Part shown: piece after piece, positions 1-64,000 of the stretch
Position numbering within the stretch: the stretch's first letter is position 1
Layout of the letters: every line of letters begins with the position of its first letter
Assembly (NCBI GenBank): GCA_965197855.1
Contig: OZ240230.1
Span: forward strand, 960,153-1,024,152
Length of the DNA: 64,000 nucleotides
Origin: Bdellovibrionales bacterium
GTDB lineage: Bacteria > Bdellovibrionota > Bdellovibrionia > Bdellovibrionales > UBA1609
Direction: 5' to 3'
Position numbers and translations under genes: made by a program
The notes under the pieces: generated by a model
Database searches by the model: none
What the model saw: the letters and a program-made list of their open reading frames with translations, nothing else
Told to the model about the DNA's origin: nothing

Positions 1-1
1 A

Positions 2-379
2 GTGGAGGCGGGTAAAAGACCTTTGAGTTCGACCAGTCCTACTGTAGTTAAGGATGGCAGAAAAACCATCATGGCTTTAGGTGGAAGCGGAGGTCCTCGT
101 ATTATCAGTGGAGTCTTACAGGTTCTTTATCGTTCTTTGGTGAATGGTTTGGATATAGATCAAGCGATTCAATTTCCACGTATTCATCATCAGTTTTTGC
201 CGAGAAAAACTTATGTGGAAAAAAATCGTTTTAGTCCGGATTTGTTGCTCATGTTATCGAAGAAAAAACATCAGATTGAAGAGGCTCAATATATGGGAAA
301 AATTTATGGTATTCGAAGAAATGAAGTTTTAAGTTCAGCTTTTGATCACCGTGGAGACGGTGTGGCCTGGGGTTTTTAA
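2..379 (+). CDS. ggt: gamma-glutamyltransferase, C-terminal part (5' end outside window)
   Basis: Frame open to window edge; TSPTVV...LGGSGGPRIISGVLQ resembles the GGT small-subunit Thr nucleophile and GG region. Confidence 0.7.
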   Translation: MEAGKRPLSSTSPTVVKDGRKTIMALGGSGGPRIISGVLQVLYRSLVNGLDIDQAIQFPRIHHQFLPRKTYVEKNRFSPDLLLMLSKKKHQIEEAQYMGKIYGIRRNEVLSSAFDHRGDGVAWGF

Positions 380-391
380 AAGACTAATCAA

Positions 392-2257
392 CTATTTTCT
401 GCTAGCTAACTGTTGAGCCTCATGCAGTCTCTTTAGTTCATCTTGCATAAATATATTTTGTGCCTGCGATAAAGAATGTTCATGATCTTTAGTAAATTGG
501 ACTTGTCTTTTGTTATTTCTGGTTCTTTTAGATTGAACTTTCCATGTTCCCTGATGAGCTATGGAAGCTTGATTAAATCTACTGATTTGAAAAGCAAGAC
601 ATGTATTTTGATAAAAATGTTTGTCAAAATTTTCTTTCGTATCCAATCCTACATCCAATCGAAAAGCATTAGCTAAATGTTCATTAGAGTTTTCTACTAT
701 AGAGCCAATGACTGTTCTCTGAGCGGAATCAACATTTGTCACATCGAGGACTTTATAAATTGGAAACATATTTCCTTCAAAAACCATTCCTACATTTTTC
801 ATCAATCTTAATCTTCGTGGTTCTCCTAACCAATTGTCTTTAAAGTTACATTGACTTTCGATATTAACGGATAGAGGAATTAAAGCGGTGGCTCCTGTTT
901 CTAAGGTTAGTAAAACATGACTGTCTTGATAAACCATTTGGAGACCCTCATCATTTATTTCCATAACTTGTTCTTTTGCTTTTATAAGGCTTGGAGTTAA
1001 GACGAATTGAGCCGCATTTTCCATTGTAATAAAGACTCCTTGATTATACATTGGGAATATACGATCTCCTATAAGCACTTCATGTAGAAAATTATCATAA
1101 AAAAAGTGGGCGTCTGTGTGAAAACCTGTTTGAGGTATGTATAAGTGAACTGTATCAATGTTTTGATTTTCAATTTTTAAAACAGCCAAGTTATGGTATG
1201 CTCCTAAGTTATTATCTTTCTTAAGATCAGATTTCATTTGATCGATTCCATTAAAATCATAACCTTCCACACTTAAAGGATATTTATTTTTTAAAGAATC
1301 TATTTCTTTAGTATCTGTGATTAATTGAACTGTCATGTTTTGTGTGGGAAATACGATAGGGAAGAGTTGAGAAACCCCTACAATATAATCATTATTAAAA
1401 CTTACAAAACGACAAGGTTGATTCGCTCTATCTTCTGCGGAAATGGAAGTCCATCCTTGCAGTTTCCATAGATCATAATGGATTAAATCATCTACATTGA
1501 AAGATAGATCAAATGTTTCACATATTAATTTTAGTTGATCCACGGTGGTATCTCTTCCTGCAATCACAGCATAGTCTTCTATTTGATCAAACTTTAATAC
1601 AGGAAAATGTGCCACTCTTTCTATGTTGTCTGATGGAGGTGTTTGTTGGATAAGGCTTAGATTTAAACTGTTATCAAAAGATAAGATAGGCAAATGAGGT
1701 AATTCAAAGTAATGAGTATCTCCTGCTTTATTTTGAGCTTCAAAGTGAAAACTGCAAGTGGGATTATAAGTTTGTTCATTCAACCACCAGGAGTTGCCGT
1801 AAGAAAATAGTTGTTCAGGGATAAGCTCAATGAGCATGATTTCATTTTTATAATCCATTGTGGTATTTTTGGTGAATTTTTTATGTGTTTCTGATTCTAT
1901 ACATTGTGTATGGATATGAAGTGAAATATCTTTACTTTCTTTTTTGTTTAATTCTTTAGAAAATACGATATGATCATTGATATAAAAACTGGAATTTTCT
2001 GAGTTCTTTTTCAAATCATTTAATTTAACGGATCGTTCTTGTGCATCTTGTAGTGTAGAGATCAATTGTGGATCAAAATTTCTTAAGATGTTGGGTTGTG
2101 AAACAACTCCTGGAGAATCAGTTTCCTCTCCGGAGTTTGTTGCATCTTGGTTCATACTGAATAGGCCATTGTGACAGCCTAGAGCACTTAATGATGATAG
2201 GTATAAGATAATTCTTAATAAACACTTCATTTTTAAAGTGTATTTATGACACCTCAA
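392..2257 (-). CDS. large hypothetical lipoprotein, no recognisable domain
   Basis: 621-aa ORF with signal peptide and lipobox LSALGC; alternative start at 2230. Confidence 0.55.
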   Translation of the reverse strand: MRCHKYTLKMKCLLRIILYLSSLSALGCHNGLFSMNQDATNSGEETDSPGVVSQPNILRNFDPQLISTLQDAQERSVKLNDLKKNSENSSFYINDHIVFSKELNKKESKDISLHIHTQCIESETHKKFTKNTTMDYKNEIMLIELIPEQLFSYGNSWWLNEQTYNPTCSFHFEAQNKAGDTHYFELPHLPILSFDNSLNLSLIQQTPPSDNIERVAHFPVLKFDQIEDYAVIAGRDTTVDQLKLICETFDLSFNVDDLIHYDLWKLQGWTSISAEDRANQPCRFVSFNNDYIVGVSQLFPIVFPTQNMTVQLITDTKEIDSLKNKYPLSVEGYDFNGIDQMKSDLKKDNNLGAYHNLAVLKIENQNIDTVHLYIPQTGFHTDAHFFYDNFLHEVLIGDRIFPMYNQGVFITMENAAQFVLTPSLIKAKEQVMEINDEGLQMVYQDSHVLLTLETGATALIPLSVNIESQCNFKDNWLGEPRRLRLMKNVGMVFEGNMFPIYKVLDVTNVDSAQRTVIGSIVENSNEHLANAFRLDVGLDTKENFDKHFYQNTCLAFQISRFNQASIAHQGTWKVQSKRTRNNKRQVQFTKDHEHSLSQAQNIFMQDELKRLHEAQQLASRK

Positions 2258-2885
2258 TAAGAGCTGTGTATTAAAATTTATATCTGTGTAATATTTTCAC
2301 TCTTTTTGTAAAATTTACCCGCTTAGGTAAGTATTAATTTATACTTGTTAAGTGAATGTAGTCACTCCGGATCCTAGAGTATAGAGAGTCGAATCTGATA
2401 GTATGTTAAATACTGAAAAAAGAGTTATTTTTAAGCTATTTTGTACTATTTTTAGGCCATTGAATTAAATCTTAATGAATAGAATATAATCTTGAAAATT
2501 CAATTATAATGGGACTTATATACTTGACTTTCCAGAGGTGGTTATGAATAAAATGAGCGTATGGAAAATCTTAGAAAAGCTCTTAGAGTTATTTTATCTT
2601 ACAAGCCAAAAAGTAAGAGAAAACCTAAGAAATCTGTTTCCAAATCAAAGAATAATCCCCCTTCAGAAAATAGAGTTTAAGTTTTTTCCTCTGAAAATCC
2701 GTAAAGGATTTTTTGGAAGTGGAATATGGGGAATGATGAAGGATTTAATCCTACTAAAGAAGATATTAGAAGGTGGGAAGAGAGCTGGTATTTATACATG
2801 ATAAATACCTTAATCTCCTCATGGATACCCATCATAAATTTGATGAATACAAATTAAAATAGTAAATTAAAATATGTAAGTAAAT

Positions 2886-3701
2886 CTAAACAGGAATATC
2901 TCTAAGGACAGAATTTAAAGAAGTTTTTAAATCTGTAGAGCTGGATCTTTTTCCAATAATAAGAGCGCAGGGGATTGAATATTCACCAGCAGAAAATTGT
3001 TTTTTTCTGGTTCCGGGAATGACCACAGCATTTTCAGGAACGATACCTGTAAAAATTTTTTCTTCTTTAGAAGTGACATCAATAATTTTAGAGCTTTTTG
3101 TGATGACAACACCAGCTCCTAGTACAGCACCTTTTCGGACTTGTACTCCTTCTACAATAATGCATCTGCTTCCAATAAAGACATTGTCTTCGATAATAAC
3201 AGGCTGAGCTTGCACAGGCTCTAAGACTCCGCCTAAACCAACACCGCCTGAAACATGAACATTTTTTCCCACTTGAGCGCAGGAGCCCACTGTGGCCCAA
3301 GTGTCAATGAGACTTCCTGAGTCCACATAAGCACCAATATTGATATAAGAAGGCATCAGCACTGTATTGGGGGCAACGAAAGAGCCTTGTCTCACCAGAG
3401 CTTGAGGAACGACTCTGACCCCTTCATTTCCGGTCCACTGTTTTAATGGGATTTTGTCAAAATAAGAAAAGTCATCTCCTAAAGAGATTACTTTGGATTT
3501 TTTTAATTGAAAGTACAGCAGAATAGATTTTTTCACCCATTCATTCACTTGCCATGTATCAGATATTTTTTCACAAACCCGAATTGCTCCTCGATCCAAA
3601 AGGCTTATGGTTGTTTCAATTTCAGAACTTGCTTTTTCAATTTGTTTGGAAACAAAAATTTCTTCAATGACTTGTTTTAAGTTTGAAAATTCATTTGGCA
3701 T
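2886..3701 (-). CDS. dapD: 2,3,4,5-tetrahydropyridine-2,6-dicarboxylate N-succinyltransferase
   Basis: 271 aa; hexapeptide-repeat beta-helix region (GAYVDSGSLIDTWATVGSCAQVGKNVHVSGGVGLGGVLEP) typical of DapD. Confidence 0.9.
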   Translation of the reverse strand: MPNEFSNLKQVIEEIFVSKQIEKASSEIETTISLLDRGAIRVCEKISDTWQVNEWVKKSILLYFQLKKSKVISLGDDFSYFDKIPLKQWTGNEGVRVVPQALVRQGSFVAPNTVLMPSYINIGAYVDSGSLIDTWATVGSCAQVGKNVHVSGGVGLGGVLEPVQAQPVIIEDNVFIGSRCIIVEGVQVRKGAVLGAGVVITKSSKIIDVTSKEEKIFTGIVPENAVVIPGTRKKQFSAGEYSIPCALIIGKRSSSTDLKTSLNSVLRDIPV

Positions 3702-3778
3702 TGTAGTTTCCTTGTAAAGAAAAGTTTCAATTTGTCATACAATAAAATGAGAAGTGTTTCAATCAATTAGAATATGTA

Positions 3779-4480
3779 TTGTTTCTTGACAAGAATAAGC
3801 TGGAAAAGTATGAAAGTTCAATAATGAAAACAATAACTTTAGGACATAGTGTTTCAGGGCTTCCAATCATGGCTTATGAATGGGGAGAGGGTCCTCATAT
3901 TCTTATTATGGCTGGAGTGCATGGAAATGAAATTGAGGGAGTTTTTGTAGGCTATAGGCTTTTAGGGGATTTAAGTAAAAACTATCCCTATAAGATAAAG
4001 TTAACTTTAATTCCGTTTTTTAATCCGGACGGTATTTTACAAAATCGAAGAACTAATGAAAACCTTGTGGATTTAAATAGAAATCTTCCTACAAAAGATT
4101 GGACAAAATCTTACTCTGAAGAAAAGTATTATCCAGGGGTTGAACCCAATAGTGAACCGGAAAATCAAATGTTTGTAAACTGGCTTAAAAAAAACAAACC
4201 TCAATTAATTATTTCTCTTCATTCATGGAAGCCCATGCTCAATGTTAATGGCAATTGTTCTCCGGAGGTGGAAATGTTGTCTCAGGAAACAGGTTATAAA
4301 ATTACTGAGGATATTGGTTATCCCACACCTGGAAGTTTAGGCACTTATGCGGGTCAGGAACGAGACATTCCAACAATTACTTATGAAATTGAAAGAGGAT
4401 CGAAATTTCAAGATATTTTAAAGTTTCATATTCCAGCACTTAAGAAGGCCTTGGAACAAAGTCAATACCGCAAAGCTTAA
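3779..4480 (+). CDS. M14-family zinc carboxypeptidase-like protein (MpaA / desuccinylase type)
   Basis: HGNE, NPDG and DLNRN motifs of M14 peptidases; alternative start at 3824. Confidence 0.7.
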   Translation: MFLDKNKLEKYESSIMKTITLGHSVSGLPIMAYEWGEGPHILIMAGVHGNEIEGVFVGYRLLGDLSKNYPYKIKLTLIPFFNPDGILQNRRTNENLVDLNRNLPTKDWTKSYSEEKYYPGVEPNSEPENQMFVNWLKKNKPQLIISLHSWKPMLNVNGNCSPEVEMLSQETGYKITEDIGYPTPGSLGTYAGQERDIPTITYEIERGSKFQDILKFHIPALKKALEQSQYRKA

Positions 4481-4582
4481 AAGAAGCTTTAAGACTGTAC
4501 CATAAGGTTTCTGATTGTTTACTAGTTTTCTATTTCAAAATAAATGATATAAATTTCAGAAAAATTTTGTTATATAGTTATT

Positions 4583-5092
4583 ATGAACTTTTTTGATATA
4601 TCAAATAAGTTGTTTGAGCATATTGGAACAGCTGGTATATCTTTACTCTTTTTATTAAGTCTTTATATTCTTTATAGAGCCTATAGAATGGAGCTTCCTT
4701 CACTTGATATTCATTTATCTGTTATAAATAAGGATTTCTATATAAGTATTCTCAAGCAATCATTTGATGAAGTTAATCAAACATTGGATCATGATTTGTA
4801 CCTTAAGGTTCACATAGTTAATTCAGGGAAAAGAATCATGTGTCCTACCCAGATTTGTGATGATAAAGGCAAGCAAATTGTTGAGATTATAAAAGAGACA
4901 GGTTTTGAATATATTCTAAAAGAAGATGAGAAGTATTCTGATTTTCATCCTTTAGGTGAGGATACAATAAAAATGATAAAGGAATCAAAACGTATTTATG
5001 TAAAGGATTTTGCTGACAGGCAGTTTCCTATTCCAAAAGAACAGTTAAAGAAAATATTATTAGCAATAAACAGCAGTAATAATAAAAAATAA
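4583..5092 (+). CDS. hypothetical membrane-anchored protein
   Basis: 169-aa ORF with one N-terminal hydrophobic helix; no recognisable domain. Confidence 0.45.
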   Translation: MNFFDISNKLFEHIGTAGISLLFLLSLYILYRAYRMELPSLDIHLSVINKDFYISILKQSFDEVNQTLDHDLYLKVHIVNSGKRIMCPTQICDDKGKQIVEIIKETGFEYILKEDEKYSDFHPLGEDTIKMIKESKRIYVKDFADRQFPIPKEQLKKILLAINSSNNKK

Positions 5093-5122
5093 AATAAAGA
5101 ACTTAAACTAGCACCACGAAGC

Positions 5123-5902
5123 TTAAAAAGATTTTAATATTTCAATTTGAGGGTCTTTAACAATTTGGCGGGCGACTTTTGTAAATTCAGGTTGTTCCTG
5201 ACTCAGATACATCTCTACATTTGAAGAAGCCTTTGTTTCTTTAGAATCTTTCTGATCAGGAATGATAAGATAATCCAAAGGATCTACAATCTTAATATGG
5301 GATGGTATCATTTTTTTTATTTCATCTTTAAGGAAAAAATAGTGAGTGCATCCCAAAAGCAAAATATCTATATCTTTTTGCAGTAAAGGTTCAAGATGCT
5401 TTTTCAAAGCTTCTTTACATTGAGGGTCTTTAGCTAATCCTTTCTCCACCAAGGGTGCAAGATCAGGAGCGGCTTCTTGGAAAATCTTTAATTGAGGTTT
5501 CAGAGCTTGAATTTTTATGGGATACACATTTGATTGTACAGTAAAAGAGGTTGCAAGAACCCCTACCTTGTCATTTTCTGAGCTGACTTCCATAAGTTTT
5601 TTTATTGTTGGTAAAATAACGTTAATTAAAGGAATATTTTTGTAATTGTTTTGATCCAAATACAAACAGCTTGCGGCATTGCAGGCGATCACCAAAGTAT
5701 CTGCGCCTAAAGAAAGAAGAAAATCTTTTACTTTGAGACAGCATTGATGAAGCTCTTCCTTGCTTTTTTCTCCGTAAGGCAAGTTTAAAGTATCTGCAAA
5801 ATATACAAACTCTTTATTTGGAAATTGATACGTCAGAGCTTGTAGTATCGAAAGCCCTCCCATACCGGAGTCAAATAAACCAATCTTCTTTATTTTATTC
5901 AT
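5123..5902 (-). CDS. murI: glutamate racemase
   Basis: FDSGMGGLS, IACNAAS and LLGCTHY motifs (two catalytic Cys). Confidence 0.9.
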   Translation of the reverse strand: MNKIKKIGLFDSGMGGLSILQALTYQFPNKEFVYFADTLNLPYGEKSKEELHQCCLKVKDFLLSLGADTLVIACNAASCLYLDQNNYKNIPLINVILPTIKKLMEVSSENDKVGVLATSFTVQSNVYPIKIQALKPQLKIFQEAAPDLAPLVEKGLAKDPQCKEALKKHLEPLLQKDIDILLLGCTHYFFLKDEIKKMIPSHIKIVDPLDYLIIPDQKDSKETKASSNVEMYLSQEQPEFTKVARQIVKDPQIEILKSF

Positions 5903-6792
5903 TTAATATGAGCTTGATCTTTTTGGGCATACATAAAATAGAGTATGGCTATGTAAATAATATTTACCAACATGCGAAGTAAGGAATCCACACCTAAATG
6001 TACAAATTGAAAAGGCTTAAGCATATCAACCAAAGAACTTATTTGTTGATATATTATATTTATGATGAGCATAGTCACAACTATTGGAACAACAATGCCA
6101 GAAGATGCGCGGGAGGATAATCCAAGAGAATTATTTGTAAACTTTTTATGGAAGAAGACAACATAAGGCATCAATAAATATTGTACAGCTTTAATGGCCA
6201 TAGGAAGTAATGCAGTTAAAAGAATTACAAGCATGATCATGGACTCTGTGGATTTTAAAAGAGAACCAGGGTCGCCGAAAAGCGCTACCATACCTAAAAG
6301 AGCATTGTCCAATAAGCTTAATACACCTGCGAGGCCTTGCATGATAATAAATGTGATACCAAATGCCAGAAGAGATACAATAAGGAGACCTCCAATTGCA
6401 TACCCCATAAGTACAAGAAACACTTTTATGGATTCAACAATAATTGGCCAAATGTTATTTTTAATAAAAGTTTTTAAAACCAAAGGAGCGGCCTTCACAA
6501 TATGAGTGTTATTGTAAAGGAAATAAGGAACTAAAAAGACAAGGAAAGTCCAAGCTAAAACAGAAAAAGCCAGTTGCATAGCATAGGTCATCAGATTTTG
6601 TATTCCTACAGGAGCGTAGATAAGTTTTTGTGCCATCCAATAAGAATAAGCTATTTCCAAAGTTAACAGGATGATAATAAAGATGCTGTTGAATACAATC
6701 AGGCGAGGCAACATAAAATACGTTTGAACTAAAGACTTCCAGGTAAGATTCCAGTCTGCTTTAGTGGTCCATAAACTTTTAAATCCTAACAT
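5899..6792 (-). CDS. polytopic membrane protein of unknown function
   Basis: 297 aa, multiple hydrophobic helices; its stop overlaps the murI start by 4 nt. Confidence 0.55.
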   Translation of the reverse strand: MLGFKSLWTTKADWNLTWKSLVQTYFMLPRLIVFNSIFIIILLTLEIAYSYWMAQKLIYAPVGIQNLMTYAMQLAFSVLAWTFLVFLVPYFLYNNTHIVKAAPLVLKTFIKNNIWPIIVESIKVFLVLMGYAIGGLLIVSLLAFGITFIIMQGLAGVLSLLDNALLGMVALFGDPGSLLKSTESMIMLVILLTALLPMAIKAVQYLLMPYVVFFHKKFTNNSLGLSSRASSGIVVPIVVTMLIINIIYQQISSLVDMLKPFQFVHLGVDSLLRMLVNIIYIAILYFMYAQKDQAHIK

Positions 6793-6919
6793 AAAATGCT
6801 CCGTGAAAATTTATAGTGAATTTTTAAACGTTTATCAGTTCTTATACAATTAAACAATGAAACTTCTTTAGATTCTATCGGAATCCTCATATATTTTCTG
6901 TATGGCTTTTTAAATTCCA

Positions 6920-6947
6920 TTGAATTTTACAGCAAACTGTCTATACT
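6920..6947 (+). promoter_or_regulatory. sigma70-like promoter for tRNA-Leu
   Basis: TTGAAT, 16-nt spacer, TATACT; the -10 ends 11 nt before the tRNA 5' end. Confidence 0.45.
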
Positions 6948-6958
6948 TTTGAATGCTT

Positions 6959-7047
6959 GCCCGAGTGGCGGAATCGGTAGACGCACAGGACTTAAAATCC
7001 TGGGGTTTTTAAAAACCGTGCCAGTTCAAGTCTGGCCTTGGGCACCA
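6959..7047 (+). tRNA. tRNA-Leu(TAA), class II with long variable arm, CCA encoded
   Basis: Acceptor GCCCGAG/CTTGGGC, anticodon loop CTTAAAA, variable-arm hairpin GGTTTTT/AAAAACC, T-loop GTTCAAGTC, terminal ACCA. Confidence 0.9.
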
Positions 7048-8231
7048 TCCTTCTTTAGAGTTTGTCTGTATAACATAGGGTTAATAATGAGACTGGCAAG
7101 ACTGGTACAAATTAAAATAGAAAATATTCTGGAATCCACATATCCTTTGGAAAAAGCTATTTCTGCAACAATTAAATCCAAAGTGCCTCTAGAGTTCAAA
7201 GCAATTCCTACTTGGCTGGATTCTCTATTAGTAAAGCCGGACCACTTGGCTCCCATCCCAGAGCCAAAAATTTTAGAAGTGTAAGCGACCCCCATAATAG
7301 AAAGTAAAAGAGCAGGCTGATCAAAAGCTTCCACTGAAAAATAGAGCCCAATGGAAGCAAAAAATATGGGAGTTAAGAATTGATCTGTAATAGAATTTAA
7401 AGTTTTTGTCATGGATTCAAAGGCGCCCATGCCAATAATGTCTTTGTTTAAGAGAAGTCCTCCAAAGAAAGCTCCGATAATGAAGTGAAACCCTAAAGCT
7501 TCTGTAGCTGTGCTAAAAAGTAAAACAAAAACTACCCCTGCACCGAAAATAGCTTCTTCTCCTACATAACTAATGAGTTTTGAAATAAAATTTTTCGATT
7601 GAGGAGTGCTAAGCAATTCAGATCTTAAAAATTTATTTACTAGCATCACAACTATAAAGAACAACACCATGCCTGCCATTTTTGAACTAATAATTTTAAA
7701 AAACACTAGAGGACTTTGTATATGTTCAACATTTAGGATAACCCCTAAAAATAGAAGAACCATTACATCTAAAATAACAGAAGCCCCCATAATGGTATGT
7801 CCCATTTTAGTATCTATAAAATTATAATTACTCATAAATCGAATCACTATAGGGAGGGCTGTAATGGAAAAACATAAGCCCAATATAATGGAAGCAAAAA
7901 ATGGCAAATCCCAAAAGTAGCCAATACCCAATCCGGATAAAAAAGAGAAAATGAAACCTGTTAGAGAACAAAACAATGCTTTTTTACGAATAGCTCCAAA
8001 AATATCTTGTAGATTCATTTCCAAGCCTGCCGCAAAAATCATTAAAAAAATTCCCAACTCTATAATGCCGTTAAGTTCTTTTGAAGGAGTGACTGCATTA
8101 AATACAGTAGGACTCAGAAGTAGACCGGCTAGTATTTCTCCAATGACTGTAGAAAATCCAATAGATTTAAACAAACGCCCTAAGAGCCGTGCACAAGCCA
8201 AAAGCAGGAGAAGATGGGTAATAATATTCAT
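7026..8231 (-). CDS. cation:proton antiporter (Na+/H+ exchanger / Kef-type membrane domain)
   Basis: 401 aa, about 12 hydrophobic helices; N-terminus ...ARLLGRLFKSIGFSTVIGEILAGLLLSP typical of the CPA2 family. Confidence 0.8.
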   Translation of the reverse strand: MNIITHLLLLLACARLLGRLFKSIGFSTVIGEILAGLLLSPTVFNAVTPSKELNGIIELGIFLMIFAAGLEMNLQDIFGAIRKKALFCSLTGFIFSFLSGLGIGYFWDLPFFASIILGLCFSITALPIVIRFMSNYNFIDTKMGHTIMGASVILDVMVLLFLGVILNVEHIQSPLVFFKIISSKMAGMVLFFIVVMLVNKFLRSELLSTPQSKNFISKLISYVGEEAIFGAGVVFVLLFSTATEALGFHFIIGAFFGGLLLNKDIIGMGAFESMTKTLNSITDQFLTPIFFASIGLYFSVEAFDQPALLLSIMGVAYTSKIFGSGMGAKWSGFTNRESSQVGIALNSRGTLDLIVAEIAFSKGYVDSRIFSILICTSLASLIINPMLYRQTLKKDGAQGQT

Positions 8232-8269
8232 ATATTATGAGCATCATAAAAAAAAATGCTCTTGTCTAT

Positions 8270-9403
8270 CTAAGAATATAAATATCGCCTTATAGAAACA
8301 GAAGAAACCAAACCAAGAGTAATAAAAGTGGTGATTGTATTGGATCCACCGTAAGAAAGTATGGGTAAAGGCACTCCTACAATTGGTAAAAGTCCTATGG
8401 CCATATTAATATTAATGATGGTATGCCAAAAGATAATAGATAAGGCTCCTAGGCATAAATAAGTTCCTACTTTATCTCTGGATTCAGAAGCAATTTGGAA
8501 AATTTTTAAAATCAGTATTAGAAAGACAGCTGCAGTAAATAAACTGCCGGCAAAACCATGCTCTTCACTGAGAACACTAAAAACGAAGTCTGTATGCCTT
8601 TCAGGCAGAAATTCCAGTTGAGCTTGTGTACCCTGTTGGAAGCCTTTTCCAAAGATCTGACCGCTTCCTATGGCAATTTTGGATTGAATTGTATTATATC
8701 CAGCTCCATGAGGATCTTTATCAGCTGACATGAACATTAAAACTCTGGTTTTTTGATAGTCTTTTAAAACAAAAGTCCATAATGTAGGAATAAAAATAAT
8801 AAATAGAGCGAAAAAGGCAATCCATAAATTTCGATTCATTCTTAAAAATAAAGCAACTGTGCCTCCTTGAATGCCAATAAGGAGAGCTGTGCCTAAATCA
8901 GGTTGATACACAATAAGCACCATTGGCAGAGCAGTGAGTAAAACAGCTCCAATAATTTGCCTAAATCCATAAACGTATTGAGTGGACTTTTTTGAAAATA
9001 TAGAAGCCAGCACACAAATAAGAGCTACTTTCATTGTTTCTGAAGGTTGATAAGAAAACCAACCAAAATCAAACCACCTTTGTGCTCCATGAGAACTTTG
9101 TCCTACAAACAAAACAGCCACCAAGGCCAGAATGTTTACACTGTAAAAGAAATAACTGAAACGGCAGAAAAATTGATAATCAATAGCCGAGAGAATAAAA
9201 AATATTAAAAATCCTAATGTGATCCATAAAACTTGTTTCCAGAAAACTGAAATAAGAGGAGAAGAGGCCGTATGAGTAATGCTGTAAAAATTTATAAGGG
9301 CAAGTAGAGTGATGAGGCCAATAATAGTTAAAAATTGAAAATTCAATTTTGAATACCAATGAGTGTCTGTATAATCGCTATTGACGTTTTTATAAGGAGC
9401 CAT
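8270..9403 (-). CDS. rodA: peptidoglycan glycosyltransferase RodA (SEDS family)
   Basis: FtsW/RodA/SpoVE-like polytopic protein directly after mrdA; start chosen at MAPYK (AAGGA Shine-Dalgarno), whereas the ORF track extends to 9487. Confidence 0.9.
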   Translation of the reverse strand: MAPYKNVNSDYTDTHWYSKLNFQFLTIIGLITLLALINFYSITHTASSPLISVFWKQVLWITLGFLIFFILSAIDYQFFCRFSYFFYSVNILALVAVLFVGQSSHGAQRWFDFGWFSYQPSETMKVALICVLASIFSKKSTQYVYGFRQIIGAVLLTALPMVLIVYQPDLGTALLIGIQGGTVALFLRMNRNLWIAFFALFIIFIPTLWTFVLKDYQKTRVLMFMSADKDPHGAGYNTIQSKIAIGSGQIFGKGFQQGTQAQLEFLPERHTDFVFSVLSEEHGFAGSLFTAAVFLILILKIFQIASESRDKVGTYLCLGALSIIFWHTIININMAIGLLPIVGVPLPILSYGGSNTITTFITLGLVSSVSIRRYLYS

Positions 9404-11345
9404 GGGTTTTTCCTTTAGAAGATGGATGATGAGAAACTTTTGTATTTGAATATTTATCAAAATAAGATTTGAAAATATCTCTGGCAATAGGAGCAGACCC
9501 TACTGAACCTGAGCAGGAGTGTTCAGTGAGCACGGCTATTGTTAATTCAGGATTATCTGCAGGAGCAAACGCAACAAACCAACCATGGTTTCTATCTTTT
9601 AAAGGTTTTAGGCGGCAGTCTTTATATAAATTTTTTCGATTAAAAGAACGTACCTGACTAGTGCCTGTTTTACCGGCTATTAAATGATTTTTAATTTTCC
9701 ACCATCTGGCAGTGCCTTTTTGCCCATGTACGACACGTATTAAAGCTTGTTTGACTGTTTCAAAATGTGATGAGTCTATTTCTTCACTGAGATCTTTGAT
9801 AACTTTGCTTGAAAATTGTGTGAGCACTTCATTTTTTGAGTTCGTAATGGATTGAACAACATAAGGTCGAACTATTTTTCCGTTTGTAGCAATGGCATTA
9901 TAAGCAATCAAAGCTTGAATGGGAGTGGTGAGTATATAACCTTGGCCGATAGCATGCACTAAATCCTCGCCTCCCTGCCATTTTTCATTGATAGCTTCTT
10001 CTTTCCACTTGGGAGTTGGAACAAAACCTGTGATTTCTCCGGCAAGATTTATTTGAGTGGTTTGTCCAAAACCGAAAGCTTTGTAATAATCAGCCATTCT
10101 ATCCATTCCTAATTGCTGTCCTAATTGATAAAAGAAAGTGTTGGAAGACTCTTCAATAGCCTGAAGGACATTGATTCTACCGTAACCTGTTTGTTTGTGG
10201 TCGTGAAAAATACGGCGGCCTATACGTATTTTAGAAGGAGAGTTGATTAGTGTGTCTGGTGTGATAATCCCTTCTTGTAAAGCCGCTAAAGCCAGGAAAG
10301 GTTTAACAATGGATCCGGGGGGATAATGGTTTTGAATAACTTTGTTTAACATAGGTTTGTTCGGATTTTTCTTTAATTGATCCCAGTAATCATCAGATAA
10401 AGTATTTGAAAACAAATTAGGATCAAAACCTGGAGAGCTGACCCATGCGATAATTTCTCCATTGGTTTTCATTGCAATGGCCGCTCCATTTCGAGGGCCC
10501 ACACGATCTGCACGATTCATTGCTTTAAAGGCGGCTGTTTGTATTTCTGAATCAATGGTTAAAGTTAAATGCTGACCGGAGGTGGGTTTTTCAAATTTAA
10601 AATCAAATGGAAGTTCAGAGCGGGTCACAACTTGCCTGGAATGAGCATCCACTTCGATAAAAGAGAGCCCGTCTCTTCCTCGAATTTCTTTTTCGAAAGT
10701 TTGCTCCAAACCATTTTGACCAATAACATCTCCTGATTTGAAATGCAGTTCTCCTATAAATTTTTCGTTGAAAGCATCTATTTGTCCTTTAGAAATTTGT
10801 CCTGTATATCCAAGTAAGTGAACTCCTTGATTGTTTTGAGGATAAAACCGAACAATATATTCTTTAATGTTTAACTCAGGGAATGTTTCTCTCAGCAGTT
10901 TAAGGTGATAAACCTGTTTAAGGTTGAGTTGTTTTTTAAGGGAGATAGGGAAAAACTGTCCGCGCTCCTTCTTGCTTTTTTTAATTTGTGTCACTAAAGT
11001 TTGATAAGGAATATCAATAATAGGAGAGATGGTTTTTGCTACTTTTTCAATACTTTCTGAGTATTGAGGTGTTAAGAGAAGCTCCAGTTCCAAGTGATTG
11101 TTTGTTAGAATTTTATGATCACGACTCAGGATGAGACCTCGTGGGGCTTGAAGGACTTGTCTTTTTAAACGGTTATTTTCAGAATAACGTCTTAAATCGG
11201 GGCCTTTATATATTTGCAGGTACCACAGGCGTCCTGCAATAATTAAGAAAAAAACAGATAGGATGTACTTTGCATAGTGAATTCTTTTTGAAAGATTTTT
11301 CAATTCTTCATCCATTCTTGTAAATTCACTCATTGGTTTTAACAT
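9390..11345 (-). CDS. mrdA: penicillin-binding protein 2 (elongasome transpeptidase)
   Basis: 651 aa; N-terminal TM helix, PBP dimerisation and transpeptidase regions (SIVKP, SSN, KTGT motifs); sits between mreD and rodA. Confidence 0.9.
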   Translation of the reverse strand: MLKPMSEFTRMDEELKNLSKRIHYAKYILSVFFLIIAGRLWYLQIYKGPDLRRYSENNRLKRQVLQAPRGLILSRDHKILTNNHLELELLLTPQYSESIEKVAKTISPIIDIPYQTLVTQIKKSKKERGQFFPISLKKQLNLKQVYHLKLLRETFPELNIKEYIVRFYPQNNQGVHLLGYTGQISKGQIDAFNEKFIGELHFKSGDVIGQNGLEQTFEKEIRGRDGLSFIEVDAHSRQVVTRSELPFDFKFEKPTSGQHLTLTIDSEIQTAAFKAMNRADRVGPRNGAAIAMKTNGEIIAWVSSPGFDPNLFSNTLSDDYWDQLKKNPNKPMLNKVIQNHYPPGSIVKPFLALAALQEGIITPDTLINSPSKIRIGRRIFHDHKQTGYGRINVLQAIEESSNTFFYQLGQQLGMDRMADYYKAFGFGQTTQINLAGEITGFVPTPKWKEEAINEKWQGGEDLVHAIGQGYILTTPIQALIAYNAIATNGKIVRPYVVQSITNSKNEVLTQFSSKVIKDLSEEIDSSHFETVKQALIRVVHGQKGTARWWKIKNHLIAGKTGTSQVRSFNRKNLYKDCRLKPLKDRNHGWFVAFAPADNPELTIAVLTEHSCSGSVGSAPIARDIFKSYFDKYSNTKVSHHPSSKGKTHGSL

Positions 11346-11361
11346 TTATTTTTTTGACTCC

Positions 11362-11901
11362 TTATTTTAAAAATCTTTTTTCAAATGGCAGGTGCAAAGA
11401 TTCCAGCCAGTGATCCAAATAGAACATCAAGGGTTTTATCAGTATCACACAAAGTGCTGTGCTGATGATAGTTAAAATCCATCCGAAGAAGGGATAGTGT
11501 TTTATGGGTTGTAAGGGAATGATGGTGGAGATGAACCAATCCAAAAGGGGTAAAATAGCAGTAAACACCGTGCAAAAAATAAAAAATATTTTTGAATTTT
11601 TTAAATTCAAACGCTTTCCAAGCCAGGGGATGATGAAGATAATGGAGCTAAGACAAAGTAGTTTACCAAAACTCATAGAGGTTAATGTCGCATAAAAAAA
11701 GGATGTTAAATAAATCATTAAAATAGTGAGAGCCGGTGGTTTATACACGGAGAAATAGGCAATAAAAATAATCCAAAGTTGAGGAGGTGCATCAAAGCTA
11801 AGGCTTCTTATCAGTGGAGAGCTTTGTGCAATAATGAATATCATCATTATGGCTATAAAAATAAAAAAATGTAAAATATCTAATTTATATTTTTTAATCA
11901 T
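11362..11901 (-). CDS. mreD: rod shape-determining protein MreD
   Basis: 179-aa polytopic protein overlapping the mreC stop, in the canonical mreC-mreD-mrdA position. Confidence 0.65.
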   Translation of the reverse strand: MIKKYKLDILHFFIFIAIMMIFIIAQSSPLIRSLSFDAPPQLWIIFIAYFSVYKPPALTILMIYLTSFFYATLTSMSFGKLLCLSSIIFIIPWLGKRLNLKNSKIFFIFCTVFTAILPLLDWFISTIIPLQPIKHYPFFGWILTIISTALCVILIKPLMFYLDHWLESLHLPFEKRFLK

Positions 11902-12709
11902 TGTTTGCTTTTATAATAATAAATAATTCTTCAATTCGAGAAAGTCTGGCCGCTAAGCGAACATCCACTTCCTGATTCAGCCCATATTGTTCCTTATGAA
12001 TTTGAGATACAGTTCCAACAAGGAGTCCTGGAGGAAAAAATGAATCGATGCCGCTGGTGACAATTTGATCATTGATTTGTATGTCGTCTTCATTTCTTAT
12101 GTACTTGAGTGTAAGAAGTTGGTCCTCATATCCTTCAATCAAACCATGCACTCTCGATCTTTGAACAGTGACAGGCAGGACAGCGTTTCTATCAGATAAA
12201 AGTAAAATTTGTGCTGTATCTTGATGAACACGAAAAACATAACCAAGCACTCCTTCTTCAATAATAGCCCCCATGTTTTTTTTAAGTCCGTTTTGTGCTC
12301 CTTTATCAACGGTGAGGAGGCGGTAGTTTGGAAAAGGATCCATAGCAATCACTTTTGCAGGTAAAAGTTCAAAGCCTTCTTGCTCAGTAAATTGAAGAAG
12401 TTTGTTGAGTCTGGTATTTTCTGTTTGGATTTCTTTCATTTGCATCAGTTGGATTTTTAGCTGATGATTTTCTTTTCTCAGCGTCTGATTATTTTTTTTC
12501 ACTTGAATAATATAAGTGTACAAAGAAACAGTATTGCTAATGTAATTGATGTAGTGAGAAAAAAGCTGATGTGTTTTATGAGTGACAAATACACCTGCTT
12601 TAAATATGAAGGTTTTTTCCAATTGACTGTCTTGGATATTGACAAAGATTAAAGGGATGATGATGATGGATATAATAAATAAGGATGTTTTTAAGTTGAG
12701 AAAGTTCAT
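11894..12709 (-). CDS. mreC: rod shape-determining protein MreC
   Basis: 271 aa; N-terminal anchor, coiled coil (LRKENHQLKIQLMQMKEIQTEN) and C-terminal beta domain typical of MreC. Confidence 0.85.
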   Translation of the reverse strand: MNFLNLKTSLFIISIIIIPLIFVNIQDSQLEKTFIFKAGVFVTHKTHQLFSHYINYISNTVSLYTYIIQVKKNNQTLRKENHQLKIQLMQMKEIQTENTRLNKLLQFTEQEGFELLPAKVIAMDPFPNYRLLTVDKGAQNGLKKNMGAIIEEGVLGYVFRVHQDTAQILLLSDRNAVLPVTVQRSRVHGLIEGYEDQLLTLKYIRNEDDIQINDQIVTSGIDSFFPPGLLVGTVSQIHKEQYGLNQEVDVRLAARLSRIEELFIIIKANND

Positions 12710-12761
12710 AAAGGCTCCTTATTATTTTTAAACTGAATTATATAACAGGTTCAAATCAATT

Positions 12762-13751
12762 ATGTTTGAAAAGCTTAGAAAGCCTTGGCGTGCTAAAAAT
12801 GTATTTGCTTATATTATATTTGGTTTAATCTGTCTTGTTTTTGTTTTTTTAGGTGTGCCGACGGATCCTCTCTCAGGAGTGGGTGGCTTTGCCGTTATTG
12901 TGGATAAACAGGTTATATCCATTGCTTCCTTTAACCAGAGGTTGTCTTTTCTTCAGGAGAATCAAGGCTCATCGTTGAAAAGAGATACTGAGCGTCAAAA
13001 AGCTGATCAAAGGCTGGCTTTAAATCAATTGATTGATGAAAAATTAATGTCCAAAGCGGCTCAAGAGGCTGGTTTAAAAGTTTCTAATCAGGAGCTTAGA
13101 AGTCAAATTAAATCTTTTCCTGCTTTTCAGGAAAATGGAAAGTTTCAAAATTCTCTTTATAGGAATTATTTAGAGTCCAGCCGCACTTCTCCGGAAATTT
13201 TTGAGAACGATATTCGTACATTTATATTACTACAAAGGATGGAAAAATTATTTAACCGTATTTTCTTTATTTCCAGATCAGAAAAACAAAAGAACTCAGA
13301 TTTAAATAACTTTGAGTTTCAATTCAAATATGTGCGGATTCCTTTAAATAATTTGTCAGGTGGTGGTGCGGATTTGAACAAATGGCAGGAGTTATTAGCA
13401 AGTGCTGAGTTATTGGAGCAAGAATTAAAAAAACAAGGTTTTGAATGGATTCAGTCTTCATCAGTCACTTTAAATAATTGGAGTAGTGCTTTGCCTATAT
13501 TAGTAGATGAAACTGAACTCTTTGATTCTATGCTTGAAAAACTACCGAATAAAGGGCTTATTCCTAAATTATTGGTGCAGGCTGATTATTTGATTTTAGC
13601 TTATTTGACGAACTTTAAAGTTAAGGAATCTACAGAAATAAAATTATCTCAGGATATTTTGTCTTTTTCTATTTCCAGAATTATTTTTTCTTCTTGGTTG
13701 CAGTTTATGAAAAACCAATCCCGCATCCAAGTAAATCCTAAACTGCTTTAA
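12762..13751 (+). CDS. PpiD/SurA-N-like periplasmic chaperone (no clear PPIase domain)
   Basis: N-terminal anchor MFEKLRKPWRAKNVFAYIIFGLICLVFVFLG followed by a SurA-N-like helical region. Confidence 0.5.
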   Translation: MFEKLRKPWRAKNVFAYIIFGLICLVFVFLGVPTDPLSGVGGFAVIVDKQVISIASFNQRLSFLQENQGSSLKRDTERQKADQRLALNQLIDEKLMSKAAQEAGLKVSNQELRSQIKSFPAFQENGKFQNSLYRNYLESSRTSPEIFENDIRTFILLQRMEKLFNRIFFISRSEKQKNSDLNNFEFQFKYVRIPLNNLSGGGADLNKWQELLASAELLEQELKKQGFEWIQSSSVTLNNWSSALPILVDETELFDSMLEKLPNKGLIPKLLVQADYLILAYLTNFKVKESTEIKLSQDILSFSISRIIFSSWLQFMKNQSRIQVNPKLL

Positions 13752-13890
13752 AAGAGTACATTCATAAATTCCCTCTCAACAAAGGTCGAGATTCCTTCAA
13801 TCACTTTTAGTTTAATGCGTTGCTTCCATTAAGTTTGCTACGAGTGATTCCGAGACACTTCTTAGGACAAATTTTTTGGAGGGTAGACTG

Positions 13891-15048
13891 ATGAGATTGT
13901 TGCTTATTTATCTAGCATGTTTATTTGTAGTTGGATGTAGTAGTGGAGGCTTTGTATTTAACGATACGAAAGAGCTTGAAGATAATGTAGATATGGCATT
14001 GCTTTCTTCATTGGAAGATGAAGGTGATGTAGCTCCAGCATTGGATGTGGACTCTGGTGCGAAAGCCGAAAACTCTGAAGATTTAGCCGCATCAGAAACA
14101 AATCAAAGTAATGATGATAAACCAACAAGATCATTCGGTAAAAGAAGATCTAAAGGTGATGATGGTAAACCAAAAAGATCATTTGGTAAAAGAAGATCTA
14201 AAAGTGATGATCTAGTGGCAAAACCTGAAACAGTTCAAGTGCCTGAAGAAGTTATTGTAGATATAAATGATAAAGTGGATATTCTATTTGTAACTGATGG
14301 TAGTTTTTCTATGAGAGAAGTTCTTAGAAATATTCCTGAGAGAATGGATGGATTTATACCTGCCTTGGATTCTTTAAATTGGAGAGCTGGATTTATTAGT
14401 GCTCATGTAAAAAATAATAAAGACAAAGAACTTTCTTCTATGGAAATCGATGGAGCTATTGTATTGGAAAGAAAGTATATTACAAAAGGCACTGTTTCAA
14501 ATGAGAGAATTTTTATAGATACTTTAACAAGGAATAAGGGACGAAAAAGATGTGCATTTTCTCCAGAATGCGGTGGATTTAAGGAAACACCTCTTTTAGC
14601 TTTAAATGAATACCTTATTTCTCCCAGCAGGTCTGTCGAAACTGGAACTCATCTGATTCGAGAAGATGCTCATTTGGCGGTTGTGATTGTGACAGATAAC
14701 AGAGAAAATAAAAGACAAGGGCAAAGAGTAACATCAGATGAAGTAATAAATACTATTCAGCAGGAGCTTGGTGAAGATAAAGAATTTTCTGTTCATGTAT
14801 TGACGACAATGAATGACGCTTGTCAAGGGCAGTTGAGAGATGAATACTTCTTTGCAGAGGGCAATCGAGCTCCAGAGATGCTTTTATTAGCTAGAGAAAC
14901 TGGAGGAGCTAGTTTAAGTCTTTGTTCGCATGATTATGCTATTCCATTGGCGGAAGCTATTCAGAAAAGTGTTTTAGGCGAGGAAGAAGTGGACTGTAGT
15001 GCTTGTACAAATGCAAGTGTTATCTCAGATCAGGACAAACAAGTATAA
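13891..15048 (+). CDS. lipoprotein with vWA-like domain and basic tandem repeat
   Basis: Lipobox LFVVGC after GGAGGG Shine-Dalgarno; MIDAS-like DGSFSM in VDILFVTDGSFSM; ORF track start 13876 is probably too early. Confidence 0.6.
   Translation: MRLLLIYLACLFVVGCSSGGFVFNDTKELEDNVDMALLSSLEDEGDVAPALDVDSGAKAENSEDLAASETNQSNDDKPTRSFGKRRSKGDDGKPKRSFGKRRSKSDDLVAKPETVQVPEEVIVDINDKVDILFVTDGSFSMREVLRNIPERMDGFIPALDSLNWRAGFISAHVKNNKDKELSSMEIDGAIVLERKYITKGTVSNERIFIDTLTRNKGRKRCAFSPECGGFKETPLLALNEYLISPSRSVETGTHLIREDAHLAVVIVTDNRENKRQGQRVTSDEVINTIQQELGEDKEFSVHVLTTMNDACQGQLRDEYFFAEGNRAPEMLLLARETGGASLSLCSHDYAIPLAEAIQKSVLGEEEVDCSACTNASVISDQDKQV
14113..14211 (+). repeat. in-frame tandem repeat (45 + 48 bp) encoding DDKPTRSFGKRRSKG / DDGKPKRSFGKRRSKS
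   Basis: Two adjacent near-identical units read directly in the sequence. Confidence 0.85.
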
Positions 15049-15057
15049 TTTCTTTGT

Positions 15058-15094
15058 GTAAGCCATATAAGTTTTTCTTATATGGCTTACTTTT
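15058..15094 (+). terminator. rho-independent terminator after the vWA lipoprotein gene
   Basis: Perfect 14-bp stem GTAAGCCATATAAG / CTTATATGGCTTAC, TTTTT loop, then TTTT. Confidence 0.8.
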
Positions 15095-15108
15095 AAATAA
15101 TCAAAAGA

Positions 15109-15630
15109 CTATTGAGCGAAGATGTAAATGTCTTTGTAATTTCGGCCGAGTTCATCTGCATCCATACCAAAACCCACGACAAAACGATCATCAATTTCTT
15201 TACCTACGTAATCACACTGCATGGGCACCACTCTTCTGGAGTTTTTATTAAGCAAAGTGACCACTTTTAAAGAAGCAGGATTGGAAAGTAAAAGCCGTTC
15301 TTTTAAAAAGTTCGTTTTCTTTCCTGTATCCACAATTTCTTCAACAATAAGAACATGACGTCCCTCTACAGGCAAACTAACATCTCTTCGAATATGGCAG
15401 TGGCCATCCACCTTAATGATAGAGACTAAATCAATATGCATTTTGAAATCCAAATGTTTAATCAATTGATTTAGAAAAAAGATAGAACCTTTTAAAGGAC
15501 AAATTAAAAGAGGTTCTAATTCAGAGTAATCTTTTGTGAGGGTTTCTCCCAGTTGACTGCACAAAGATTGGATCTCTTCTTCTTTAATAAATGGCACTAA
15601 TCCTTTAAGCAAGGTCTCCCTCCTGAACAC
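15109..15630 (-). CDS. hpt: hypoxanthine phosphoribosyltransferase
   Basis: 173 aa; PRPP-binding motif VLIVEEIVDTGKK and C-terminal DYVGKEIDDRFVVGFGMD. Confidence 0.85.
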   Translation of the reverse strand: MFRRETLLKGLVPFIKEEEIQSLCSQLGETLTKDYSELEPLLICPLKGSIFFLNQLIKHLDFKMHIDLVSIIKVDGHCHIRRDVSLPVEGRHVLIVEEIVDTGKKTNFLKERLLLSNPASLKVVTLLNKNSRRVVPMQCDYVGKEIDDRFVVGFGMDADELGRNYKDIYIFAQ

Positions 15631-16474
15631 TTTGGATATTTTGTGTGTGAGCCAGAAATTTTAAGGCTTGTTTGTTTTTAGGATCCATATAAAGCACCCG
15701 CTCCCACTCTAAAATGGCTTGAGGAATTTTTCGACTTTGAAAGTAAAATTCACCCAGCAAAAGAGAAACTTCTACAGACAGTGGATGATTCCTTTTAGTT
15801 TGCAACAGCTGATGTACAGCTTCAGATTTTCTATCAAGTTTCCATAAGCATCGAATGATCGATAAATCCAAGGAAAGCAAATGGCCTTGCTTGGGGCTGG
15901 CTTTTAAAAACTCCAGTAAAGCTTCATGGAAATAACCTTTGTTGAAATAAGCCTGTCCGGATTGAATGTGCTGTTCAGCTATGTATTTTTCCCACTTGGT
16001 TTGAGTGCTTTCAAAATAAGCTTTGTAAGCCCGTTTATAAACCAATTTACCTCGTTCATAGTCTCCTAAATCCAACCTCAATAAGCTTAAATTAAATAAA
16101 CACTCCAGATGAGAAGAGTCTAACTCTAGAGCTTGTTTATAAGAGGTTACAGCTTGTTTAAATTCATTTTGTTGGTGGTAAGAAGCTCCTAAAAGAGCAT
16201 AGCTGTTGGCGGAGCCTAAACCTTTGGCATGCAGGGTTTTTAAAAGTGTAACAGCTTGAGGGTATAAGTTTTTTTCAAATAAGTCTTTGGCTTTTTCTTC
16301 AATAGATTGAAAGTAATTATGAGATGTCTTTGGACTTTCAACAGGGGTTTCTTCTTTGGTTGATAAGATTTCTTCAAGAGGCGCTGTTGTTTTGGAAATA
16401 AGAGCGTCTTGATCTTCTTGTGGTGCAGAGCTTGGCTGTAGTTCTGAAGTTTCTTTTATTGTTTCTAAATCCAT
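15605..16474 (-). CDS. TPR-repeat protein
   Basis: 289 aa; repeated A..Y..AL.L.P patterns characteristic of TPR. Confidence 0.65.
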   Translation of the reverse strand: MDLETIKETSELQPSSAPQEDQDALISKTTAPLEEILSTKEETPVESPKTSHNYFQSIEEKAKDLFEKNLYPQAVTLLKTLHAKGLGSANSYALLGASYHQQNEFKQAVTSYKQALELDSSHLECLFNLSLLRLDLGDYERGKLVYKRAYKAYFESTQTKWEKYIAEQHIQSGQAYFNKGYFHEALLEFLKASPKQGHLLSLDLSIIRCLWKLDRKSEAVHQLLQTKRNHPLSVEVSLLLGEFYFQSRKIPQAILEWERVLYMDPKNKQALKFLAHTQNIQSVQEGDLA

Positions 16475-16489
16475 AGCTCCTCCTTTCTA

Positions 16490-17179
16490 TTAAGATTGTT
16501 TTTTTATTTGTTTTGAATAATGTTTCATTTTTGATGAGTTTCCCAGTTTTTCAGCAAATTTCAGAGCTAAACCTAAAGCCTCTTGATGCCATTTGCTTTT
16601 TGGGTATTTTAAAATAACAGTATCCAGACGATTCAATGTTTCTTTGGAATATTTTTCTTTCTTAAAATAAAATTGAGCTATTTGAACTTCTTTCTTGGTA
16701 ATTTTATCATGAATCTCATTTTGAATAACTTTAACTTGTTTGGTGTATTTTCCCTTAGGATCTTTTTTTAAAAAATCACTGATTAAATTCAAAGCTTTAT
16801 CAGATAGAGACAAATCTCGGTCCGGAATTCTTGGAATTTGCTTGTTCCAGCTTGTAATCTGTCTGTAATAAGCATATTCCACCTCTGAATGGGCGGGATG
16901 CAGATGAATAAAAGTTTGATAGGCTTTGCCGGCGGACTCCCACTCTGTTTGATCGAAAAAAACATCTGCCTTTAAAAGATCTGCTTTTTCAGCTTGGGCA
17001 CTGTAAGGAAATTGATATTTTAGTTTTAAAATAGTATCGAGAGCTTCCACATAATAACCTCTTTTAGCCTGGCTTTGTGCTTGTTCAAGTAGATCTTGAG
17101 CTGTTTTGGGGGTTTTATCAGAACTTTGACAAGCCCAAAGAAAGAAGAAAATACAATATACTAATTTATACCCTTTCAT
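16490..17179 (-). CDS. bamD: outer membrane protein assembly factor BamD
   Basis: Lipoprotein (FFLWAC) with TPR-like helices; size and sequence pattern of BamD/YfiO. Confidence 0.75.
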   Translation of the reverse strand: MKGYKLVYCIFFFLWACQSSDKTPKTAQDLLEQAQSQAKRGYYVEALDTILKLKYQFPYSAQAEKADLLKADVFFDQTEWESAGKAYQTFIHLHPAHSEVEYAYYRQITSWNKQIPRIPDRDLSLSDKALNLISDFLKKDPKGKYTKQVKVIQNEIHDKITKKEVQIAQFYFKKEKYSKETLNRLDTVILKYPKSKWHQEALGLALKFAEKLGNSSKMKHYSKQIKKQS

Positions 17180-17182
17180 TAC

Positions 17183-18253
17183 TTACCTTGTAACTTCTGC
17201 GTTAATAATATGCTGATAGACGGCATGATAGGCTACTTGAATAGCATTGGCAACCGGAATAGAGATAATCATTCCTAAAATACCAAGAAATTGAGCGCCG
17301 GCTATAACTACTACAACGACGGTTACAGGATGTAATTTCATCATACGAGCCACTAAAATGGGAATTAAAATAATATTATCAATGAGCTGAGCAATGACAT
17401 ACACACTTAGGACAATGAAGAGATTCAATAAAGGCATTCCGTTGATAACACCTACAAGTAAAGCAGGAATACAGCCAATGACAGGACCCACATAAGGCAC
17501 AAGATTCATCACGCCTGCAAACAAACCAATCAATAAAGCAAAGGGAAAAGAAATAATTTGAAGCCCTATACCTGTAATAAGCCCTACAATAAAAGCTTCT
17601 AAAATACGCGCTCGAATAAATTGTCCAATTTGCAAGCTAATTTGATGGGTCAAACTGAGAGTTGTTTCAAAGACATGGTTGGGTACCAAGGACAAAAAAC
17701 TACGGTACAAACTGTGCGAGTCTTTCACCATAAAGAAAGCCAGAAAAGGACAGAGAAAAAATACAGAAAAGGAACTTGTAATCATTACAGGGAGTTCTTG
17801 TGCCAGATTTGTCGCTTGTGAAATTAACCATTTCTTTGCTTGAGTGGTGACATTGGCATTTTCTATAAATGGAATGAAGACTTGCAATTTTTTTTCTGTT
17901 TGATCCAAAAGAATGATCATACCATCAATATATTTGGGAATTTCTGATCTTAAATTTTGAAATTGTTCAGATAAAAAGGGCATCGTCCACAAAATAACAG
18001 CAATAGCGCTTCCTCCAAAGAGACTGAACCCAATAAGAGTGGCCAGTCCGCGATCCACTTTGAACCAGCCTTCAACACGGTCCACAAAAGGGCGGATGGC
18101 CTGACTGAGCACCACAGCCAGCAGTACAGAGATAAACATATTGTTTATTTTGACGAGTAAAAAAGCAAAGGTGCCAATCAGAGATAGAAAGAAAAATAAT
18201 TTAATCCAATTAAGTCTTTGAACTTTTCTTTTTTCAAAAAAAGAGGAATTCAA
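17183..18253 (-). CDS. AI-2E family transporter (PerM/UPF0118)
   Basis: 356 aa polytopic; conserved LNLVPYVGPVIG-type segment (MNLVPYVGPVIGCIPALL). Confidence 0.85.
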   Translation of the reverse strand: MNSSFFEKRKVQRLNWIKLFFFLSLIGTFAFLLVKINNMFISVLLAVVLSQAIRPFVDRVEGWFKVDRGLATLIGFSLFGGSAIAVILWTMPFLSEQFQNLRSEIPKYIDGMIILLDQTEKKLQVFIPFIENANVTTQAKKWLISQATNLAQELPVMITSSFSVFFLCPFLAFFMVKDSHSLYRSFLSLVPNHVFETTLSLTHQISLQIGQFIRARILEAFIVGLITGIGLQIISFPFALLIGLFAGVMNLVPYVGPVIGCIPALLVGVINGMPLLNLFIVLSVYVIAQLIDNIILIPILVARMMKLHPVTVVVVVIAGAQFLGILGMIISIPVANAIQVAYHAVYQHIINAEVTR

Positions 18254-18759
18254 GGTGTATCCTTTCCAGAATGAATTTCCATAAGCCTTTCTCCGGCTTT
18301 TTGCAGTCGGAGTCCTAAGATACTGGATAGTTTCATTAAAATACGTGCACTCAGGCGTGGCGATGTTTCAATAAGGCTTAACAGCTCTGGTTTAAAGAAA
18401 CCAAGAAGTTCAGAGGGCTCTGTCGCTTTTGCTGTTGTTTTATGATACCCTTTATCTTGAACTAAAGACAGCTCGCCAAAAAAGTCTCCTTCTTTCAATT
18501 GACTCGTATTTGTTGCATTAGATTGGGTATCATCTCCATAAGCAATCTGAACCTGGCCTTTCATAATCATATAAAGGCCTATACTGGAGCCAGGCTTAAA
18601 AATCACTTCACCTGAAAAGTAAGTTCTATGGTGGATAAATTTTTCGACCATACGAAGTTCTTTATTATTCAATGAGGAAAACAAAGGTTGTTTTTTTAAA
18701 AAATCAATTTTGGATTGATTTTTTGATTTGAAAAAATTATTCCATAAAAATTCAATCAT
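18250..18759 (-). CDS. cyclic nucleotide-binding domain protein
   Basis: 169 aa; cNMP-binding fold motif GDFFGELSL. Confidence 0.8.
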   Translation of the reverse strand: MIEFLWNNFFKSKNQSKIDFLKKQPLFSSLNNKELRMVEKFIHHRTYFSGEVIFKPGSSIGLYMIMKGQVQIAYGDDTQSNATNTSQLKEGDFFGELSLVQDKGYHKTTAKATEPSELLGFFKPELLSLIETSPRLSARILMKLSSILGLRLQKAGERLMEIHSGKDTP

Positions 18760-18821
18760 TTGTTCTAGCCATTTTTAAGTATTTTGTTATTATTGCTCAG
18801 GTTTTTTTTTGTTCTTCATAG

Positions 18822-19391
18822 TTAATATGATTTGTCCATGGGATGCAACTTAATTTTCAAAATCCATCCAATAGTTTGCTGAGGGGTTTTGATTTGAATC
18901 CATTCTTTTGAAGTTTTTAGTTGCATCACCCAGCCTCCTGGAGCAAGAGAGAATAAAACAGGGGAAGATGTATTGGGTGCCGTATGAGCTGTGGTCTCTT
19001 CAAGGATGGTTATGCGCGGGATGTGACGATAAAACGAAAAACCAAAGTGTATCACTAAGCATAAGCAGAAAAATACAAGTTTGCTGATACTCATAGAAAA
19101 GAAAAGAAGAAGAAGGCTTAAGGCAATAAGAGAGAGAAAGACTTCAGAAGGGATGAGCATCCAAAAAGGAGGAGAGTGTTGTAATTGATCAAGAGCTTTT
19201 TTAGCCGGTCTGAACCAAGGATCTGATTGCAGAGCTTTTCTAAATAAAGCTATAGCTTTGAATTTTTCTTGAGAGTTATAGTGTTGAACTCCTTGATTGT
19301 ACAACTTTACAGCTTCTTTATTGGTAGGGAAATTCAAATTGGCGTTTGAAAAAAAAGCTCCAAATATAAGGAGAATCAGTAAAAATTTCAT
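18822..19391 (-). CDS. TPR plus SH3-like membrane protein (BatE-like)
   Basis: Signal peptide, one TPR-like unit, two TM helices, C-terminal SH3-like segment (GGWVMQLKTSKEWIQIKT). Confidence 0.45.
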   Translation of the reverse strand: MKFLLILLIFGAFFSNANLNFPTNKEAVKLYNQGVQHYNSQEKFKAIALFRKALQSDPWFRPAKKALDQLQHSPPFWMLIPSEVFLSLIALSLLLLFFSMSISKLVFFCLCLVIHFGFSFYRHIPRITILEETTAHTAPNTSSPVLFSLAPGGWVMQLKTSKEWIQIKTPQQTIGWILKIKLHPMDKSY

Positions 19392-19403
19392 TTTTATTAA
19401 AAT

Positions 19404-20186
19404 CTATTGCTCTTCTTCATTGTCTGAGTCTTTTTTATCACTGCTAAAAATGTTTTTCAAAAACATTTTATAAGGTTTTCCTCCCAGAAAGGTGATGGCT
19501 CGGTTGTGTAAGGAGCGCTCATTAACCAGAGCTCCTAAAGAACCCTGACCTTTATCAATTTTTTGTAAAATACTTCGGGTGTGTTTTAAAATGTTTTTGA
19601 CATCTTTATTTTTATCGTCAGATAAAAACTTTTTAGTTTGTTTGGATATTTCTCTTAAACTTTCAGCTAAATTTTCATCTTCGCTTTTATTAAGGTTCTC
19701 TAAAAAAATGGAAGCCTCTTTAAAAACTTGAGTGACTCCTACAACCAATTCGCTGTCTCCGGAGAGTAGATTAGTGACACTTTTATCTGGTTTGAGAGGG
19801 ATGGCACTACCTATAGGAAGGGGATCTGCTTTGCTTTTCAGCGTATCAATAGCAATATATCTATCTCCTAAAACCCCCTCTGTTTTTAAGGCGGCTAATG
19901 ATGAGCTATTTATCATATATGAGAGTTCTTTTTCTATTTTCAAAGTGACTATAATTTGGTTGTCCTGTAATTGAATTTGGTGAACTCGACCTGCTTTCAG
20001 TCCATTGATTGTGACAGGAGTGCCGTTAAAGAGACCTCTAGCATTTGTAATGATCACTTTGTATGCATTAGCTCTTGAAAAGATGGACTGATGATTGCCA
20101 ATAACAATAAGGTAAGAACCAAGAAGGACAAACCCAGAGACAATAAATACACCTATTTTAAATTGTATCCATATTTTTTTAGACAT
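19404..20186 (-). CDS. mlaD: MCE-domain lipid transport protein MlaD
   Basis: N-terminal anchor plus MCE domain (GLKAGRVHQIQL); follows mlaE-mlaF. Confidence 0.8.
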   Translation of the reverse strand: MSKKIWIQFKIGVFIVSGFVLLGSYLIVIGNHQSIFSRANAYKVIITNARGLFNGTPVTINGLKAGRVHQIQLQDNQIIVTLKIEKELSYMINSSSLAALKTEGVLGDRYIAIDTLKSKADPLPIGSAIPLKPDKSVTNLLSGDSELVVGVTQVFKEASIFLENLNKSEDENLAESLREISKQTKKFLSDDKNKDVKNILKHTRSILQKIDKGQGSLGALVNERSLHNRAITFLGGKPYKMFLKNIFSSDKKDSDNEEEQ

Positions 20187-20187
20187 T

Positions 20188-20943
20188 TTAATAGCCTCCT
20201 TTTGTACCGCTAATAAAGTGATTTAAGAGTTTATTATGACTTTTTTCTAAATCTTGTGGAGCCCCTCTCGCTCGAATATCTCCGTCCACAAGTAAAGCCA
20301 CTCGGTCACACACACGCTTAGCACTGAGCATATCATGTGTAACCAATATTGAGGTAGCTCCTCTTTTTTGTAAACGTAATATCATATTTTCCATATTTCT
20401 CGTGTTATAAGGGTCTAATCCAGTTGTTGGCTCATCGTAAAGTATAATTTTAGGGCTCATAATGATAGAGCGGGCTACACCAACTCTTTTTTGCATTCCT
20501 CCAGAGAGTTCTTGAGGGTATTTCTCTTCACAGCCTGCCAAATTGAGGTCGTCCAGTTCCTTTTTAATTATTTTTTCAATACTGGATTCATTCAGTTTTG
20601 TATGAGCTCTAAGAGGAAAGGCCAAATTATCATACACTGTCATGGATTGAAATAAAGCTCCTCCCTGAAAAGCGTAAGCCACTTTTTTTCTGACCTTGAT
20701 AAACTCACTTTCTGTAAAATGGGTCACATCTTCACCTTCAATAAACACTTGCCCTCTGGAAGGTTTTTCCAGTCCTACCATAGAGCGAAGAAGAATAGAC
20801 TTGCCGGCTCCTGAAGCTCCAATAAGGGCCAAACACTCTCCTTCGAAGAGCTTAAAATTAATACCTTTAAGAATGGATTTGGAGCCAAAAGCAACATAAA
20901 AATTTTTAACTTCAATCAGAATTTTTCGAGATGCATTACTCAT
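20188..20943 (-). CDS. mlaF: ABC transporter ATP-binding protein MlaF
   Basis: Walker A GASGAGKS, signature LSGGMQKR, Walker B ILYDEPT. Confidence 0.9.
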   Translation of the reverse strand: MSNASRKILIEVKNFYVAFGSKSILKGINFKLFEGECLALIGASGAGKSILLRSMVGLEKPSRGQVFIEGEDVTHFTESEFIKVRKKVAYAFQGGALFQSMTVYDNLAFPLRAHTKLNESSIEKIIKKELDDLNLAGCEEKYPQELSGGMQKRVGVARSIIMSPKIILYDEPTTGLDPYNTRNMENMILRLQKRGATSILVTHDMLSAKRVCDRVALLVDGDIRARGAPQDLEKSHNKLLNHFISGTKGGY

Positions 20944-20968
20944 ATTGTTGTAACCCTCTGGTATGTTT

Positions 20969-21730
20969 TCACTTGAGCCACAGTAAAAAGAATATCCATG
21001 TTAGTATGAAATCACTAATAACAATCATGACCGAAGAAGAAACCACAGCTAAGGTTGTGACTTCTCCCACTCCTTCCCTTTTTTGAGAAGCGGAAAGACC
21101 AAAGTAGCAGGCTGAAATAGAAATCAAATAAGCAAACACAAATGTCTTTGTAAAGCCAGACAGAAAATCCAATAAGAGAATTTTATTAAAAAAGCGGGTG
21201 GTAAACATGCCAATAGATATGTTCATTTGATAAACGGCGATCAGAGCAGAAAACACATAAGAGATTGCACATGAAAATAAAGTTAAAAAAGGAATGGAGA
21301 GAATAGAGCCTAAAACTCTTGGAGTGACAATGAGTTTGATAGGTGATGAACCTAAAGCTCGAATGGCATCAACTTGTTGACTGACTTTCATAGAGCTGAT
21401 TTCTGCTGTCATACCAGCTCCCACACGTCCAGCTAGGATGAAGGCTGTAAACACAGGAGCAATTTCTCTAAACAAGGATATTGAAATAAGTCTTGGAGTG
21501 TACATTTTTAGTCCGTATTTTTCTAAAGTAAAACCAAATTGTAAACTGAGCACCAAACCTGTTGAAGCAGCTGTCACAAAAATGATGGGCCAGGATTTGT
21601 AACCAATTTCATAAATTTGATTAAGAGTGAGTCTGAGATGAAAAGGTTTAGACCACAGTTCCACCCAAATGTTTTTTGTTAAAGTGGAAATACCAAAGAT
21701 AAATTGTAGAGTTTGATTTATTAAATTCAT
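20969..21730 (-). CDS. mlaE: ABC transporter permease MlaE
   Basis: 253-aa permease with REIAPVFTAFILAGRVG motif typical of MlaE. Confidence 0.85.
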   Translation of the reverse strand: MNLINQTLQFIFGISTLTKNIWVELWSKPFHLRLTLNQIYEIGYKSWPIIFVTAASTGLVLSLQFGFTLEKYGLKMYTPRLISISLFREIAPVFTAFILAGRVGAGMTAEISSMKVSQQVDAIRALGSSPIKLIVTPRVLGSILSIPFLTLFSCAISYVFSALIAVYQMNISIGMFTTRFFNKILLLDFLSGFTKTFVFAYLISISACYFGLSASQKREGVGEVTTLAVVSSSVMIVISDFILTWIFFLLWLK

Positions 21731-21754
21731 AAGCTTGGTTTTTTTGGATTTATT

Positions 21755-22402
21755 TTATTGTGGGTAAGCATAAGAGGGGTTTGTAGTGGATTGGCATCGA
21801 GCTATAGTCGCTTTTGGGTTGATGTTAAAAGAGCCTACAGGTTGATCTCTGTATCTTAACTGGATTGACATATATTCATTTTTATTAAAATCACAACGTT
21901 TGCAATAAAGTTCAATATCACCACTGGTAAAGGAGTTTACAGGAGGGATTCTAGCATTCCATCCTTTGTCTTCATTTTGGGGGTGAATAAGTGCATTGGT
22001 TGGACGAAATATTACGGGCATAGCTAATGCAGTGGTTCTGCTCTGATGCCTTGGGGTAATCTGCAGTTTTTGAATTTTTGTAAATTTTAAATCAAAAGTA
22101 AGTGCTACATTAGGAGCTCCTGTCCAGTTCTTACAATTACTATCAAAAAAGAAGTCCCTTCTATTAACAAAAAACTTTCCTCCTGATTTGCCGCAAACAA
22201 AATAAGGAGCTTCGGCAAGAAATGTTTCATAATTCTTAGAGTCAACCTCACTCATATTCATAAGACCCAGAAAGCATTGGCCTGGTGGTTCTTGTGTATT
22301 GGAAGTTCCGGGAAAAGGATATCCAGTGGTTCTGCTCCTATTGTTGCAGTCAATTAATAGAGTTAGTAAGAGAATATAAAAACAGTATTTAAACATGAAC
22401 AT
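21755..22402 (-). CDS. hypothetical Cys-rich lipoprotein
   Basis: 215 aa; signal peptide with lipobox LLIDC; no recognisable domain. Confidence 0.5.
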   Translation of the reverse strand: MFMFKYCFYILLLTLLIDCNNRSRTTGYPFPGTSNTQEPPGQCFLGLMNMSEVDSKNYETFLAEAPYFVCGKSGGKFFVNRRDFFFDSNCKNWTGAPNVALTFDLKFTKIQKLQITPRHQSRTTALAMPVIFRPTNALIHPQNEDKGWNARIPPVNSFTSGDIELYCKRCDFNKNEYMSIQLRYRDQPVGSFNINPKATIARCQSTTNPSYAYPQ

Positions 22403-22525
22403 TGGCAGTGGCCCTTATGCCCTTATTTTTCAATCCTTGAGGTATAAAGTCAAATAATCCTTAATTTAGAGGGTTTTTTGCCTATTTTTATTGTTATTTT
22501 ATGGTATGATAGCCGTTGTTATTTA

Positions 22526-22869
22526 GGGGGCGTTAGGCTTCGACGCAAATAATAAGCATTAGGGAGCATGCAGAGGTGCATGGGGACCTCTTTAAAAACG
22601 TGCATAAAACTAATTGGCAACTTTGCCACTTTAGCTGCTTAATTTTAAAGTAGCCGTGGAACCAACTTAGACGGCGAAGTTGGGGAAGCGTCGATTCAGT
22701 CGTCTCGGTTGACTGTTTTTCTCAGGCAGTGGGCTTAAATCAATGAGAAAAAACTTGAGGAAATTTTGCCTTTGGAAGTTCCTTTAAGTTTTTAAAACAG
22801 AGGCTGAGCATGGAGCACCCAAATGTAGAAGCTTTGCGGACACGAGTTCAATTCTCGTCGCCTCCACCA
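22526..22869 (+). ncRNA. ssrA: tmRNA (transfer-messenger RNA)
   Basis: 5' GGGGGCG pairs with 3' CGCCTCC-ACCA including a G3-U pair; GGCTTCGACG; T-arm ACGAGTTCAATTCTCGT; tag frame ends GGC AAC TTT GCC ACT TTA GCT GCT TAA (..GNFATLAA stop). Confidence 0.93.
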
Positions 22870-22873
22870 ATAA

Positions 22874-22907
22874 AATAGAAAAGGGGTTGTACAACCCCTT
22901 TTCTATT
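22874..22907 (+). terminator. 34-bp perfect palindrome / terminator after ssrA
   Basis: AATAGAAAAGGGGTTGT | ACAACCCCTTTTCTATT, T-rich 3' arm. Confidence 0.7.
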
Positions 22908-23050
22908 TTGTCGGGGCGAGAATTGAAGTGAGCGAGCGCTTTGTGTTGAGTGTGAAAACACTCAATACAAAGCAGAAAATCTGGAGATTTTCTGAGCGAG
23001 TGAAGGGAGCCTACGCAAAGAAAGAACGGGATGTGAGTGACTGTAGTAGG

Positions 23051-23071
23051 CAATTCTCGTCGCCTCCACCA
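23051..23071 (+). repeat. duplicate of the last 21 nt of ssrA
   Basis: CAATTCTCGTCGCCTCCACCA identical to 22849-22869. Confidence 0.95.
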
Positions 23072-23130
23072 TTTCTTCTTTTAGGAAAAGAAGGAAAAAT
23101 TTTAGCTTCTCTTCGTATATAGATGACAAT

Positions 23131-23229
23131 CTGTATTTTGAGATAGGTCATTCATGTAAACTATTCTTGCAAGATGGGAAACACATAACATTTATCGACC
23201 GTTTCAAAATGTCCTATCTCAAAATACAG
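23131..23229. repeat. 99-bp unit with 17-bp perfect terminal inverted repeats (MITE-like or long hairpin)
   Basis: CTGTATTTTGAGATAGG (23131-23147) and CCTATCTCAAAATACAG (23213-23229). Confidence 0.8.
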
Positions 23230-23374
23230 TGATGTACACTCTACAGGCTTTCATCAAACTAAAGTGAAGAGGAGGGAACTGCAGACACACAACTCGTTTA
23301 AGCCACTTATACAAAGTATTTCAACTCGACTTTACAATTTATAAGAATACTTTTAAAATACATTTCAAAACTCT

Positions 23375-23974
23375 ATGAACATTCGTCAAGACAATTTTAG
23401 CGGGGCCTCTGAAGATTACAAACGTAGATTATGGGTCGTTATTTTCTTAAACGCCTGCATGTTTATCGTAGAAATGCACGGCGGCTATTTCGCCAAATCT
23501 CAAGCGCTTAAAGCAGACGCTTTGGACTTTTTAGCAGATACATTAACCTATGGACTGTCGCTGTACGCCATTAAAACTTCCAAAAAAACCAAGGCAATGA
23601 TTGCCGGGCTCAAAGGTTTCAGTCTTATGATGATGGGGCTATGGATAGCCGGATCAACAGTTTATTTGTTTTTAACACCTTCAACACCAAAAGTTGAATT
23701 GATGGGATGGATTGGGTTTTTAGCTCTTATAGTAAACTTAATCAGTGTACTGCTTATTCTAAAATATAAACACGGTGATGTAAATATTCGTTCTGTATGG
23801 CTTTGTTCACGAAATGATGCCATTGGAAATGTCGGAGTTATTGTAACAGCTTTTCTTTCCGGTTGGATCAACTCTGGATGGCCTGATCTAATAGCGGCTT
23901 GTTTTATGTCAGCATTATTTATTCATTCTTCTTTTCAGATCTTTTCACAAAGCTATTCCGAATGGAAATCTTAA
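23375..23974 (+). CDS. cation diffusion facilitator family transporter, membrane domain only
   Basis: 199 aa, six hydrophobic helices; CDF-like motifs ALKADALDFLADTLTYG and NDAIGNVGVIV; no C-terminal cytoplasmic domain. Confidence 0.7.
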   Translation: MNIRQDNFSGASEDYKRRLWVVIFLNACMFIVEMHGGYFAKSQALKADALDFLADTLTYGLSLYAIKTSKKTKAMIAGLKGFSLMMMGLWIAGSTVYLFLTPSTPKVELMGWIGFLALIVNLISVLLILKYKHGDVNIRSVWLCSRNDAIGNVGVIVTAFLSGWINSGWPDLIAACFMSALFIHSSFQIFSQSYSEWKS

Positions 23975-24119
23975 AATTTTATATTTTATATTTTAACTTT
24001 TATTAAAAGTACATAATAAGAATTTGATTTTTTGAAAATAAGTTGAAAACCGCTTCCACAGTGGTTCTAGTTATAAATTTTAAAGTTGATCCATAAAATA
24101 TACGATAAATATGATAGTT

Positions 24120-24357
24120 ATGAAAAAAAGTATTTTTACTCTTATCTCTATCTTTATTTTTATCCTTAATCATATATTCTGGATGTATTTATGTTGATGA
24201 AAATGGTCGAATAATCTCTAAAAAAGAAGCCCTTGCCAGCAACAGTGAAACAACTATCAATCAATCTGAGGATGAAACTGTACAGGAATATGTTGATGAT
24301 TTACTGGATTGTTATGAAGACTTGATCGATGATTTTTTAGATAAAATAAATTGTTAA
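24120..24357 (+). pseudogene. small acidic lipoprotein gene out of frame after an A7 tract
   Basis: ATG at 24120 followed by A7 (24123-24129); with A6 it would read MKKVFLLLSLSLFLSLIIYSGC... to TAA at 24355-24357; as sequenced the ATG frame stops at 24195-24197. Confidence 0.4.
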
Positions 24358-24469
24358 TAGCTAGATTCTAATGACTTTGTTGAATAAACTCCTGTTTCCA
24401 ATACAATGCAATTGATAGATATTAAAAATCGTTGTATAAGGAAAAATTAAGCGTAACAATGAGTTAACT

Positions 24470-26029
24470 ATGTTGATGATTTTTGGAGCTACAGGAGCCT
24501 TCGTTACTTTTGGCCTATTTTGTTTGATGAGCTTGCTCTCAAGAAAGCAAGAAGTGCGTCGTGCTAGCAATACAGCTGACGATATTATCAAAACAGCCGA
24601 AGATAAGGCCTCTTTCCTTCAAGAACAAACTCAAGTACAAATTAGAGAATATGAGATGAAGTTAAAAACGGCCAATCAAAACCAATTAAAAGAAATGCAG
24701 GACAAAAACCGTCAAGCTCAAAGTGCTCTGGATAAACAAAATTATAGAAATCAAATTCTGATTCAATCCATACAAAAAAAAGTAAATAGAGCTCGAAAAC
24801 AATTGAAACATTTCAAATTTAGCTACAGTCCTGTGAAAAACACCTCCCAGCAGAGGGATCAGTTAAGAAAAGAGTGTTTGGAAAAATTAAAACAACTTGT
24901 AAATATAGATCATCTATCCCTACAAAAAGAAATTGAAGAGCGCGAACTGCAAGAGTCTAAAAGCCGAGGACTTCGTCAAGCTCAATATGTTTCAGATGTA
25001 TCTCAACAAGATTTAGAAAAACAAACATTGACTGTTTTAGAGCGTGTGATCAACCGTTTTCAAAAACCATGTTGTTTGGAAAGGGGAATTAAACCTATTG
25101 TCTTTAACAGTTTGCAAGCTTTAAAAAGAACCATTGGAAGAGATAAAAACCACCTGAACTTTTTGGAAAAAGAATGCGGTGTGGATGTTATTGTAGACGA
25201 AGAAAATCTTTCTCTCACTGTGCAAGGATTGGATCCTGTGCGCCGCGAGTGGGGCCGGCTTTCTCTTTCTAAGTTAGAGAAAAAAAAGAGAATCAATTCC
25301 AATATTGTCTCCAGTGTAATCCAACAGGCCAAAAGAGATCTTTTTCAGAAAATCAGCCGTGATGGCAAAAGGGTTTGTGACAGCTTACAATTAAAAAATA
25401 TTTCACAAGAAGTTCGAAATATGATGGGCGCCCTTAGGTACCGTTACTCCTTTGCTCAAAATCAACATTTTCATTGTGAAGAAGTGAGTTATCTTTGTGG
25501 GCTGTTACAAGCTGAGTTTAATGAAGAAATTGATAAGGGAAGAAAAGCTGGATTGTTTCATGATATTGGAAAAGCTATGGATCATGCTAAATCAGGAGGC
25601 CATGCAGTTATTGGTGCTGACTTTATTCAAAAATATGGTGCAGAAGAAGATGTGGTCTATGCAGTCAAAGCCCACCATAACGATGTCCCTCCTCAGAAGA
25701 ATTTGGACTTTTTTGTCATTGCCGCAGATGCCATATCCGGCTCCAGACCTGGGGCCAGGAGATCGACTGTAGATTCTTATAATCAAAAACTTTTGAGTTT
25801 GGAAAAAATATGTAAAAGTTTTGATGGAGTTCAAGATCTTTACATTATGAATGCCGGAAGAGAAGTGCGTGTGATCGTTAATGATAAACGCGTAAGTGAT
25901 TCAAAAGCACTTGATTTAAGTAAGCAAATTGCTCAACGAATTGAGGAGGAATGCTCTTATCCGGGTTGGATTAAGGTGACTGTGGTCAGAAAACTGGAAG
26001 TCAGTCAAATGAGTCAAGCCGCTCATTAA
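24470..26029 (+). CDS. rny: ribonuclease Y
   Basis: 519 aa; N-terminal TM helix, long coiled coil, KH region, HD domain (GLFHDIGKAMDH). Confidence 0.9.
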   Translation: MLMIFGATGAFVTFGLFCLMSLLSRKQEVRRASNTADDIIKTAEDKASFLQEQTQVQIREYEMKLKTANQNQLKEMQDKNRQAQSALDKQNYRNQILIQSIQKKVNRARKQLKHFKFSYSPVKNTSQQRDQLRKECLEKLKQLVNIDHLSLQKEIEERELQESKSRGLRQAQYVSDVSQQDLEKQTLTVLERVINRFQKPCCLERGIKPIVFNSLQALKRTIGRDKNHLNFLEKECGVDVIVDEENLSLTVQGLDPVRREWGRLSLSKLEKKKRINSNIVSSVIQQAKRDLFQKISRDGKRVCDSLQLKNISQEVRNMMGALRYRYSFAQNQHFHCEEVSYLCGLLQAEFNEEIDKGRKAGLFHDIGKAMDHAKSGGHAVIGADFIQKYGAEEDVVYAVKAHHNDVPPQKNLDFFVIAADAISGSRPGARRSTVDSYNQKLLSLEKICKSFDGVQDLYIMNAGREVRVIVNDKRVSDSKALDLSKQIAQRIEEECSYPGWIKVTVVRKLEVSQMSQAAH

Positions 26030-26931
26030 AATTTTAAAAATGAAGCTTGTCTTTTTAACATCAGTATTAAAATGTCTATAAGTTTTTTATTATTTAGTTG
26101 TTTGTGGAAATAGGCTTCAATATTCATGGAGTATTTTATTCCTTCTACTTTAATTTCAGAAAGTCTTCCGAATTGGATTTGTTTTTGAATGCTAAAAGCC
26201 GGCATAAAACCCCAATATAAACCTGATTCAATGATTTTCTTTAAAGTACCCAGATTATTTACTTCCAATATAGGTTGTATATTATACTCTTTTTGTTTTT
26301 GCTCCATTGTTATTGTAAATTGAGGTAACAAGTGGGGAAAAGAGACTAAAGGTTTTTTAGCCATGTCTTGAATTTGAATCTGAGAAGGTAGGGACAAGTC
26401 CTTTTTTGAACCTACAAATATCATAGAGTCTTGAAACAAATGATGCTTTTCATAATTAGGAAGTTCAATCCCATACTCTTCCTGTAGATTGGGCAGAATC
26501 ACCATATCCAAAGCATCTTTTTTCATTTGCTCAATAATACTGCGGGCAGGAGCATAAGATAATTTAATTTTGAATTGGTTGCTTGGTTTTAAAAAACGCC
26601 ACATCACTGGAGCCAGAAGCGACATTCCTAAATAATTAATTGTAGACATACGAAGCTGGCCTTCCAAGTGTTGAGGCAGGGATTGCACAGACATTTGTGC
26701 CTGCTTGGCTAAGTTGAGAATTTTTTGAGCATAATCAAAAAACAACTGTCCTTGTACAGTAGGTGAAATCTCTCTTGTTTCACGTTCCAATAAATCCACT
26801 CCTAACTCTGTTTCCAGAAGCTTTAGCTGGCGGCTCACTGTAGGTTGGGTAATTTGTAAACGATTGGCCGCTTCGGTCATGCTTTTTTCTGATAATAGAG
26901 TGCAAAATATAGATAATTGTTGAAGATCCAT
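26026..26931 (-). CDS. LysR-family transcriptional regulator
   Basis: N-terminal HTH (MTEAANRLQITQPTVSRQLKLLE) plus substrate-binding domain. Confidence 0.9.
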   Translation of the reverse strand: MDLQQLSIFCTLLSEKSMTEAANRLQITQPTVSRQLKLLETELGVDLLERETREISPTVQGQLFFDYAQKILNLAKQAQMSVQSLPQHLEGQLRMSTINYLGMSLLAPVMWRFLKPSNQFKIKLSYAPARSIIEQMKKDALDMVILPNLQEEYGIELPNYEKHHLFQDSMIFVGSKKDLSLPSQIQIQDMAKKPLVSFPHLLPQFTITMEQKQKEYNIQPILEVNNLGTLKKIIESGLYWGFMPAFSIQKQIQFGRLSEIKVEGIKYSMNIEAYFHKQLNNKKLIDILILMLKRQASFLKF

Positions 26932-27017
26932 AAATTTAACCCTTATTGTTTATAACAATTTTTGTTATACCTAAAAATATTTTCCACAAGTGTAAAAAAG
27001 TGTATTACAATTTTCTT

Positions 27018-27848
27018 ATGAACAAATTATCTATACATTCTTCCTATCTCTTAAGGAAGATTTTTTTTAGTTTCTCTGCTTTAATGGTGTTTTGCTTTAT
27101 TCATTTTGCTTGGTCTGCGCCGAAGTGCAATAACTATGTTTGCTTTGAGGTTCCAAAAAACTGGAAGTGTGTGGATGAAGGGGTGCATCGAATATGCCAC
27201 AACAAATTACCACAATTAGCTAAAGAAGCCATTATTATTGTTGTAGCCAAAGAAGTTGGAAAACAAGATGGTGTGACTCAGTATATCGAATACCTTAAGG
27301 AAAAAAAGAATTATAAGACAAGAAAAGGTAAATCTATGACTTCTAAAGTTTACCACTCCAGGTCTAATAAAATTAATAATCATCTGTGGGCAGATGGATT
27401 TCACTTCGCCAGTGAAATTCCTATTTATTACACTCGTTATTTAGGTTCCACAAAAAGCGGTTTGGCGGTGTTAGTGACATATACGGCTCATAAAAATTTA
27501 TGGAAAAAGTATGCCGCAGATTTTAATAGATCTATCCTTTCTTTGCGCCTTCTGAATGTGGAAGAAGCTATCAGAAAACTGAGGGCTATGAAACAACATC
27601 AGATAGGCGGCCGCAGTATAAGAGATTATTTGGAAGATATTATCGGGGATGGAGATATAGAAGGATTAGAAGAGGGTGAAGGCGGCTGGATACAAAAAAA
27701 CTGGGATAAAGTAGCTGGAGGGGCCCTTGGAGCTGGTGCTGTAGGCACATTGCTTTGGAGACTGGCTCGAAGAGGAAGAGGCAATCATTTACCAACCAAA
27801 GGTTCATCATCTGCTGTGGGTTCCCGCAGAAGACGAAAAAAACATTAA
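27018..27848 (+). CDS. hypothetical secreted protein with C-terminal Gly-rich hydrophobic segment and basic tail
   Basis: Signal peptide ending FAWSA; C-terminus GGALGAGAVGTLLWRLARRGRG...RRRRKKH; ORF track start 26946 is probably too early. Confidence 0.5.
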   Translation: MNKLSIHSSYLLRKIFFSFSALMVFCFIHFAWSAPKCNNYVCFEVPKNWKCVDEGVHRICHNKLPQLAKEAIIIVVAKEVGKQDGVTQYIEYLKEKKNYKTRKGKSMTSKVYHSRSNKINNHLWADGFHFASEIPIYYTRYLGSTKSGLAVLVTYTAHKNLWKKYAADFNRSILSLRLLNVEEAIRKLRAMKQHQIGGRSIRDYLEDIIGDGDIEGLEEGEGGWIQKNWDKVAGGALGAGAVGTLLWRLARRGRGNHLPTKGSSSAVGSRRRRKKH

Positions 27849-27883
27849 TTTATATCAGCTGATTTTGTGTATTCATTAAGCAC

Positions 27884-29338
27884 TTATTGAATTTCAAAAT
27901 TTCTAGATTCGCTCGCTTTTTTTAGCCAGTACTTTGCTGTTTCGTCATCTATCTCCGTGGTTTCAATCCCATTATGATAAAAGACACCTACAATAGCTTG
28001 AGCCTGTGGATCTCCTTGTTGTGCCGCTTTTTCATACCAATCAAGTGCTTCTTTGTAATTTTGTTCAACTCCTTTACCACTGTAATACATTCTACCTAAG
28101 TATCGCTGAGCTTCAATATGCCCTTGTTTTGCCGCTTTTTCGAACAAATCCAAGGCTTCTTTATAGTTCTGTGTAATGTAATTAATTAAAGCTAGAGTAA
28201 ATTGAGCCTGTGGATATCCTTTTTCTGTAGCTTTCTCAAGATAATTTAGTGCTGTTTTGATATCTTGAACCACACCTTTACCAGCATAATACATAATACC
28301 AAGAACATAAAGAGCTTGAGCATATCCTTGTTTTGCGGCTTTTTTATACCAATGAATTCCTGTTTGCAGGTCACTATGAGTCTTGTAATGAATAGATCCA
28401 AGAGTTAGTTGAGCTTCAGGGTGCCCTCCTTGTGCCGCTGTTTCCAGCCATCTAAGGCCTTGCATTTTATTTTGTGTAATGACTGTTTCAACATATTTAC
28501 CCTTATAATAAGCGGTTCCAAGTTGATGTTGGGCATAAATATGACCTTGCTGTGCCGCTTGTTGAAGCCAATGCAAACCAGAAGTGACTTCACCTGCCAG
28601 CAACAATCTATGTCCAGCCATATATTGTGCATGAGGGTGTCCTTGCTCTGCACGTTTTATTATTTTTTGTATCTCTTCTTGTACAGATTTTTCATGATTG
28701 CTGTGTGGCTTCGTATTTACATTGTTAAGGATATTTTGGATATGCCTTAATTGTACTGTATAAACAAATCCATCGTTTACAGTGGTTACCACTCCAACTA
28801 TTTGGCCTTGTTTGTTAAATGCAGGACTGCCGCTTGTTCCATCGAGAGAGGAATAATAATTTAGAGGAATAGAATCGAAATATTTAAATTGCTTGATGTT
28901 CCCTGTGTTTGTCATCTCTGTAAATTCCCCTTCGGGGTATCCTGAGACAAATAAAGGCTCGCCTATTTTCGGAAGACGATTTCCAAGAGTTAAGTATGAA
29001 TCGACAGATGGACCCACTTCTAAAACAGCTAAATCATTTTCAGCATCTAAGGCTAAGGTTCGTTTTATTTGTATTGGATTAGCTTTGTCTATTTGTGGTT
29101 GTGATAGAGTGATATCTTCCATACTTCTAGCATTTTCTATAACATGAAAATTAGTGATAACTTGTTGAGGATTTATAACAAAACCAGTACCAATTGTTTT
29201 TTGTATTCCAGGTGTAGAGGGTGTAAAACTAAGTTGACAAATTGCAGATCTGATTCGTTTTTGAGTTGGAGGCTCTGCTTTTCCAAAAGCAGGGATACTA
29301 AATAAAATAAAAAGCAATATGATTTCTTTTATATTCAT
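27884..29338 (-). CDS. secreted trypsin-like serine protease fused to Sel1 repeats
   Basis: Signal peptide; His (ITNFHV), Asp (NDLAVLEV), Ser (DGTSGSPAF); then about 6 Sel1 units (e.g. AAQQGHIYAQHQLGTAYYKGKYV). Confidence 0.8.
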   Translation of the reverse strand: MNIKEIILLFILFSIPAFGKAEPPTQKRIRSAICQLSFTPSTPGIQKTIGTGFVINPQQVITNFHVIENARSMEDITLSQPQIDKANPIQIKRTLALDAENDLAVLEVGPSVDSYLTLGNRLPKIGEPLFVSGYPEGEFTEMTNTGNIKQFKYFDSIPLNYYSSLDGTSGSPAFNKQGQIVGVVTTVNDGFVYTVQLRHIQNILNNVNTKPHSNHEKSVQEEIQKIIKRAEQGHPHAQYMAGHRLLLAGEVTSGLHWLQQAAQQGHIYAQHQLGTAYYKGKYVETVITQNKMQGLRWLETAAQGGHPEAQLTLGSIHYKTHSDLQTGIHWYKKAAKQGYAQALYVLGIMYYAGKGVVQDIKTALNYLEKATEKGYPQAQFTLALINYITQNYKEALDLFEKAAKQGHIEAQRYLGRMYYSGKGVEQNYKEALDWYEKAAQQGDPQAQAIVGVFYHNGIETTEIDDETAKYWLKKASESRNFEIQ

Positions 29339-29503
29339 AAGATTCCTTTAAATATGAATATTTATGGATGATCTTGCTTATCATATATAAACTCAGAAGA
29401 AAAAGAATTAATTAGATGATGTAAGAGATAATGTAAAGTTTACATTCCTCTATACTTATTGAATGTAAATCTTCAATTGAAAATAGATATTTTGTGAAAT
29501 GAA

Positions 29504-30022
29504 TTAATTGGCATCAGGAGAAGAGTCGTAAGGAGGAGGAGTCTTTTTATCTTTCTTTGTAGATTCAATAAACTGCAGACTGGCAAAGGGTGATTCCCCA
29601 AATTGAAATTTGGTTTTCTTTTCAGGTTTTTTATTTTCTATAAGAGTTAATAGTTTTTTTTCAGGGGTTTTAACGGATTCTGATTTTTTCTCAACCAGGG
29701 AAATAGACTTTTTCTTAGAGGTTGAGGTCGGCTTTTTATTAACTTCGATTTCAAAGCCAAGAATTAATTTTTCCATTTTAAAAATGCAAAAACGAGCTTC
29801 ACTAACGATTTTTTCCAATTCTCTATTTTTCTTATCTAACAGGTCGATTCCTTTTCTGAGTTGATGGTCTGTTTTCTGTGAAAAATCTTCCAGAAGAGTC
29901 ATCTTTTTTTGAAGAATTTTAAGGCCCATACTGAGACGTGCATCTTTTCTTAGAAATTGATTCCAAATAATGTAAAAGATAAAACAAAAAGAAAGGATAA
30001 AAAATCCTGTTATAAACAACAC
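29504..30022 (-). CDS. hypothetical membrane-anchored coiled-coil protein
   Basis: 172 aa; N-terminal TM helix, Lys-rich C-terminal half. Confidence 0.45.
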   Translation of the reverse strand: MLFITGFFILSFCFIFYIIWNQFLRKDARLSMGLKILQKKMTLLEDFSQKTDHQLRKGIDLLDKKNRELEKIVSEARFCIFKMEKLILGFEIEVNKKPTSTSKKKSISLVEKKSESVKTPEKKLLTLIENKKPEKKTKFQFGESPFASLQFIESTKKDKKTPPPYDSSPDAN

Positions 30023-30094
30023 GACTCCACCTCAAAGTTATTTTAAATTAAGACCTTTAGTGGTGCAATAAGCCTAAAGTCGGAAATACTAAAG

Positions 30095-31297
30095 CTATTT
30101 TGTTTGAGATATAAAGTTTTTTATTCTGTTGGCACATTTTTCAATCTCTTTGTCTGAAACTGCAAAGTAAAGACGAATATATCCAGCTCTTCCAAATTCT
30201 TCTCCCGGAACGGAAAATAGAGATAAATATTTGGATAATAAATGACAAATATCCATAGAGGATTGAATAGAGTGGTTTTTAAATTTTCTACCAAAAAGAC
30301 TTTCTACATTTGGCCATAAATAAAAAGCCCCTTGGGGTTCCTGGAACTTTACTTCTTTAATAGAGCCTAAAGCCTGACAGATTTTTTGTCTTTTTTCTTT
30401 AATCAATTGATGAACTTTTTGCACATCTGCTTCTGCATCTTCGAAAGCCGGAATCATTGCCATTTGGGATATAGTGGGGGCTGAGCTGACCGTTTGACTT
30501 TGAAAAGCGCTCATAGCCTGAATGATGGGTGTGGGAGCTACTGCCCAGCCTAGTCTCCATCCGTGCATGGCATAATTTTTTGAAGCCGCATTGATACAAA
30601 CCACTCGGTCTTTTAATTCAGGGCAGGCTTCCAGTATATGTGGGGCAAATGAATCTGCGGGGCTATCGAGGACCATACGATTATAGATATCATCGGATAA
30701 AACAAACAATCTCGGATGTTTTTTTATAATTTCTCCAAGAGATTTGAGTTCATCCAGAGAATAAAGAGTGCTTGAAGGGTTATTGGGGGAGTTCAAAATC
30801 AATATTTTTGATTTTTCACTGAGATGTTTTTTTAAGATATCAGCTGTTAGTTTTTGAGTAGCCAAATCTGTTTCCACTATCACAGTTTGAGCTCCAATAA
30901 GATCTACCATACTGGGGTAGCTCACCCAATAAGGGGCAGGGATGAGAACTTCATCTGTTGGATCCACTAAAGTTTGCAAGGCTGAAAAAAGACAAAATTT
31001 TGCTCCAATAGAAACAGTGACATTTTTAAAATCATAATCTAAGTTAAGATGTTGATTAATATTTTTTGCAATAGCTTTTCTGAGATTTACCTGTCCTGTT
31101 GCGGGTGAATATTGAGAGCACCCCTTTTGAATAGATTTTATCGCTTCTTGTTGTATGGGGGGGAAGCACTCCCAAGCAGGTTCTCCCATAGATAAGTTTA
31201 AAACATCTTTTCCCTGAGCTATTTGTTCTTTTGCTTGGGCAGATAGGGTTTGGACTGCTGAAGGTTTAAGGGCTTGTATTTTTTTAGAAAGTATCAT
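30095..31297 (-). CDS. class I/II pyridoxal-phosphate aminotransferase (aspartate aminotransferase-like)
   Basis: 400 aa; PLP-lysine region SKNYAMHGWRLGW. Confidence 0.88.
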   Translation of the reverse strand: MILSKKIQALKPSAVQTLSAQAKEQIAQGKDVLNLSMGEPAWECFPPIQQEAIKSIQKGCSQYSPATGQVNLRKAIAKNINQHLNLDYDFKNVTVSIGAKFCLFSALQTLVDPTDEVLIPAPYWVSYPSMVDLIGAQTVIVETDLATQKLTADILKKHLSEKSKILILNSPNNPSSTLYSLDELKSLGEIIKKHPRLFVLSDDIYNRMVLDSPADSFAPHILEACPELKDRVVCINAASKNYAMHGWRLGWAVAPTPIIQAMSAFQSQTVSSAPTISQMAMIPAFEDAEADVQKVHQLIKEKRQKICQALGSIKEVKFQEPQGAFYLWPNVESLFGRKFKNHSIQSSMDICHLLSKYLSLFSVPGEEFGRAGYIRLYFAVSDKEIEKCANRIKNFISQTK

Positions 31298-31785
31298 TTG
31301 ACACTCCTTTGTTTTAAAAAAGCTTGGTGAACATTAGGAGGAACCATGTGAGAAACATCTCCTCCACTCATGGCAATTTCTTTTACAAATTGTGAGGAGT
31401 AGTGAGCATATTTAGAGCGAGAAAGAGCAATAAAAGTTTCACTTTCCGGAAACAATTCTTTGTTAACATTGGATAAATTCATTTCAAATTCCAAATTGGA
31501 TGTATTTCGAATGCCACGAATAAAAACACGAATATTGTTTTTTTTAGCATAATCTGTCAATAGTCCATTACAAACATCCACTTTAACAGACTTAAAATCT
31601 TTTAAAGCTTCTGTAGCTAAAGCACATCTTTCTTCACTGGAAAAATAATAAATTTTCCAAGGTGAAGTGGCTATGACAACAATTAAGGGGTTAAAAATAG
31701 AAGATGCACGCTGGATGAGATCTATATGCCCCAATGTGATAGGGTCAAAACTGCCGGCGTATAAAGCGATCACAAAAGTCCTCAA
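31294..31785 (-). CDS. coaD: phosphopantetheine adenylyltransferase
   Basis: YAGSFDPITLGHIDLIQRA nucleotidyltransferase motif; 163 aa. Confidence 0.9.
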   Translation of the reverse strand: MRTFVIALYAGSFDPITLGHIDLIQRASSIFNPLIVVIATSPWKIYYFSSEERCALATEALKDFKSVKVDVCNGLLTDYAKKNNIRVFIRGIRNTSNLEFEMNLSNVNKELFPESETFIALSRSKYAHYSSQFVKEIAMSGGDVSHMVPPNVHQAFLKQRSVK

Positions 31786-32342
31786 TTGTTAATATGGAAA
31801 AAATAAACTACCTTATCTCCAAAACTTTTTTTCAACCATAGAGAAACTTCATTTTCCGGAAATAACTCCTTGGAGGAAAGCTCAAGAATAATCAAACTCT
31901 CTTTATCACAAGCTGAGCTTAAGCTTAAGGGTTTTATTAAAGATTCCCCTAGTCTTTCTGGAAAAGGAGGGTCTGCAAAAATGATATTAAAAGGACTTTC
32001 TTTGTATTTTTTCAGGAAATAAAAAACGTCTTGTCTATATAGTTTCAACTGGTCTGCAGGAATCTTTAACTTTTGTTGGTTTTTTTTAATTAAACTCCAG
32101 CAAAGCTTGTTTTTTTCTACCGCACAACAAGCTATAGCTCCTCTCGACAGAGATTCAAAAGAAAGGTTGCCGGAACCTGAAAACAAATCCAGTATTCTGG
32201 AATCTGGCAGTTCAGATTGAATAGTATCGAATACACTCTTTTTTACTCTTTGTGTCATAGGTCTTAAAGGAAGAGTTTTGGAAAAGGTGTGAAGACTTTG
32301 CCCTTTAAATTTACCGGCAATAATTTTTAAAGGAATTTTCAC
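31782..32342 (-). CDS. rsmD: 16S rRNA (guanine966-N2)-methyltransferase
   Basis: DLFSGSGNLSFESLSRGA SAM motif and ADPPF motif; precedes coaD as in many bacteria. Confidence 0.85.
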   Translation of the reverse strand: MKIPLKIIAGKFKGQSLHTFSKTLPLRPMTQRVKKSVFDTIQSELPDSRILDLFSGSGNLSFESLSRGAIACCAVEKNKLCWSLIKKNQQKLKIPADQLKLYRQDVFYFLKKYKESPFNIIFADPPFPERLGESLIKPLSLSSACDKESLIILELSSKELFPENEVSLWLKKSFGDKVVYFFHINN

Positions 32343-32710
32343 TACAAACTCAATTCACTATCAGGATGAGGTTTTAAATCCTGTATGACTTGATCAAAAG
32401 TTTGAAAGATGTTTTCAAAAGGTTTGATCAGAAATAAATTTGCTTTTCTATTTTTAGCTTCTTCTTTGTACTGTGCATAGGCCGACATCATCACAATTTG
32501 GGTGGGATGAGGTTGTTGTTCCATCAGTTTAAAACCATTGTGATCTGGGAGTATGAGATCTAAAAAAACAATATCCGGCTGACAAAATTTCCAAAGGTTC
32601 AAACCCTCTTGGCCCGTGGAGGCTGTCCAGGTTTGATGGCCTCTTAATTCAGAAATATATTTTAGAGACTGTCTAATTAAAGTTTCATCATCAATAATTA
32701 AAATTTTCAT
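32342..32710 (-). CDS. single-domain response regulator (receiver only)
   Basis: 122 aa; DD pair, phospho-acceptor in FLDLILPD, conserved K in LIKPF. Confidence 0.85.
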   Translation of the reverse strand: MKILIIDDETLIRQSLKYISELRGHQTWTASTGQEGLNLWKFCQPDIVFLDLILPDHNGFKLMEQQPHPTQIVMMSAYAQYKEEAKNRKANLFLIKPFENIFQTFDQVIQDLKPHPDSELSL

Positions 32711-34130
32711 TTTCTTTCCTTACTAAGGGCAGGGAAATAGTAAAACAAGAACCTTCCCCTGATTTGCTTTGAACTTGTAATTGTCCTCCAAATTTTTTAA
32801 TCACTTGATAACTAATACGAAGCCCCAAACCTGTGCCATCTGATTTTGTTGTAAAAAATGGATCAAATATCTTGTCTTGTAAGTTTTGGGGAATACCGCA
32901 TCCATTATCTTGAACACTGAGTTGGACTTGATTTTTGGATTTATCAATGCAGGTTTGAATACACACTTGGCCTTTTTCACCCACAGCTTGTAGGGCATTT
33001 CGGACTAAATTAAATATCACTTGTTGTAACAGGCAGGGTTCTGCCTGCACAAGAATTTTTTGCTTGTCTAAATCAAGGAGAATTTTTTTTGTTTGAATCA
33101 TCGTTTTTAAAAAAGGAAGTGTTTGATGGACCACTTTATTCAAATCACAGGTGAGGTTTTTATTGGTTTGTCTTGAGAATTGTATAAAATTAGTAATAAT
33201 TTTTTGACAACGATGAGCGGCTCTTTCTATTTCCAAAAAATTATCTTTATTTCGAACCTCTTCAGATAAAATTTGTGCCATAGAGCGAATGCCTGTTAAG
33301 GGATTACTTAGCAAATGAGCCACATCATTAGCAAGTTTGCCCAAAGAAGACATTTTTTGATTTTGAGCTATTTGCTCTCTCAGCAAAAGGTAAGATGTGA
33401 CATTAGTAAAATGTTCAATGATGTAAGTTTGATCATTATTTACAATAGGATAGCTTTGTTTTTCATATTGTTTTTCTTCATCTTGAAAATGCTCTTTTAA
33501 AAATAAAGAAGGGTTTTTCTTATATATTCTTTGGAAATGGGTGTTGGAGCGTATAGGCTCTTTACTCTTATTAAGTATAGCGAGCGGCTCTTCAAGGCCG
33601 TCAAAAGTTTGTTGCCAGAGATCTGAGCCGGACTTCCAATGTTCCTCCAGCAGTACTTTTGAAAAGGCTGACTTTAAAATCTCCTGTTTTTCTTTGCTAA
33701 AAAAGTTTTCTATAGTTTCTGTTTTACAAAAATATTCAATAAATAACACAGGAGGATGATCTTCCAGTTCATAAGAAGAATCTAAAGGTATAGCAAAGAT
33801 ATTATAAAAAGGCCGTCCCAGTTCGTTAGCGAGATAAAGACTTTCTTGTTTAGAGAAAGTGCCGGCTGTTGTTACTTTAGGCCAAAAGCTTTTTGCAGTT
33901 CTTTCAAAAAGACGTTTGCCCTTTAAACAGTATTGTCTGGGGCCAAAATAAGCGGAATGAAAACATAGCACCATTTCTCCAATTTTTTTTTTAATAGGGG
34001 AGACGTTAGATCCAATAAGTTGAATCCATTCTTCTACAGTACCAGCTAAAAAAAACTTATGAACAAGACGCACCAGTTTTCGTTCGTAAGCAATATCCAT
34101 GGTGGGTTGAATAAGCCACCTCCTTATCAA
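32691..34130 (-). CDS. sensor histidine kinase (cytoplasmic)
   Basis: H-box DVAHLLSNPL; N, G1 (DNGCGI) and G2 (GTGLGL) boxes. Confidence 0.85.
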   Translation of the reverse strand: MIRRWLIQPTMDIAYERKLVRLVHKFFLAGTVEEWIQLIGSNVSPIKKKIGEMVLCFHSAYFGPRQYCLKGKRLFERTAKSFWPKVTTAGTFSKQESLYLANELGRPFYNIFAIPLDSSYELEDHPPVLFIEYFCKTETIENFFSKEKQEILKSAFSKVLLEEHWKSGSDLWQQTFDGLEEPLAILNKSKEPIRSNTHFQRIYKKNPSLFLKEHFQDEEKQYEKQSYPIVNNDQTYIIEHFTNVTSYLLLREQIAQNQKMSSLGKLANDVAHLLSNPLTGIRSMAQILSEEVRNKDNFLEIERAAHRCQKIITNFIQFSRQTNKNLTCDLNKVVHQTLPFLKTMIQTKKILLDLDKQKILVQAEPCLLQQVIFNLVRNALQAVGEKGQVCIQTCIDKSKNQVQLSVQDNGCGIPQNLQDKIFDPFFTTKSDGTGLGLRISYQVIKKFGGQLQVQSKSGEGSCFTISLPLVRKENENFNY

Positions 34131-34160
34131 TAATTATACAAGGCTTTAATAGAAAGTGGA

Positions 34161-34814
34161 CTAAATGCGAAAAGAAAAAATTTGTTTGGAACCTGAAATC
34201 CACTGAAAAGATGAAGACCATCTCACTTTTAATCTAAGAGCGGATTCATTTTCTGGATTAAGGTCTAAGGCTTGCTGTAAATTGACATGAGCCAATTCAA
34301 GATCACCTAACTCCGCTCGAACTTCTGCGAGTCCAGCCCAGGCTTCGTCATTATTGATATCTTTTTCCAACACGTCTTGAAATTTTTCTTTAGCTAAAGA
34401 ATATTTTTTTTGTTCTTTCAGAAGTAGCCCCAATCCTAACTGAATTTCCACATCAAATGTCCTGTTATTTAGGGAGAGAGCTTTATTGAAATTTTCAGAG
34501 GCAGAGTCTGTATCTCCCATATAGTAACAGCAAAATCCCATGGTTTTAAAAGCATCTGTTCCCCATTCTGTTTGCAGGCAGGCGCGTGGTAATACTTTTT
34601 CAACACATTCTCTGGTTTCTTTATATCGTTTTTGTCCCAGCAGGGATTTACTAAGGTATACCCAAAAAATGTCACCACAATCCAATAATTGTGAAAAAAT
34701 TTGCTCCGCTTTAGGGTATTGTTTATGTTGAAGGTGGAGTTTTCCTTGTTTTTCAAGAGAGAAAATATCTAATCTCGTTCTCCATGAGTGCATTGTAACG
34801 GATCTCCTTATCAT
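34161..34814 (-). CDS. TPR-repeat protein
   Basis: 217 aa with TPR-like repeats (AWAGLAEVRAELGDLELAHVNLQQALDLNPEN). Confidence 0.6.
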   Translation of the reverse strand: MIRRSVTMHSWRTRLDIFSLEKQGKLHLQHKQYPKAEQIFSQLLDCGDIFWVYLSKSLLGQKRYKETRECVEKVLPRACLQTEWGTDAFKTMGFCCYYMGDTDSASENFNKALSLNNRTFDVEIQLGLGLLLKEQKKYSLAKEKFQDVLEKDINNDEAWAGLAEVRAELGDLELAHVNLQQALDLNPENESALRLKVRWSSSFQWISGSKQIFSFRI

Positions 34815-34867
34815 GCATCTTTTCGGTCATAATAGAATAAATGATAAGAGTATAAAGTCTAGTTTTT

Positions 34868-35299
34868 TTAAGCTATTTTTTCTTCTTTGTGTAAAGAAAT
34901 TGAGGTGTTCAAGGTGTCATGAATTTGCATGTCTTGATTTAAAATGGTGTGTATAAATTGTTTTTTGTTTTTTAAGAGGTTAATCACTTTTCTTTTTGAG
35001 TTTTCACTCACATCATCAAATTGCTCTAATTTATATTGGCTGAGTTTTTTATCTATTTTATCCATAGCGTTAAGTAGAATCTCTCTATCATAATAAAAAG
35101 ATTCAAGATTGCTGAAATCACCTGTTTTTATTCTATTAAGTTCTTCACCATTGATGGATTCAAAAAGTTCCAGATAAAAGTTTTTCTTCTTTAGCATGTC
35201 AATCATGTATTGTATTTGTGTGCTTTCCATTTTTCCATTATGACATATTTTTTCCAAAAGTAACCCGTCAATAATATGGCTTGTCCAAAGATGAGACAT
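34868..35299 (-). CDS. hypothetical helical protein (possibly FlgN-like chaperone)
   Basis: 143-aa all-helical ORF; the FlgN resemblance is only a general pattern. Confidence 0.35.
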   Translation of the reverse strand: MSHLWTSHIIDGLLLEKICHNGKMESTQIQYMIDMLKKKNFYLELFESINGEELNRIKTGDFSNLESFYYDREILLNAMDKIDKKLSQYKLEQFDDVSENSKRKVINLLKNKKQFIHTILNQDMQIHDTLNTSISLHKEEKIA

Positions 35300-35396
35300 A
35301 AAAAAAATCTTTGTTTATTAAAAGGTTAGAATGATGTAAAATATTTGACGTTGTGTCGGAATAATGTTTTTTCTTATTTTTACACTATAGTCTTGC

Positions 35397-36221
35397 TTAA
35401 GATTGGTTTTGTCGAAGACGGATGATTCTTAAAATATCTGCGGCTGTTTCTTCCAAGGCTCGGTCGGTCACATTCACAACAGGCCATCTGTATTTTTCAA
35501 AACATCCTCGAGCTTGTTCCAGTTCATGATAGACATAGAGCTTGTCTGCGTAGTCACCGCTTTTGCTATGCACTCCAATTTTTTGCAGTCGATTCTTTCT
35601 GATTTTAAGTAGAACGTCTCCATCAATGGTTAAAGCAATAATTTTTTTCGAATCCACCTTAAAAATTTCTGTGGGCAATTTAATATCTTTAACAAATGGG
35701 ATATTAGCCACTTTGTAGCCTTTATAACTTAAGAAAATGGAGAGGGGGGTTTTGCTGGTTCGGCTGACTCCAATGAGAACAATGTCTGCAGACTGCAGAT
35801 TGTGTAAAGTGGAGCCATCATCATATTTTAAGGAAAACTCGATAGCTTCAATTCTTTTAAAATAGTCTTCATCCACTTGGTGGAGAATACCGGCTTTTCT
35901 TTCAGGTCTGCTGACCAAATGTTTATTAAAGCTTTGAATGAGGGGGCCCAGCAAGTCAATGCAGGGTAGTTTTTTTTGATCTGCTATTTGTTGGATAGCT
36001 GTTCGAAGAGGGTTTAAGACCATTGTGTAGGCAATGATGGTTTGATGGGGATGTGCTTGATCTAATATGGAGGAAATTTGTTTTTCTGTTCGAACATTGG
36101 GATAGCGTATGGTTTCTACATTTTCATCTTCGTATTGCACAAGTGTAGCTCGAACAATAGAAGTGGCTGTTTCTCCAGTGCCATCTGATAATATAAGAAT
36201 TTTCACTGGTTTTCTATTCAT
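35397..36221 (-). CDS. ppsR: PEP synthase / pyruvate,phosphate dikinase regulatory protein (DUF299 kinase-phosphotransferase)
   Basis: 274 aa; P-loop-like GVSRTSKTPLSIFLSYKGYKVANIPFV characteristic of the PpsR/PDRP family. Confidence 0.85.
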   Translation of the reverse strand: MNRKPVKILILSDGTGETATSIVRATLVQYEDENVETIRYPNVRTEKQISSILDQAHPHQTIIAYTMVLNPLRTAIQQIADQKKLPCIDLLGPLIQSFNKHLVSRPERKAGILHQVDEDYFKRIEAIEFSLKYDDGSTLHNLQSADIVLIGVSRTSKTPLSIFLSYKGYKVANIPFVKDIKLPTEIFKVDSKKIIALTIDGDVLLKIRKNRLQKIGVHSKSGDYADKLYVYHELEQARGCFEKYRWPVVNVTDRALEETAADILRIIRLRQNQS

Positions 36222-36225
36222 TTAT

Positions 36226-36606
36226 TTAGACCGCTGGTTCTTGAATCACTTGGATCTTATAAGGTAAGGGTTCGAATGGGAAGTGTTTTATTAAATCTTC
36301 TTTTTTGGAGGAGCTTGGTAAAAAAAGCTTTAAGGATGGGCAGTCTAATTTTTTCCAAAACTGATAAGCTGTTTGAATCCATTTCACAGGGTCTTTATGT
36401 TCAAAAGGTAGAAATAAAACTTGTTTGCAGGGTAAATGCAGAGAAGCTTCTGTGAGAATAGGTTTTGAAAGACTTTTTTGTTTTTTGTAAATACATTGAA
36501 GATGCCAGTCTATTTTTTTAGATAGCTTTGAGTGAATGGGGCTTTGGATAATCCATAATTGAGAACCTTTTGAAAAAGAGTTGGAGGCAGGCAGAAAGTG
36601 AAACAT
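36226..36606 (-). CDS. hypothetical protein
   Basis: 126-aa ORF abutting the nusB stop; no recognisable domain. Confidence 0.4.
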   Translation of the reverse strand: MFHFLPASNSFSKGSQLWIIQSPIHSKLSKKIDWHLQCIYKKQKSLSKPILTEASLHLPCKQVLFLPFEHKDPVKWIQTAYQFWKKLDCPSLKLFLPSSSKKEDLIKHFPFEPLPYKIQVIQEPAV

Positions 36607-36992
36607 TATTTTTGTCTTTCTGCTTCAGCCACAGAGTCTAAAATACCATTGATAAAACGAGGAGAATCTTCAGAGCCGTAAATTTTTGCAATTTCAATGG
36701 CTTCATTGATGAATATTTTTGGAGAATCTTTTTCAGAAGAAAATAATATTTCGTACACAGCCAGTCTTAATATATTTAAGTCGAGTAGAGCCATTCGACT
36801 TAGTTTCCAGTTTTGACTGTGTTGGCTGAGGACTTGATCAATTTGTTCTTTGTGTTTCATGATATCTGATACAGTGTTTATAATTTCAATAGATTGTGCT
36901 TTAGATTTTTTATCTTGAAATTCCATTTGATAAAGAGCTTCTAAAATTTGAATACGTTCGTTTCTTTTTTTTTGTTGAAGAGATTTTTCCAT
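36606..36992 (-). CDS. nusB: transcription antitermination factor NusB
   Basis: 128 aa; NusB pattern (R..A...[36 protein letters not shown]). Confidence 0.85.
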
Positions 36993-37127
36993 ATTTACAA
37001 TCCTTTAAAAACCCTTTGGAATGTATTTTTTAATGCTTTATTTTGCAATATCTTTATCAATTAGATTGACAAATTTTGAATAAGGGTCAAATCTTAGATA
37101 TAAGAAAAAGTGTCAAGGAGGTGTCTT

Positions 37128-37544
37128 ATGGGGATCTCACTTTTTACTCTTGTTGAGCAGGGGATGGGTTATTTAATCGGAATTGTTGGCTTATCTGTTT
37201 TATTTCGCACTCAAATATGGATTCAGATTTTAGAGCAAGTTTGTTCTTGGAAGAAAAAGACATTGATGACTTTTACTTTGCTTTGTTCTTTTATGTACCT
37301 GCCTATTGGTGTTGCAATTGTTTTGATTCATAATGAATGGACCTGGAGTTCTTCGGTGATTGTCACTATTTTAGGTTGGGTTGTTTTATTAAAGATGCTC
37401 ATTTTTTTGTTCTGTCCGGAAAAAGTGGCATTTATTCAAGTGTTGATGAACAAAGGTGAGAAGTTTTTAAATTGGTTTTTTAAAATTGTAGGTGTGTTAT
37501 ACGTAGGCTTAGGCTTATGGGTACTCTGCCCTTACTGGGTTTAA
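37128..37544 (+). CDS. small polytopic membrane protein
   Basis: ATG 7 nt after AGGAGG; four hydrophobic helices. Confidence 0.5.
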   Translation: MGISLFTLVEQGMGYLIGIVGLSVLFRTQIWIQILEQVCSWKKKTLMTFTLLCSFMYLPIGVAIVLIHNEWTWSSSVIVTILGWVVLLKMLIFLFCPEKVAFIQVLMNKGEKFLNWFFKIVGVLYVGLGLWVLCPYWV

Positions 37545-37632
37545 TCTCAATATATGTTGTATAGGCTAACGATAATTTTTTTTGGATCAATTTCGGTGCC
37601 CTTAATAAGCAATCTTATAAAAAGTGTATTAG

Positions 37633-37740
37633 CATAGTAAAAGCATAAATAAACTTTTAGATGAATTAGAAAATAAAATAACAAAAGATCAAATTGCAGA
37701 AGCTCAGAAGCTGGCTGGTCAATTTAAAATTCAAAAATAA
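37633..37740 (+). pseudogene. 3' remnant of a Sel1-repeat protein gene
   Basis: Start-less frame reads ..LLDELENKITKDQIAEAQKLAGQFKIQK stop, the typical C-terminal tail of Sel1-repeat proteins. Confidence 0.45.
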
Positions 37741-37856
37741 TATAATGGGGAGATCTTTTTAGGACTGTTGCTCTAAGACTCTTCAGCTATTTTATTGACA
37801 GGACTATTGTCGTTGTATAGACTAGGGTTTTTCTATCATAATCATGTGGGGTTCTT

Positions 37857-38501
37857 ATGAAGTATTCATTAATAATATTATTTGTAACAGCGGTTTTTTT
37901 TGCTCAAGCAGAAAACTCAGGCGGACTAGGAGGCTTTGTCTCAGTTAATGTGGGTGCGGCTGTCAATAGTAAATTAACAGATTTTAATTACCCAGTGTCT
38001 TTCTCTTATGGAGGCAATATTTTAGAAGATCGGTATGTAGGTGTCTTTGAAGTAGGTGCAGGAACATATCGAGGGTGGGATGAATTTCAAGTGCCTATTC
38101 ACTTACTTTTTAAGTATTCTTATGATTTTATGGTTTCCAGTTCCAATTGGGGTATTGGATTGGATACAACTTTATATCTTGGTGGTGCCACTATAAATTA
38201 TGGCATAGATCAAGAAGGAAAGATTATAGAAGGTGATGATTGGGCAAATAGGTTGACTGAAAGCAAAAAAGGGATTGAATTGTATATTGGACATGCTTTG
38301 GGATTATTTGTGAGAAAACGTATTATTGATATTCAATCTCAATCTCTTATTGTTCTTCTTAGGTTAGGTATAAATAATGCATTAGTGATGAGGCCTCGTT
38401 TTTCTAAAAAGGACAAAGATAAAGAAGAAACTATGAAAATAAAGAATGATTGGTTAACTCCAAATTTTTATTTAGGCACTGGATTTCGATGGTATTTTTA
38501 A
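37857..38501 (+). CDS. small outer-membrane beta-barrel protein
   Basis: Signal peptide (FFAQA), alternating beta-strand pattern, C-terminal GFRWYF. Confidence 0.55.
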   Translation: MKYSLIILFVTAVFFAQAENSGGLGGFVSVNVGAAVNSKLTDFNYPVSFSYGGNILEDRYVGVFEVGAGTYRGWDEFQVPIHLLFKYSYDFMVSSSNWGIGLDTTLYLGGATINYGIDQEGKIIEGDDWANRLTESKKGIELYIGHALGLFVRKRIIDIQSQSLIVLLRLGINNALVMRPRFSKKDKDKEETMKIKNDWLTPNFYLGTGFRWYF

Positions 38502-38535
38502 GAAGTTTCAGTTTATAAAAGATTCGTCTGCAATT

Positions 38536-39261
38536 CTAAGAGGCTTTATTTAGGATTTCTTTGCAGGCTTTTGGAAGTGTGAATGCAAAAACAGAGCCAG
38601 TCTCTTGTGATGAAAGAAGTTCGATTTTTCCTCCATGCTTTTCCACAATCCATTTGCTAAGATAAAGCCCTAAACCCGTTCCTTTTAAATCCGAGTTTGT
38701 GGATGAACGCAAACTTTTAAATCGATGAAAAATCTTATCCTTCAAATAATCAGGAATACCAGCTCCTTCATCTTTAATAGAAAAAAACAAATCATGGCTC
38801 TCCTGGGTTTTAGTTTGAAGTTTAATTGTAGAGTTTTCAGGAGAGTGTTGAATGGCATTTAACAAAAGGTTTTTTAAAATAATATTTATCCATTGAAGAT
38901 CCACGTGTACTTTTAATGGGAAGGATTCAATGTTTACAATTTTTATTTTTTTATAAGCAATCCATGAGGACAGTTGTTCCTGAACGTCCTTTAATATATC
39001 AGACCATAAATTCCATTCACGATTAAGAGGAAAATCCTGCTCCAATTCTTTCATGCTCAATCCGTCTTCTACAAACTGAAACAAACGGGTCAAATCATTA
39101 TTCATTTTTTGTACAGTCTTTTTAGATCCTTTCTGCTGTAACTTGGAGTTTAAATCATCCAATTGAAACTTCAAAGACATTAAAGGAGATTTAAGTTCAT
39201 GTACGAAAAGACTAAAAAAATCTAAACCTAAAGGAAACTCTTCTTTTGGATTTTGTTTCAT
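38536..39261 (-). CDS. orphan cytoplasmic histidine kinase (HisKA + HATPase only)
   Basis: H-box FVHELKSPL; N box LLLNAIQHS; G boxes DEGAGI and GTGLGL. Confidence 0.8.
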   Translation of the reverse strand: MKQNPKEEFPLGLDFFSLFVHELKSPLMSLKFQLDDLNSKLQQKGSKKTVQKMNNDLTRLFQFVEDGLSMKELEQDFPLNREWNLWSDILKDVQEQLSSWIAYKKIKIVNIESFPLKVHVDLQWINIILKNLLLNAIQHSPENSTIKLQTKTQESHDLFFSIKDEGAGIPDYLKDKIFHRFKSLRSSTNSDLKGTGLGLYLSKWIVEKHGGKIELLSSQETGSVFAFTLPKACKEILNKAS

Positions 39262-39420
39262 ACTGCTTTCCTCTTATGTTCTTTTCGGAGAAAGACCGAT
39301 TAAAGTTGAGTCTTCTTCTAAGAATTTCCCATCTGTTTCTCATTAAAAATCCATATATTAAAATGTTTTTTTGACACTGCTTTCACTTAAGGATACAAAG
39401 TTTTAAATTCGGAGAATTAA

Positions 39421-40812
39421 ATGACGGAATCATATTTTAAAGAACTAGAAGATTTTTTATCAGAGTCACAAATTTTAAGAGATAAAAAAAGTCTTGAGTT
39501 TTATGGACAGGATTGGGTTCGTCTATATAAAGTGAACCCCTCTCTTGTTGTTTTCCCTCAAAATGCTGAAGACGTTGTTCAACTGGTAAAATGGGCTAGA
39601 AAATATAAAGTAGCTCTTGTGCCCTCAGGAGGGCGAACGGGTCTGAGTGGGGCGGCTGTGGCTTCTCAACTAGAAGTGATTGTTTCTTTTGAAAAAATGA
39701 ATCAACTGATTGAATGGAATGAGGCTGAAGAGACATTCACTGTAGAAGCCGGTTGTATTACAAAAGAAGTGCAAAAGTGGGCAATGGATCGCGGATTTTT
39801 TTTTCCTGTTTCATTTGCGGCTGAAGGTTCTAGTCAAATTGGAGGAAATGTGGCGACTAATGCCGGTGGTGTTCATGTCATTCAATACGGCTCCACTAGA
39901 AATTGGGTCAGAGGTTTGGAGGTTGTCACAGGAAAAGGTGAGGTCTTACAGCTAGGACGTCACCTTATTAAAGATTCCACGGGATATAATTTTTTGCATC
40001 TATTTATTGGCTCTGAAGGCACCTTGGGGTTTATCACTAAAGTCACTCTGGGAGTTACTTCTCGCCCAACATCTTTAAATGTGTTTCTTCTAGCTGTGCC
40101 TCAATTGAATGATTTGATTGAAATTTATTCCAGATTTAAAAAGAATGTTCCTCTTCATGCTTTTGAAATGATGACAGATTTAGCCTTGGATTATGTGCAA
40201 AAGACAGGAAAGAGTATTCCTCTTTCCAAAAAATCTTCTTACTATGTTTTAATGGAGATTGAAGAATCTTATCAGGAGAAAGCTCTCTTAATTTTTGAAA
40301 AACTTATGGAAGAAGGTAAGATTGAAGACGGCACTCTTAGTCAAAGTGCAGAGCAGGCGCAAGAGATATGGGCTTTAAGAGAAAATATCAGTGAATCCAT
40401 TGCTCCTTATAAACCTTATAAGAATGATATTGCTGTTCGTATTTCAAAACTGCCTGAGTTTCTAACTCAAGTCGATTCTTTGCTTAAAAAAGAATATCCT
40501 GAGTATAAAGTAGTTTGGTTTGGCCATATTGGAGATGGCAATTTGCATATCAACATTTTAAAGCCAGAAAGTTTAAAAGAGGATGAATTTATTAAAAATT
40601 GTGAGAGAGTGAATCAACTCCTCTTTTCTAAAATTAAAGAGTTTGGAGGCACTATCTCTGCAGAACATGGAGTGGGTTTATTAAAAAAACCATACTTGCA
40701 TTATACCAAATCTCAGGAAGAAATAGATTATATGAGAGAGATTAAAAAGATCTTTGATCCTGATCATATTATGAATCCAGGTAAAATTTTTAATGTTGAA
40801 AAAAATGTCTAA
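39421..40812 (+). CDS. FAD-linked oxidase (GlcD / D-lactate dehydrogenase-like)
   Basis: 463 aa; FAD-binding PCMH-type N-terminal domain (VPSGGRTGLSGAAV) and C-terminal AEHGVG motif. Confidence 0.88.
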   Translation: MTESYFKELEDFLSESQILRDKKSLEFYGQDWVRLYKVNPSLVVFPQNAEDVVQLVKWARKYKVALVPSGGRTGLSGAAVASQLEVIVSFEKMNQLIEWNEAEETFTVEAGCITKEVQKWAMDRGFFFPVSFAAEGSSQIGGNVATNAGGVHVIQYGSTRNWVRGLEVVTGKGEVLQLGRHLIKDSTGYNFLHLFIGSEGTLGFITKVTLGVTSRPTSLNVFLLAVPQLNDLIEIYSRFKKNVPLHAFEMMTDLALDYVQKTGKSIPLSKKSSYYVLMEIEESYQEKALLIFEKLMEEGKIEDGTLSQSAEQAQEIWALRENISESIAPYKPYKNDIAVRISKLPEFLTQVDSLLKKEYPEYKVVWFGHIGDGNLHINILKPESLKEDEFIKNCERVNQLLFSKIKEFGGTISAEHGVGLLKKPYLHYTKSQEEIDYMREIKKIFDPDHIMNPGKIFNVEKNV

Positions 40813-42172
40813 TCAAAGGAGACCACTTCGGACTCTTATAATTATATCGATCAAAGGTAATTCTTTTTAAATTAGAGCCATCTATATGAATGGTGTAGAG
40901 TTGGTTAGAACCCGTTCGATCACTGGTAAAAACAATTTGTCTACCGTCTGGTGAAAAAGAAGGGGATTCATTATTGGACCATCTACCATTTCTGGCTCTC
41001 GCTGTTGTCAGACGCTTTATATTAGAGGGGCCTTCCGCGTTCATAATAAAAATATCAAAGCGGCTTCTGGAGTAACCGGAAAAAACAATTTGTTTTCCAT
41101 CAGGAGACCAGTCCGGGGTGGAATTGTATTGGCCGGTAAAAGTGAGTCGACGAACATTTTCTCCATATCTATTCATTTCATGGATCATTACTTTTCCTGT
41201 TCGATCAGAAGAGAATATAATTTTTTCTCCATTCGGGTGAATGGCAGGTTCCACATTAATAGCTCCTCTTGGTCCCATACGAACAGGAAAAGCTTTTTTA
41301 TTTCTAAGTGAAAATTTAAAAATATCCATGCCTCCCCATTTGGAAGGAATAGTCATAAGCATTTCACGTCCGGATGGAAAAAAATCGGCTCCTAAATTTG
41401 TTCCATAATTGTCGGAAATAATTCGTCGTTTCTTTCTGGTAAAATCATAAAGAAGTATATTAGCTCTTCTACCTTTAAGACTTCGACGGTAAACAAAAGC
41501 TGTATAGGCTAATTTTTTTCCAGTGGGATGCCATGATGGAGTCATCACAACAGAGCGATGAAAAGAAACTTGTTTTTTATTTGAACCATCCCAGTTCATT
41601 ACAAAAATTTCTTTCTTATTGTTTTTAAAATTACGAACAGCGGCGATTTTTGTCAGAAAAATACCAGGTTTCTTAGTAAGGTATTCGATAATATCATTGC
41701 AGATAAAATGAGCTAAAGAAACCCTTTTGGAGACAGGGGAGTCATACTCTTTTTTAAAGATGCTTTTTTTAAGTAGGACATCATACATATAGATACGTAG
41801 ATTGATTTGATCTTTTTTTACAGAGTATCGAGTGAGGATTAAAAATTCAGTTCCAATGACTTTCCAGTTCTCCCATCTAAAACCTTTTGGATGTTTTGGA
41901 TATGGAATAACTGCACGAGTCTTCGGGTTTTCTACAAAAGCACCAGAAGGAATTAAGTTAAAGTAGCCTGAAGAATTTAAATTCTTTTTGATTTGTGCAG
42001 AGATAACTTTTCCATAATCAAGATGTTCCTGCACAATAGATGTATTGGTGTAAACCAATGGGGAGACAGCCACCAGGCTTTTCTTAACTTTAGCCTGCCC
42101 TACATTAATGTATACACGTGCATACAGTGGAGATATTAAGAGAAGACAAAAAATATAAATAAAACTTTTCAA
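40790..42172 (-). CDS. tolB: Tol-Pal system beta-propeller protein TolB
   Basis: Signal peptide, TolB N-domain, repeated P.WSPDG propeller blades (TPDWSPDGKQIVF, SPSFSPDGRQIVF). Confidence 0.9.
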   Translation of the reverse strand: MKSFIYIFCLLLISPLYARVYINVGQAKVKKSLVAVSPLVYTNTSIVQEHLDYGKVISAQIKKNLNSSGYFNLIPSGAFVENPKTRAVIPYPKHPKGFRWENWKVIGTEFLILTRYSVKKDQINLRIYMYDVLLKKSIFKKEYDSPVSKRVSLAHFICNDIIEYLTKKPGIFLTKIAAVRNFKNNKKEIFVMNWDGSNKKQVSFHRSVVMTPSWHPTGKKLAYTAFVYRRSLKGRRANILLYDFTRKKRRIISDNYGTNLGADFFPSGREMLMTIPSKWGGMDIFKFSLRNKKAFPVRMGPRGAINVEPAIHPNGEKIIFSSDRTGKVMIHEMNRYGENVRRLTFTGQYNSTPDWSPDGKQIVFSGYSRSRFDIFIMNAEGPSNIKRLTTARARNGRWSNNESPSFSPDGRQIVFTSDRTGSNQLYTIHIDGSNLKRITFDRYNYKSPKWSPLIRHFFQH

Positions 42173-42244
42173 TGGAAACCTTTATATATTTAATATTTTA
42201 TCTTTATTTTTTAGTTAAAATCCAGTTTTTTCATAACAAATGCA

Positions 42245-42961
42245 TTAAGGAAAGTTAAAACCTATACCTTCTCGGCTGAGAGAATAAACTAATTCCGAAG
42301 GAGGCTCTGGCAGAGGGGAGGAGATTCTGATGGTTTCAATGACAATTTGATCAAAACTTTCATCACCGGAACTTTTCTCCAACTCTATACGTGTGACTTG
42401 TCCTAACTTATTAATATAAATGACCATGGTCGCCTTTAAGTTTTTATCTGCCAGAAATTGAGGGATGTTCCAGTTTCTATTGAGATGAGCTTTAATGCGG
42501 GCAGAGTAAGCGCTAATCAAAAGAGCATTCACTTCACCCTCCTGGGAAGAGCCCTTGGATATTTGTTCCCCTTTGTAGAGGAGTTTTTCTTCTCTTAAAT
42601 TTGCAATGGCTTGGGACTGAGCTGTTTTAGTTTGTTTTGGATCTGGTTTGGATTTTTCTACTTTCTTTAATTCTTTTTTTGCGTCAGGTTTTTTTGGTGT
42701 GGGTTTGGGTTTTTTCTTAGGTTTTTCAGGAACAGATTTTTTAACTTCTTTTTTTGGTGTGGATTTTTGTACAGGTTGAGGTCTTTTAATATCAGGAAGC
42801 CCTACCATATCGACGCGTATAGCTTCTTTTATTTCAATAGGTTTTGAACGAAACATTTGAGGTGAAAACAGAAGAATAAAAAATATGCAGATATGACCTA
42901 CGAAAGAAATAACGGTAAAGTTAAGAAATGTTTTTTGTGATGATAACAGAAGTGATGTCAT
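42245..42961 (-). CDS. tolA: TolA/TonB-like energy-transducer protein
   Basis: N-terminal anchor, Lys/Pro-rich linker (PKKEVKKSVPEKPKKKPKPTPKKP), TonB-C-like domain; lies between tolR and tolB. Confidence 0.65.
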   Translation of the reverse strand: MTSLLLSSQKTFLNFTVISFVGHICIFFILLFSPQMFRSKPIEIKEAIRVDMVGLPDIKRPQPVQKSTPKKEVKKSVPEKPKKKPKPTPKKPDAKKELKKVEKSKPDPKQTKTAQSQAIANLREEKLLYKGEQISKGSSQEGEVNALLISAYSARIKAHLNRNWNIPQFLADKNLKATMVIYINKLGQVTRIELEKSSGDESFDQIVIETIRISSPLPEPPSELVYSLSREGIGFNFP

Positions 42962-43368
42962 TACTCTTTAAATTTAGTGACAAGATTGATTTGATCCAGT
43001 CCTGCAGAGCGGACTTCACCCATAGCTTCTGCGACAAACCCATAGTAAACTTTCTTATCTGCATGAATATAAATTTGTTTGGATTTTCTGGCTTTAAAAA
43101 TATTAGCTAATTTAGGTTTTAATTTCTTTAAAGGAATTTCAGCTGTTCCAATGTAAATCTTTCCGCTTTTTTTAATCACTAAGATAAATGGATCATCCGG
43201 GACTTGAAGCCCTGTGTTTTTAGCTTCTGGTAGATCTACGTTTAATCCTTGCTGCATCATGGGGGCTGTCACCATGAAGATCACTAATAACACCAACATC
43301 ACATCCACAAAGGGTGTGACGTTGATTTCACAGAGAACACGTTGAGATTTTGGAGTCATAGCACTCAT
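42961..43368 (-). CDS. tolR: biopolymer transport protein TolR/ExbD
   Basis: 135 aa; INVTPFVDVMLVLLVIFMV motif with the conserved Asp. Confidence 0.85.
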   Translation of the reverse strand: MSAMTPKSQRVLCEINVTPFVDVMLVLLVIFMVTAPMMQQGLNVDLPEAKNTGLQVPDDPFILVIKKSGKIYIGTAEIPLKKLKPKLANIFKARKSKQIYIHADKKVYYGFVAEAMGEVRSAGLDQINLVTKFKE

Positions 43369-44190
43369 TTAGGAATCCTTAAAAAAGTTTCTTTTAGCAA
43401 TATTCAAAAAGTCAGTAGTGAAATTAGAAAACATAAGCTCCATTTTTTTTATTTTTGTCACATAATGATTGTAAAATACAGAAGCAGGAATGGCGGCGAA
43501 TAATCCCACTCCTGTAGCAATTAAAGCTTCCGAGATACCAGGAGCTACGACCGCTAAGCTGGCAGAACCCATTTTCCCAATGCTTTGAAAAGCATCCATG
43601 ATACCGAAGACAGTTCCAAAAAGTCCAATGAAGGGACTCACAGTGCCTGTTGTTGCCAGAAAAGCTAATTTATCTTCCATAGCTGAGATTTCATTCATGA
43701 CAGCTTTTCTTAAAGATCTCTCTAAATTATCTAACCCGGATAATAAACCTTCATTTGTAGTTTCTGATTCAGCTAATTTTGATTTGGATAATTTTTGTAT
43801 CTCTTTATATCCTGTCTTAAAAATGTTAGCGAGTGAGCTTTTGCTGTATTTCAAACTGACTTCGTAGATGCTTTGTAAGTTATTGGCTTTTTGAAAAATA
43901 TCCTGAAAAGGGGCATTGTAAATTTCAATCTTGTGAAACATTTTTCTTTTTGTTAGAATAATACCCCAAGAAAATACTGACATAAAAATTAGAATGACAA
44001 AAGTGAGTTGTACTAAAATATTAGCATGGAGTATGGAGTAAATAATTTCCATGCTTGAAGAAGTGGAGGCTGTCTTTGCTATTTCAGAGGTTTCAGCCCA
44101 TACGAGAGAGGATGTTGTCAGTACCAATAAGAATCTCATCATGGGATTTATCCTCTCATAAGCTCGGGCGGAGTAAAAGTAGTTTTTCAC
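43369..44190 (-). CDS. tolQ: MotA/TolQ/ExbB proton channel protein with N-terminal extension
   Basis: C-terminal ATTGTVSPFIGLFGTVFGIM and APGISEALIATGVGL motifs; signal-like segment MMRFLLVLTTSSLVWA near the N-terminus. Confidence 0.85.
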   Translation of the reverse strand: MKNYFYSARAYERINPMMRFLLVLTTSSLVWAETSEIAKTASTSSSMEIIYSILHANILVQLTFVILIFMSVFSWGIILTKRKMFHKIEIYNAPFQDIFQKANNLQSIYEVSLKYSKSSLANIFKTGYKEIQKLSKSKLAESETTNEGLLSGLDNLERSLRKAVMNEISAMEDKLAFLATTGTVSPFIGLFGTVFGIMDAFQSIGKMGSASLAVVAPGISEALIATGVGLFAAIPASVFYNHYVTKIKKMELMFSNFTTDFLNIAKRNFFKDS

Positions 44191-44278
44191 TGTCTAGCTA
44201 TTGAACTAACTGATTGAAAGTGATACTTTAAGGATCCCTTGCAGGAATTTTGTCTTGAAGGGAATTTGAGGGCGAAGA

Positions 44279-45691
44279 ATGAAAGAATATAAATATGGTT
44301 TTGTTACGGATATTGAGTCGGAGACGTTTTCACCGGGACTCAGTTCAAAGGTCATAGAACAAATTTCTGAGAAAAAAGGGGAGCCTTCTTGGATGTTGGA
44401 TTTACGTCTAAAGGCTTATAGACATTGGAAAACTATAAAAGAGCCTCGTTGGGCCTTTTTGAAATATCCTCATATTAATTATCAGGATATTCATTATTTT
44501 TCCAAACCTGTTCAACAAAAAAAGAGTGTTCAATCTTTAGACGAAGTGGATCCTCAATTGCTTAAAACTTTTGAAAGATTGGGGATTCCATTATCAGAGC
44601 AAAAAAGATTATCAGGTGTTGCTGTGGATGCTGTCTTTGACAGTGTTTCTATTATGACGACACATACAAAAACTTTGGAAAAACATGGTGTGATTTTTTG
44701 TTCCATGTCTGAGGCTATTCAAAATCATGGTGACTTGGTTAAAAAATATATGGGGACTGTGGTTCCTTATCGGGACAATTTTTTTGCCTGCTTAAATCAG
44801 GCTGTTTTTACAGATGGATCTTTTTGCTTTATTCCAAAAAATGTTCGTTGTCCTTTGGATCTTTCCACTTATTTTCGAATCAATCAGGAAAATACAGGCC
44901 AGTTTGAGCGTACATTGATTATTGCTGAGGAAAAATCTTATGTAAATTACCTGGAAGGTTGTACAGCTCCCATGAGGGACTCCAATCAATTGCATGCGGC
45001 TGTTGTAGAGTTGATTGCTTTGGATGAGGCGGAAATTAAGTATTCTACTGTACAAAACTGGTACCCAGGAGATTCCAAAGGTAAAGGAGGGGTTTATAAC
45101 TTTGTGACAAAAAGGGGTCGGTGTCTGGGAAGAAAATCAAAGATTTCTTGGACTCAGGTAGAAGCAGGTTCAGCTATTACCTGGAAGTATCCCAGTTGTT
45201 TGCTTCAGGGAGACGAATCTACAGGAGCTTTTTATTCTGTGGCTTTAACTCACGATCATATGCAGGCAGATACGGGAACAAAAATGGTGCATATTGGAAA
45301 AAATACCAAAAGCACTATTATTTCTAAAGGTATTTCTTCTGGAAAGGCCTGCAATAGTTACAGAGGTTTGGTGAGGATTCTACCTAAAGCAAAAGGCGCT
45401 AGAAATTATTCACAATGTGATTCTATGTTGGTGGGCGATCAAAGTCGTGCGAATACTTTTCCTTCCATTGATGTGCAAAATGAAGAAGGAACTGTGGAAC
45501 ATGAAGCTTCCACTTGTCGAGTTAGTGAAGAACAATTATTTTATCTTAATTCCAGAGGACTTGATACAGAGCCGGCTGTTTCTCTGTTGGTCAATGGCTT
45601 TTGCAAAGAAGTCTTTAAACGTCTTCCTCTTGAATTTTCTGTTGAGGCTGTCAAGCTGATTGAAATGAAATTGGAACACAGTATAGGTTAA
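44279..45691 (+). CDS. sufB: Fe-S cluster assembly scaffold SufB
   Basis: 470 aa; highly characteristic SufB sequence ([36 protein letters not shown]). Confidence 0.95.
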
Positions 45692-45697
45692 AAAATC

Positions 45698-46450
45698 ATG
45701 ATTCAAATTCAAAATCTCTTTGTTAAAGCAGGTGAACGTTCTATTTTAAAGGACCTTAATTTACAAATAAATCCAGGTGAAGTGCATTCTATTATGGGCC
45801 CTAATGGCTCTGGAAAAAGCACTTTATTTAAAGCTATTGTGGGTTATCCGGATCTTTCTGTTTCGGGAAAAATTTTATACCGAAATGGTGATGATCAAGA
45901 ATATGAAAATTTATTAGATAAAGACCCTGTGCTAAGAGCTCTTGAAGGTATCTTTATGGCTTTCCAACATCCTGTGGAGGTTCCAGGAGTGAATAACTTT
46001 AATTTTCTTCACACTTCATTTAATTCTATTTGTAAGCATCATGGTTCTGCGGAGATGGATGAAAAAGAGTTTTTAAAATTTGCGGAAAGCAAAATTACTC
46101 TTTTAGGTTTGGATAAAAAATTTTTATACCATCCTTTGAATGAAGGGCTTTCAGGTGGAGAGAAAAAGAAAAATGAATTGTTTCAAATGTCTGTGCTTTC
46201 TCCTACTTTGTCTCTGTTGGATGAACTGGATTCCGGTTTGGATATTGATTCTATAAAAATGTTGGCTGAAAGTTTAAAGAAAATGAAGAATGAACAAAAT
46301 GCTATTGTACTAATTACACATTATCATCGTTTGCTTTCCGACATTGAGCCGGACTATGTTCATATCTTAGTGGACGGACAAATTAAAGAGACGGGGGACT
46401 ATTCTCTAGCTGTTCAGGTCGATAAAATAGGTTATGATCAATGGATGTAA
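45698..46450 (+). CDS. sufC: Fe-S cluster assembly ATPase SufC
   Basis: Walker A GPNGSGKST, signature LSGGEKKK, Walker B LLDELDSGLD. Confidence 0.95.
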   Translation: MIQIQNLFVKAGERSILKDLNLQINPGEVHSIMGPNGSGKSTLFKAIVGYPDLSVSGKILYRNGDDQEYENLLDKDPVLRALEGIFMAFQHPVEVPGVNNFNFLHTSFNSICKHHGSAEMDEKEFLKFAESKITLLGLDKKFLYHPLNEGLSGGEKKKNELFQMSVLSPTLSLLDELDSGLDIDSIKMLAESLKKMKNEQNAIVLITHYHRLLSDIEPDYVHILVDGQIKETGDYSLAVQVDKIGYDQWM

Positions 46451-47499
46451 ACCATGACATGCGTTTTGTAAAAAATATTTTAGAATGGCAGAACAATCAA
46501 ATACAATTGCCAGAAGATAAAAATATTTTCTTATTAAGTTCATTGAAAAATTCTAATGCTCCAGAAAAAATTACAGATTGGATTGAAAAAACGTTAAATC
46601 AAAAAGACAACAGCCTTGTGTCTTTTTCAAAAAAAAACTATTCCAATGTTTTACAAGGGGTCGTTGTATGGTTGAAAGAGGGGGAGAAGAAAGATATTCA
46701 GATTAATTATAAAAATTCAGACAGTAACAATGAGCCTCATGTCATAAGAAATTTTTTCTTTCTTGAAAAGAACTCTTCTCTGAGTTGGATTGAATATTTT
46801 TTAAATTCATCTTTTCAATCTGAAAATTATATTTTTGTAGAAGATCATGCTGTCTGCCATAGATTAATGATCAATCAAAGTTATTTGAATTCCACGGTTT
46901 ATTGTGATCTTCATCAAAGCTCATCATTTTTTTCTTTGGACATTAATTTAAGTTCTTTATCCAGGGGGCTTCAAGTTTATGGCAAAAAACCTCATAATGT
47001 TTCCATTGTACGCGGTTTGAATTTGTTGAAGCAAAAAGACAAGTCTTCGTGGTTTATCCTCAATCAGCATGATGGGGTTTCAGGTTATAGTCGGCAATGG
47101 TATCGCAGTATTCTAAGTGGGCGATCGAAAAACTTTATGCATTCCAAAGTGTTGATTCAGGCTCAAGAAACAGATTCTCATCAGATGCTTCAGGATTTAC
47201 TTTTAAGTCCTTATGCTAAAACTGAGAATAGACCTGAGTTAGAAGTTTCTAAAGATCGGGTGAAAGCAACTCACGGCGCGACGACGGGCACTCCTAATCC
47301 CATGGACATTTTTTATATGAATACACGTGGGGTTTCTAAAGAAAGAGCTTTGGAATTTTTAATTTCAGGGTGGGCAGAGGCTATTTTTGCTAAAAGTGAG
47401 TATGATTCATTTAATGAGTTTTTTAAAAAGATAACTCCCTCGCTTCGACCTTTTTTAAAGAACCACATGAAGCAACTTCAAATCACTCAATCTGAATAG
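46441..47499 (+). CDS. sufD: Fe-S cluster assembly protein SufD
   Basis: Follows sufC with a 10-nt overlap; C-terminal SufB/D beta-helix pattern (ATHGATTG, FYMNTRGVSKERA). Confidence 0.8.
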   Translation: MDVNHDMRFVKNILEWQNNQIQLPEDKNIFLLSSLKNSNAPEKITDWIEKTLNQKDNSLVSFSKKNYSNVLQGVVVWLKEGEKKDIQINYKNSDSNNEPHVIRNFFFLEKNSSLSWIEYFLNSSFQSENYIFVEDHAVCHRLMINQSYLNSTVYCDLHQSSSFFSLDINLSSLSRGLQVYGKKPHNVSIVRGLNLLKQKDKSSWFILNQHDGVSGYSRQWYRSILSGRSKNFMHSKVLIQAQETDSHQMLQDLLLSPYAKTENRPELEVSKDRVKATHGATTGTPNPMDIFYMNTRGVSKERALEFLISGWAEAIFAKSEYDSFNEFFKKITPSLRPFLKNHMKQLQITQSE

Positions 47500-49306
47500 C
47501 TGGGTTGGTTTTATTTTCTTTTCTTTTATTGGGGTCCAGTTCGATACAACGCAAGCGAATATTTTCTGGCGTTACTTCAATGAGTTCATTGTCTTTAATC
47601 CACTCCAAGGCTAATTCCAAGGTGATTTTTTTATGAGGTTTGAGTTTAATGCCTTCATCGCTCCCTGAAGCTCTGACATTGCTCAATTTTTTTTCTCGAC
47701 AAATATTTACATTGAGATCAGTGGATTTATTTGCTTCTCCAATAATCATACCTCTATAAACCTTTACCCCTGGTGAGATAAAAAGGTCTCCTCGGTCTTC
47801 TAAGTGAAAAATAGCATAGGAGGAGGCTGTACCCTGGCGATCAGAGATAATAGATCCTGTTCTTCTTCCTGGGATTTCACCAAGGTAATCATCATAAGAA
47901 TCAAAAGATGTGTTTAAGAGTCCTGTCCCTCGGGTGTCGGTTAAAAATTCAGAATGATATCCGATGAGTCCACGGGCTGGTATTCTAAATTCAGCTCGGG
48001 TGCGGCCTGAACCTCGGTTGTTAATATTAATCAAAACTCCTTTTCGTTCTCCAAGCTTTTGGGTCACAGCTCCTAGAAAACTCTGCTCCACATCAACGAT
48101 AGCCAATTCCATGGGTTCTTTTAACTGACCATTTTCTTTAAGAGTTAAAACTTTGGGTTTGCTCACCAGAAATTCAAAACCTTCTCGTCGCATTTGCTCA
48201 AAAAGTATGGAGAGCTGGAGTTCTCCTCGACCCAGAATTTTGAAGCTCTCAAGGCTATCAGTGGGCTCCACTTGAATAGCTACATTGTAAAGTGTTTCCT
48301 TTTCAAGACGTTCTTTAATTTTTCGGCTGGTGAGTTGTTTTCCTTCAAGGCCAGCAAAGGGAGAATTATTCACTGACATGATAACGGTGACTGTGGGTTC
48401 ATTCACTTTCAATCTGTTCAAAGGTTTTGGGTTGTTAATATCCGTTAGGGTATCACCGATAAAAATTTCTTCAAACCCAGCCACAATAGCGATATCACCA
48501 GCATGAAGTTCTTCAGTTTTTACTTTTTTATTTGCTGAATATTTAAAAAGTGTGGTGATCTTCACTTTTTTATTATTGTCTTTATGACAAACCGTAATTT
48601 CCTGACCCACCTTTAATGAACCTGAGCGAATTCGACCCACAGCCAGCTGTCCCACATAGTCGTCATAATCAATATTAGCCACCAACATTTGTAGGGGGCC
48701 TTCAAGGTTCACTTGGGGTGCGGGTATTTTTTCAATAATCCAGTTAAAGAGAATGCTTAAGTCTTCGGTTAATTTGTTAGGGTTTGTTGTGGCAATGCCT
48801 TTTTTACCGATGGCATAGAGTAAATCAAAATCTGCCTGTTCTTCTGTAGCATCTAGGTCAATAAATAAATCAAAAATATCGTTATGAACTTCATCAATGC
48901 GAGCATCGGAGCGGTCAATTTTATTGATACAAACAATAATTTTAATATTTTTCTTCAGAGCTTTTTCGAGGACAAAACGAGTTTGAGGAAGAGGCCCTTC
49001 ACTAGCATCCACCAGTAAAATAGCTCCATCCACCATGTCCAGAATTCTTTCCACTTCACCGCCAAAATCGCTGTGTCCGGGGGTGTCCACAATATTAACT
49101 TTCACACCATTGTAAACAAAAGAGGCATTCTTGGCGGAAATAGTAATTCCACGTTCTTTTTCCAGGTCCATAGTGTCCATGAGTCTTTCATTGACTTCCA
49201 TATTTTTGCGAAAAGTTCCACTTTGTTTGAGAAAGTGATCCACAAGGGTTGTTTTTCCATGGTCAACATGGGCAATGATGGCAATGTTACGAATAGGTAC
49301 AGACAT
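47483..49306 (-). CDS. typA: translational GTPase TypA/BipA
   Basis: [38 protein letters not shown] GTPase motifs; 607 aa. Confidence 0.95.
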
Positions 49307-49455
49307 AGTTTTTTTAGAGATCTTTAGGTTAAGGAGGGTGTAAAACCTATTCTATAGTGAGATTCTTTCTCATTTCAAGTGAATTTTCTTTGTTCAGAAC
49401 AATTTATATCTTTCTTCTTAGATGGGGAGGGATTTGGATTTTGCTGTTAAGTATT

Positions 49456-50013
49456 CTAAAAATTGATATCGAGAGTTGTTAACAGAGCTAAAGATTCAGG
49501 TTGTCTCCACCATTTATAATTTCGAAGGGCATATTGAGCGTTCACTTCAATTAAAGTGGAGACATGTCGATTGAATTGATAAACCCTATAGGTGGTGAAT
49601 ATTTGAAAGTAAAAAGGCCATTTGGTTTTATAATTTTTTTTTGTAAATCCTGCTCCAAGCAATACTCCAAAATAGATAGGGGTTTTGCTATTTGTATTTG
49701 GAAACCTGATACCGGGATATATCGCCATGGATTTCAAATTTGATTGACGATCTATTTCAAAACGTGTCCTCATGATGATAGGAACTTTCCATCTTTTTTT
49801 TGATTCCGTTCGGTAATCTCCTTGAATCATTATATGTTTAGCCAAACTATTTCGGAAAGAATAAGGAGGTATTAAGAAAGGAATACCGAGGGCTATATTA
49901 ACATTGCTGTCTGAAAGTATTTTATTATTAAAGTAAGGGGTGGCAAAACTAAATGAAGTGAAGGATAAGAAAATAAAAATAGTACTTTGTTTAATCCAAG
50001 AATGCAATTTCAT
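49456..50013 (-). CDS. small outer-membrane beta-barrel-like protein
   Basis: Signal peptide (FSFA), aromatic-rich alternating pattern, C-terminal LDINF; start overlaps the pyrC stop by 23 nt. Confidence 0.45.
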   Translation of the reverse strand: MKLHSWIKQSTIFIFLSFTSFSFATPYFNNKILSDSNVNIALGIPFLIPPYSFRNSLAKHIMIQGDYRTESKKRWKVPIIMRTRFEIDRQSNLKSMAIYPGIRFPNTNSKTPIYFGVLLGAGFTKKNYKTKWPFYFQIFTTYRVYQFNRHVSTLIEVNAQYALRNYKWWRQPESLALLTTLDINF

Positions 50014-51331
50014 GACCTTTTGCAGAGTTTATAATTTCACCCTCTTTCATTGCCAATTGCCCTCTCAGAAAAGCAGCTATAGGCCAGCCAGTTACTTTTA
50101 AATTTTCAAAGGGAGACCATCCACACTTATAGGCTAGCCAATCTTTGGTGATCCTTTGTTCTTTTTTTAAATCAACAATAGTTAAGTTAGCTAAAAATCC
50201 TTCTTGAATCAAACCTCTTTTTTTCATTTTAAAAATGTAGTGAGGATTTATGGCTAACAATCGGACAATAGTCTGAAGGTCTAATCGACCTTGATGTCGA
50301 TGATTCAGAAGTAAAGGGAGTAATGTTTGTACCCCTGGCATTCCGGAGGGAGTGTTTGGATAAATTTTGTTTTTTTCTTCTAGTGTATGTGGAGCATGGT
50401 CTGAACCAATAATATCCACAGTGCCATTTTGAATTCCTTTCCACAAAGCTTTCAGATGTCTTTCACCTCTTATAGGAGGATTCATTTGTGCTAAAGCACC
50501 CAGCTCTTTATAACATTCCGGGGCACACAGGGTGAGATGCTGAGGAGTCACTTCTACGGAAGCTACTTTTTTATGTTGTGATAAAAATTCCATTTCTTCT
50601 TCAGTAGTGACATGAAGAACATGGACAGGTCTTTGATATTTTTCTGCCAGGTGAATTAATTTTTTTGTTGAATTGAAGGCTGTTTGTTCATCCCGCCATA
50701 AAGCATGTGACTCCACTTTTCCTTCTTGAATGAATTGTTTTCTTTCAATCAATCTAGCTTCGTCCTCCGAGTGAACAGCCATTCTTCTTTTTCCATTTTT
50801 GATGACGATTTCCAAATCTTCTTCTTTATCTAAGAGTAGATTTCCAGTGGAGCTTCCCATAAACACTTTGACACCGCAACAGCCTTTGGAATTTTCTAAT
50901 TCATGCAGATCATTTTTATTTTCAGGGCTGGCTCCTACAAAAAAAGCATAATCACAGTGAAAACGATCTTTAGCTCTTTCCAATTTTTCGTTTAAGGCTT
51001 GTAAGTTTGTTGTAGGGGGAGAGGTGTTTGGCATTTCAAAAACACCAGTGATGCCACCTAATAAAGCACTTTTACTTCCTGTTTCAAAGTCTTCCTTATA
51101 CTCCATTCCAGGTTCTCTAAAATGAACTTGGCAGTCCATCAGCCCTGGCAGAACATGGAGATTTTTAGCATCAAAAATATTGGAGCATTTATTTTTTTCA
51201 ATAAAGCCAATTTTTACAATATGACCATCACGGATACCAATATCTGTTTGCTCTTCGATGATCTCATAAAAGTTTTTTGGATTTGGAAAGACCCCTATCC
51301 CATTTTTAATAACTAGATCAAATTCACTCAT
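49991..51331 (-). CDS. pyrC: dihydroorotase (long, allantoinase-like class)
   Basis: Metal-binding DCQVHFREPG, SDHAPH motif; 446 aa. Confidence 0.88.
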   Translation of the reverse strand: MSEFDLVIKNGIGVFPNPKNFYEIIEEQTDIGIRDGHIVKIGFIEKNKCSNIFDAKNLHVLPGLMDCQVHFREPGMEYKEDFETGSKSALLGGITGVFEMPNTSPPTTNLQALNEKLERAKDRFHCDYAFFVGASPENKNDLHELENSKGCCGVKVFMGSSTGNLLLDKEEDLEIVIKNGKRRMAVHSEDEARLIERKQFIQEGKVESHALWRDEQTAFNSTKKLIHLAEKYQRPVHVLHVTTEEEMEFLSQHKKVASVEVTPQHLTLCAPECYKELGALAQMNPPIRGERHLKALWKGIQNGTVDIIGSDHAPHTLEEKNKIYPNTPSGMPGVQTLLPLLLNHRHQGRLDLQTIVRLLAINPHYIFKMKKRGLIQEGFLANLTIVDLKKEQRITKDWLAYKCGWSPFENLKVTGWPIAAFLRGQLAMKEGEIINSAKGHEIAFLD

Positions 51332-51457
51332 ATTAAGAATATCTTATAATCTTTGTTTATGTTCAACAGAAATCTTTTAAGAGGTTCTTTGGTACTGGAG
51401 GAAATATAAAATATTCAGACATCAGTGATATTTATTTTTTGAATGAGTTATTAAATT

Positions 51458-53203
51458 TTATCGAGGGCATTGGCTGGTGTTATGAATATTTTCAGATTGG
51501 TTCCACACATGAAACATATTAATTTGTCTGTCATTGGAACTTCTGCCTAATGCGGCCTCTACATAAGAAAGATTATTCATACTATTTGTAAAATTCTCAA
51601 CATCCTCCTTTGTCTTTTCTGGTCTTAAACAGTTTTGTATATCCTGGTATTCCTCCAGTCTATTACAGTGGAAATAATATATTCTGAGTTTTTCCCAGTG
51701 ACTCATTTTCTTCCAAGCTTCTTGAGGAATAGCTGGAGGTTTGCCGTTCCTTACTAAATGCTCTTGTGCTTCATTCACTCGTGTTTGCCCTCCATTATAG
51801 CCGGATAAAGCTTTTCTCCAATGATCCATGTCAGTGTCAGAAAGGACAGGGTTATTACAATCAAAGGAAGGTATCCTGTCATTATTCACTTTTTCGTATT
51901 TTTCGTTTAAGTTTTTTAAACTTTCTTTTATATTAGTAACAGGGTTTCCTAAACACGACGGTAGACTTTGTAAATTATTTCTATTGAGTATAGTTTGGCA
52001 TTCATTGGAAGTGCACATTGGTGTGCCTTGCACTTGGAACAATCCATGACTTTTATCATCATCTCCGGATGCATTACATGAATTAGGAATTTTTCTGTAT
52101 TTGAATTTTTCTTTGCTGATTTCAATTTTTTCGATTTTTAAGCAGTTTCCTGTGCTTTCTAAAGACATTATAGAAAGCATAACGGCTGGGGGGACTTTTG
52201 CTTTACATGCTTTACAAGTAATTAATTCTCTAAGTTTTTTAAAATCTATTGAAGGGCATGTTTCTCTGAAATTGTTTCTAACTGCTGCTTCCAAACCACC
52301 AGAGGTGCATATTTTTTTAGCTGTAATTTTCTCTCTTATTTTATCTTGTACCTTAGTATTTACATCAGTATTTTTTGACACACAATCTGCGCAGACAGCA
52401 CTGGCGGCTGTACTGCTATCGTTTTTGACTCTGCAATCTTTTGCAATAATATCACGAACTTCAATGTTTAGTACTTCTGTAGGTTTTGTTGTTGTAACAG
52501 TTGTTGGTGGAGGGGGGTCTTCCTGTGTATCTTCTTCTTTTTCTTCTTCATCTAAGGCATCTTCTTCAATTGTGGGCTCTGGTTGTTCTGCAGGAGCTGT
52601 TTCTGGTTGTTTTGTTGGAGTTGGTTCTTCTTGTGTGGCGCTAACAGCAGCTTCAAGTACATCTTCAGCACGAATACCTTTAAACTGACCTTCGGTAATG
52701 ACTTGACGGTCTTTATTTTTTTCTTCCCGGATCACTCTTGGAGGAGTACGATCCTTGGTCGGTTTCTCAATGTGAACTCGATAATAGTCTTCTTCTTCAG
52801 GTGTTTTTAACGCGTCTTCTTTGGAAATGCGTTTGAGTTTATGATCTGACTCAGAATATTCATAGGAACTCCATGAGTAATCCCGCAGAAGAGATCGACT
52901 TCTTCTAGAAGAAATGGCCTTAGGTTGAACAGATACAGGTGTAAACATAGATGGAGCGGTTTTCCCTGTGTTCAGTAGATCAAGAAAGGGAGCATTAGTC
53001 ATTTCCAAACACCATATGATATTCATTCCTGCTGGACAGAGAGTTTGAAGAGGGGTTCCCTGAGGCAACAAATTTGTGGGCTGTAAAGGGCTAAGACCTA
53101 ATAACATCGGATTAAAAAATAATGGATTGGAAAATGTAAAGGGGCAAAAAAATACAACCCATAAAATAAACAGTATTTTATATTTTTTTTGAAATAAAAT
53201 CAT
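51458..53203 (-). CDS. secreted protein with Pro/Glu-rich linker and C-terminal lytic-transglycosylase-like (SLT) domain
   Basis: Signal peptide; EEPTPTKQPETAPAEQPEPTIEE linker; SLT-like motifs LESTGN, HGLFQVQG, SGYNGG. Confidence 0.65.
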   Translation of the reverse strand: MILFQKKYKILFILWVVFFCPFTFSNPLFFNPMLLGLSPLQPTNLLPQGTPLQTLCPAGMNIIWCLEMTNAPFLDLLNTGKTAPSMFTPVSVQPKAISSRRSRSLLRDYSWSSYEYSESDHKLKRISKEDALKTPEEEDYYRVHIEKPTKDRTPPRVIREEKNKDRQVITEGQFKGIRAEDVLEAAVSATQEEPTPTKQPETAPAEQPEPTIEEDALDEEEKEEDTQEDPPPPTTVTTTKPTEVLNIEVRDIIAKDCRVKNDSSTAASAVCADCVSKNTDVNTKVQDKIREKITAKKICTSGGLEAAVRNNFRETCPSIDFKKLRELITCKACKAKVPPAVMLSIMSLESTGNCLKIEKIEISKEKFKYRKIPNSCNASGDDDKSHGLFQVQGTPMCTSNECQTILNRNNLQSLPSCLGNPVTNIKESLKNLNEKYEKVNNDRIPSFDCNNPVLSDTDMDHWRKALSGYNGGQTRVNEAQEHLVRNGKPPAIPQEAWKKMSHWEKLRIYYFHCNRLEEYQDIQNCLRPEKTKEDVENFTNSMNNLSYVEAALGRSSNDRQINMFHVWNQSENIHNTSQCPR

Positions 53204-53423
53204 AATAACTACCTATGTGAATACTCCTATATTTCCTATCGTCTTCTTATGCTTTTTGTTTAGTGGTATTTCCATTGTATCAGAATAACTACTTTCTGAT
53301 ATTTTCTTACTATTTATTTTTAATTAGATATGAGTTTTTTGTAGCGTTTATTACAATAAAACAAGCTGGTTGTGTAAAAATTTTAATGGACTTTAGGTAT
53401 AAAGACAGTCCATAATAGCCTGT

Positions 53424-53729
53424 ATGTTGATTTATCGCTGGCAATCTCCTGTTATACCCACCCCGGAACAAATTCGTATGTTTTTTGAAAGGGAGGGGCT
53501 CTCTGCTGTGGAAGAAGTATATAAAGCTGGTGAAGAAGTTAAAGATCATATTCACCCTTTTGATGAAATTCGTATGGTGTGTCAGGGTGAAATATTATTT
53601 AATATTGCCGGCAATCATGTTCTTCTTCGTGGAGGAGATAAAATTGTGATTCCTTCCAATACTCGTCATTCTAAAACAGTTCAGGGCAAAAAAGACTGTA
53701 TTTCTTTTTGTGCTTTTAAATCTTTCTAA
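53424..53729 (+). CDS. cupin-domain protein
   Basis: 101 aa; cupin motifs (HIHPFDEIRMVCQGE ... GDKIVIPSNTRH). Confidence 0.65.
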   Translation: MLIYRWQSPVIPTPEQIRMFFEREGLSAVEEVYKAGEEVKDHIHPFDEIRMVCQGEILFNIAGNHVLLRGGDKIVIPSNTRHSKTVQGKKDCISFCAFKSF

Positions 53730-53738
53730 GGGTTTAAG

Positions 53739-55253
53739 ATGAAAACAGAACATCGAATTACAATGAATTTAGAGAAAATATCTCTCTTTGTTAATTTTTT
53801 TATTCTATTGTTTTTTGTAATATCTTTATGTTTATCTTTCTTTTATCCGTCTTTTTGGATGTATGCTTTAACTGCAGTTTTATTTGTTCTTAATGCTGTG
53901 AATTTTTATTATAGGCATATACAAAAAACGCATACACTCTTGGCTAATTTTGGAATTTTAGCTCAAGTTCGATATATTATTGAAAGTTTAGGGCCTGAAT
54001 TTAGGCAGTATTTATATTCCAGTGATGTAGAAGGGCGGCCTTTCAATAGAGTAGATCGTTCGGATATTTATAAAAAATCAAAAGATATGGAAAGTTCAGC
54101 AGCTTTTGGTTCACTTCTTAACTTTGACCGTAGTGAAATGAAATTAAAACACTCTATGTTTCCGGTTTTAAAATCAGAGATTGAAAAATTTTCTTTAACA
54201 TTTGGAGAAGAAAGGAATTTAAGTCAAACCTACACTATTGATAAACCTATTATGGTGGGAGCTATGAGCTATGGGGCTTTAGGTTCCAAAGCTATTCGCG
54301 CTTTAGCTCGTGGAGCTTTTAAGGCAGGTATTCCATTGAATACGGGTGAGGGAGGACATCCCAAATATCATCTGATGGAAAAGTGTGACCTTATTTTTCA
54401 AATGGGGACAGCCAAGTTTGGTGTTAGAGATTCAAGGGGAGCCTTGGATGAAGAGAAATTAAGATCTTTATCTCAACATCCGCAGATTAAAATGATTGAG
54501 ATTAAATTTTCTCAAGGGGCAAAACCCGGAAAAGGGGGGCTTCTTCCTAAGGAAAAAATAACAAAAGAAATTGCTGAACTTAGAGGAGTTGAAATAGGAA
54601 AAGATGTGATCTCTCCTCCTTACCATCTGGAATGTACAGATTGCAAATCCACTTGCTTGTTTATTAAAAGGGTTCAGGATGTTTCTCAACTTCCTGTAGG
54701 TATTAAGTTTTGCGTAGGACAAGTAGATGAGCTGGCTCAATTGATAAGAACAATGTCAGAGCTAAATATTTTTCCGGATTACATGGCAATTGATGGGGCG
54801 GAAGGAGGCACAGGTGCTGCTCCTAAAATTTTTATGGATCATGTGGGTTGGCCAATCTTTGAAGCTTTACCTTTGATTCATCAAATGTTGGAACAAGTGG
54901 GTGTTCGTAAGAAAATGAAGTTAGTGGCTTCGGGGCGTTTGGTTAATTCGGGTAAGCAAGTGATGGCGTTAGCTCAAGGCGCAGATGCCATATACACGGC
55001 TCGGGGTTTTATGTTGGCTTTAGGTTGTATTCAAGCTCTTCGTTGTAATAATAATTCCTGTCCTGTAGGAATCACCACTCACTCCAAGGCTTTGATGCAA
55101 GGTTTGGATATTGAAGATAAATCAGAACGCATAAAATATTATGTTTCTAATTTAAACCATGATTATTATGAAATGCTTTCTTCTTTGGGGCAGAAATCTT
55201 TCGAATCTTTAAATAAGGATCTCCTTTTATCTTACGATTCCCCGGAACATTAG
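53739..55253 (+). CDS. FMN-binding glutamate synthase-family protein (GltB domain-2-like) with N-terminal TM helices
   Basis: SQGAKPGKGGLLP and DGAEGGTGAAP motifs of the glutamate synthase FMN domain. Confidence 0.85.
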   Translation: MKTEHRITMNLEKISLFVNFFILLFFVISLCLSFFYPSFWMYALTAVLFVLNAVNFYYRHIQKTHTLLANFGILAQVRYIIESLGPEFRQYLYSSDVEGRPFNRVDRSDIYKKSKDMESSAAFGSLLNFDRSEMKLKHSMFPVLKSEIEKFSLTFGEERNLSQTYTIDKPIMVGAMSYGALGSKAIRALARGAFKAGIPLNTGEGGHPKYHLMEKCDLIFQMGTAKFGVRDSRGALDEEKLRSLSQHPQIKMIEIKFSQGAKPGKGGLLPKEKITKEIAELRGVEIGKDVISPPYHLECTDCKSTCLFIKRVQDVSQLPVGIKFCVGQVDELAQLIRTMSELNIFPDYMAIDGAEGGTGAAPKIFMDHVGWPIFEALPLIHQMLEQVGVRKKMKLVASGRLVNSGKQVMALAQGADAIYTARGFMLALGCIQALRCNNNSCPVGITTHSKALMQGLDIEDKSERIKYYVSNLNHDYYEMLSSLGQKSFESLNKDLLLSYDSPEH

Positions 55254-55285
55254 TGAAAAGTTTTTTCAATTAAAGAGGGCTATCA

Positions 55286-55777
55286 ATGAAATCAGAAGGC
55301 AGTTATTTTTATTCTTCTCCTATTGGGGTATTAGAAATTCAGTTGAAAGGAAATAAGCTTTACTCTATATCACAAGTACGTTCTCATACCACTTCTAGAA
55401 AAGGAAAATTTTCTGCATTAAAAAGTACAGGCACAATTCCTCCCCTTATTTTATCATTAGTGTCCAGCTTGAATGATTATTTTTCCGGAAAGAAAATAAA
55501 AACATGGCAGATTCCTCTCTATCCTCAAGGAACTGCTTTTCAAAAAAAGGTTTGGAAATACTTAAGTCAAATCTCTTATGGGGATCGTTGCACTTATTCA
55601 AAAGTGGCTCAGGCTATTGGTTCTCCCAAGGCTTTTCGGGCTGTGGGTTCAGCTTGTGGGAAAAACCCCTGGTTGATTTTAGTTCCCTGTCACCGTGTGG
55701 TTAGCCAAACAGGCTTGGGTGGTTTTGCCTTGGGGTTAAAAGTCAAATCCAGACTTCTCAATTTAGAATGCCACTGA
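55286..55777 (+). CDS. ogt: methylated-DNA--protein-cysteine methyltransferase
   Basis: Active-site PCHRVV, upstream YSKVAQAIGSPKAFRAVGSACGKNP. Confidence 0.9.
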   Translation: MKSEGSYFYSSPIGVLEIQLKGNKLYSISQVRSHTTSRKGKFSALKSTGTIPPLILSLVSSLNDYFSGKKIKTWQIPLYPQGTAFQKKVWKYLSQISYGDRCTYSKVAQAIGSPKAFRAVGSACGKNPWLILVPCHRVVSQTGLGGFALGLKVKSRLLNLECH

Positions 55778-55860
55778 AGAAAGTTTTATTTTGGAAATGA
55801 TGACTGCTCTTTGAAGGGCTAAACATCCAAGGCCATTTTAGTCCTATACTATATTTTTTC

Positions 55861-55888
55861 TTGTATTCGTCAAAGTGACGAGTATAAT
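55861..55888 (+). promoter_or_regulatory. sigma70-like promoter with operator-like palindrome in the spacer
   Basis: TTGTAT, 16-nt spacer, TATAAT; spacer contains CGTCA-AAG-TGACG (55868-55880). Confidence 0.4.
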
Positions 55889-56043
55889 AAGAATTATGAC
55901 AACTAAAAACATAATGCCAGGGCTATTTTGGATTGTGGGGAGTGTTGAGGATGTTCCTGAAGTTTTAAAAAGAATGCGGCGGACTATCTTAGAAGATAGG
56001 CCTTCTTTTTTAAGAAATATTTAAAAACTCCAATAGGGTAAGT

Positions 56044-56355
56044 ATGAAAAAATATATTTTATTTGTTAGTATTCTTTGTTCTTACAGCTTTGGACATGAG
56101 ACTCAAGCTGAAAAGGATTGTTTGGAGGCTGATTTATTAAATATAAGAAATACTACTCATATTAACTGGGTGATGAAGTATAAAAGTAATACTATGGAAG
56201 AAATGAAAAATTTTGCTGATGAAAGAATGGAAGTAACCCAAAGGTTTAAAGAAAAAAAAATAAACCATGAAACTCATTGCAAAAAACTTCTTGATATATC
56301 AAAAAAAGAATCTGAACACTTTACAGTAGTTTTTAAACCCATGCGGCCAGAATAA
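56044..56355 (+). CDS. small secreted hypothetical protein
   Basis: 103 aa; signal peptide MKKYILFVSILCSYSFG; lies inside the ogt-duplication insert. Confidence 0.45.
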   Translation: MKKYILFVSILCSYSFGHETQAEKDCLEADLLNIRNTTHINWVMKYKSNTMEEMKNFADERMEVTQRFKEKKINHETHCKKLLDISKKESEHFTVVFKPMRPE

Positions 56356-56364
56356 CATATTGTA

Positions 56365-56459
56365 TTCCCTGTCACCGTGTGGTTAGCCAAACAGGGTTGG
56401 GCGGTTTTGCTTTGGGCTTAAAAACCAAGTCTCATCTTCTTAGCTTGGAATGCCATTAA
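56365..56459 (+). pseudogene. orphan duplicate of the ogt 3' end (last 30 codons plus stop)
   Basis: 78/95 nt identical to 55683-55777, first 31 nt perfect; reads PCHRVVSQTGLGGFALGLKTKSHLLSLECH stop, with no start or upstream ogt sequence. Confidence 0.85.
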
Positions 56460-56470
56460 ATAAGTTTTAT

Positions 56471-57400
56471 CTACCTAGTATAGGGAGCAGATGTTCTATG
56501 GCTGGATTCACCTTCTCGTTCTCTATATGGCCTATATAGCTCGTAATTTCGAGCTTCCAAACTTTTCCTTGCTATTTGTATGATTTTTGGAACTCTTGAC
56601 ATTTTTGCATATTCATAACCATCTACAAGTCTTCCATGAACGAAAGATTCCACATATCCTGAAGGCCTGAACCTTGCAACTCTAGCAGTAAAACTAGTTC
56701 TTTTAATTTTCAGATCACTTTGAATAGCTAAGATCCAAGGGGTTTGTTTATCATTGTTTTTTTCATCTATAAATCTATTCCGTAAATGATCTCTGTCCAT
56801 TGGTTCGAAACCTACATGTTTCAGGGTCATAGAAACCCCGTTTGCAAAATATACTTTTATAGCAATATGAAGAGGATTATGTTCGATACTAACTCCTCCT
56901 GTTCTTTTCTTTGTACGTGGGTTAAATCCTAATTCTAAGAAAAATATTAACTTTTCAATATCTTTTTCATAGGCGGCTACTTGAGGCGGAGACCAGCCAA
57001 GAGGCATCCATTTTTTCTGATGTTCTTTAGAGATGGGATTATCTGGAAGGGCGGAGTGATCAAAACGAATGGTCTTTAAAAAGGGAAAATTCTCTACAAT
57101 TTCTATCATCTCTTGATAGTTGTTATCCTGAAAGGCTTTGAGAAAATTTTTTTCAGCTTGTTCTTTTTTTGCTTTTGTTGATCGTGGAGCACGGTTGTTG
57201 GAAGTTCTATGAGTCTTAGAAGACTTATTTTGGACAGAAGGAGGAGAAGTTGTAGTGAAGGCATAAAGATCTTCAGAAAACAACTCTTCTTGTACCGCTA
57301 AAGACTGTTGGCATGTTTTGTTACTTTTCGCCCCTGTAAACAAAAAGAGGCAAGAAACAACAAAGATCCCCATTTTAAAAATCTTAAATTTTCTTTTCAT
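56471..57400 (-). CDS. secreted protein with ankyrin-like repeats
   Basis: Signal peptide; segments PPQVAAYEKDIEKLIFFLELGFNPRTK and NPLHIAIKVYFANGVSMTLKHVGFEPMDRD resemble ankyrin units. Confidence 0.45.
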   Translation of the reverse strand: MKRKFKIFKMGIFVVSCLFLFTGAKSNKTCQQSLAVQEELFSEDLYAFTTTSPPSVQNKSSKTHRTSNNRAPRSTKAKKEQAEKNFLKAFQDNNYQEMIEIVENFPFLKTIRFDHSALPDNPISKEHQKKWMPLGWSPPQVAAYEKDIEKLIFFLELGFNPRTKKRTGGVSIEHNPLHIAIKVYFANGVSMTLKHVGFEPMDRDHLRNRFIDEKNNDKQTPWILAIQSDLKIKRTSFTARVARFRPSGYVESFVHGRLVDGYEYAKMSRVPKIIQIARKSLEARNYELYRPYREREGESSHRTSAPYTR

Positions 57401-57637
57401 GTTGCGAATATTAAGGGAGCTGTTATTTTATGTAAATGCTTTCAGTATTTTTTGTAATTTTTTCATTCTGATAAGTATGTAAAATTTTCCTATAAGTTAT
57501 AAAATTTACATGACCATCATGTCATTCCTGCACTCCTTGGTTCAACGGTTTTGGTTGGCACCTCAACCGTCTCGCTCCTGCGTAGGTAAGAATCCTAATG
57601 TATATGACTGAGATTTCCTCCTTCATAAGGAGGTATT

Positions 57638-57976
57638 TCAGATAGTATTTAAAAATATTTCTTTTATTCTAACGTTACAGCTAGTAGGTGTTAGGGGTAT
57701 GTGTGTTGTGGTCAGTTCAACTTCTTCTGTTTCTTCAATAATGTGCACCACAGATGTTAAAGCGCCATTAGTTAAATGATATGCCTTTTTCCGATTAATT
57801 TCTTCTATGGAATACAGTTCATCTCTATAGACCGTGATAGGCTTTGACTTACAAGGATTACTTAACTCTCTGTTTATCTCAGCTATTCTGTTAGTAGCAG
57901 AGTATGGATCACGAGTCTCGGATGCAAGAGATAAGAATGGAAATAAGATAAATATAATTTTTAAGATAAAAAACAT
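57638..57976 (-). CDS. small secreted hypothetical protein
   Basis: 112 aa with signal peptide (FPFLSLASE); immediately downstream of tRNA-Pro. Confidence 0.45.
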   Translation of the reverse strand: MFFILKIIFILFPFLSLASETRDPYSATNRIAEINRELSNPCKSKPITVYRDELYSIEEINRKKAYHLTNGALTSVVHIIEETEEVELTTTHIPLTPTSCNVRIKEIFLNTI

Positions 57977-58050
57977 AATGTACTCCCTGCTCTTTGTCCT
58001 TCCTGAGAGATAGGTAACAGAATATACCGCATAGGTACACTTTTTTGATG

Positions 58051-58124
58051 TCGGGGAGACAGGATTTGAACCTGCGACCCTCTGCTCCCAAAGCAGATGC
58101 GCTACCAGACTGCGCCACTCCCCG
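58051..58124 (-). tRNA. tRNA-Pro(TGG), CCA not encoded
   Basis: Reverse complement CGGGGAGTGGCGCAGTCTGGTAGCGCATCTGCTTTGGGAGCAGAGGGTCGCAGGTTCAAATCCTGTCTCCCCGA folds as a cloverleaf with anticodon loop TTTGGGA. Confidence 0.92.
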
Positions 58125-58390
58125 TAACTGAATTTTTACTTAATTATGACTCATCTAGTCTAAATGACGAGTTTTTATTGTCATCAATAAACTTCTTTTC
58201 AACCCTTTTTTAGGCTTTTTTGCGAAAAAAAAGTATAAATTTTGTGTTTTTTTACTTGATCATAAGACTCATAGCGTTGTAGAAAGCGAAAAACTCTTAT
58301 TTTTTGAGTAGTTTTTGAATACAATAGGTCTCAGCAAATTGTAGGTCTGTGGTTGTTGACCACGGTTGAGACAGTAATAATAAAAAAGGA

Positions 58391-59599
58391 GTGTTTGGTA
58401 TGTTTAAGGTATGGATTGTTTTGCTACTAACTGTAGCAGGTTTTCAAGCTATGGCTGTGGATGCTGATTTCAATGGTGAGTATCGCTTCCGTGTAAACAG
58501 CGAAAGTAATATGGGGGATGATGTAGTTGATAATATTGGTACTAATTTATCTTCTGAAATTAGAGCTAAAGTGTCTGGTTCATTTAGACCTAGTGAGTCC
58601 TTTGAAGGAGTTGCTACACTTTATCTAAACTTGGATGGTGGGTTTCGGGCTTTACAAGATCAAATGGTTGCTTATGGTGACTGGATGATGTCCGACGAAT
58701 TTATGCTAAGAGCTGGGCAATCTACTTATAAAATTGCAGATGGCTCTGTATTAGGTATCAATGATTACGATGCTGTACCTAGTTTATTTAAAGGATTATT
58801 TTTAACTCATAGTTCAGAAAATGTTGGTTTGGATGTAGCTCTTATTCAAAATAGAGATGTGAATGATCTATTTGTTGTATCTGTAGATGCTCGGTCTTTC
58901 CCTGATTTGGTTAAGACAGCTAACTTTCACTTTATTGTAAGAGATGTGAGACGAAAAATGGGTATTCAAAAACCTATGATTCTTCCTGCGTCTGTAGTAG
59001 ACCCGCAAACTGGAAGTATTATTGTCGCTAGTGAAGAAGTTGGAGGAGACAACAGCAAAGGAGTTTATCTAGGTACTACTTTAGGTGGAGGAGCTGAAGG
59101 TTTCGGTTATAAAGTGACAGCTTCTACAGATTCACTTACCAATGTGTTGGGTCTTTCTAACTTACTTGTAAATGGTAAAGTCAGCTATTCTTTTGAAATG
59201 GATAACTCCAGCTTAAAAGCTTATGTTGGAGGACATAAAGATGGATCTGATTATGAAACTATTCTTTATGAAAAACATTTCAATGCCGGTAAAATGGATA
59301 GAGCTCTTTGGGGTCATGGTCTTGCTTATGCCTATGGTGGACTTGCTTATAATACAAGTTCTGATTGGGGATTAGGTGTGAAAGGTTATTACTTTATAGA
59401 AAGTAATGGATTGGCGTCAGAAGATGATAAAGTCAAGGGTAAGCTACCAGTAGCTGAAGGAGATGTGGAAGTTGATGTTTATGTGAAAAAAGATTTCAAC
59501 TCTTCTGTAACTGGTAAAATTTGGGTTGGAACTTTAATTCCTAAAGCAGATGGCAATGTAGATTTAACAGCTGAAGCTGTTATTAAAATGAAATTTTAA
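58391..59599 (+). CDS. outer-membrane beta-barrel (porin-like) protein
   Basis: Signal peptide ending QAMA, alternating-strand pattern, C-terminal VIKMKF. Confidence 0.55.
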   Translation: MFGMFKVWIVLLLTVAGFQAMAVDADFNGEYRFRVNSESNMGDDVVDNIGTNLSSEIRAKVSGSFRPSESFEGVATLYLNLDGGFRALQDQMVAYGDWMMSDEFMLRAGQSTYKIADGSVLGINDYDAVPSLFKGLFLTHSSENVGLDVALIQNRDVNDLFVVSVDARSFPDLVKTANFHFIVRDVRRKMGIQKPMILPASVVDPQTGSIIVASEEVGGDNSKGVYLGTTLGGGAEGFGYKVTASTDSLTNVLGLSNLLVNGKVSYSFEMDNSSLKAYVGGHKDGSDYETILYEKHFNAGKMDRALWGHGLAYAYGGLAYNTSSDWGLGVKGYYFIESNGLASEDDKVKGKLPVAEGDVEVDVYVKKDFNSSVTGKIWVGTLIPKADGNVDLTAEAVIKMKF

Positions 59600-59602
59600 T
59601 TA

Positions 59603-60205
59603 TTGTTGATGTTATCTGATTTTTTTAAAAAGCTGGGGTTTTATGGCTTCAGCTTTTTTTTCATTTTTACTTGGAATGGATGGGGTCTAATCCCTCAAGC
59701 TGATGTTCAAGCACATCGTACAAATAATAAAGTCACATTATCCAAGAAAACTAATCCAAATATTGATTTGAAAAGTCAGTTGTCTCAAGCTTTGGCTATA
59801 ATGGCTGAGGTGCATGAAAGCATTAAAAAAGGTCATTACCAGCAGTTTCAACTGCAGGTATCCAATATGATTCAACAATTGGATCGGATTAATGTTTTTA
59901 GAGAATCTCAATTAACGTACCATCAAAGAAATTATCTGGCTCGTCAGCTTCATACAATAAAAGAGAATTTGAGATTTGTTATGTTTGGTAAAGATTTTCA
60001 AGATCAGAGTATGCAAGTTTTAAGAAGGGTAAATAAGGAGTTGATTCATATTTCTCAAATGTACTCTCTAAATGATCAGTTGTCTCAACAATATAGTGTT
60101 TATTTTTGTTCTCAAACAGAAAGTGCATGGATTCAAAAATCCAATTCAACAGTGTATAACCCCTTTCAAAAAGGGTATCGCAATTGCGGTCGAAAAATTC
60201 GTTAA
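59603..60205 (+). CDS. secreted helical protein, DUF3347-like (tentative)
   Basis: Signal-like N-terminus; C-terminal YFCSQTESAWIQKSNSTVYNPFQKGYRNCG resembles the DUF3347 tail as I recall it. Confidence 0.45.
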   Translation: MLMLSDFFKKLGFYGFSFFFIFTWNGWGLIPQADVQAHRTNNKVTLSKKTNPNIDLKSQLSQALAIMAEVHESIKKGHYQQFQLQVSNMIQQLDRINVFRESQLTYHQRNYLARQLHTIKENLRFVMFGKDFQDQSMQVLRRVNKELIHISQMYSLNDQLSQQYSVYFCSQTESAWIQKSNSTVYNPFQKGYRNCGRKIR

Positions 60206-60239
60206 TTAAAATTATGATTTTAATGGTATAATTAACAGC

Positions 60240-60848
60240 ATGAATATTTATTCTTTACCTAAGAAGCTTTTGGTGACTTTGTTATTAGCGGCCGGTGTGG
60301 CCTTTGTTATATTGCAAAATCCCCCTAAAGGGATTTGTGATGTTCAAAAAGAAAATTATATAGCTAATAATGTAGTGTTTTTATTTCCAAAATCGAAAAG
60401 TTCTTCTTCCAATAAAAAAGAGAACTCTTTTTATGAAACAGCTTTGGAAGAATGTCGTCAGAATAACTCTCCTGGGGGATGTTACAGTTTATTTTCCAGT
60501 GTTCATCGTTTGATTCGATCTTTTAATAATGTGGATTCCAAGTGTCATAAACAAGTGGCTCAGATAAAGGAAGTGCGTACAGCTTTATTTTCTCTTTATT
60601 CTTTATTTGTTGAAATTTCCTGGGCAGAGGGCCCTCAGAACGAATTATCGAATCCTTTGGCTTGGTTGTCAGTCAATGATGTAGCCACTTTTTGCCAAGT
60701 GAAAAATCAAATTTATTATTTTTATGAGGAATCTGAGTTGTCCCAACTAGAACAAAAGATTTTTATAGATATAGCGGCAGAGCATTCAGAGCAGGAAATT
60801 CGTAAATTTTCTATTTTGTCTGAGAACTGCTCACAATATCCTAGATGA
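60240..60848 (+). CDS. hypothetical Cys-containing exported or anchored protein
   Basis: 202 aa; N-terminal hydrophobic segment; no recognisable domain. Confidence 0.45.
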   Translation: MNIYSLPKKLLVTLLLAAGVAFVILQNPPKGICDVQKENYIANNVVFLFPKSKSSSSNKKENSFYETALEECRQNNSPGGCYSLFSSVHRLIRSFNNVDSKCHKQVAQIKEVRTALFSLYSLFVEISWAEGPQNELSNPLAWLSVNDVATFCQVKNQIYYFYEESELSQLEQKIFIDIAAEHSEQEIRKFSILSENCSQYPR

Positions 60849-60963
60849 TACAAATGACTTAGAAAACTTCTGTAATGCTTTAGTCTAGTTGTTTCTTTTT
60901 GTACAAAATATTCTGACTTTATAAATCATCATTATAAGTTATTTTGCCGAATGTTCATATGTA

Positions 60964-62070
60964 ATGAAAAATCATTTAACTCTTTTATTGTATTTGTTTA
61001 GCTTATTTTTTCTTTTTTCAAGCTGTACATTTCCTGAAGGTTCAAGTTATTTAAATAATACAGATAGAGACAGATCGATCGATTCAGCAGAATATGAACC
61101 TGCTGAAAGAAGTCGCAGGGGTGGGAGAAGTAGAAGAAGAAGTAGTAGTAGTAGTGGAGGTAGTAGCAGTAGCAGTTCAAATCTTTCACCTACTATTGAT
61201 GAAATAAACAGATTAGAAGAGTTGGAAGTTGAAGATTATTTAGATTCGGTAGTTTACTTTTATAATTTAATTGGTGTTTGTGATTCTTCTACTACAGCTT
61301 CAACACATGAATCTTGCGTTTTAAATTGCATTCGCACAGAGAGTAATAATCTTTTGTCCTGTTTATCCACTTGTAACTCTGATAATAGTTGTAGTGTCGA
61401 GGGTAGTGATGCGAGTGGTGTTTTTGAATCAAGCTCCACTGTTTTAACAAATCATCATGTTGTTGAAGAGGCCGTTGGTCCTTATACAGAAAATGGAGAA
61501 TATTATTACCATATAGTCACTTCTATAGAATCACATTCAGGAGATAAGGCTCTTTTAGATTCTGTCAGATGGTATAATGTAAATGATGATGTTGCTCTAG
61601 TAGAGTTGAGTATGAGCCTTTCAGGTTCGGATGCTCCATCTTTTGGGAGTCTGAGTTCTTTAAGATTATTAGATGAATTGTTTACTATTGGAAACCCAGA
61701 TGGAGTTAAATGGACAGCTTCATTGGGTCATTTGACAAATAAAAATCCACCTCTTGAAGTTTGTGATAACTGTATTTTGTATTCTATTCCCACTGGTGGA
61801 GGAAATAGCGGTGGACCTGTATTTAACTCTGAGGGACGACTTGTTGCCATTCATGCTTTTGTACTGTTACAGGATGCATACGCTAGATATGATAATATGC
61901 GGGGAGGTCCTCATATCGATAGAATTAAAGAGCTTATTCAAGAAAATAGATCAGGCAATCAACGTCAAACTGTGGTATTAAATAGAATAGAAAGGAAGCT
62001 TGCTAGGAGCGATCAAAGGGAATTAGCTGAGATTGTTAAAGATATCGTCGTTGATTTAAGAAGGAATTAA
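60964..62070 (+). CDS. trypsin-like serine protease lipoprotein with Arg/Ser-rich linker
   Basis: Lipobox LFSSC; RSRRGGRSRRRSSSSSGGSSSSSS; His (TNHHVV), Asp (DDVALVEL), Ser (GGGNSGGPVF). Confidence 0.8.
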   Translation: MKNHLTLLLYLFSLFFLFSSCTFPEGSSYLNNTDRDRSIDSAEYEPAERSRRGGRSRRRSSSSSGGSSSSSSNLSPTIDEINRLEELEVEDYLDSVVYFYNLIGVCDSSTTASTHESCVLNCIRTESNNLLSCLSTCNSDNSCSVEGSDASGVFESSSTVLTNHHVVEEAVGPYTENGEYYYHIVTSIESHSGDKALLDSVRWYNVNDDVALVELSMSLSGSDAPSFGSLSSLRLLDELFTIGNPDGVKWTASLGHLTNKNPPLEVCDNCILYSIPTGGGNSGGPVFNSEGRLVAIHAFVLLQDAYARYDNMRGGPHIDRIKELIQENRSGNQRQTVVLNRIERKLARSDQRELAEIVKDIVVDLRRN

Positions 62071-62074
62071 ACAT

Positions 62075-62317
62075 ATGAATATCATCTGTCTTATAATTAT
62101 ATTTTTTTCATTTTCATTATACGCAGGAGAAAAACCACAAAAGGAAAGTGTGGACAATGCATGTATTCAACAGGAAGCAAATCTGTATCAACATGTTACT
62201 ATTTTACTACAAAGAGAAGAATCTTTAAAGATAGCAGAAGAGGAACATGAAAAAGTTTTCGAGGAATACAACCAATGCATGTCTGAAAATAATGAAGCAT
62301 CTTCTAATGATCAATAA
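62075..62317 (+). CDS. small secreted acidic protein
   Basis: 80 aa; signal peptide (FSFSLYAGE); starts 4 nt after the protease stop. Confidence 0.45.
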   Translation: MNIICLIIIFFSFSLYAGEKPQKESVDNACIQQEANLYQHVTILLQREESLKIAEEEHEKVFEEYNQCMSENNEASSNDQ

Positions 62318-62381
62318 GATAATTTAATAAAAGTTCAAATTAATTTAGCTATTAATAAGTTTTTATTATAAAGAGACAAAA

Positions 62382-63065
62382 ATGAAAGAAGGTTTTTTGA
62401 AAAAGAAAAGAGATGATATCTTTTTACTTATTTTAATCCTCTTTACTTTTTCTGTATCTTGCACGCAAAAAAGTTTTGTGTGCTGGAATGAAGAAAAAAC
62501 AGAAGCCATAGCTTTTTCCTTTGATGATATTTTAAATATTGTTACAGTTCGGGATATTCATAGTTATTCTACTTTAAATGCAAAAAAAGAACCTTTAGAT
62601 TCTGATATGCCTGGGGGAACTCATGTTCTTCAGATGGATGAGGATTTTATTACTTTGGAGGTGATACAAGATACGGTTTTGGTTAAAACTCGCTTGCCAT
62701 CAGGAGAGTTTATAAAAAATCCTGCGGATATTGATAATGAATATGATTATTTAAATCAAAGACGTTATCATGCTGTTTATCCTGTGGTGCATAAGTATGT
62801 CTTTGATAAAGGGTTGTCGAAACTTTCTCTCTTTTATTCGGCTCTCCCCAAACCACGTTCAGCCATAGAGCAGGAATTTATTTCTGATAAAACAAGAGGG
62901 GATCTTTATCCAAGAAAAGTAAAGGATCTGACAGCTGAGGAATTTTCTTCTATTTTTCCACCTCATGAAAAATCCAGTACTTTTCTTTATCCTAAGTGTA
63001 GAGAAGAGACTTATTCGCTGAAAAGAATTTTACGCACTATTATCAGACATCTCACTTTTGCGTAG
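62382..63065 (+). CDS. hypothetical lipoprotein
   Basis: 227 aa; lipobox FSVSC; last codons overlap a fragment of the tRNA-linked module core. Confidence 0.5.
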   Translation: MKEGFLKKKRDDIFLLILILFTFSVSCTQKSFVCWNEEKTEAIAFSFDDILNIVTVRDIHSYSTLNAKKEPLDSDMPGGTHVLQMDEDFITLEVIQDTVLVKTRLPSGEFIKNPADIDNEYDYLNQRRYHAVYPVVHKYVFDKGLSKLSLFYSALPKPRSAIEQEFISDKTRGDLYPRKVKDLTAEEFSSIFPPHEKSSTFLYPKCREETYSLKRILRTIIRHLTFA

Positions 63066-63147
63066 GCTCCCTTTCCTTGTTCTCTATGTAGAGCATTTCA
63101 TCATACTAAGATATTTATTTTGCTTCTTTTTTAAAAGAAGAGAAAAG

Positions 63148-63165
63148 TGACCACGAGTGGACTCG
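63148..63165 (-). repeat. duplicate of the last 18 nt of tRNA-Arg
   Basis: TGACCACGAGTGGACTCG identical to 63345-63362. Confidence 0.95.
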
Positions 63166-63311
63166 CCTACTACAGTCATTCGCATCCAGCTCACTCCTTG
63201 CGTAGGCTCTCTTCAGACACTCAGAAAATCGTCAAGATTTTCTGCCTTGTATTGAATACTTTCATATTTAACACAAGTCGTGTCTTCACTTCGAGTCCAC
63301 TGATGATAAAA

Positions 63312-63338
63312 AAGAAGAGGACTTACAGCCCCCTTCTT
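63312..63338 (-). terminator. rho-independent terminator after tRNA-Arg
   Basis: In tRNA sense AAGAAGGGG-GCTGTAAGT-CCTCTTCTT followed by TTTTTAT; one mismatch in a 9-bp stem. Confidence 0.6.
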
Positions 63339-63344
63339 TTTTAT

Positions 63345-63418
63345 TGACCACGAGTGGACTCGAACCACTGACCTGCAGTTTAGGAAACTGTTGCTCTATC
63401 CAGCTGAGCTACGTGGCC
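63345..63418 (-). tRNA. tRNA-Arg(CCT), CCA not encoded
   Basis: Reverse complement GGCCACGTAGCTCAGCTGGATAGAGCAACAGTTTCCTAAACTGCAGGTCAGTGGTTCGAGTCCACTCGTGGTCA folds as a cloverleaf with anticodon loop TTCCTAA. Confidence 0.92.
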
Positions 63419-64000
63419 GGCCTTTTTAATTGCAATTGAATTTTTTGTGCCAGCTCTGCAAAGCATTTTCCCTCTTCCAAATCCTGTTCCATCAAAGGAA
63501 TCCCAGATTCTGCAAAAAGACCGATATCCGGATGAAAAGGAACCTGAACTAACTTTTCTATTTCATGCTCCTTCAAATAAGAATCCAATTGTCCCTTTGG
63601 AAAGAGCTGAATCATATCATTTGCCTGTTTCAAATAAGCCATATTTTCCACAACACCCAAAAGTGGAATTTGTATTTCCTTAAACATAGCTACAGCTCTA
63701 ATGGCATCGGCCAAAGCCAGATTTTGAGGTGTACAAACTACAATGCCACCGGAGACAGGAGTTTTTTGAGCCAATGTCAGAGCTATATCTCCCGTGCCAG
63801 GTGGAAGATCCACTAACAAATAATCCAAATCTCCCCAATCCACTTCATTTAAAAACTGTTCAATGGCTTTAAACAACATAGGGCCTCTCCAAATGACGGC
63901 CGCATGTTCGTCTACTAAATAACCAATAGAAGTTAGTTTCAATCCGTGTTTCATAATGGGTACTAAACGTTCTTGATGAACTCTCATCTTTTCTTTCTTT
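63409..64000 (-). CDS. apbC: Mrp/ApbC-family Fe-S cluster carrier ATPase, C-terminal part (5' end outside window)
   Basis: AVIWRGPML, DYLLVDLPPGTGD and VENM motifs; frame stays open to the window edge; stop lies 10 nt inside tRNA-Arg. Confidence 0.85.
   Translation of the reverse strand, partial: KKEKMRVHQERLVPIMKHGLKLTSIGYLVDEHAAVIWRGPMLFKAIEQFLNEVDWGDLDYLLVDLPPGTGDIALTLAQKTPVSGGIVVCTPQNLALADAIRAVAMFKEIQIPLLGVVENMAYLKQANDMIQLFPKGQLDSYLKEHEIEKLVQVPFHPDIGLFAESGIPLMEQDLEEGKCFAELAQKIQLQLKRPAT

Follow-up and report, generated by a model that had tools for sequence, protein, structure and literature searches.

A structured, host-tailored repeat unit behind the tmRNA gene of a Bdellovibrionales bacterium

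The ssrA gene and the DNA behind it

The window analysed here is a stretch of 64,000 nucleotides from a Bdellovibrionales bacterium, whose genome consists of a single contig of 1,397,683 bp. It contains the tmRNA gene ssrA, which was called by Rfam and was not called at this position by ARAGORN (Table 1). The gene encodes its CCA end, and the predicted tag is (A)GNFATLAA. The last 21 nucleotides of the gene, CAATTCTCGTCGCCTCCACCA, recur without a mismatch behind it. No match was found in 100 shuffles, and the two sites are the only ones in the genome, even with up to four mismatches allowed. The second 21-mer, identical in 21 of 21 nucleotides including CCA, starts 182 nt past the gene end, and the DNA between the repeats measures 181 bp. 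A first-pass annotation of this DNA had reported the repeat, a 34-nt perfect palindrome behind the gene (T1) and a hairpin, CTTCTTTT-AGG-AAAAGAAG, behind the displaced copy (T2). All three are present, and the repeat is an exact and genome-unique pair. A further element had escaped that annotation: CGAGAATTGAA, at 22917-22927, agrees at every position with the reverse complement of the tmRNA T-loop/T-stem (22847-22857). Because this segment is antisense to the tmRNA tail, the insert, after the palindrome, opens with an antisense tail (L) and closes with a sense copy (R).

Table 1. Features at and behind the tmRNA gene, in window positions
Feature	Position	Strand	Evidence or remark
tmRNA gene ssrA (host of the module)	22526..22869	+	Rfam RF00023, 142.6 bits, E 7e-56, model positions 1-374
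Host copy of the 21-nt repeat: T-loop C56, T-stem 3' strand, acceptor 3' strand, discriminator, CCA	22849..22869	+	
T1, 34-nt perfect A/T-flanked palindrome, first part of the repeated unit	22874..22907	+	Related hairpins at the same position behind other hosts
L, host-tailored antisense arm GGGGCGAGAATTGAA	22913..22927	+	Complement of tmRNA 54-64 (T-loop and T-stem 3' strand)
Conserved structured core	22928..23050	+	Alignment, RNAalifold, covariance model, covariation
GUGA, part of the core	within 22928..23050	+	
P2 hairpin	22938-22973	+	
P3 hairpin, UGGAGA loop at ssrA	22973-22994	+	
Invariant GAAGGGAG	23002-23009	+	
P5, 5' strand, GCCUAC	23009-23014	+	
P4 region	23019-23045	+	
P5, 3' strand, GUAGGC	23046-23051	+	
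R, second copy of the tmRNA 3' end (21 nt)	23051..23071	+	3' strand of closing helix P1, then unpaired UCCACCA tail
Module B, further tRNA-linked repeat	23072..23373	+	Genome BLAST; alignment of five loci
T2 hairpin, part of module B	23075-23093	+	
'fam2', part of module B	23072-23123	+	
'fam3', part of module B	23282-23373	+	
99-bp element nested in module B, 22-nt terminal inverted repeats CTGTATTTTGAGATAGGTCATT ... AATGTCCTATCTCAAAATACAG	23131..23229	undefined	Gap in alignment; absent from other B copies

The ssrA unit (22870-23071) is composed of the T1 palindrome, L, a multi-helix core of about 125 nt and R. The palindrome had been taken for the ssrA terminator. It is real, yet it belongs to the repeated unit, with kindred hairpins at many other loci. 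T1 is probably a leaky or bidirectional terminator; as a 19-bp perfect hairpin it may also stop transcription efficiently, which counts against read-through. A simple terminator scan called neither T1 nor T2, the latter being a weak AU hairpin without a U-tract. Around T1, an imperfect palindrome spans 22847-22927, whereby L pairs with the tmRNA T-arm. Similarly, when the tmRNA end is included in the fold, L is predicted to pair with the T-arm and to lengthen T1, and its GGGG is able to pair with CCUC of the tmRNA acceptor strand. In the predicted fold of the unit, a 13-bp helix with a single bulge joins L to R, and the UCCACCA tail stays free.

The hairpin behind the displaced copy proved to be part of a longer repeat, module B, which at tRNA-Gln adjoins the gene directly. 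Module B stands behind R at ssrA and at tRNA-Arg(TCG), and at Met(756913) it lies downstream of R past a further hairpin. At Arg(CCT), only its T2/fam2 hairpin is found behind R.

A family of units tailored to their hosts

Comparison of positions 22526-23400 with the genome under study (G000) and its relatives revealed that the DNA between the ssrA repeats is multi-copy. We built a covariance model, R1, from 18 units (alignment A1) and surveyed what lies downstream of each of the 35 tRNA genes and of the tmRNA gene. R1 identified 27 copies in the genome, all on the strand of their host, behind 21 of the 36 tRNA/tmRNA genes. The first copies start 37-69 nt behind 21 different host genes, for which the chance probability is about 1e-43. 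The ssrA copy matches R1 at 22912-23068 on the plus strand, with 153.5 bits and a start 43 nt past the gene. Units are about 200 bp long, contain no gene and share a common order: an A/T-flanked T1 hairpin whose loop is often CTGTAAG, then a short spacer, L, GAAGUGA, two long hairpins, GAAGNGAGCCUACGCAA, a further hairpin, UGUAGURGG and R. At most loci, the first copy of the host tail starts 179-187 nt past the gene end. Tandem arrays have a period of 200-203 bp, about 2.2 repeats and 99-100% identity between repeats (TRF and sequences), and truncated copies lie behind Ala-TGC, Val-GAC, Gln and Trp. No Rfam 15 family matches the unit at the gathering score, and an Rfam scan of 22800-23400 with E-values up to 10 returned only the tmRNA end and noise.

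The two arms of the unit change with the host. R starts at T-loop C56 in every locus and ends with the discriminator (18 nt) or, where CCA is encoded, with CCA (21 nt; tmRNA and Gly-TCC); in most single-unit loci its end coincides with the mature 3' end or lies within one or two bases of it. The T-loop edge of the repeat is constant, at 55/56, while the other edge can enter the flank: at Thr-TGT the repeat is 25 nt long, 7 nt of it in the flank, and some repeats, mostly in tandem arrays, measure 55-219 nt. In 17 of the 18 units, L agrees with its own host over positions 54-65 at 10-12 of the 12 sites. That of the tmRNA unit agrees at 11 of 11 positions with the unusual T-loop TTCAATT, which no tRNA in the genome shares. 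Where L departs from its host, G.U pairs often result (His, Ser-TGA), and in the Gly-TCC unit L fits Gly-GCC better.

In distant genomes the arms can differ in their proportions. At Ser-TGA of G045 and Leu-TAG of G058, L extends to the complement of the whole of 54-76, with CCA and even flank, and R is short. This combination points to an inverted duplication at the DNA level rather than to an L:R helix kept by selection. Template switching at the T1 hairpin may have produced the arms, as suggested by the long quasi-palindrome of host tail, T1 and L, by the full-length inverted copies and by the fixed T-loop boundary. We rejected two other origins. A retro-type origin of R, by priming with mature tRNA, disagrees with the lack of CCA in R where the gene lacks it and with the flank bases that R can carry. 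Duplication of a target by a staggered cut of fixed length, as the sole cause, disagrees with repeat lengths of 18, 19, 21, 25 nt or more and leaves L unexplained. The tail of R (66-76) is unpaired in the model yet identical to the host, which RNA processing would explain only loosely.

The family has a patchy distribution: 13 of 61 relatives have it, and so do 16 of 151 genomes in a sample of the phylum. Four species of genus g1 carry 27, 19, 15 and 3 copies and the other genomes with the family 1-8, high copy number being found in this one small-genome genus only. In relatives, 33 of the 40 family loci examined have a tRNA just upstream. Their hosts include Leu-GAG, Pro, Asp and Ser-GCT, which are unoccupied in the genome under study, as well as Trp, Gln and Ala-TGC, which carry only truncated copies there, and Asn. 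Cores of sister species are alike at some orthologous tRNAs (0.90 at Ala-GGC, 0.88 at Leu-TAG). Others match across hosts: the core at Arg-CCT of G001 resembles that at Gly-GCC of G000 (0.90), and the core at Ala-GGC of G002 that at Arg-CCT of G000 (0.89), with L and R still fitting the local tRNA. Since orthologous tRNAs often carry different core subfamilies, cores appear to be exchanged between loci, by conversion or re-insertion.

The ssrA locus itself varies among the nearest genomes compared. In G001, the closest relative, whose ssrA is 98% identical, the first ~28 nt past CCA are kept, corresponding to the left arm of T1, and are followed by a different repeat of ~100 bp and then by module B. 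L, the core and the second 21-mer are absent there, and a weak match to the covariance model lies ~200 bp downstream of the gene end. Unrelated sequence follows ssrA in G002 (91% identity) and G003 (76%), and none of the other genomes with matches to the model has a copy near its own ssrA. The first-pass annotation had looked to relatives for an empty site or for a full island between the same repeats. The comparison yielded a degraded version in G001, unrelated DNA in G002 and G003 and no island between such repeats; a clean empty site with conserved downstream synteny was likewise not found among the relatives, G001 being rearranged by another repeat.

Fold, strand and coding potential of the core

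RNAalifold predicted 42 base pairs from the MAFFT alignment of 18 copies, 30 of them with compensatory changes. For 55 copies drawn from 12 genomes, the share of paired cells is 95.1%, compared with 73.7% in shuffles, and double changes occur at 40 of the 42 pairs, a number that 0 of 500 shuffles reached; sliding the partner strand lowers pairing to 33-45%. The 55-copy alignment was fitted to the model, which favours pairing, and the 18-copy result obtained with MAFFT only agrees with it in direction. In helices P2-P5, G.U cells outnumber A.C cells by 110 to 18, a large ratio, although the cells are not independent of one another. This excess indicates that the fold is selected on the tRNA-sense strand, and the selected form would most simply be an RNA made from the host promoter. 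G.T wobble is also tolerated in single-stranded DNA, so the fold may instead be that of a hairpin intermediate of top-strand DNA.

The P3 loop contains GGA in 14 of 18 copies and reads UGGAUG in most copies. The genome has a csrA gene at 698525-698680 of G000; as CsrA is near-universal in the order, its presence is uninformative and does not discriminate.

The insert had been described as non-coding, and the family bears this out: no reading frame is open in all 18 copies, and substitutions are pair-compensating rather than codon-like. Open frames of 53 codons do cross the unit on both strands, and the ORFs considered as a possible small gene were 22928-23122 (plus strand) and 22784-23053 (minus strand). 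The frequent open frame on the minus strand follows from the purine-rich plus strand.

Origin of the unit and comparison with known systems

We consider it probable that the 21-nt duplication is the R terminus of a module of the type of the Escherichia coli tRNA-linked repeats (TLRs), docked on the tmRNA gene and made as a read-through, processed RNA. Some transcription from the tmRNA promoter would read through T1. In the resulting RNA, L would find its first partner in the 3' part of the tmRNA, giving an extended T1 hairpin where processing is likely, and its second in R. The result would be a closed RNA of ~160 nt, whose terminal helix and 3' tail copy those of the tmRNA, and the enzymes that act on the host 3' end (RNase E/Z, exonucleases, CCA enzyme) could define and protect the end of the module. 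The invariant single-stranded GAAGNGAG and the GGA loops are the likely business end, possibly a protein-binding site, with CsrA as a candidate. At the DNA level, units would duplicate and be deleted by recombination between direct repeats, and cores would swap between loci. L and R would acquire their tailoring by copying of host DNA, for example through template switching at the T1 palindrome, and not through an integrase.

The first-pass annotation had offered two explanations for the repeat, an island reduced to its attL/attR ends and a self-contained miniature element, and had noted that no integrase is present. The last point holds for the ssrA locus: the genome has four tyrosine recombinase genes (PF00589), all elsewhere, one beside tRNA-Ile and two resembling a Xer pair by size. 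The miniature element comes close to the truth; its sense changes under our favoured reading, in which the unit is a TLR-like structured module docked on tmRNA. The island explanation takes the insert as a remnant, or a CIME-like miniature, of a tyrosine-integrase island in ssrA, with the 21-mers as attL and attR. A direct repeat of the tmRNA 3' end that begins in the T-loop is the classical signature of such an event, ssrA is reported to be a hot spot for islands (Williams 2003), and this genome holds one such island, with an integrase gene 177 bp behind tRNA-Ile and a 15-nt copy of the tRNA end 63.5 kb away. The 181-bp insert, however, belongs to a structured family behind 21 tRNA/tmRNA genes: it is homologous to 26 other copies behind 20 other hosts, each with the tail of its own host, where an island would have a single attP specificity. 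A T-loop crossover joins the element's own copy of 56-76 to the tRNA, and therefore a single family could not have spread to 21 hosts and left them intact. The palindrome and the hairpin past the second 21-mer also belong to repeated modules, the unit itself and module B. Furthermore, the insert contains no integrase fragment and no conserved reading frame, its palindrome and core are under structural selection, the repeat sometimes runs into the flank, and none of the relatives G001, G002 and G003 has an island at ssrA. The island reading of the ssrA repeat is close to refuted, and we give it very little probability.

A selfish origin deserves more weight, although we regard it as rather unlikely. 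The unit would then be a non-autonomous DNA element that homes to the T-loop or 3' end of stable-RNA genes, either by a hairpin or template switch during replication or repair or by a recombinase acting in trans. Its fold would serve mobility, as single-stranded DNA or RNA, and not a cell function; this explanation overlaps with the processed RNA module, and the unit could be both. Several features agree with it: the patchy distribution with copy number expanded in genus g1 only, the truncated copies (Ala-TGC, Val-GAC, Gln, Trp) and nested insertions, the near-identical tandem copies, and core subfamilies that recur behind unrelated tRNAs and, at orthologous tRNAs, are not the same from one sister species to the next. 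The repeat boundary, fixed at 55/56 and variable on the other side, and the full inverted copies of 54-76 plus flank in G045 and G058 point in the same direction. On the other side, the searches gave no candidate enzyme. Reverse transcriptase (PF00078) is absent from G000, G003 and G019 and Y1/RAYT (PF01797) from G000-G003 and G019, so that the richest genomes lack both, and among the families searched for a helper enzyme (PF00589, PF01797, PF00078) none is co-distributed with the units. The preference for G.U over A.C, 6:1, fits RNA better than DNA, the invariant unpaired motifs and the retention of the units in a reduced 1.4-Mb genome suggest a use to the cell, and gene conversion can explain the exchange of cores without transposition. 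More trivial explanations have next to no probability, be it an artefact of assembly, a repeat that arose by chance or a small gene for a protein. The 53-codon frames and a tiny 'tpr' ORF annotated inside an E. coli TLR speak for a coding gene, against which stand the lack of a frame common to all 18 copies and the pair-compensating substitutions; chance is contradicted by the absence of matches in shuffles. An artefact is implausible because the same geometry occurs at ~15 other loci of a single-contig genome, and the same architecture in 12 other genomes.

The family represents a second, unrelated core with TLR architecture, in a 1.4-Mb genome in which most tRNA genes and the tmRNA gene are occupied. 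Its dozens of diverged copies provide clear covariation and rules, by which the generation, the tailoring and the RNA role of TLRs become testable. We also put forward, as a decidedly speculative extension, that TLR-type modules, this family and the E. coli TLRs alike, might be cross-phylum 'hitch-hiker' RNA genes that colonise the 3' ends of stable RNAs without a dedicated enzyme. A template switch at T1 would copy the last ~20 nt of the host in inverted (L) and direct (R) orientation, the closing helix and tail would thereby borrow the transcription and maturation of the host, and the RNAs might report stable-RNA synthesis to a regulator such as CsrA. For annotation, the consequence is more immediate: it is routine to take short repeats of the 3' ends of tRNA/tmRNA genes for att scars of islands, which would be wrong here at 21 of the 22 tRNA/tmRNA loci where a host-tail copy was examined.

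Among known systems, islands, prophages and CIMEs resemble the ssrA unit in that a direct repeat of the host 3' part, from the T-loop on, brackets an insert and leaves the host gene intact. The ssrA locus differs from islands and CIMEs in lacking integrase and cargo and in having the antisense arm L, which att sites lack. The tRNA-Ile island of the same genome, in turn, has an integrase and spans 63.5 kb. REP/BIME/REPIN sequences and MITEs are likewise short, non-coding, hairpin-forming and multi-copy intergenic elements that sometimes double as terminators. Unlike these, all copies of the module are tied to the 3' ends of stable-RNA genes in one orientation. Compared with MITEs and REPINs, its arms L and R change with the host instead of being fixed terminal inverted repeats, its repeat of 18-25 nt or longer is set by tRNA structure, and its multi-helix core shows covariation of the RNA type. 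A search of G000-G003 and G019 for a cognate RAYT transposase (PF01797) gave no gene. The 3'ETS-leuZ and CsrB-type sponges share with the proposed RNA an origin from a stable-RNA 3' trailer, GGA in hairpin loops and, in this genome, the presence of csrA. 3'ETS-leuZ lacks a copy of the host tail, and for the module the link to CsrA is a lead only.

The closest likeness is to the TLRs of E. coli (Egan & Landy 1978; Rudd 1999), which have been on record since 1978 and still lack an agreed origin or function. In K-12, each 178-bp unit at tyrT-tyrV (RttR/rtT) holds GGGGAAGGAT, the complement of ATCCTTCCCC in the terminal AATCCTTCCCCCACCACCA, and the tyrT unit likewise opens with a complement of the host tail, its predicted fold having an L:R closing helix with the CACCACCA tail free. 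A mobilome preprint that mentions rttR gives no evidence of circles. The E. coli TLRs number 22, spread over ten loci, and the final 18-19 bp of each are identical to the 3' terminus of the tRNA or 5S gene before it (PMC8144298). The TLRs behind rrnA, rrnB and rrnD (RrA/B/F) lie between two terminators and are made by read-through (PMC8144298); RNase E probably cleaves their RNAs at the repeat, and in vitro they bound both CsrA and Hfq (Stenum et al. 2021, PMC8144298). The ssrA module differs in its core (P2-P5 and the GAAGNGAGCCUACGCA motif) and in the phylum of its genome. Here 21 of 36 hosts are occupied, compared with ten loci in E. coli, R always starts from C56, and tmRNA is among the hosts, whereas those listed in PMC8144298 are tRNA and rRNA operons. 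R1 gave no match to the E. coli tyrT-tyrV locus at E<=10. As neither R1 nor Rfam links the two, the ssrA module is classed as working like a TLR and not as a homologue. In their layout, however, the two families agree: like a TLR, the ssrA unit, as all 27 copies, sits immediately behind a stable-RNA gene and in the orientation of that gene, with a probable first terminator between host and unit; its last 18-21 nt are the host 3' end; and units occur in tandem, with a 178-bp period repeated 3.14 times in E. coli and a 200-203-bp period repeated about 2.2 times here.

Docking architecture and cores

The ~200-bp unit behind tRNA and tmRNA genes terminates in R, a direct copy of its host gene's 3' end. 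A second type of element, with ATGTTTGAACTGGCGTTCAAACATACTCAGGGG, is shorter than the unit and unrelated to it, but likewise terminates in a copy of the 3' end of its own host tRNA, and the same docking architecture is therefore used by at least two different cores within one genome.

Subfamilies and right ends of the unit

The unit behind tRNA-Arg(CCT) carries the 18-nt repeat CGAGTCCACTCGTGGTCA. An array behind tRNA-Cys (genome 341775-342282; period 173 bp, ~2.2-3 copies) represents a divergent subfamily, whose copies reach only 44-53 bits with R1, the covariance model built from 18 units. Four units carry a shortened R that breaks off after 6-7 nt (CRANTCC, or GAATCC for the Gln remnant), and the hairpin CTTCAAAGACACACAAAGTGTCTTTGAAG comes next. 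This arrangement reflects either a small insertion that has recurred or a different right end of the unit.

Coordinates of tRNA-linked features in the window and the genome
Feature	Position	Strand	Context
Unit, second full copy in window	window 63148-63305	-	behind tRNA-Arg(CCT)
tRNA-Arg(CCT)	window 63345-63418		host of this unit
Shortened R + CTTCAAAGACACACAAAGTGTCTTTGAAG	genome 267905-267950
Same	genome 481430-481475
Same	genome 640716-640760
Same	genome 756700-756745
Module B	window 23072-23373		at ssrA
Same	genome 481541-481790		behind tRNA-Gln
Same	genome 756440-756680
Same	genome 1164452-1164700
99-bp insert	window 23131-23229		inside module B; 22-nt terminal inverted repeats
GTCATTCCTGCGAAAGCAGGAATCCAGA repeat	genome 109300-109395		right end of Ser-GGA array
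Same	genome 253100-253165		right end of Met array
Same	genome 756330-756360
Same	L002 1870-1960
Element with ...ATGTTTGAACTGGCGTTCAAACATACTCAGGGG	genome 840828-840990		behind tRNA-Ser-GCT
Same	genome 1313150-1313318		behind tRNA-Glu
Classical tRNA-Ile island	genome 1201021-1264647

Further repeats and the tRNA-Ile island

Another tRNA-linked repeat, module B, spans ~250 bp and starts with the hairpin TTTCTTCTTTTAGAAAAAGAAGCAAAA. Its 5' neighbour is either the genuine 3' end of a tRNA gene (tRNA-Gln) or a unit's R copy. At ssrA, the final bases of the module run into the annotated start of a cation-efflux-like ORF (window 23375), with a promoter-like site at window 23331-23359. The nested insert is found at the same place in the closest relative, G001, and is missing from the other module B copies; it is therefore probably a separate small MITE.

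A further repeat family, containing GTCATTCCTGCGAAAGCAGGAATCCAGA, is associated with tandem arrays of the unit, which it truncates; in G001 it stands in place of the unit nearest to ssrA. This family seems to insert into, or delete, the tRNA-linked modules.

The genome also holds a classical island at tRNA-Ile(GAT): 177 bp beyond the gene lies an open frame of 415 codons that encodes a tyrosine-integrase domain, and 63.5 kb downstream there is a second copy of the final 15 nt of the tRNA.

Follow-up and report, generated by a model that had tools for sequence, protein, structure and literature searches.

The two loci described here raise a simple question: what kind of feature is the short, structured segment that follows both the tmRNA gene and a tRNA-Arg gene of the window (the whole stretch of 64,000 nt that was analysed), each time ending in a copy of the 3' end of its own host gene? 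The preliminary description left the choice between a small non-autonomous element that retargets among tRNA-like genes and an RNA gene with a tRNA-like 3' end. The host genes, the two full copies and their parts are as follows.

22526-22869, plus strand: tmRNA gene ssrA, host of copy 1 (Rfam RF00023, 142.6 bits; ARAGORN makes no call here).
22872-22909, plus strand: spacer ('cargo') of copy 1, a perfect A-tract/GC-stem/T-tract hairpin directly 3' of ssrA (dG -23.2 kcal/mol).
22915-22927, plus strand: arm b of copy 1 (5' strand of helix P1), antisense to the tmRNA T-loop and 3' T-stem.
22928-23050, plus strand: core of copy 1, with the 3' end GTAGTAGG (covariance model, 147 bits); its parts are J1 and a weak P2, P3 (22938-22973), P4 (22973-22994), J2 and P5 (23009-23051).
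23051-23071, plus strand: arm d of copy 1 (3' strand of P1), a 21-nt exact copy of the tmRNA 3' end, from the T-loop C to CCA.
23075-23093, plus strand: small AT-rich hairpin CTTCTTTT/AAAAGAAG of copy 1, 3' of d.
63345-63418, minus strand: tRNA-Arg(cct), host of copy 2, CCA not encoded (ARAGORN-type tRNA call and Rfam).
63308-63342, minus strand: spacer of copy 2, a terminator-type hairpin (dG -21 kcal/mol).
63290-63301, minus strand: arm b of copy 2, antisense of TTCGAGTCCACT and exact reverse complement of the local T-loop/T-stem.
63166-63289, minus strand: core of copy 2 (covariance model, 164 bits); its parts are P2 (AGACAC/GTGTCT), P3 (63279-63244), P4 (63244-63222) and P5 (63207-63165).
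63148-63165, minus strand: arm d of copy 2, an 18-nt exact copy of the tRNA-Arg 3' end, from C56 to the discriminator.
63123-63140, minus strand: hairpin CTTCTTTT/AAAAGAAG of copy 2, 3' of d.
63035-63071, minus strand: degenerate older remnant with the 3' domain only (GGGAGCCTACGCAAAAGTGAG...TAATAGTG), distal to copy 2.

Every feature of the layout proposed in the preliminary description (terminator hairpin, antisense segment b, core, copy d of the tRNA 3' end and distal hairpin) is present after both genes. The two outer hairpins, however, belong to a variable spacer and flank that are not conserved across the family: CTTCTTTT/AAAAGAAG is common to the ssrA copy, the Arg copy and loci L001 and L023 and is absent from the wider family, and the left (spacer) hairpins are not conserved between lineages. 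The cores, 123-124 nt long, are identical in 99 of 125 aligned columns, close to the ~100 of 127 reported earlier. In copy 1, positions 22917-22927 of arm b are the exact reverse complement of the local T-loop/T-stem, and in the alignment GGGG at 22913-22916 is also able to pair with CCTC of the acceptor strand. The pairing of b with d was correctly given as 11 bp at ssrA (one of them G-U) and 10 bp at tRNA-Arg, and d as a perfect copy of the local tRNA 3' end (21 and 18 nt, respectively). For the 16-bp stem the earlier count proved exact (three pairs with compensatory change, one wobble, and two changes that disrupt pairing), and the second hairpin does keep identical stems around different loops. 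This likeness is not a matter of chance, since GAGCCTACGCAA occurs three times in the window against 0.12 times expected from shuffles, and the other core motifs have an expected count of ~0. The folding z-scores of the window copies range from -5.3 to -7.3. A covariance-model search of the 64,000-nt window with filters off recovered no full copy beyond these two, and the tRNA-Leu and tRNA-Pro genes of the window are without the element.

Some other properties of the window deserve mention. Its GC content is ~35%. Of 16 sub-windows, 15 have a positive GC skew and one, at 48-52 kb, a slightly negative one; the cumulative skew rises overall, a pattern that places the stretch within one replichore. 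A mechanical ORF of 89 aa (22784-23053, minus strand) overlaps the ssrA 3' end and the whole of copy 1; it is probably spurious and is without counterpart at the Arg copy. Just 3' of the ssrA element there is a 22-nt inverted repeat (23131-23152 / 23208-23229), and the flank at 23095-23330 resembles the flank of L023 and, partly inverted, that of L001, which suggests, as far as sequence likeness goes, a second small repeat family in these genomes.

Is the segment peculiar to this window? The pattern GAGCCTACGCAA-N15-35-TGTAGTAGG was searched in one genome per species, giving 32 loci, and a metagenome scan gave 10 further; matches at L018 and L040 were rejected as chance matches inside ORFs. 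A covariance model from the window copies, with nine copies as input, found 47 + 13 matches within those loci, some of them without the exact search pattern. Once the Clostridia look-alikes and one chance match are set aside, ~55 tRNA-linked copies at ~37 loci, in genomes and metagenomes, make up the family. Nearly all of them follow, at 20-150 nt, a tRNA or tmRNA gene of the same strand, and 17 tRNA/tmRNA identities are represented over 31 loci. Arm b matches its own tRNA over a mean of 10.8 nt and other tRNAs over 5.8 nt, and the corresponding means for arm d are 17.0 and 5.8 nt. According to the record labels, which may be imperfect, the carriers are mostly metagenome-assembled genomes of Bdellovibrionota, of small size, together with Omnitrophota, Planctomycetia, WWE3 and Desulfuromonadales. 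At one site the history can be followed between relatives: the tRNA-Arg locus is orthologous in the window (63345-63987) and in L001 (6681-7727, from the related MAG RHO3_bin_17), with a Mrp/ParA-like flanking protein 86% identical and the element in both. The two copies differ by 8 compensatory and 2 wobble against 3 disruptive changes, which suggests continued selection on the fold.

The look-alikes of Clostridia are a reduced form, with the closing stem and a P5 that has the same GCA/GTA loop, and no tRNA. It stands divergently, 58 nt upstream of a gene for a Mob_Pre relaxase that has a large serine recombinase next to it, and it may be an oriT, a single-strand signal or a distant relative of the element. 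Its occurrences are these.

L013, 361-469: Clostridia look-alike.
L017, 112-208: Clostridia look-alike.
L020, 2053-2149: Clostridia look-alike.
L014, 1-46: Clostridia look-alike.

As modelled, the element has ~145 bases and forms a conserved three-way junction on the tRNA-sense strand. Arms b and d make up P1, the closing helix, on which P5 stacks directly. P1 is followed by a purine-rich junction (GAAG...) and by P2, which encloses the long variable hairpin P3 and the A-rich hairpin P4, and a second purine junction separates the P2 domain from P5. The latter consists of GCCUAC/GUAGGC, a 3x3 loop (GCA/GUA), two pairs, tandem G-A and a stem with a GGA loop; the helix is invariant, and a variant copy changes CCUAC/GUAGG to CCUGC/GCAGG. 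Over 44 distinct sequences, paired cells amount to 91.5%; shuffles reach 69.8% and slid controls 32-46% (about 40%). Both-side changes are seen in 42 of the 48 pairs. These counts lean towards the structure because the alignment was fitted to the model. The selection on a fold that had been proposed from two copies is therefore upheld by covariation over ~44 distinct sequences, and it holds as homologues are added. In some copies P3 has grown: at L032 (~4790-5000, minus strand) it is expanded by ~nine tandem copies of a 23-nt unit, GCGACTTTAGGAGCAAATCACTT, and two-copy versions of this expansion are found at L002, L015 and L031.

The same alignment places the strand. G-U and U-G pairs (87) exceed A-C and C-A pairs (22) about four to one, which identifies the tRNA-sense strand as the one that folds; tandem G-A pairs are present, and in folding energy the sense RNA has an advantage of 11 kcal/mol over the antisense. 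It is the tRNA, not replication, that the fold strand tracks, given that copies 1 and 2 lie on opposite strands and GC skew is positive throughout most of the window. A dependence on the lagging-strand template in the manner of IS200/605 was considered and is disfavoured by the position of the two window copies on opposite strands of one replichore.

The next point is what moves. In the 1.56-Mb genome OY843585.1, no fewer than seven tRNAs are followed by near-identical cores, and loci have spacer types in common. A 250-nt unit made of spacer B, b and core is 96% identical (242/251) between the tRNA-Gln locus L031 and the second unit of the tRNA-Ser locus L002. A 31-bp direct repeat particular to the site encloses each of them, with 2-3 nt of filler; it begins at C56, passes the tRNA end and takes in 10 nt of the local trailer. 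The presence of one unit at Gln and Ser sites between locus-specific repeats indicates that d is a target-site duplication and that the mobile unit consists of spacer, b and the ~125-nt core. At the Ser site arm b is still of the Gln type, which implies that b adapts later. The target-matched ends noted at the outset are a general property across the 17 identities, but d is no designed end.

The geometry of the insertion is constant on one side only. The 3' end of the element (...GTAGTAGG) always abuts the T-loop C56 of the duplicated tRNA 3' part, or T55 in one subgroup, the repeat starting at 55|56 (54|55 in that subgroup) and ending -2 to +14 nt from the tRNA end. Its length therefore varies (18-31 bp) with one end fixed, and the lower bound may be set by the fact that duplications ending inside the tRNA would destroy it. 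Arm b retains the complement of T54-T55, past the start of d, and so spans the insertion point. At L027 (6566-6590) and L028 (~205-260), which are GC-rich, the antisense arm corresponds to the whole tRNA 3' end including the complement of CCA (21-22 nt), and in L028 it is split by a 32-nt hairpin insert. An origin from mature tRNA was rejected, since genes without CCA have a d without CCA (window tRNA-Arg, L001, L009, L016); the exceptions are L012 and L019, where the tRNA copy is without the full CCA that d has. The spacer is a trailer- or terminator-type hairpin in 23 of 34 loci and only 18-22 nt without hairpin inside tRNA operons (L012, L019, L036), from which it follows that it resembles the 3' trailer of a source tRNA locus.

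Tandem arrays are common, with three identical 211-bp units at L016 and at least four units at L039, and the distal units are more decayed. Some remnants have lost the 5' part and kept the 3' domain (window 63071-63035, the distal unit of L012, L032 and L025), and others have lost the 3' domain (L004, 4634-4742; L011, 7444-7547). In the decayed copies of L004, L006, L026 and L027, b matches the adjacent tRNA better than it matches d. The genome OY843585 (L006, L002, L015, L022, L031, L032) carries, after the last d, a further repeat of ~120 nt (...CTTTTCATCGTAAGAGGGACACTCTTCAAATCTC...TAGAGAAAAACTNCNGTTTTTCGC), which has a hairpin like P4 and occurs at many tRNA loci. Taken together, the arrays, the near-identical units at different tRNAs of one genome and the locus-specific flanking repeats agree with the earlier view of a non-autonomous, mobile element.

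No protein recurs among 133 flanking ORFs or 61 window ORFs; all-against-all blastp, Pfam and PHROGs comparisons of 242 flanking ORFs found only housekeeping genes and an unrelated IS in L025. In up to ~8 kb of flank at ~40 loci there is no integrase, no recurring recombinase, reverse transcriptase or transposase, and no autonomous relative carrying the core, in keeping with what had been said of the window, and the core was never seen as the end of an integrase-bearing island. L008, with no tRNA nearby, was considered as a large autonomous element and rejected, its genes being ordinary. Phage and plasmid blastn and a scan of viral contigs gave no match, and no empty-site alleles were found by exact-protein look-up.

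The reading placed first, with somewhat less than even confidence, makes the element SINE-like and non-autonomous: it would move by way of RNA and enter its target at T-loop position 55|56 through target-primed synthesis. Target-primed copying of RNA is favoured by the junctions (precise at 3', variable and with filler at 5'), by the length and variability of the duplication, by the trailer-like spacer and by the sense fold with its G-U and G-A pairs. The more specific proposal is rather unlikely as it stands: a protein-less bacterial retroelement (or self-guiding ribozyme-like RNA) whose conserved scaffold would be completed when an internal guide of 10-12 nt pairs with the T-loop/T-stem, whichever the tRNA gene, and which would be copied in at 55|56 by an unlinked or host enzyme. 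On the reading placed first, the moving form would be an RNA copy of the sense strand, produced as a read-through transcript of the tRNA gene, and its 5' end would be set by tRNA 3' processing, which would account for the likeness of the spacer to a tRNA trailer with its terminator. The predicted sense RNA has ~150-250 nt, from just after the tRNA to GUAGUAGG. In the free RNA, b would be partnerless and available to positions 54-65 of a tRNA gene, on its sense strand; once paired there, it would restore P1 together with the target and bring the RNA 3' end to 55|56. A putative unlinked enzyme (reverse transcriptase/nuclease) would nick the other strand there and copy the RNA, as in target-primed reverse transcription, and a second, less precise nick past the tRNA end would give the long duplication and keep the tRNA intact. 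Arm d would then match each new host at once, and b would adapt later.

Several points weigh against RNA-mediated copying. No reverse transcriptase or nuclease partner was found in the flanks examined, and in bacteria target-primed retrotransposition is, to our knowledge, not an established process outside group II introns. A strong terminator stands between tRNA and b in ~2/3 of the loci and no promoter is detectable (a scan of both strands gave none that was convincing), so that the RNA could arise only by read-through. A cut of the RNA 3' end exactly after GTAGTAGG is left unexplained. There are remnants missing the 3' domain instead of the 5' part (L004, L011), and the arms antisense to a whole tRNA 3' end (L027, L028) are unpredicted. 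Furthermore, the equal 31-bp repeats of the two same-spacer units also fit a measured staggered cut in DNA, and G-T and tandem G-A pairs are tolerated in folded single-stranded DNA too.

Another way of looking at these facts is to suppose that only DNA is involved, a reading that we regard as unlikely. The sense strand would fold while single-stranded, b:d or b:target would provide a duplex copy of the T-loop/T-stem site, and an unlinked or host enzyme would insert it; this could be an HUH enzyme, an integrase with a long staggered cut, or a tyrosine recombinase that works as it does on integron attC or CTX-phi attP. What is conserved is the helix itself and no free guide, the strong terminator upstream speaks against sense transcription, both same-lineage insertions have repeats of exactly 31 bp, and the use of a host enzyme would account for the missing protein gene. 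The Clostridia look-alike also lies on the strand inferred as transferred, just 5' of the relaxase gene, that is, in a single-stranded-DNA context. However, conservative recombinases give no target duplication and transposases give short, fixed ones, against the 18-31 bp, variable, seen here; the fold strand tracks the tRNA and not replication; the complex purine-rich junction with non-Watson-Crick modules is more typical of RNA; and no recombinase was found in the flanks scanned. Where the preliminary description had allowed a fold of RNA or of single-stranded DNA, the strand is now placed (tRNA-sense), with RNA the better rated of the two.

By textbook account, integrase sites in tRNA genes are recognised from a direct repeat that begins in the T-loop and extends to the tRNA 3' end. 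Such a repeat is present here. On a classical reading an integrase inserts into the T-loop and the element supplies a new 3' end to the tRNA; d would then be the native end that was displaced (attR), the core would correspond to the P arm of attP, and the copies would be miniature cis-mobilizable elements or deletion remnants of islands. Tandem accretion with decaying distal copies would fit, as would the b arms of L004, L006, L026 and L027, closer to the adjacent tRNA than to d, and the tRNA copies of L012 and L019 without the full CCA of d. Nevertheless, this explanation is very unlikely: neither an integrase nor an autonomous relative of the core accompanies the ~40 loci, the phage, plasmid and viral collections are without match, double-stranded att arms leave the covariation in five helices unexplained, the repeats of the 250-nt unit include 10 nt of each local trailer and would require its pre-capture, and a single core family has 17 different targets. 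Equally improbable is a host-beneficial small RNA gene tied to its tRNA (in tRNA processing or as a 3'-end mimic, for example) and spread by duplication, not transposition. The orthologous Arg locus with its 86% identical neighbour, the mostly fold-preserving changes there and the necessary co-transcription of copies inside tRNA operons speak for it. Against it, a mobile element is what one recognises in the three identical units of L016, in the decay of distal units and in the recurrence of nearly the same unit at unrelated tRNAs of one genome; the distribution is also patchy (the window's tRNA-Leu and tRNA-Pro being without it), and a terminator precedes most copies.

If the RNA-mediated model were true, this would be a new kind of mobile element, one short fold that colonises at least 17 tRNA/tmRNA genes and leaves its hosts undestroyed. 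Its specificity would reside in a short complementary arm and not in a protein, and it would represent a new class of nucleic-acid-guided insertion into tRNA genes, present in several phyla. It would also point to an enzyme like a reverse transcriptase or a recombinase that acts on tRNA genes in Bdellovibrionota and other little-studied phyla, and a small insertion module that can be retargeted could be derived from it. Even the most modest reading leaves a widespread non-coding family, structured and missing from Rfam. The element confounds annotation through extra tRNA 3' ends and false att sites, and it is a sign that tRNA loci are dynamic in the small genomes of predators or symbionts.

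How does the element compare with known systems? It is a real feature and a new family that fits no known kind, and it lacks the defining properties of each family that can be tested. With Rfam 15 at the gathering threshold the window gave tmRNA and tRNA matches only, and three divergent copies gave nothing relevant at E-values up to 5-10, so the absence of a known family reported earlier stands. A weak match to the Rfam 'permuted tmRNA' was rejected, as it consists of the true tmRNA 3' end plus arm b. The literature searched contained no description of the element.

MITEs, too, are small and non-coding, occur in many copies, and have inverted segments at their ends and a direct repeat around them. 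They have the terminal inverted repeats of a parent transposon and a short fixed duplication, whereas the inverted arms here come from the host tRNA and copy the target, site and orientation are strict, and the duplication is long and variable (18-31 bp). The guide RNAs of mobile elements (IS110 bridge RNA, PMC11208160; IS200/605 omega RNA; dual-strand tigRNA, PMC12045711) share with it a scaffold of ~150 nt and short, copy-specific, target-matching segments of both polarities. The element differs in having no adjacent recombinase, TnpB or Tas gene and no box C/D-type motifs, and its two matched segments pair together and do not lie in open loops. With regard to the IS110 bridge RNA or seekRNA (IS110/IS1111 end, recombinase, two guide loops), there is no adjacent ORF and the helix is closed. 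For the IS200/605 omega RNA or PATE (tnpB/tnpA, end hairpins), there are no such ORFs, the hairpins are unconserved and Rfam gives no match. A retron ncRNA would have an adjacent reverse transcriptase and a1/a2 repeats; a closing helix is present, with no reverse transcriptase gene nearby.

Integron attC and CTX-phi attP(+) sites resemble the element in the strand-specific intrastrand pairing that yields a duplex site and in their covarying stems, and CTX-phi attP(+) also in that no element-encoded recombinase is needed (PMC4792948, PMC3442271). The element has no R/L-box or dif-like consensus, no cassettes and no intI, and it differs further in its large conserved three-way junction and in making a target duplication. 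In place of the RYYYAAC/GTTRRRY core sites of attC, the junction reads GTAGTAGG|CGAAT and the T-loop GTTCRAA, with C at position 4, and the neighbours are housekeeping genes instead of cassettes or intI. In place of the paired dif-like sites of the CTX-phi Xer system, the target is a tRNA T-loop, with no dif-like arm by reading of the sequences.

CIMEs, the integrase-less derivatives of tRNA islands (PMC5704250, PMC6323972), likewise occupy tRNA/tmRNA 3' ends, show a direct repeat of the tRNA 3' part and undergo tandem accretion. The repeat of the tRNA 3' segment around the insert is indeed found here (18-31 nt, from the T-loop), but the element measures 170-300 bp in total, its core is structured and covarying, and it has the antisense arm b. 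No integrase or related integrase-bearing element was found at ~40 loci (up to ~8 kb of flank) or in the phage, plasmid and viral collections, and the repeat is not confined to an attP/attB identity block, since it includes 10 nt of local trailer at both tRNAs.

There remain the SINE/LINE elements, including the eukaryotic ones that target tRNA genes, and the group II introns. The element differs from both in its bacterial host and in having no poly-A, no reverse transcriptase gene seen, no intron domains and no Rfam intron match; moreover, it inserts behind the gene, not into it, with a duplication anchored in the T-loop. With group II intron retrohoming it shares an internal segment that would pair with the target, comparable to EBS/IBS. 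With SINE/LINE target-primed retrotransposition it shares a non-coding nature and the need for a factor in trans, a precise 3' junction and a variable 5' junction with filler, long variable target duplications and some 5'-less remnants. The signs of a target-primed retroelement in the family are indirect: the duplication varies in length but is fixed at one end, the 5' end varies, and the fold has RNA-like features.

Follow-up and report, generated by a model that had tools for sequence, protein, structure and literature searches.

The closest described parallels to a gene end that is present twice around inserted DNA come from integrative elements. In Escherichia coli the cryptic prophage e14 (and phage 21) sits in the 3' end of icd, where a pseudo-icd fragment is left (Hill et al., 1989, as cited in PMC6379469). 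The CIMEs of streptococci are decayed ICEs or IMEs that have kept attL and attR and lost the genes for integration and transfer (PMC5704250), and they show tandem accretion at a target gene's end (PMC5704250; PMC7563491). Two further points of reference are the defence-island or flexible-gene hotspots that reach from conserved core genes to a tRNA and whose content is swapped through homologous recombination in the flanks, and the AbiE (AbiEi/AbiEii) abortive-infection toxin-antitoxin operons.

Here we describe a locus that we read as a member of this already known kind: a scar resembling those of e14/icd and of CIMEs, within a hotspot for defence islands that extends from ogt to a tRNA-Pro gene. 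It lies in a window of 64,000 nucleotides, the whole stretch of DNA analysed, from the 1.40-Mb genome (G000) of a small-genome uncultured lineage of Bdellovibrionales. The relatives compared are G001, G002 and G003, and all others are single metagenome contigs, some of them at about 2x to 3x coverage: L029, L030 and L031 carry the cassette described below, and L044 and L052 are further relatives. Duplicates of the ogt end were sought in 41 relatives and 221 genomes of the order. In the reading that we favor as somewhat the more probable, the two ogt ends are the left (attL-like, copy A) and right (attR-like, copy B) scars of a 682-bp, recombinase-less insertion in the last 31 codons of ogt, which later spread by homologous recombination.

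With e14/icd the locus shares an insertion inside the 3' end of a housekeeping gene, which stays whole as its end is present twice, and a displaced end at the far side that is in frame, untranslated and altered mostly by silent changes; a deletion between the repeats would likewise restore a gene that works and bears a few conservative substitutions. Target-derived direct repeats, an intact gene, a displaced end in its native context and empty sites in relatives are all seen at ogt, whereas an integrase of its own beside the att site and a copy A inherited with the element (in the one traceable transfer) are not. The target is ogt rather than icd; e14 measures about 15 kb and has its own integrase and excisionase, whereas the ogt unit has 682 bp and no recombinase; and e14 brings a new gene end, whereas at ogt copy A is that of the host gene in the one traceable transfer. 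The likeness to CIMEs lies in att-like repeats, derived from a gene 3' end, around a cassette devoid of integration and other recombination genes, and in a second cassette (abiE) stacked behind a truncated copy B in L029, which resembles accretion. Unlike CIMEs, however, the ogt cassette is far smaller than those described, seems to have spread by homologous recombination, and has no known transfer functions or oriT; a cognate ICE/IME, or an integrase that shares its target, was not found in the genome, the genus or the order. As in the hotspots, the cargo between ogt and tRNA-Pro differs in each relative and the tree of the cassette is incongruent with that of the flanks; but whereas flank-mediated replacement duplicates no flank, here the gene end is duplicated and the duplicate appears to be a recombination anchor. 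Finally, the promoter and first ~10 codons of the cassette are homologous to those of abiEi in L029, L031 and L052, but neither AbiEi nor AbiEii is present in the window, and only promoter and start survive, before an unrelated orphan gene.

The duplicated ogt end and its native position

The ogt gene (55286..55777, plus strand) codes for an intact methylated-DNA-protein-cysteine methyltransferase of 163 aa, as identified by PF01035 at residues 84-161 (E 5e-29) and TIGR00589 (106.8 bits), with 78-83% identity to its homologues in the genus. Its last 31 codons are copy A, through which the gene is kept whole. The 95 nt at the 3' end (55683-55777) are present again at 56365-56459, and a repeat search extends the pair to a direct repeat of 104 nt (55683-55786 versus 56365-56468) with 81% identity and a spacing of 682, the similarity running about 13 nt beyond the stop (AAGTTTTAT). 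Our own alignment reproduces the counts given in the original prediction: 31 of 31 bases are identical and 17 differences follow within 64 nt, stop included, so that the translations, PCHRVVSQTGLGGFALGLKVKSRLLNLECH for copy A and PCHRVVSQTGLGGFALGLKTKSHLLSLECH for copy B, each closed by a stop, differ in three of 30 residues (V/T, R/H and N/S). The shared 31-nt core (core A at 55683..55713 and core B at 56365..56395, both on the plus strand) codes for (V)PCHRVVSQTG with the active-site Cys. Behind it come, on the same strand, a V-type end in copy A (KVKSRLLNLECH, then the stop; 55714..55790) and a T-type end in copy B (KTKSHLLSLECH, with its stop at 56457-56459; 56396..56468), both coordinates including the post-stop similarity. 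At core B the similarity to ogt starts abruptly, 9 nt past the stop of a 103-aa gene, and copy B has an intact frame with neither a start codon nor the upstream gene.

All differences between the copies lie after the core, where 16 of 61 nt differ, a distance as great as that which separates any pair of species in the genus. The 30 codons give a pS of 0.50 and a pN of 0.08, as two functional gene ends would; the copies thus diverged under purifying selection, which upholds the earlier proposal that both evolved as parts of functional ogt genes. The core calls for an explanation of its own: a run of 31 matches has a probability of about 0.002 at 82% identity and of 6e-5 at 73%, and every other lineage of the genus is unlike the G000 core at 3-5 of the 31 positions. 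Thus, the perfect core goes beyond coding constraint and points to a crossover or conversion specific to G000. The core is present only twice in the 1.40-Mb genome, where no third copy (attP) was found, and a genome-wide self-BLAST for other duplicated 3' ends of protein genes left ogt as the sole clear case among the candidates checked, the remaining near repeats being internal protein repeats or non-coding. The 19% difference between the copies, and an identical layout in the independent assembly of L029, lead us to reject an assembly artefact.

A gap of 11 nt separates copy B from the stop of a 309-aa gene (56471..57400, minus strand), which is convergent with ogt and natively adjoins the ancestral ogt end on the right. 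In G001, the nearest genome without the insert, the stop of the single ogt is 6 nt from that of a 394-aa homologue of this gene. Ends of the copy-B type are carried by full-length ogt genes in P0017/L044, G001 and P0007; the closest relative of copy B is the L044/P0017 end, which reads KTKFHLLSLECH and shows 9 of 61 post-core differences from it, with a pN of 0.03. Uninterrupted ogt genes with an end of this type, which the original prediction had named as the thing to look for, thus exist, and as that of G001 abuts the homologue of the 309-aa gene, copy B appears to be in its native position and the 682-bp unit to be an insertion. Copy B can therefore be described as the displaced original ogt end, apparently still in its place against the convergent 309-aa gene. 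The 5' part of the G000 ogt is nearer to the V-type lineages (83.5% identity to L030, which has the copy-A end) than to those of the T-type, copy-B end (77-79%), which counts against copy B as the end native to the G000 lineage itself.

Content of the insert and the variable interval

The DNA between the repeats (55778..56364, plus strand) comprises 587 bp at 30.7% GC, close to the size of about 590 bp first given. A search of the genome found it once only, at ogt, and it is absent from G001, G002 and G003. It begins with a promoter-like element (55861..55888, plus strand) of TTGTAT, a 16-nt spacer and TATAAT, with the inverted repeat TCGTCA-AAG-TGACGA inside the spacer. Its billing as a strong promoter stands in so far as the -10 (TATAAT, 55883-55888) is perfect and the element is conserved in an alignment of seven copies across relatives; the -35 (TTGTAT, 55861-55866), however, matches at only 3/6 positions, because of which a consensus scan missed it. 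The element is homologous to those before the abiEi genes of relatives, and the motif was not found elsewhere in its own genome.

Next comes a 42-aa ORF (55896..56024, plus strand; 49 aa if read from the GTG at 55875), which had been listed as a possible gene. Its start aligns with the starts of abiEi, the match covering the first ~10 codons before unrelated sequence sets in. In L029 the region has an ATG>AAG change and a 57-nt deletion, and it is missing from L030 and L031. The ORF gave no match in Pfam or PADLOC, and at the protein level an origin of the 42/49-aa frame as a fragment of AbiEi or AbiEii was rejected, BLASTP giving no match to either protein of L029; no match to PF08843 (the AbiEii nucleotidyltransferase) or AbiEi was found among the ORFs of the window. 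Rather than a conserved gene, it is thus the relic of an abiEi start.

The second gene (56044..56355, plus strand) encodes a 103-aa protein with a hydrophobic, signal-like N-terminal segment (mean Kyte-Doolittle hydropathy of +1.8 over residues 4-16) and two conserved Cys. Among 5.8 billion proteins only three homologues were recovered (76-84% identity), all encoded directly behind ogt, and pN/pS is about 0.4. No family was found in Pfam, NCBIfam or PADLOC; the AF2 model is of low confidence (pLDDT 67), and Foldseek against the PDB returned nothing at E<=0.001. Its sequence marks it as a probable secreted-type orphan. The relic and this gene are the sole ORFs of the insert, and Pfam, NCBIfam and PADLOC searches reveal no recombinase in it, in agreement with the original prediction. 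Taken together, the insert is a reduced cassette made up of a promoter of the abiEi type, the dead start of an abiEi gene and an orphan gene of secreted type; the locus would also be a case of promoter capture, with a putative abiEi promoter now before an unrelated gene. Two other small elements of the window, behind ssrA and tRNA-Arg, had been grouped with it as cases of one kind. This grouping does not hold, for they are protein-less and about 180 nt long, and such words as they share with the protein-coding insert are A/T-rich and at most 12 nt in length.

There is also no integrase beside the insert. The four PF00589 genes of the genome lie 30 kb or more away, two of them being integrase-sized ORFs (415 and 400 aa). 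No further ogt-end fragment was found beside ogt in the 41 relatives or the 221 genomes of the order, which leaves an ogt-specific family of integrases unsupported. The insert stands at the start of a variable interval that runs from the ogt stop to a tRNA-Pro(TGG) gene (58050..58124, minus strand), and in L030 the cassette is followed by the same tRNA-Pro. The cargo of the interval in relatives includes AbiE, Eco57I-type and HinP1I restriction-modification systems, HEPN/Toprim, a trypsin-like protease and an integrase. L052 has here a PF00589 island that is set between 136-nt direct repeats, which are tRNA-Pro-like and different from the ogt core. No copies of the tRNA-Pro 3' end were found between ogt and tRNA-Pro.

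The cassette in relatives and its exchange between species

The insertion is not private to G000: the metagenomic relatives L029, L030 and L031 carry the same cassette in the order cupin, GltS, ogt and 103-aa gene, and share with G000 the junction of cassette and copy B (TAAYATATTG..TTCC in both G000 and L029), the duplicate being in decay in all three. In L029 39 nt of copy B are kept at 82% identity, with two indels that leave it frameshifted and truncated, and the second abiE cassette follows. In L030 and L031 only a strongly decayed and partly deleted remnant is found beside a remnant of the 309-aa gene. Despite the common junction, copy B is of the T-type in G000 and like the lineage's own background in L029.

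The intact copy B of G000 can be set against the age of the cassette. It has two nonsynonymous differences and no indel relative to L044 over 69 nonsynonymous sites, and for the cassette a dS of 0.30-0.35 separates the G000 group from the L030/L031 group; had copy B been neutral since the cassette lineages parted, it should show about 10 nonsynonymous changes (Poisson P(<=2) about 0.003), an estimate that draws on few sites and assumes a neutral rate equal to the synonymous rate. Being intact and matching the allelic type of the L044 ogt, this copy B was probably trapped fairly recently. Scans of metagenomes for a conserved cassette word and for the T-type end gave no matches.

The cassette and its surroundings support conflicting trees. 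At third positions G000 and L029 are 90% identical in the 103-aa gene versus 65% in both GltS and ogt, whereas L029 and L030 are 77%, 76% and 71% identical, respectively. In intergenic DNA G000 and L029 are 88% identical within the cassette and 77% in the background, the corresponding values for L029 and L030 being 68% and 84%. Among the informative sites of this trio, those in 55683-55777 favor the flank tree over the cassette tree by 10 to 4, and those in 55778-55905 favor the cassette tree by 22 to 2, which places the phylogenetic breakpoint at the ogt stop codon, away from the 31-nt core. This conflict and the position of the breakpoint show that cassette alleles have passed from one species to another through recombination within the conserved end of the gene. 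Slow evolution of a cassette that merely looks younger is rejected because L029 and L030 diverge equally in cassette and flanks, but G000 and L029 do not. Conversion of copy A by copy B was likewise considered as the source of the divergence of copy A from L029, and rejected, only two of the nine differing sites matching copy B.

In this G000/L029 transfer, the sole traceable one, copy A thus groups with the background of the host gene and against the cassette, the founding event being outside the reach of the test. A site-specific element with a replacement end predicts the opposite, namely that copy A and the cassette move together. The original suggestion that an integrating element had brought its own gene end thus lacks support, and for this one transfer it is contradicted.

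Proposed founding, spread and renewal of the duplication

In the history that we favor, the founding duplication would have been made when a larger element, probably a defence island with an abiE module, integrated through a crossover inside the conserved stretch coding for PCHRVV. The element may then have shed its recombination genes to become a CIME-like relic, and the structure would since have been spread and refreshed by homologous recombination, with the conserved ogt end or ends as anchors. In L029 the left crossover would have fallen at the stop codon of ogt. In G000 an ogt end that was still functional and of another allelic type may have been linked to the cassette by crossover or conversion inside the 31-nt core, and so trapped as copy B after the split of the main cassette lineages. 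Recombination between the two cores would remove the cassette and restore an intact ogt with the copy-B end.

Whether a recombinase took part even in the founding step can be questioned. In an origin by RecA-type recombination, a circularised or linear DNA fragment of a relative, with an ogt end and the genes downstream of it, would have entered either by a Campbell-type single crossover or by a double crossover with the donor's leftover ogt fragment as the right arm, so that the duplicated end is the homology used. This would fit the lack of any integrase with specificity for the ogt end in the genome, the relatives and the 221 genomes, the length of the repeats (95-104 nt) and their place in the most conserved part of ogt, a G000/L029 breakpoint at the end of conserved coding sequence, as homologous crossovers predict, and a copy B that is T-type in G000 and background-type in L029 behind one junction, as if the recipient's end had been captured repeatedly. 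It would nonetheless require a circular intermediate or an illegitimate join for the first duplication, crossover within 31-40 nt of homology is inefficient, copy B homology starts at one base common to G000 and L029, like an element boundary, and the att-flanked island of L052 speaks for integrases active in the ogt/tRNA-Pro interval; we hold this origin to be possible but rather doubtful. Alternatively, the ogt end and the DNA downstream of it might have been duplicated locally, in tandem, within this lineage, with later divergence and gain of the intervening genes, and the repeats are indeed direct and close together. Yet the post-core differences are almost all synonymous, and an untranslated duplicate cannot evolve in this way; copy B matches another allelic lineage (L044); and nothing that follows ogt at the empty site of G001 is related to the intervening DNA. 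The degradation of copy B in relatives, which had been named as one part of the signature of such an old duplication, is real; a tandem origin followed by decay is nonetheless rejected as extremely improbable.

The 682-bp unit might instead be a currently active non-autonomous cassette, i.e. a true CIME or miniature integrative element, that is excised as a circle and re-enters at the ogt core by means of a ~400-aa integrase encoded elsewhere. The perfectly identical cores on both sides, a copy B frame that would make excision harmless, the two integrase-sized PF00589 ORFs and the patchy distribution among species are what such mobility would produce. However, the unit occurs once in the genome, always at ogt and in only four known carrier lineages, copy A is not co-inherited with it, the decay of copy B in the other three lineages indicates that the sites are not maintained, and the genome has no attP-like third core; activity of this kind is thus unlikely. 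A more tentative extension of the favored history, one we put forward with considerable reserve, makes the duplicated gene end the vehicle. A cassette with a conserved gene end on its left and a leftover copy of this end on its right could gain entry to any related genome through ordinary homologous recombination: its left arm would pair within ogt, its right arm would do so at the core of the recipient's gene, and each arrival would trap the recipient's functional end as a fresh copy B. If true, this would explain the intact, foreign-type copy B of G000 and the background-type copy B of L029 behind one and the same junction, and would amount to a recombinase-free, self-renewing spread of small defence or effector cassettes between species.

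Taken alone, the locus is a small insertion scar, and its cargo is an orphan protein of secreted type. What it offers is a well-resolved natural series at one locus, from an empty site through a fresh duplicate and a frameshifted, truncated one to a duplicate that is nearly erased, from which one can read how duplicated gene ends at integration hotspots come into being, decay and are made anew. The series further shows that exchange, once the founding event is past, can run via homologous recombination at the conserved gene end, with no need of a dedicated recombinase. If such recombinase-free spread holds and extends to similar cases, it would matter for the movement of defence and effector cassettes in genomes that are poor in mobile-element genes.

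The doubled 3' end of ogt and the ancestral junction

The gene at 55286-55777 (+) is a bona fide ogt, its product matching PF01035 over residues 84-161 and also TIGR00589. A repeat search recovers a direct repeat of 104 nt with 81% identity and a spacing of 682 (55683-55786 versus 56365-56468), by which the last 31 codons of ogt (copy A) recur as a second ogt end (copy B, 56365-56459). On alignment the first 31 bases, here termed the core (55683-55713 and 56365-56395), are identical and are followed by 17 differences through the stop codons, the translations differing at three residues (V/T, R/H and N/S); similarity extends about 13 nt beyond the stop (AAGTTTTAT). Past the core 16 of 61 nt differ, nearly all of them silently, and over 30 codons pS is 0.50 against a pN of 0.08. 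The mostly silent character of these differences shows that both copies evolved inside working ogt genes. Thus, the original prediction is borne out as to the repeat, its spacing, the two intact frames and the functional history of both ends.

The genome is a single contig of 1.40 Mb with 35% GC; the core occurs in it exactly twice and the 587-bp insert between the copies (55778-56364), when sought elsewhere, only this once. Given the identity elsewhere, the chance of a perfect 31-base run is P ~0.002 to 6e-5, and the core differs at 3-5 positions from that of every other lineage of the genus (the relatives' records are labelled uncultured Bdellovibrionales MAGs). Elsewhere in the window, five diverged ~100-nt repeats (27977-28475, -) form an internal protein repeat within a 484-aa ORF and a 48-nt tandem duplication with 90% identity (14105-14200, +) lies within a 390-aa ORF. 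The two tRNA/tmRNA mini-elements of the window, with which the ogt case had been grouped, are unrelated to it.

An uninterrupted ogt is present in G001, the closest genome-level relative (ogt 78% identical), where its stop lies 6 nt from that of a convergent homologue of the window's 309-aa gene (56471-57400, -); in the window it is copy B that faces the latter gene, with 11 nt between the two stops. Copy B therefore occupies the ancestral position, and relative to G001 the inserted DNA is 682 bp, reaching from the copy A core to the copy B core. A second ogt end is absent from two further genome-level relatives (G002 and G003), which have different genes downstream of ogt. Evolution of the 309-aa protein, which is hydrophobic at its N-terminus, has been very rapid (42-56% identity with large indels to its 394-aa homologue in G001), and remnants of its gene persist in the related loci L030 (91 aa) and L031 (shorter). 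Between its GltS-like gene and its ogt, G001 has an additional gene (L032:2947-3942) whose 331-aa product is likewise hydrophobic at the N-terminus. This gene is missing from the window and from L029-L031; therefore the left side of ogt is variable too.

The cassette and its counterparts in relatives

As predicted, the insert holds a 103-aa gene (56044-56355, +) and no recombinase. Among 5.8 billion proteins its product has three homologues with 76-84% identity, and a pN/pS of ~0.4 marks it as a real gene. The protein is hydrophobic at the N-terminus and has two invariant cysteines; no family was found in Pfam, NCBIfam or PADLOC, nor a fold match of the predicted model in the PDB. All three homologues are encoded directly behind ogt, in the order cupin, GltS-like, ogt, 103-aa gene.

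The strong promoter claimed for this DNA is retained in part: its TATAAT (55883-55888, +) is present, but a consensus scan does not call it because the -35 element, TTGTAT (55861-55866), matches at only 3/6 positions. The 16-nt spacer contains the inverted repeat TCGTCA-AAG-TGACGA. Alignment finds the element kept in seven copies among relatives, three of which (L029, L031 and L052) precede abiEi of AbiE toxin-antitoxin modules. In this abiEi-type promoter (window 55850-55900 and the seven-copy alignment) the inverted repeat lies between -35 and -10 and the ATG just 7-8 nt past the -10, which suggests that the transcript is autoregulated and has little or no leader. The 103-aa gene of L030 and L031 is joined directly to this promoter. 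The possible 42-aa ORF is rejected as a gene: it begins at the abiEi start position, has about ten codons in common with abiEi and then diverges, and is a relic, its ATG being AAG in L029, with a 57-nt deletion, and the stretch missing in L030 and L031.

L029 and the window have an identical junction between cassette and copy B. In L029 copy B is cut to 39 nt, with two indels, and behind it lies a second cassette, an abiEi/abiEii module between direct repeats of 60 nt with 93% identity (L029:6403-6462 and 8221-8280); its left-end word ATCCCGTAAAGATT also marks an abiE module in L031, which there splits the remnant of the 309-aa gene. In L030 and L031 copy B is strongly decayed, partly deleted and joined to that remnant.

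Exchange of the cassette and history of copy B

Cassette and flanks give conflicting relationships, so that the cassette must have been exchanged horizontally at least once between the lineages of the window's genome (G000) and L029. GltS and a background intergenic region both set G000 apart from the rest of the group and place L029 nearest L030. At third codon positions G000 and L029 share 65% identity in both GltS and ogt, versus 90% in the 103-aa gene; for L029 and L030 the figures are 76%, 71% and 77%, respectively. Cassette intergenic identity is 88% for G000-L029 and 68% for L029-L030. Ten informative sites within 55683-55777 pair L029 with L030 and four pair it with G000; within 55778-55905 the numbers are two and twenty-two. 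The switch thus falls sharply at the ogt stop codon, a breakpoint expected from homologous crossover at the end of conserved coding sequence, and copy A remained with the host gene. An element bringing its own replacement end is contradicted for this exchange, as copy A follows the host (10:4) and the cassette does not (2:22). The original prediction of insertion at a gene end therefore stands for the insertion and the functional ends, but not for the replacement end.

The copy B end of G000 (KTKSHLLSLECH) is of an allelic type also found, as anticipated, in uninterrupted full-length ogt genes, namely those of G001 and P0007 (KTKSRLLSLESH) and of P0017/L044 (KTKFHLLSLECH); the 5' part of the G000 ogt is somewhat nearer lineages with a copy-A-type end, and either end may be native to the G000 lineage. 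The closest end is that of L044, with 9/61 differences past the core, two of them nonsynonymous, and no indel. The L044 ogt, on a short JGI contig, is interrupted close to its start by an in-frame TAA (L044:1160-1220), which may reflect a pseudogene or a sequencing error; the first ~45 nt downstream of the gene resemble cassette intergenic DNA (72% over 32 nt) before the contig ends. Cassette dS between the pairs G000, L029 and L030, L031 is 0.30-0.35, and had copy B been non-functional since that split ~10 nonsynonymous changes would be expected over its 69 nonsynonymous sites, versus the two observed (Poisson P(<=2) ~0.003). Its age as a pseudogene may be that of the G000-L029 cassette split. 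Since L029 copy B carries the synonymous variants of L029's own ogt rather than those of G000 copy B, one common junction is followed by different, host-like ends in different genomes. This indicates that the post-core part of copy B was acquired or exchanged later than the founding event, probably via crossover within the core; the perfect core identity peculiar to G000 is consistent with a crossover of this kind or with a short tract of conversion.

Origin of the insertion

Between the ogt stop and tRNA-Pro (58050-58124) lies a variable, defence-rich hotspot, since elsewhere in the genus the DNA behind ogt holds unrelated cargo: Eco57I-type and helicase genes in L045/L046; a trypsin-like protease and AbiEi_3 in L050; AbiE, HinP1I restriction-modification, HEPN/Toprim and a 193-aa PF00589 integrase fragment in L052. 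The L052 island, 7.9 kb in length and about 0.7 kb behind ogt, contains AbiEi/AbiEii and an rve fragment and is flanked by 136-nt direct repeats with 90% identity (11235-11370 and 19122-19257) that begin like the tRNA-Pro 3' end (GGAGACAGGAG) and are perhaps relatives of the tRNA-linked structured elements in G000.

The most economical account is that a larger island would have integrated site-specifically at the ogt end and later been reduced to the present cassette; it is favoured by the abrupt, common left edge of copy B and by the att-flanked integrase island of L052 in the same interval. No support for a dedicated integrase was found: the four PF00589 genes of G000 (two XerC/D-sized, two of ~400 aa) are all distant, the genome lacks a third core copy, and an ogt-end fragment beside ogt was seen in none of 41 relatives and in none of 221 genomes from the order. 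The main rival, a fully recombinase-independent origin through Campbell-type or anchor-mediated homologous recombination, is possible if unlikely. An actively mobile mini-element is improbable. Two metagenome pattern scans, for a conserved word of the cassette and for the copy-B type of end, gave zero matches. Tandem duplication is extremely improbable: the largely silent divergence past the core rules out local duplication followed by decay.

In the literature consulted on e14 and CIMEs, no description of ogt as an attachment site was met. The ogt case is an e14/icd-type scar left by insertion at a gene end, with the same geometry as e14 in icd (PMC6379469), differing in that the recombinase was lost or never present. 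The proposed route of origin by site-specific integration of a larger element and subsequent reduction is that of CIMEs (PMC5704250). Quite tentatively, the duplicated gene end might serve as a portable homology arm, by which small cassettes could spread without a recombinase.

What the first reader, a model, noticed from the sequence alone, without database searches (positions are those of the whole stretch)
63123..63362. tRNA-Arg(CCT) 3' end duplicated 197 bp downstream with the same kind of insert
TGACCACGAGTGGACTCG (63345-63362, the acceptor and T-stem 3' strand of the minus-strand tRNA-Arg) recurs perfectly at 63148-63165. Between the copies lie a proper terminator (63312-63338), an inverted copy of the T-arm (63290-63301) and the conserved core. 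Beyond the displaced copy sits a CTTCTTTT/AAAAGAAG hairpin (63123-63140). This is an independent second occurrence of the ssrA arrangement at a different tRNA gene with a different repeat sequence. That argues against chance decay of two unrelated islands.
Basis: partly seen in the sequence, partly recalled or inferred. Interest (0 to 1): 0.6.

Follow-up and report, generated by a model that had tools for sequence, protein, structure and literature searches.

The report
Structured mini-element tailing tRNA-Arg gene
Behind a tRNA-Arg gene sits a 179-base, gene-less, folded element bracketed by two copies of the tRNA's last 18 bases; it belongs to a widespread family that resembles the long-unexplained "tRNA-linked repeats" of E. 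coli and is not the wreck of a genomic island.

Summary
The 18-mer (tRNA-Arg(CCT) positions 56-73) occurs twice, 197 bp apart. Between the copies lie an intrinsic terminator, a 12-nt antisense copy of the T-loop and T-stem, and a ~125-nt core. That core is colinear with the insert behind ssrA.

The core is a conserved structure. It covaries, and the tRNA-sense strand folds better in 32 of 33 copies. It matches no Rfam family.

The same element follows 16 kinds of tRNA/tmRNA gene in Bdellovibrionota, Omnitrophota, Planctomycetia, Desulfuromonadales and WWE3 MAGs. Each copy ends in its own tRNA's tail.

At this locus, three relatives carry the insert. One relative has the exact empty site and no island.

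The window's copy is a mosaic. Its spacer and arm are orthologous to the relatives' copies (96-97%). Its core resembles a tRNA-Ala-linked copy (86-94%), which points to gene conversion among paralogues.

The closest thing in print is the E. coli tRNA-linked repeats (TLRs). They share the arm, core, tail and tandem-array architecture, but homology was not shown.

How the element moves is inferred only. I favour target-primed copying that duplicates the target's T-loop-to-3'-end segment. The simple integrase-remnant reading is rejected.

The parts
63345..63418 (-). tRNA-Arg(CCT) gene, intact
   Evidence: ARAGORN; Rfam tRNA 63.7 bits
63345..63362 (-). Proximal copy of the 18-nt repeat. It is tRNA positions 56-73: the T-loop 3' part, the T-stem 3' strand, the acceptor 3' strand and the discriminator
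63306..63344 (-). Spacer carrying an intrinsic terminator (stem 63315-63334, then a T-run). It is 96-97% identical to the spacer of relatives at the same locus
63290..63301 (-). Arm: AGTGGACTCGAA, the reverse complement of tRNA positions 54-65. It pairs with the tail to close helix P1
63166..63289 (-). Structured core. It holds a P2/P3 domain, the P4 hairpin (63222-63244) and the P5/P6 domain GAGCCTACGCAA...TGTAGTAGG (63166-63209). The sequence is of the 'A type', 86-94% identical to a tRNA-Ala-linked copy in another MAG
63148..63165 (-). Tail: the distal copy of the 18-nt repeat, directly abutting the invariant GTAGTAGG
63123..63140 (.). AT-rich hairpin CTTCTTTT-TT-AAAAGAAG. It is the pre-existing trailer, not part of the insert, because it follows the tRNA directly in empty-site relative L044
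63047..63069 (-). Remnant of an older, decayed copy of the core (GAGCCTACGCAA box). It overlaps the stop codon of lipoprotein gene 62382-63065. The same old copy is better preserved in L044 (3149-3241)
22914..23071 (+). Sister copy behind ssrA: arm, core and a 21-nt tail equal to tmRNA position 56 through CCA

Best explanation
SHOWN. This is one copy of a gene-less element of about 180-200 bp. It sits exactly at the 3' end of a tRNA gene, between two copies of the tRNA segment that runs from T-loop position 56 to the 3' end. In tRNA orientation the unit reads: spacer with a terminator; a 10-12-nt arm antisense to the T-loop and T-stem; a ~125-nt core with covarying helices on the tRNA-sense strand and an invariant 3' box; and a tail that copies the host tRNA. 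The family occupies at least 16 kinds of tRNA/tmRNA gene in several phyla. It forms tandem arrays and can be lost precisely. Cores of different copies are homogenised by gene conversion; the window's tRNA-Arg copy is such a mosaic. It is not an attL-attR remnant of an integrase island.

INFERRED. (1) The element is made as RNA by read-through of the tRNA's terminator. No promoter of its own is visible. The tail, paired with the arm, gives the RNA a stable-RNA-like 3' end that is trimmed like the tRNA's, as shown for the E. coli TLR sRNAs RrA, RrB and RrF.
(2) New copies arise by target-primed copying. A break or stalled 3' end in the T-loop of a tRNA gene anneals to the tail of an existing element, either its transcript or its DNA. 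The 3' end is extended through core, arm and spacer. It then rejoins the target near the tRNA's 3' end. The target's own 56-to-3'-end segment is thereby duplicated, with a fixed left end and a variable right end. The tail is therefore always the target's own sequence. The arm is carried along and must match or adapt later.

I give about 0.85 to the class assignment and about 0.35 to this insertion mechanism. Within the mechanism, RNA-templated copying (SINE-like) is slightly ahead of DNA template switching.
For: Repeat and anatomy.

Family distribution: 31 genome loci and 10 metagenome loci from one 21-base pattern. About 34 are real, and nearly all of those lie 90-250 nt downstream of, and co-oriented with, a tRNA or tmRNA gene. 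Where the adjacent tRNA is known, the tail matches it. The covariance model gave 58 hits, including tandem arrays of 2-4 units.

Structure: folding z-scores of -5.5 and -3.1. 85.4% of cells are paired against 69% in shuffles. There are 140 compensatory cells against 48, reached by 0 of 500 shuffles. Slid controls gave 34-48% paired. The sense strand is more stable than the antisense in 32 of 33 copies, by a mean of 11 kcal/mol, with 117 G-U pairs.

Not a known RNA: Rfam gathering and E-value searches returned only the tRNA and tmRNA.

Empty site: in L044 the tRNA-Arg is followed directly by the trailer. The window, L043, L045 and L001 have the insert plus the 18-bp duplication. No integrase was seen in the syntenic loci.

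The duplication comes from the target. Its left end is always at position 56 (54 or 55 in some lineages). Its right end varies: position 73 here, 74 in L010, L011, L018 and L028, 76 in several others. It runs about 10-13 nt into locus-specific trailer in L030, L002 and L008, and about 57 nt in L021. In L011 and L018 the distal copy keeps CCA while the gene copy stops at C74. This is what a duplication ending at position 74 predicts.

Mosaic: spacer plus arm is 96-97% identical to the orthologous copies. The core is 65-84% identical to them but 86-94% identical to L010's tRNA-Ala copy.

No sigma-70-like promoter lies between terminator and arm.

Precedent: E. coli TLRs are read-through products that lie between two terminators and are processed at the repeated 3' end (PMC8144298). 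I found the same arm-core-tail layout at tyrT and argV.
Against: No RNA-seq of this organism or of a close relative was available, so transcription and processing are untested.

No reverse transcriptase, nuclease or recombinase could be linked to the family. No protein family is shared by the neighbourhoods of the elements in more than 2 genomes.

A strong terminator stands between the tRNA and the element.

By flank phylogeny, the empty site in L044 is best read as a precise loss, not an ancestral state. It therefore defines the unit boundaries but does not show an insertion event.

Gene conversion among paralogues can mimic recent transposition. The pair L002 unit 2 and L030 (96% identical) is an example.

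The arms match their own tRNA over 8-10 nt in most copies. A mechanism that merely carries the arm along does not explain that. Arms also do not follow private mutations of the tail: L001, L018 and L021 unit 2 show this, and in L003 the arm matches the tRNA while the tail has decayed.
Confidence: 0.5

Rival explanations
1. It is a deletion derivative of a tRNA-integrating island (a CIME-like attL-attR remnant of a P4-type tyrosine integrase element). The two 18-mers would be att cores, and the 179 bp would be what is left of the P and P' arms.
For: Direct repeats running from the T-loop to the 3' end of a tRNA or tmRNA gene are the classic signature of T-loop-class integrases. Tandem units resemble accretion. 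A relative, L046, has an integrase plus an HTH_17 gene next to the lipoprotein gene.
Against: The same ~125-nt core with the same boundaries follows 16 different tRNA/tmRNA species, each with its own tail. One integrase specificity cannot do that. No integrase occurs in any of the ~34 element neighbourhoods or in the syntenic loci. L046 has neither the tRNA-Arg nor the repeat. The duplicated segment includes locus-specific trailer bases, and its right end varies. attP x attB exchange would instead give an element-derived proximal copy. The core is a covarying, strand-specific fold, not a set of arm-type protein sites.
Confidence: 0.05
2. It spreads at the DNA level only, with no dedicated machinery. 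The elements would propagate by replication template switching or microhomology-mediated repair between tRNA genes. The microhomologies would be the universally conserved T-loop (GGTTCRANTCC) and the CCA end. Local tandem duplication and gene conversion would do the rest. The fold would be kept because the RNA is useful to the host.
For: This predicts the same sequence outcome as target-primed reverse transcription: a tail from the target, spacer, arm and core from the source, and junctions at the T-loop and near the 3' end. Gene conversion among copies is demonstrated. Precise loss between 18-bp repeats is seen in L044. Fractional tandem arrays occur, as with the 3.14 repeats at E. coli tyrT. 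E. coli K-12 carries 22 TLRs.
Against: Microhomology events are rare, yet single small genomes hold 9 or more copies at different tRNAs (OY843585.1). The invariant box directly abutting the tail looks like a recognition site for a protein acting at that junction. It also does not explain why arms are tailored to each tRNA.
Confidence: 0.2
3. It is primarily a host sRNA module and not a selfish element. It would be a 3'-external-transcribed-spacer RNA released from tRNA read-through transcripts, acting for example as a CsrA/Rsm-type protein sponge. The arm and tail would exist to give it a tRNA-like, nuclease-resistant 3' end.
For: GGA sits in the loop of hairpin P6 in 25 of 33 copies and of P4 in 24 of 33. 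Typical loops are CAGGAUG, CUGGAUG and CAGGAG, the CsrB-type repeat. The E. coli TLRs RrA, RrB and RrF bind CsrA and Hfq and lie between two terminators. The rrnB TLR has a CAGGAC loop. Spacer plus arm is conserved above the flanking-gene level (96-97% against 80-88%).
Against: The window's own P4 loop reads UUGACG, with no GGA. Function does not explain spread to 16 tRNA types, tandem arrays or presence/absence between relatives. None is in the window (uninformative).
Confidence: 0.15
4. It is a guide-programmed element. The arm (identical to the bottom strand of the tDNA) and the tail (identical to the top strand) would act as guides that direct a trans-acting recombinase or nuclease to the T-arm of the matching tRNA gene. 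This would be analogous to IS110 bridge RNAs, IS200/IS605 guide sequences or group II intron EBS/IBS pairing.
For: Arms match the resident tRNA rather than private mutations of the tail. Both strands of the same 10-nt target segment are represented. A Y1_Tnp (IS200-like) gene lies about 5 kb from the element in two unrelated loci, L011 and L032.
Against: Arm and tail are complementary to each other, so they would be sequestered in P1. Conservative cut-and-paste or HUH strand transfer would yield a chimeric proximal copy and no duplication of trailer bases. Y1 transposases make no target duplication. No recombinase is linked in the Bdellovibrionota loci. An earlier agent's version of this idea is recorded as having fallen on later checking.
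Confidence: 0.08

Closest known systems
tRNA-linked repeats (TLRs) of Escherichia coli (Egan & Landy 1978; Rudd 1999; Stenum et al. 2021, PMC8144298), including rtT/rttR behind tyrT-tyrV and the sRNAs RrA, RrB and RrF behind rrnA, rrnB and rrnD
   Same: Both lie directly downstream of, and co-oriented with, a stable-RNA gene. Both end in 18-19 bp identical to that gene's 3' end. Both occur as 1-5 tandem units of about 180-200 bp. In the rrn cases both sit between a first terminator and a second hairpin or terminator. I also found that the tyrT and argV TLRs begin with an arm complementary to their tail: GGGGAAGGAT for tRNA-Tyr positions 59-68 and GGGAGGAT for tRNA-Arg positions 59-66. So the arm-core-tail layout is shared. 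A short motif is shared as well: CGAAGGG(C)GAGCC.
   Different: No homology is detectable. Covariance model R1 gives no genuine hit on the tyrT locus; its 18-bit hit is an artefact that spans the end of a TLR unit and the neighbouring tyrV tRNA. The E. coli tail starts at position 58, not 56. E. coli TLRs lack the invariant GAGCCUACGCAA...UGUAGUAGG domain. The origin and mobility of TLRs are not explained in the literature I could read.
T-loop-class integration of tyrosine-integrase islands, prophages and their gene-less derivatives (CIMEs) at tRNA/tmRNA genes
   Same: Both show a direct repeat from the T-loop to the 3' end of a tRNA or tmRNA gene. In both, the functional gene is followed by a terminator supplied with the insert, and tandem accretion occurs.
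   Different: There is no integrase. One core family sits at 16 different tRNA species. The duplicated segment comes from the target and has a variable right end. The insert is a covarying single-strand fold.
Non-autonomous target-primed retroelements (SINE/LINE partnership; tRNA-gene-targeting retrotransposons of eukaryotes)
   Same: Both are short, non-coding and would be transcript-defined units. Both have a conserved structured 3' domain next to the priming site. Both show a target-site duplication of variable length with an exact 3' junction, and decayed or truncated copies.
   Different: No reverse transcriptase partner is known. No RNA intermediate has been shown. No bacterial precedent exists. 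The target duplication starts inside the tRNA gene, which stays intact.

Membership tests
E. coli-type tRNA-linked repeats (TLR) | Lies immediately downstream of a tRNA or rRNA gene, on the same strand | tested here: met
   The element at 63148-63344 lies behind tRNA-Arg at 63345-63418, both on the minus strand. The same holds in about 34 related loci.
E. coli-type tRNA-linked repeats (TLR) | The 3' end of the element is 18-19 bp identical to the 3' end of the upstream gene | tested here: met
   An 18-bp exact copy of tRNA positions 56-73. The ssrA copy has 21 bp.
E. coli-type tRNA-linked repeats (TLR) | One to five tandem units per locus | tested here: met
   There is a single full unit plus an older decayed one in the window. 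Relatives have 2-4 units: L002, L004, L008, L010, L015, L021, L038.
E. coli-type tRNA-linked repeats (TLR) | [quoted passage not shown] | not testable with these tools
   No RNA run holds this organism. Indirect support only: a terminator at 63315-63334 and no promoter-like site before the arm.
E. coli-type tRNA-linked repeats (TLR) | Sequence or profile homology to the E. coli TLR core | tested here: not met
   Covariance model R1 gave no genuine hit on tyrT-tyrV locus L042. Only a 12-nt motif resemblance was seen.
Tyrosine-integrase island / CIME remnant | An integrase gene in the element, or a full-length element with the same ends in relatives | tested here: not met
   Syntenic loci L043, L044, L045 and L001 have the mini-element or an empty site and no integrase. 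No recombinase family recurs near the elements.
Tyrosine-integrase island / CIME remnant | One element family targets one att site (one tRNA species) | tested here: not met
   Sixteen tRNA/tmRNA species are occupied by the same core.
Tyrosine-integrase island / CIME remnant | Conservative exchange: the proximal repeat is element-derived, and identity stops where the element's copy stops | tested here: not met
   Repeats include locus-specific trailer bases, and their right ends vary (positions 73, 74, 76, +10, +13, +57).
Target-primed (SINE-like) retroelement | Variable-length target-site duplication with an exact 3' junction | tested here: met
   The left end is fixed at position 56 (54 or 55 in some lineages), abutting GTAGTAGG. 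The right end is variable.
Target-primed (SINE-like) retroelement | An RNA intermediate and a reverse transcriptase partner | not testable with these tools
   No RNA data were available. No reverse transcriptase was seen in the neighbourhoods.
Any Rfam 15 family | Covariance-model match at or near the gathering score | tested here: not met
   Only tRNA and tmRNA reached threshold in the window. An E-value search of 63000-63450 gave nothing credible on the core.
IS200/IS605 or REPIN-RAYT hairpin elements | A Y1 HUH transposase partner and insertion without target duplication | tested here: not met
   A target duplication is present. Y1_Tnp genes lie near only 2 of about 26 genomes' loci and about 5 kb away.

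The most novel reading that the evidence does not exclude
These elements, and the E. coli TLRs that have been unexplained since 1978, would be members of a pan-bacterial class of non-autonomous 'tRNA-trailer' retro-elements. Each unit would be transcribed as the 3' trailer of its host tRNA and cut out by the cell's tRNA 3'-end machinery. It would then be copied back into DNA from a nick in the T-loop of a tRNA gene, using the RNA's tail as the homing sequence. That would make it a bacterial counterpart of SINEs that rebuilds its own target-matched tail at every jump.
Probability: 0.2. Interest if true: 0.85.

Novelty: new variant of a known kind. Interest (0 to 1): 0.62.

Why it matters
If the family is what it appears to be, a structured non-coding element has colonised the ends of tRNA, tmRNA and perhaps rRNA genes across very distant bacteria with no gene of its own.

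It gives comparative depth to a 45-year-old oddity of E. coli, the tRNA-linked repeats. Many copies, covarying helices, exact empty sites and gene conversion are now available to study. It also makes two questions testable. First, is there an RNA-mediated copy-and-paste pathway in bacteria outside group II introns, retrons and DGRs? Second, do tRNA 3' trailers serve widely as sRNA genes, possibly as CsrA-type sponges?

There is a practical consequence too. These inserts mimic attL/attR scars and displaced tRNA 3' ends. Island-finding software and annotators will mis-call them as remnants of integrative elements.

Tried and rejected
I therefore could not census all tRNA genes of this genome, could not search genome-wide for RT, integrase or CsrA genes, and could not build a phylogenetic profile. 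Within the window, only ssrA and tRNA-Arg of the four tRNA/tmRNA genes carry the element.

(2) Rfam at gathering and E-value thresholds returned only the tRNA and tmRNA.

(3) Viral contigs held no copy of the core pattern. A plasmid search with the window element found no match.

(4) RNA-seq: no run holds this organism. Laying DNA contigs of four metagenomes showed related copies and a relative whose tRNA-Arg trailer differs, but no excision joint.

(5) Homology to E. coli TLRs by covariance model was not shown.

(6) Clostridia hits to the search pattern (L012, L013, L016, L019) turned out to be a hairpin in the oriT region upstream of MobV relaxase genes. A homologous hairpin sits 60 nt upstream of mobV on Weissella plasmid pCM-SK. 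I treat the resemblance to P5/P6 as probably coincidental. About 3 chance pattern hits were expected by my own estimate, and HUH or relaxase strand transfer does not fit the target duplication.

(7) L046, a more distant relative with an integrase next to the lipoprotein gene, has no tRNA-Arg repeat and is rearranged.

(8) My first reading was that the window copy is an independent insertion, because its core is closer to a tRNA-Ala copy. I withdrew it. Spacer and arm are orthologous to the relatives' copies, so the core was converted.

(9) My inference from L002 unit 2 and L030 that the arm is inherited while the tail is re-made is weakened for the same reason.

(10) A tblastn search with E. 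coli CsrA on the window and loci found nothing meaningful.
Full report
OBSERVATION. ARAGORN and Rfam place tRNA-Arg(CCT) at 63345-63418 on the minus strand. The 18-mer TGACCACGAGTGGACTCG occurs exactly twice, at 63345-63362 and 63148-63165. None of 100 dinucleotide shuffles gave a match. Read in tRNA orientation, the repeat is C56 to A73: the 3' part of the T-loop, the 3' strand of the T-stem, the 3' strand of the acceptor stem and the discriminator.

Between the copies lie three things. First, a spacer with an intrinsic terminator (stem 63315-63334 plus a T-run). Second, a 12-nt stretch, AGTGGACTCGAA (63290-63301), that is the reverse complement of tRNA positions 54-65. Third, a core of about 125 nt. 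Beyond the distal copy sits the AT hairpin at 63123-63140.

SAME ELEMENT BEHIND ssrA. The tmRNA gene (22526-22869) has a 21-nt repeat (position 56 through CCA) 202 bp downstream. The two inserts are colinear from the arm to the tail, and their cores are 79% identical. Both fold far better than shuffles (z = -5.5 and -3.1). The other two tRNA genes in the window, Leu-TAA and Pro-TGG, have neither a duplicated 3' end nor the element.

A WIDESPREAD FAMILY. A 21-base pattern from the most conserved part (GAGCCTACGCAA, 15-25 nt, TGTAGTAGG) found 31 loci among species-representative genomes and 10 among metagenome contigs. It found none among viral contigs. About 34 of the 41 are real.

- Nearly all of these lie 90-250 nt downstream of a tRNA or tmRNA gene, on the same strand; a few are cut off by a contig end or, like L031, lie away from their cognate tRNA.
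- The bases after GTAGTAGG copy that tRNA from position 56 (54 or 55 in some lineages) to its 3' end.
- The hosts are Arg-CCT, Arg-TCG, Arg-TCT, Ser-GGA, Ser-TGA, Ser-GCT, Leu-TAG, Leu-CAG, Met, Val, Tyr, Ala, Asn, Cys, Gln and tmRNA.
- The MAGs are labelled Bdellovibrionales, Bdellovibrionota, Bacteriovoracaceae, Oligoflexia, Desulfuromonadales, Planctomycetia, Omnitrophota and WWE3.
- Tandem arrays of two to four units occur.
- One 1.56-Mb Bdellovibrionales chromosome holds at least nine copies.

A CONSERVED STRAND-SPECIFIC FOLD. I aligned 24 diverse copies (A2) and tested a structure made of P1 (arm with tail), P4, P5 and P6. It gives 85.4% standard pairs against 69% in column shuffles. It has 140 cells changed on both sides against 48, a value reached by 0 of 500 shuffles. 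Versions slid by 1-3 columns give 34-48% paired. The tRNA-sense strand is more stable than its complement in 32 of 33 copies, by a mean of 11 kcal/mol, and its folds contain 117 G-U pairs. This points to selection on the sense strand as RNA or as single-stranded DNA.

Covariance model R1 scores the two window copies at 130 and 122 bits. Rfam 15 has no match, at gathering or at lax thresholds. The loops of P4 and P6 carry GGA in 24 and 25 of 33 copies (CAGGAUG, CUGGAUG, CAGGAG). That is the CsrB-type motif. The window's own P4 loop lacks it.

THIS LOCUS IN RELATIVES. The convergent lipoprotein gene (62382-63065) has many homologues. Contigs of four of them, plus L001 from the pattern scan, give the orthologous region.

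- L043, L045 and L001 carry the insert and the 18-bp duplication behind tRNA-Arg(CCT). R1 scores them at 115-124 bits.
- In L044 the tRNA ends ...GGTCA and is followed at once by TTTTATTCTTCTTTAAAAAAAGAAGCAAAA. That is the hairpin which in the window lies beyond the distal repeat.

The unit is therefore exactly the 179 nt plus one 18-mer, and the hairpin is the pre-existing trailer.

All these genomes also share an older, decayed copy further downstream. It is best kept in L044 (23.5 bits). In the window it is reduced to the box at 63047-63069, and its end has become the last codons and stop of the lipoprotein gene.

Flanking-gene identities group the window with L043 (88%) and L044 with L001 (90%). 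The cores of L001, L043 and L045 are 91-94% alike. The insert is therefore ancestral, and L044 has lost it precisely. No island and no integrase occupies the site. L046, a more distant relative with an integrase nearby, lacks the tRNA and the repeat.

THE WINDOW COPY IS A MOSAIC. Its spacer and arm are 96-97% identical to those of L043, L045 and L001. Its core is only 65-84% identical to theirs, yet 86-94% identical to the copy behind tRNA-Ala in another MAG, L010. The simplest reading is gene conversion of the core by a paralogous copy, with the locus-specific spacer, arm and tail left in place.

This matters for interpretation. Near-identical cores at different tRNAs of one genome need not mean recent jumps. 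A core with 'foreign' relatives can sit between old, locus-tailored ends.

WHAT THE REPEATS SAY ABOUT INSERTION. Across loci, the left end of the duplicated segment is fixed and abuts the invariant GTAGTAGG. The right end varies:

- position 73 (here);
- position 74 (L010, L011, L018, L028);
- position 76 (several loci);
- 10-13 nt into locus-specific trailer (L030, L002, L008);
- about 57 nt, through the native terminator (L021 minus strand).

In L011 and L018 the distal copy reads ...CCA followed by unique sequence, while the gene copy stops at C74 and runs into the spacer. A duplication ending at position 74 predicts exactly this.

The duplicated DNA is therefore the target's own. Conservative attP x attB exchange, or HUH strand transfer, would instead place an element-borne 3' end on the tRNA. 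Neither would duplicate trailer bases.

A fixed junction at the element's 3' end with a variable second junction is what target-primed copying produces. A 3' end in the T-loop of the bottom strand anneals to the tail of an element template. It is extended through core, arm and spacer, then rejoins near the tRNA's 3' end.

The template could be RNA, as in SINE-like target-primed reverse transcription. It could also be the DNA of another copy, reached by replication template switching that uses the universally conserved T-loop and the CCA end as microhomologies. The sequences cannot tell these apart. I lean slightly to RNA for three reasons. The invariant domain sits exactly at the would-be priming junction. 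The fold is specific to the sense strand. The closest precedent is expressed as RNA.

WHAT REMAINS UNEXPLAINED. Arms match their own tRNA over 8-10 nt in most copies, beyond what the conserved T-loop provides. They follow the tRNA, not private mutations of the tail (L001, L018, L021 unit 2; in L003 the arm matches the tRNA while the tail has decayed). Three explanations are possible: the arm helps choose the target, the arm is re-templated, or selection adapts it slowly. I could not decide among them.

No protein family recurs near the elements. Two Y1_Tnp genes about 5 kb away, in L011 and L032, are probably coincidence.

CLOSEST KNOWN. A note from an earlier agent pointed to the E. coli tRNA-linked repeats. 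I read Stenum et al. 2021 (PMC8144298). The paper reports 22 TLRs at ten loci. Each ends in 18-19 bp identical to the 3' end of the upstream tRNA or 5S gene, and each locus has one to five units. The three TLRs behind rrn operons lie between two terminators. They are transcribed by read-through, are processed near the repeat, and bind Hfq and CsrA. No function is known for the TLRs so far.

I fetched tyrT-tyrV, argV-argQ and the end of rrnB from MG1655.

- The tyrT and argV units also begin with an arm complementary to their tail: GGGGAAGGAT and GGGAGGAT.
- They share a core with each other but carry tails for Tyr and Arg.
- The rrnB repeat runs 5 nt past the mature 5S end.
- The rrnB unit has a CAGGAC-loop hairpin.

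The architecture is therefore the same. Homology is not shown: R1 gives no genuine hit on E. coli, and only a short motif, CGAAGGG(C)GAGCC, is shared. One metagenome copy, L035, combines an E. coli-like arm junction (GGAT|GAGAAGCGAGAGAGCG) with our 3' domain.

I file the window element as working like a TLR, not as a proven member of the E. coli family.

SIDE TRAIL. Four Clostridia loci matched the search pattern. There the motif is a hairpin in the oriT region upstream of a MobV relaxase gene. A homologous hairpin lies 60 nt before mobV on Weissella plasmid pCM-SK. Given about 3 expected chance hits (my own estimate) and the mismatch with the duplication evidence, I regard this as coincidence, but I record it.

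No RNA data exist for this organism. All carriers are uncultured MAGs. The mechanism is inference from sequence outcomes.

VERDICT. The feature is a real, precisely bounded, structured mini-element of a widespread family absent from Rfam. Its nearest published relatives in kind are the E. coli TLRs. I rate it a new variant of a known but unexplained kind, of moderately high interest.

Noticed in passing
window 63030-63122 (minus strand); L044 3149-3241: An older, decayed copy of the same element lies downstream of the young one. Its P5/P6 remnant, read antisense, now supplies the last codons and the TAG stop of the conserved lipoprotein gene 62382-63065. A non-coding element has thus been absorbed into a gene's 3' end.
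   Followed up: partly
L045 about 3300-3430 (minus strand): The second, partial unit behind tRNA-Arg in this relative is interrupted inside hairpin P3 by an insert of about 100 nt with its own inverted repeats (TCCGGA.../...TCCGGA-like). It is probably a small MITE.
   Followed up: no
L012 355-466; L016; L019; L047 (Weissella pCM-SK) 523-571: A hairpin GAGCCT..-CCAAAA-AGCA-TTTTGG-TGTA..AGGC lies 60-100 nt upstream of MobV relaxase genes, in the probable oriT region. In rumen Clostridia it matches the element's invariant P5/P6 box letter for letter and scores 25-27 bits with model R1.
   Followed up: partly
L011 about 6850-7800 (minus strand); L032 5824-6510 (plus strand): IS200-like Y1_Tnp genes (Pfam E = 1e-9 to 1e-10) lie about 5 kb from the element in two otherwise unrelated loci of the Planctomycetia/Omnitrophota-type sub-family. 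No synteny links the two loci.
   Followed up: partly
L002, L006, L014, L021, L030, L031 (OY843585.1): A second interspersed repeat family (..CTCTAGTNCTTCCTTTTTATTTTTTGAGCTTTTCATCGTAAGAGGGACACTCTTCAA.., with ~110-nt sub-repeats) starts right after the CCA of tRNAs and of element tails in this genome. In L031 an element with a degenerate tRNA-Tyr-type tail sits among these repeats, far from tRNA-Tyr.
   Followed up: no
L046 4277-5678: A relative with a 64%-identical lipoprotein has a phage-type integrase and an HTH_17 (AlpA-like) gene where the others have tRNA-Arg and mrp. No tRNA-Arg repeat occurs within 5.7 kb, so the region is rearranged.
   Followed up: partly
L042 (E. coli tyrT-tyrV), L049 (argV-argQ): E. 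coli TLR units begin with an 8-10-nt arm complementary to their own tRNA-derived tail. The passages of Stenum et al. 2021 that I read do not mention this feature.
   Followed up: partly
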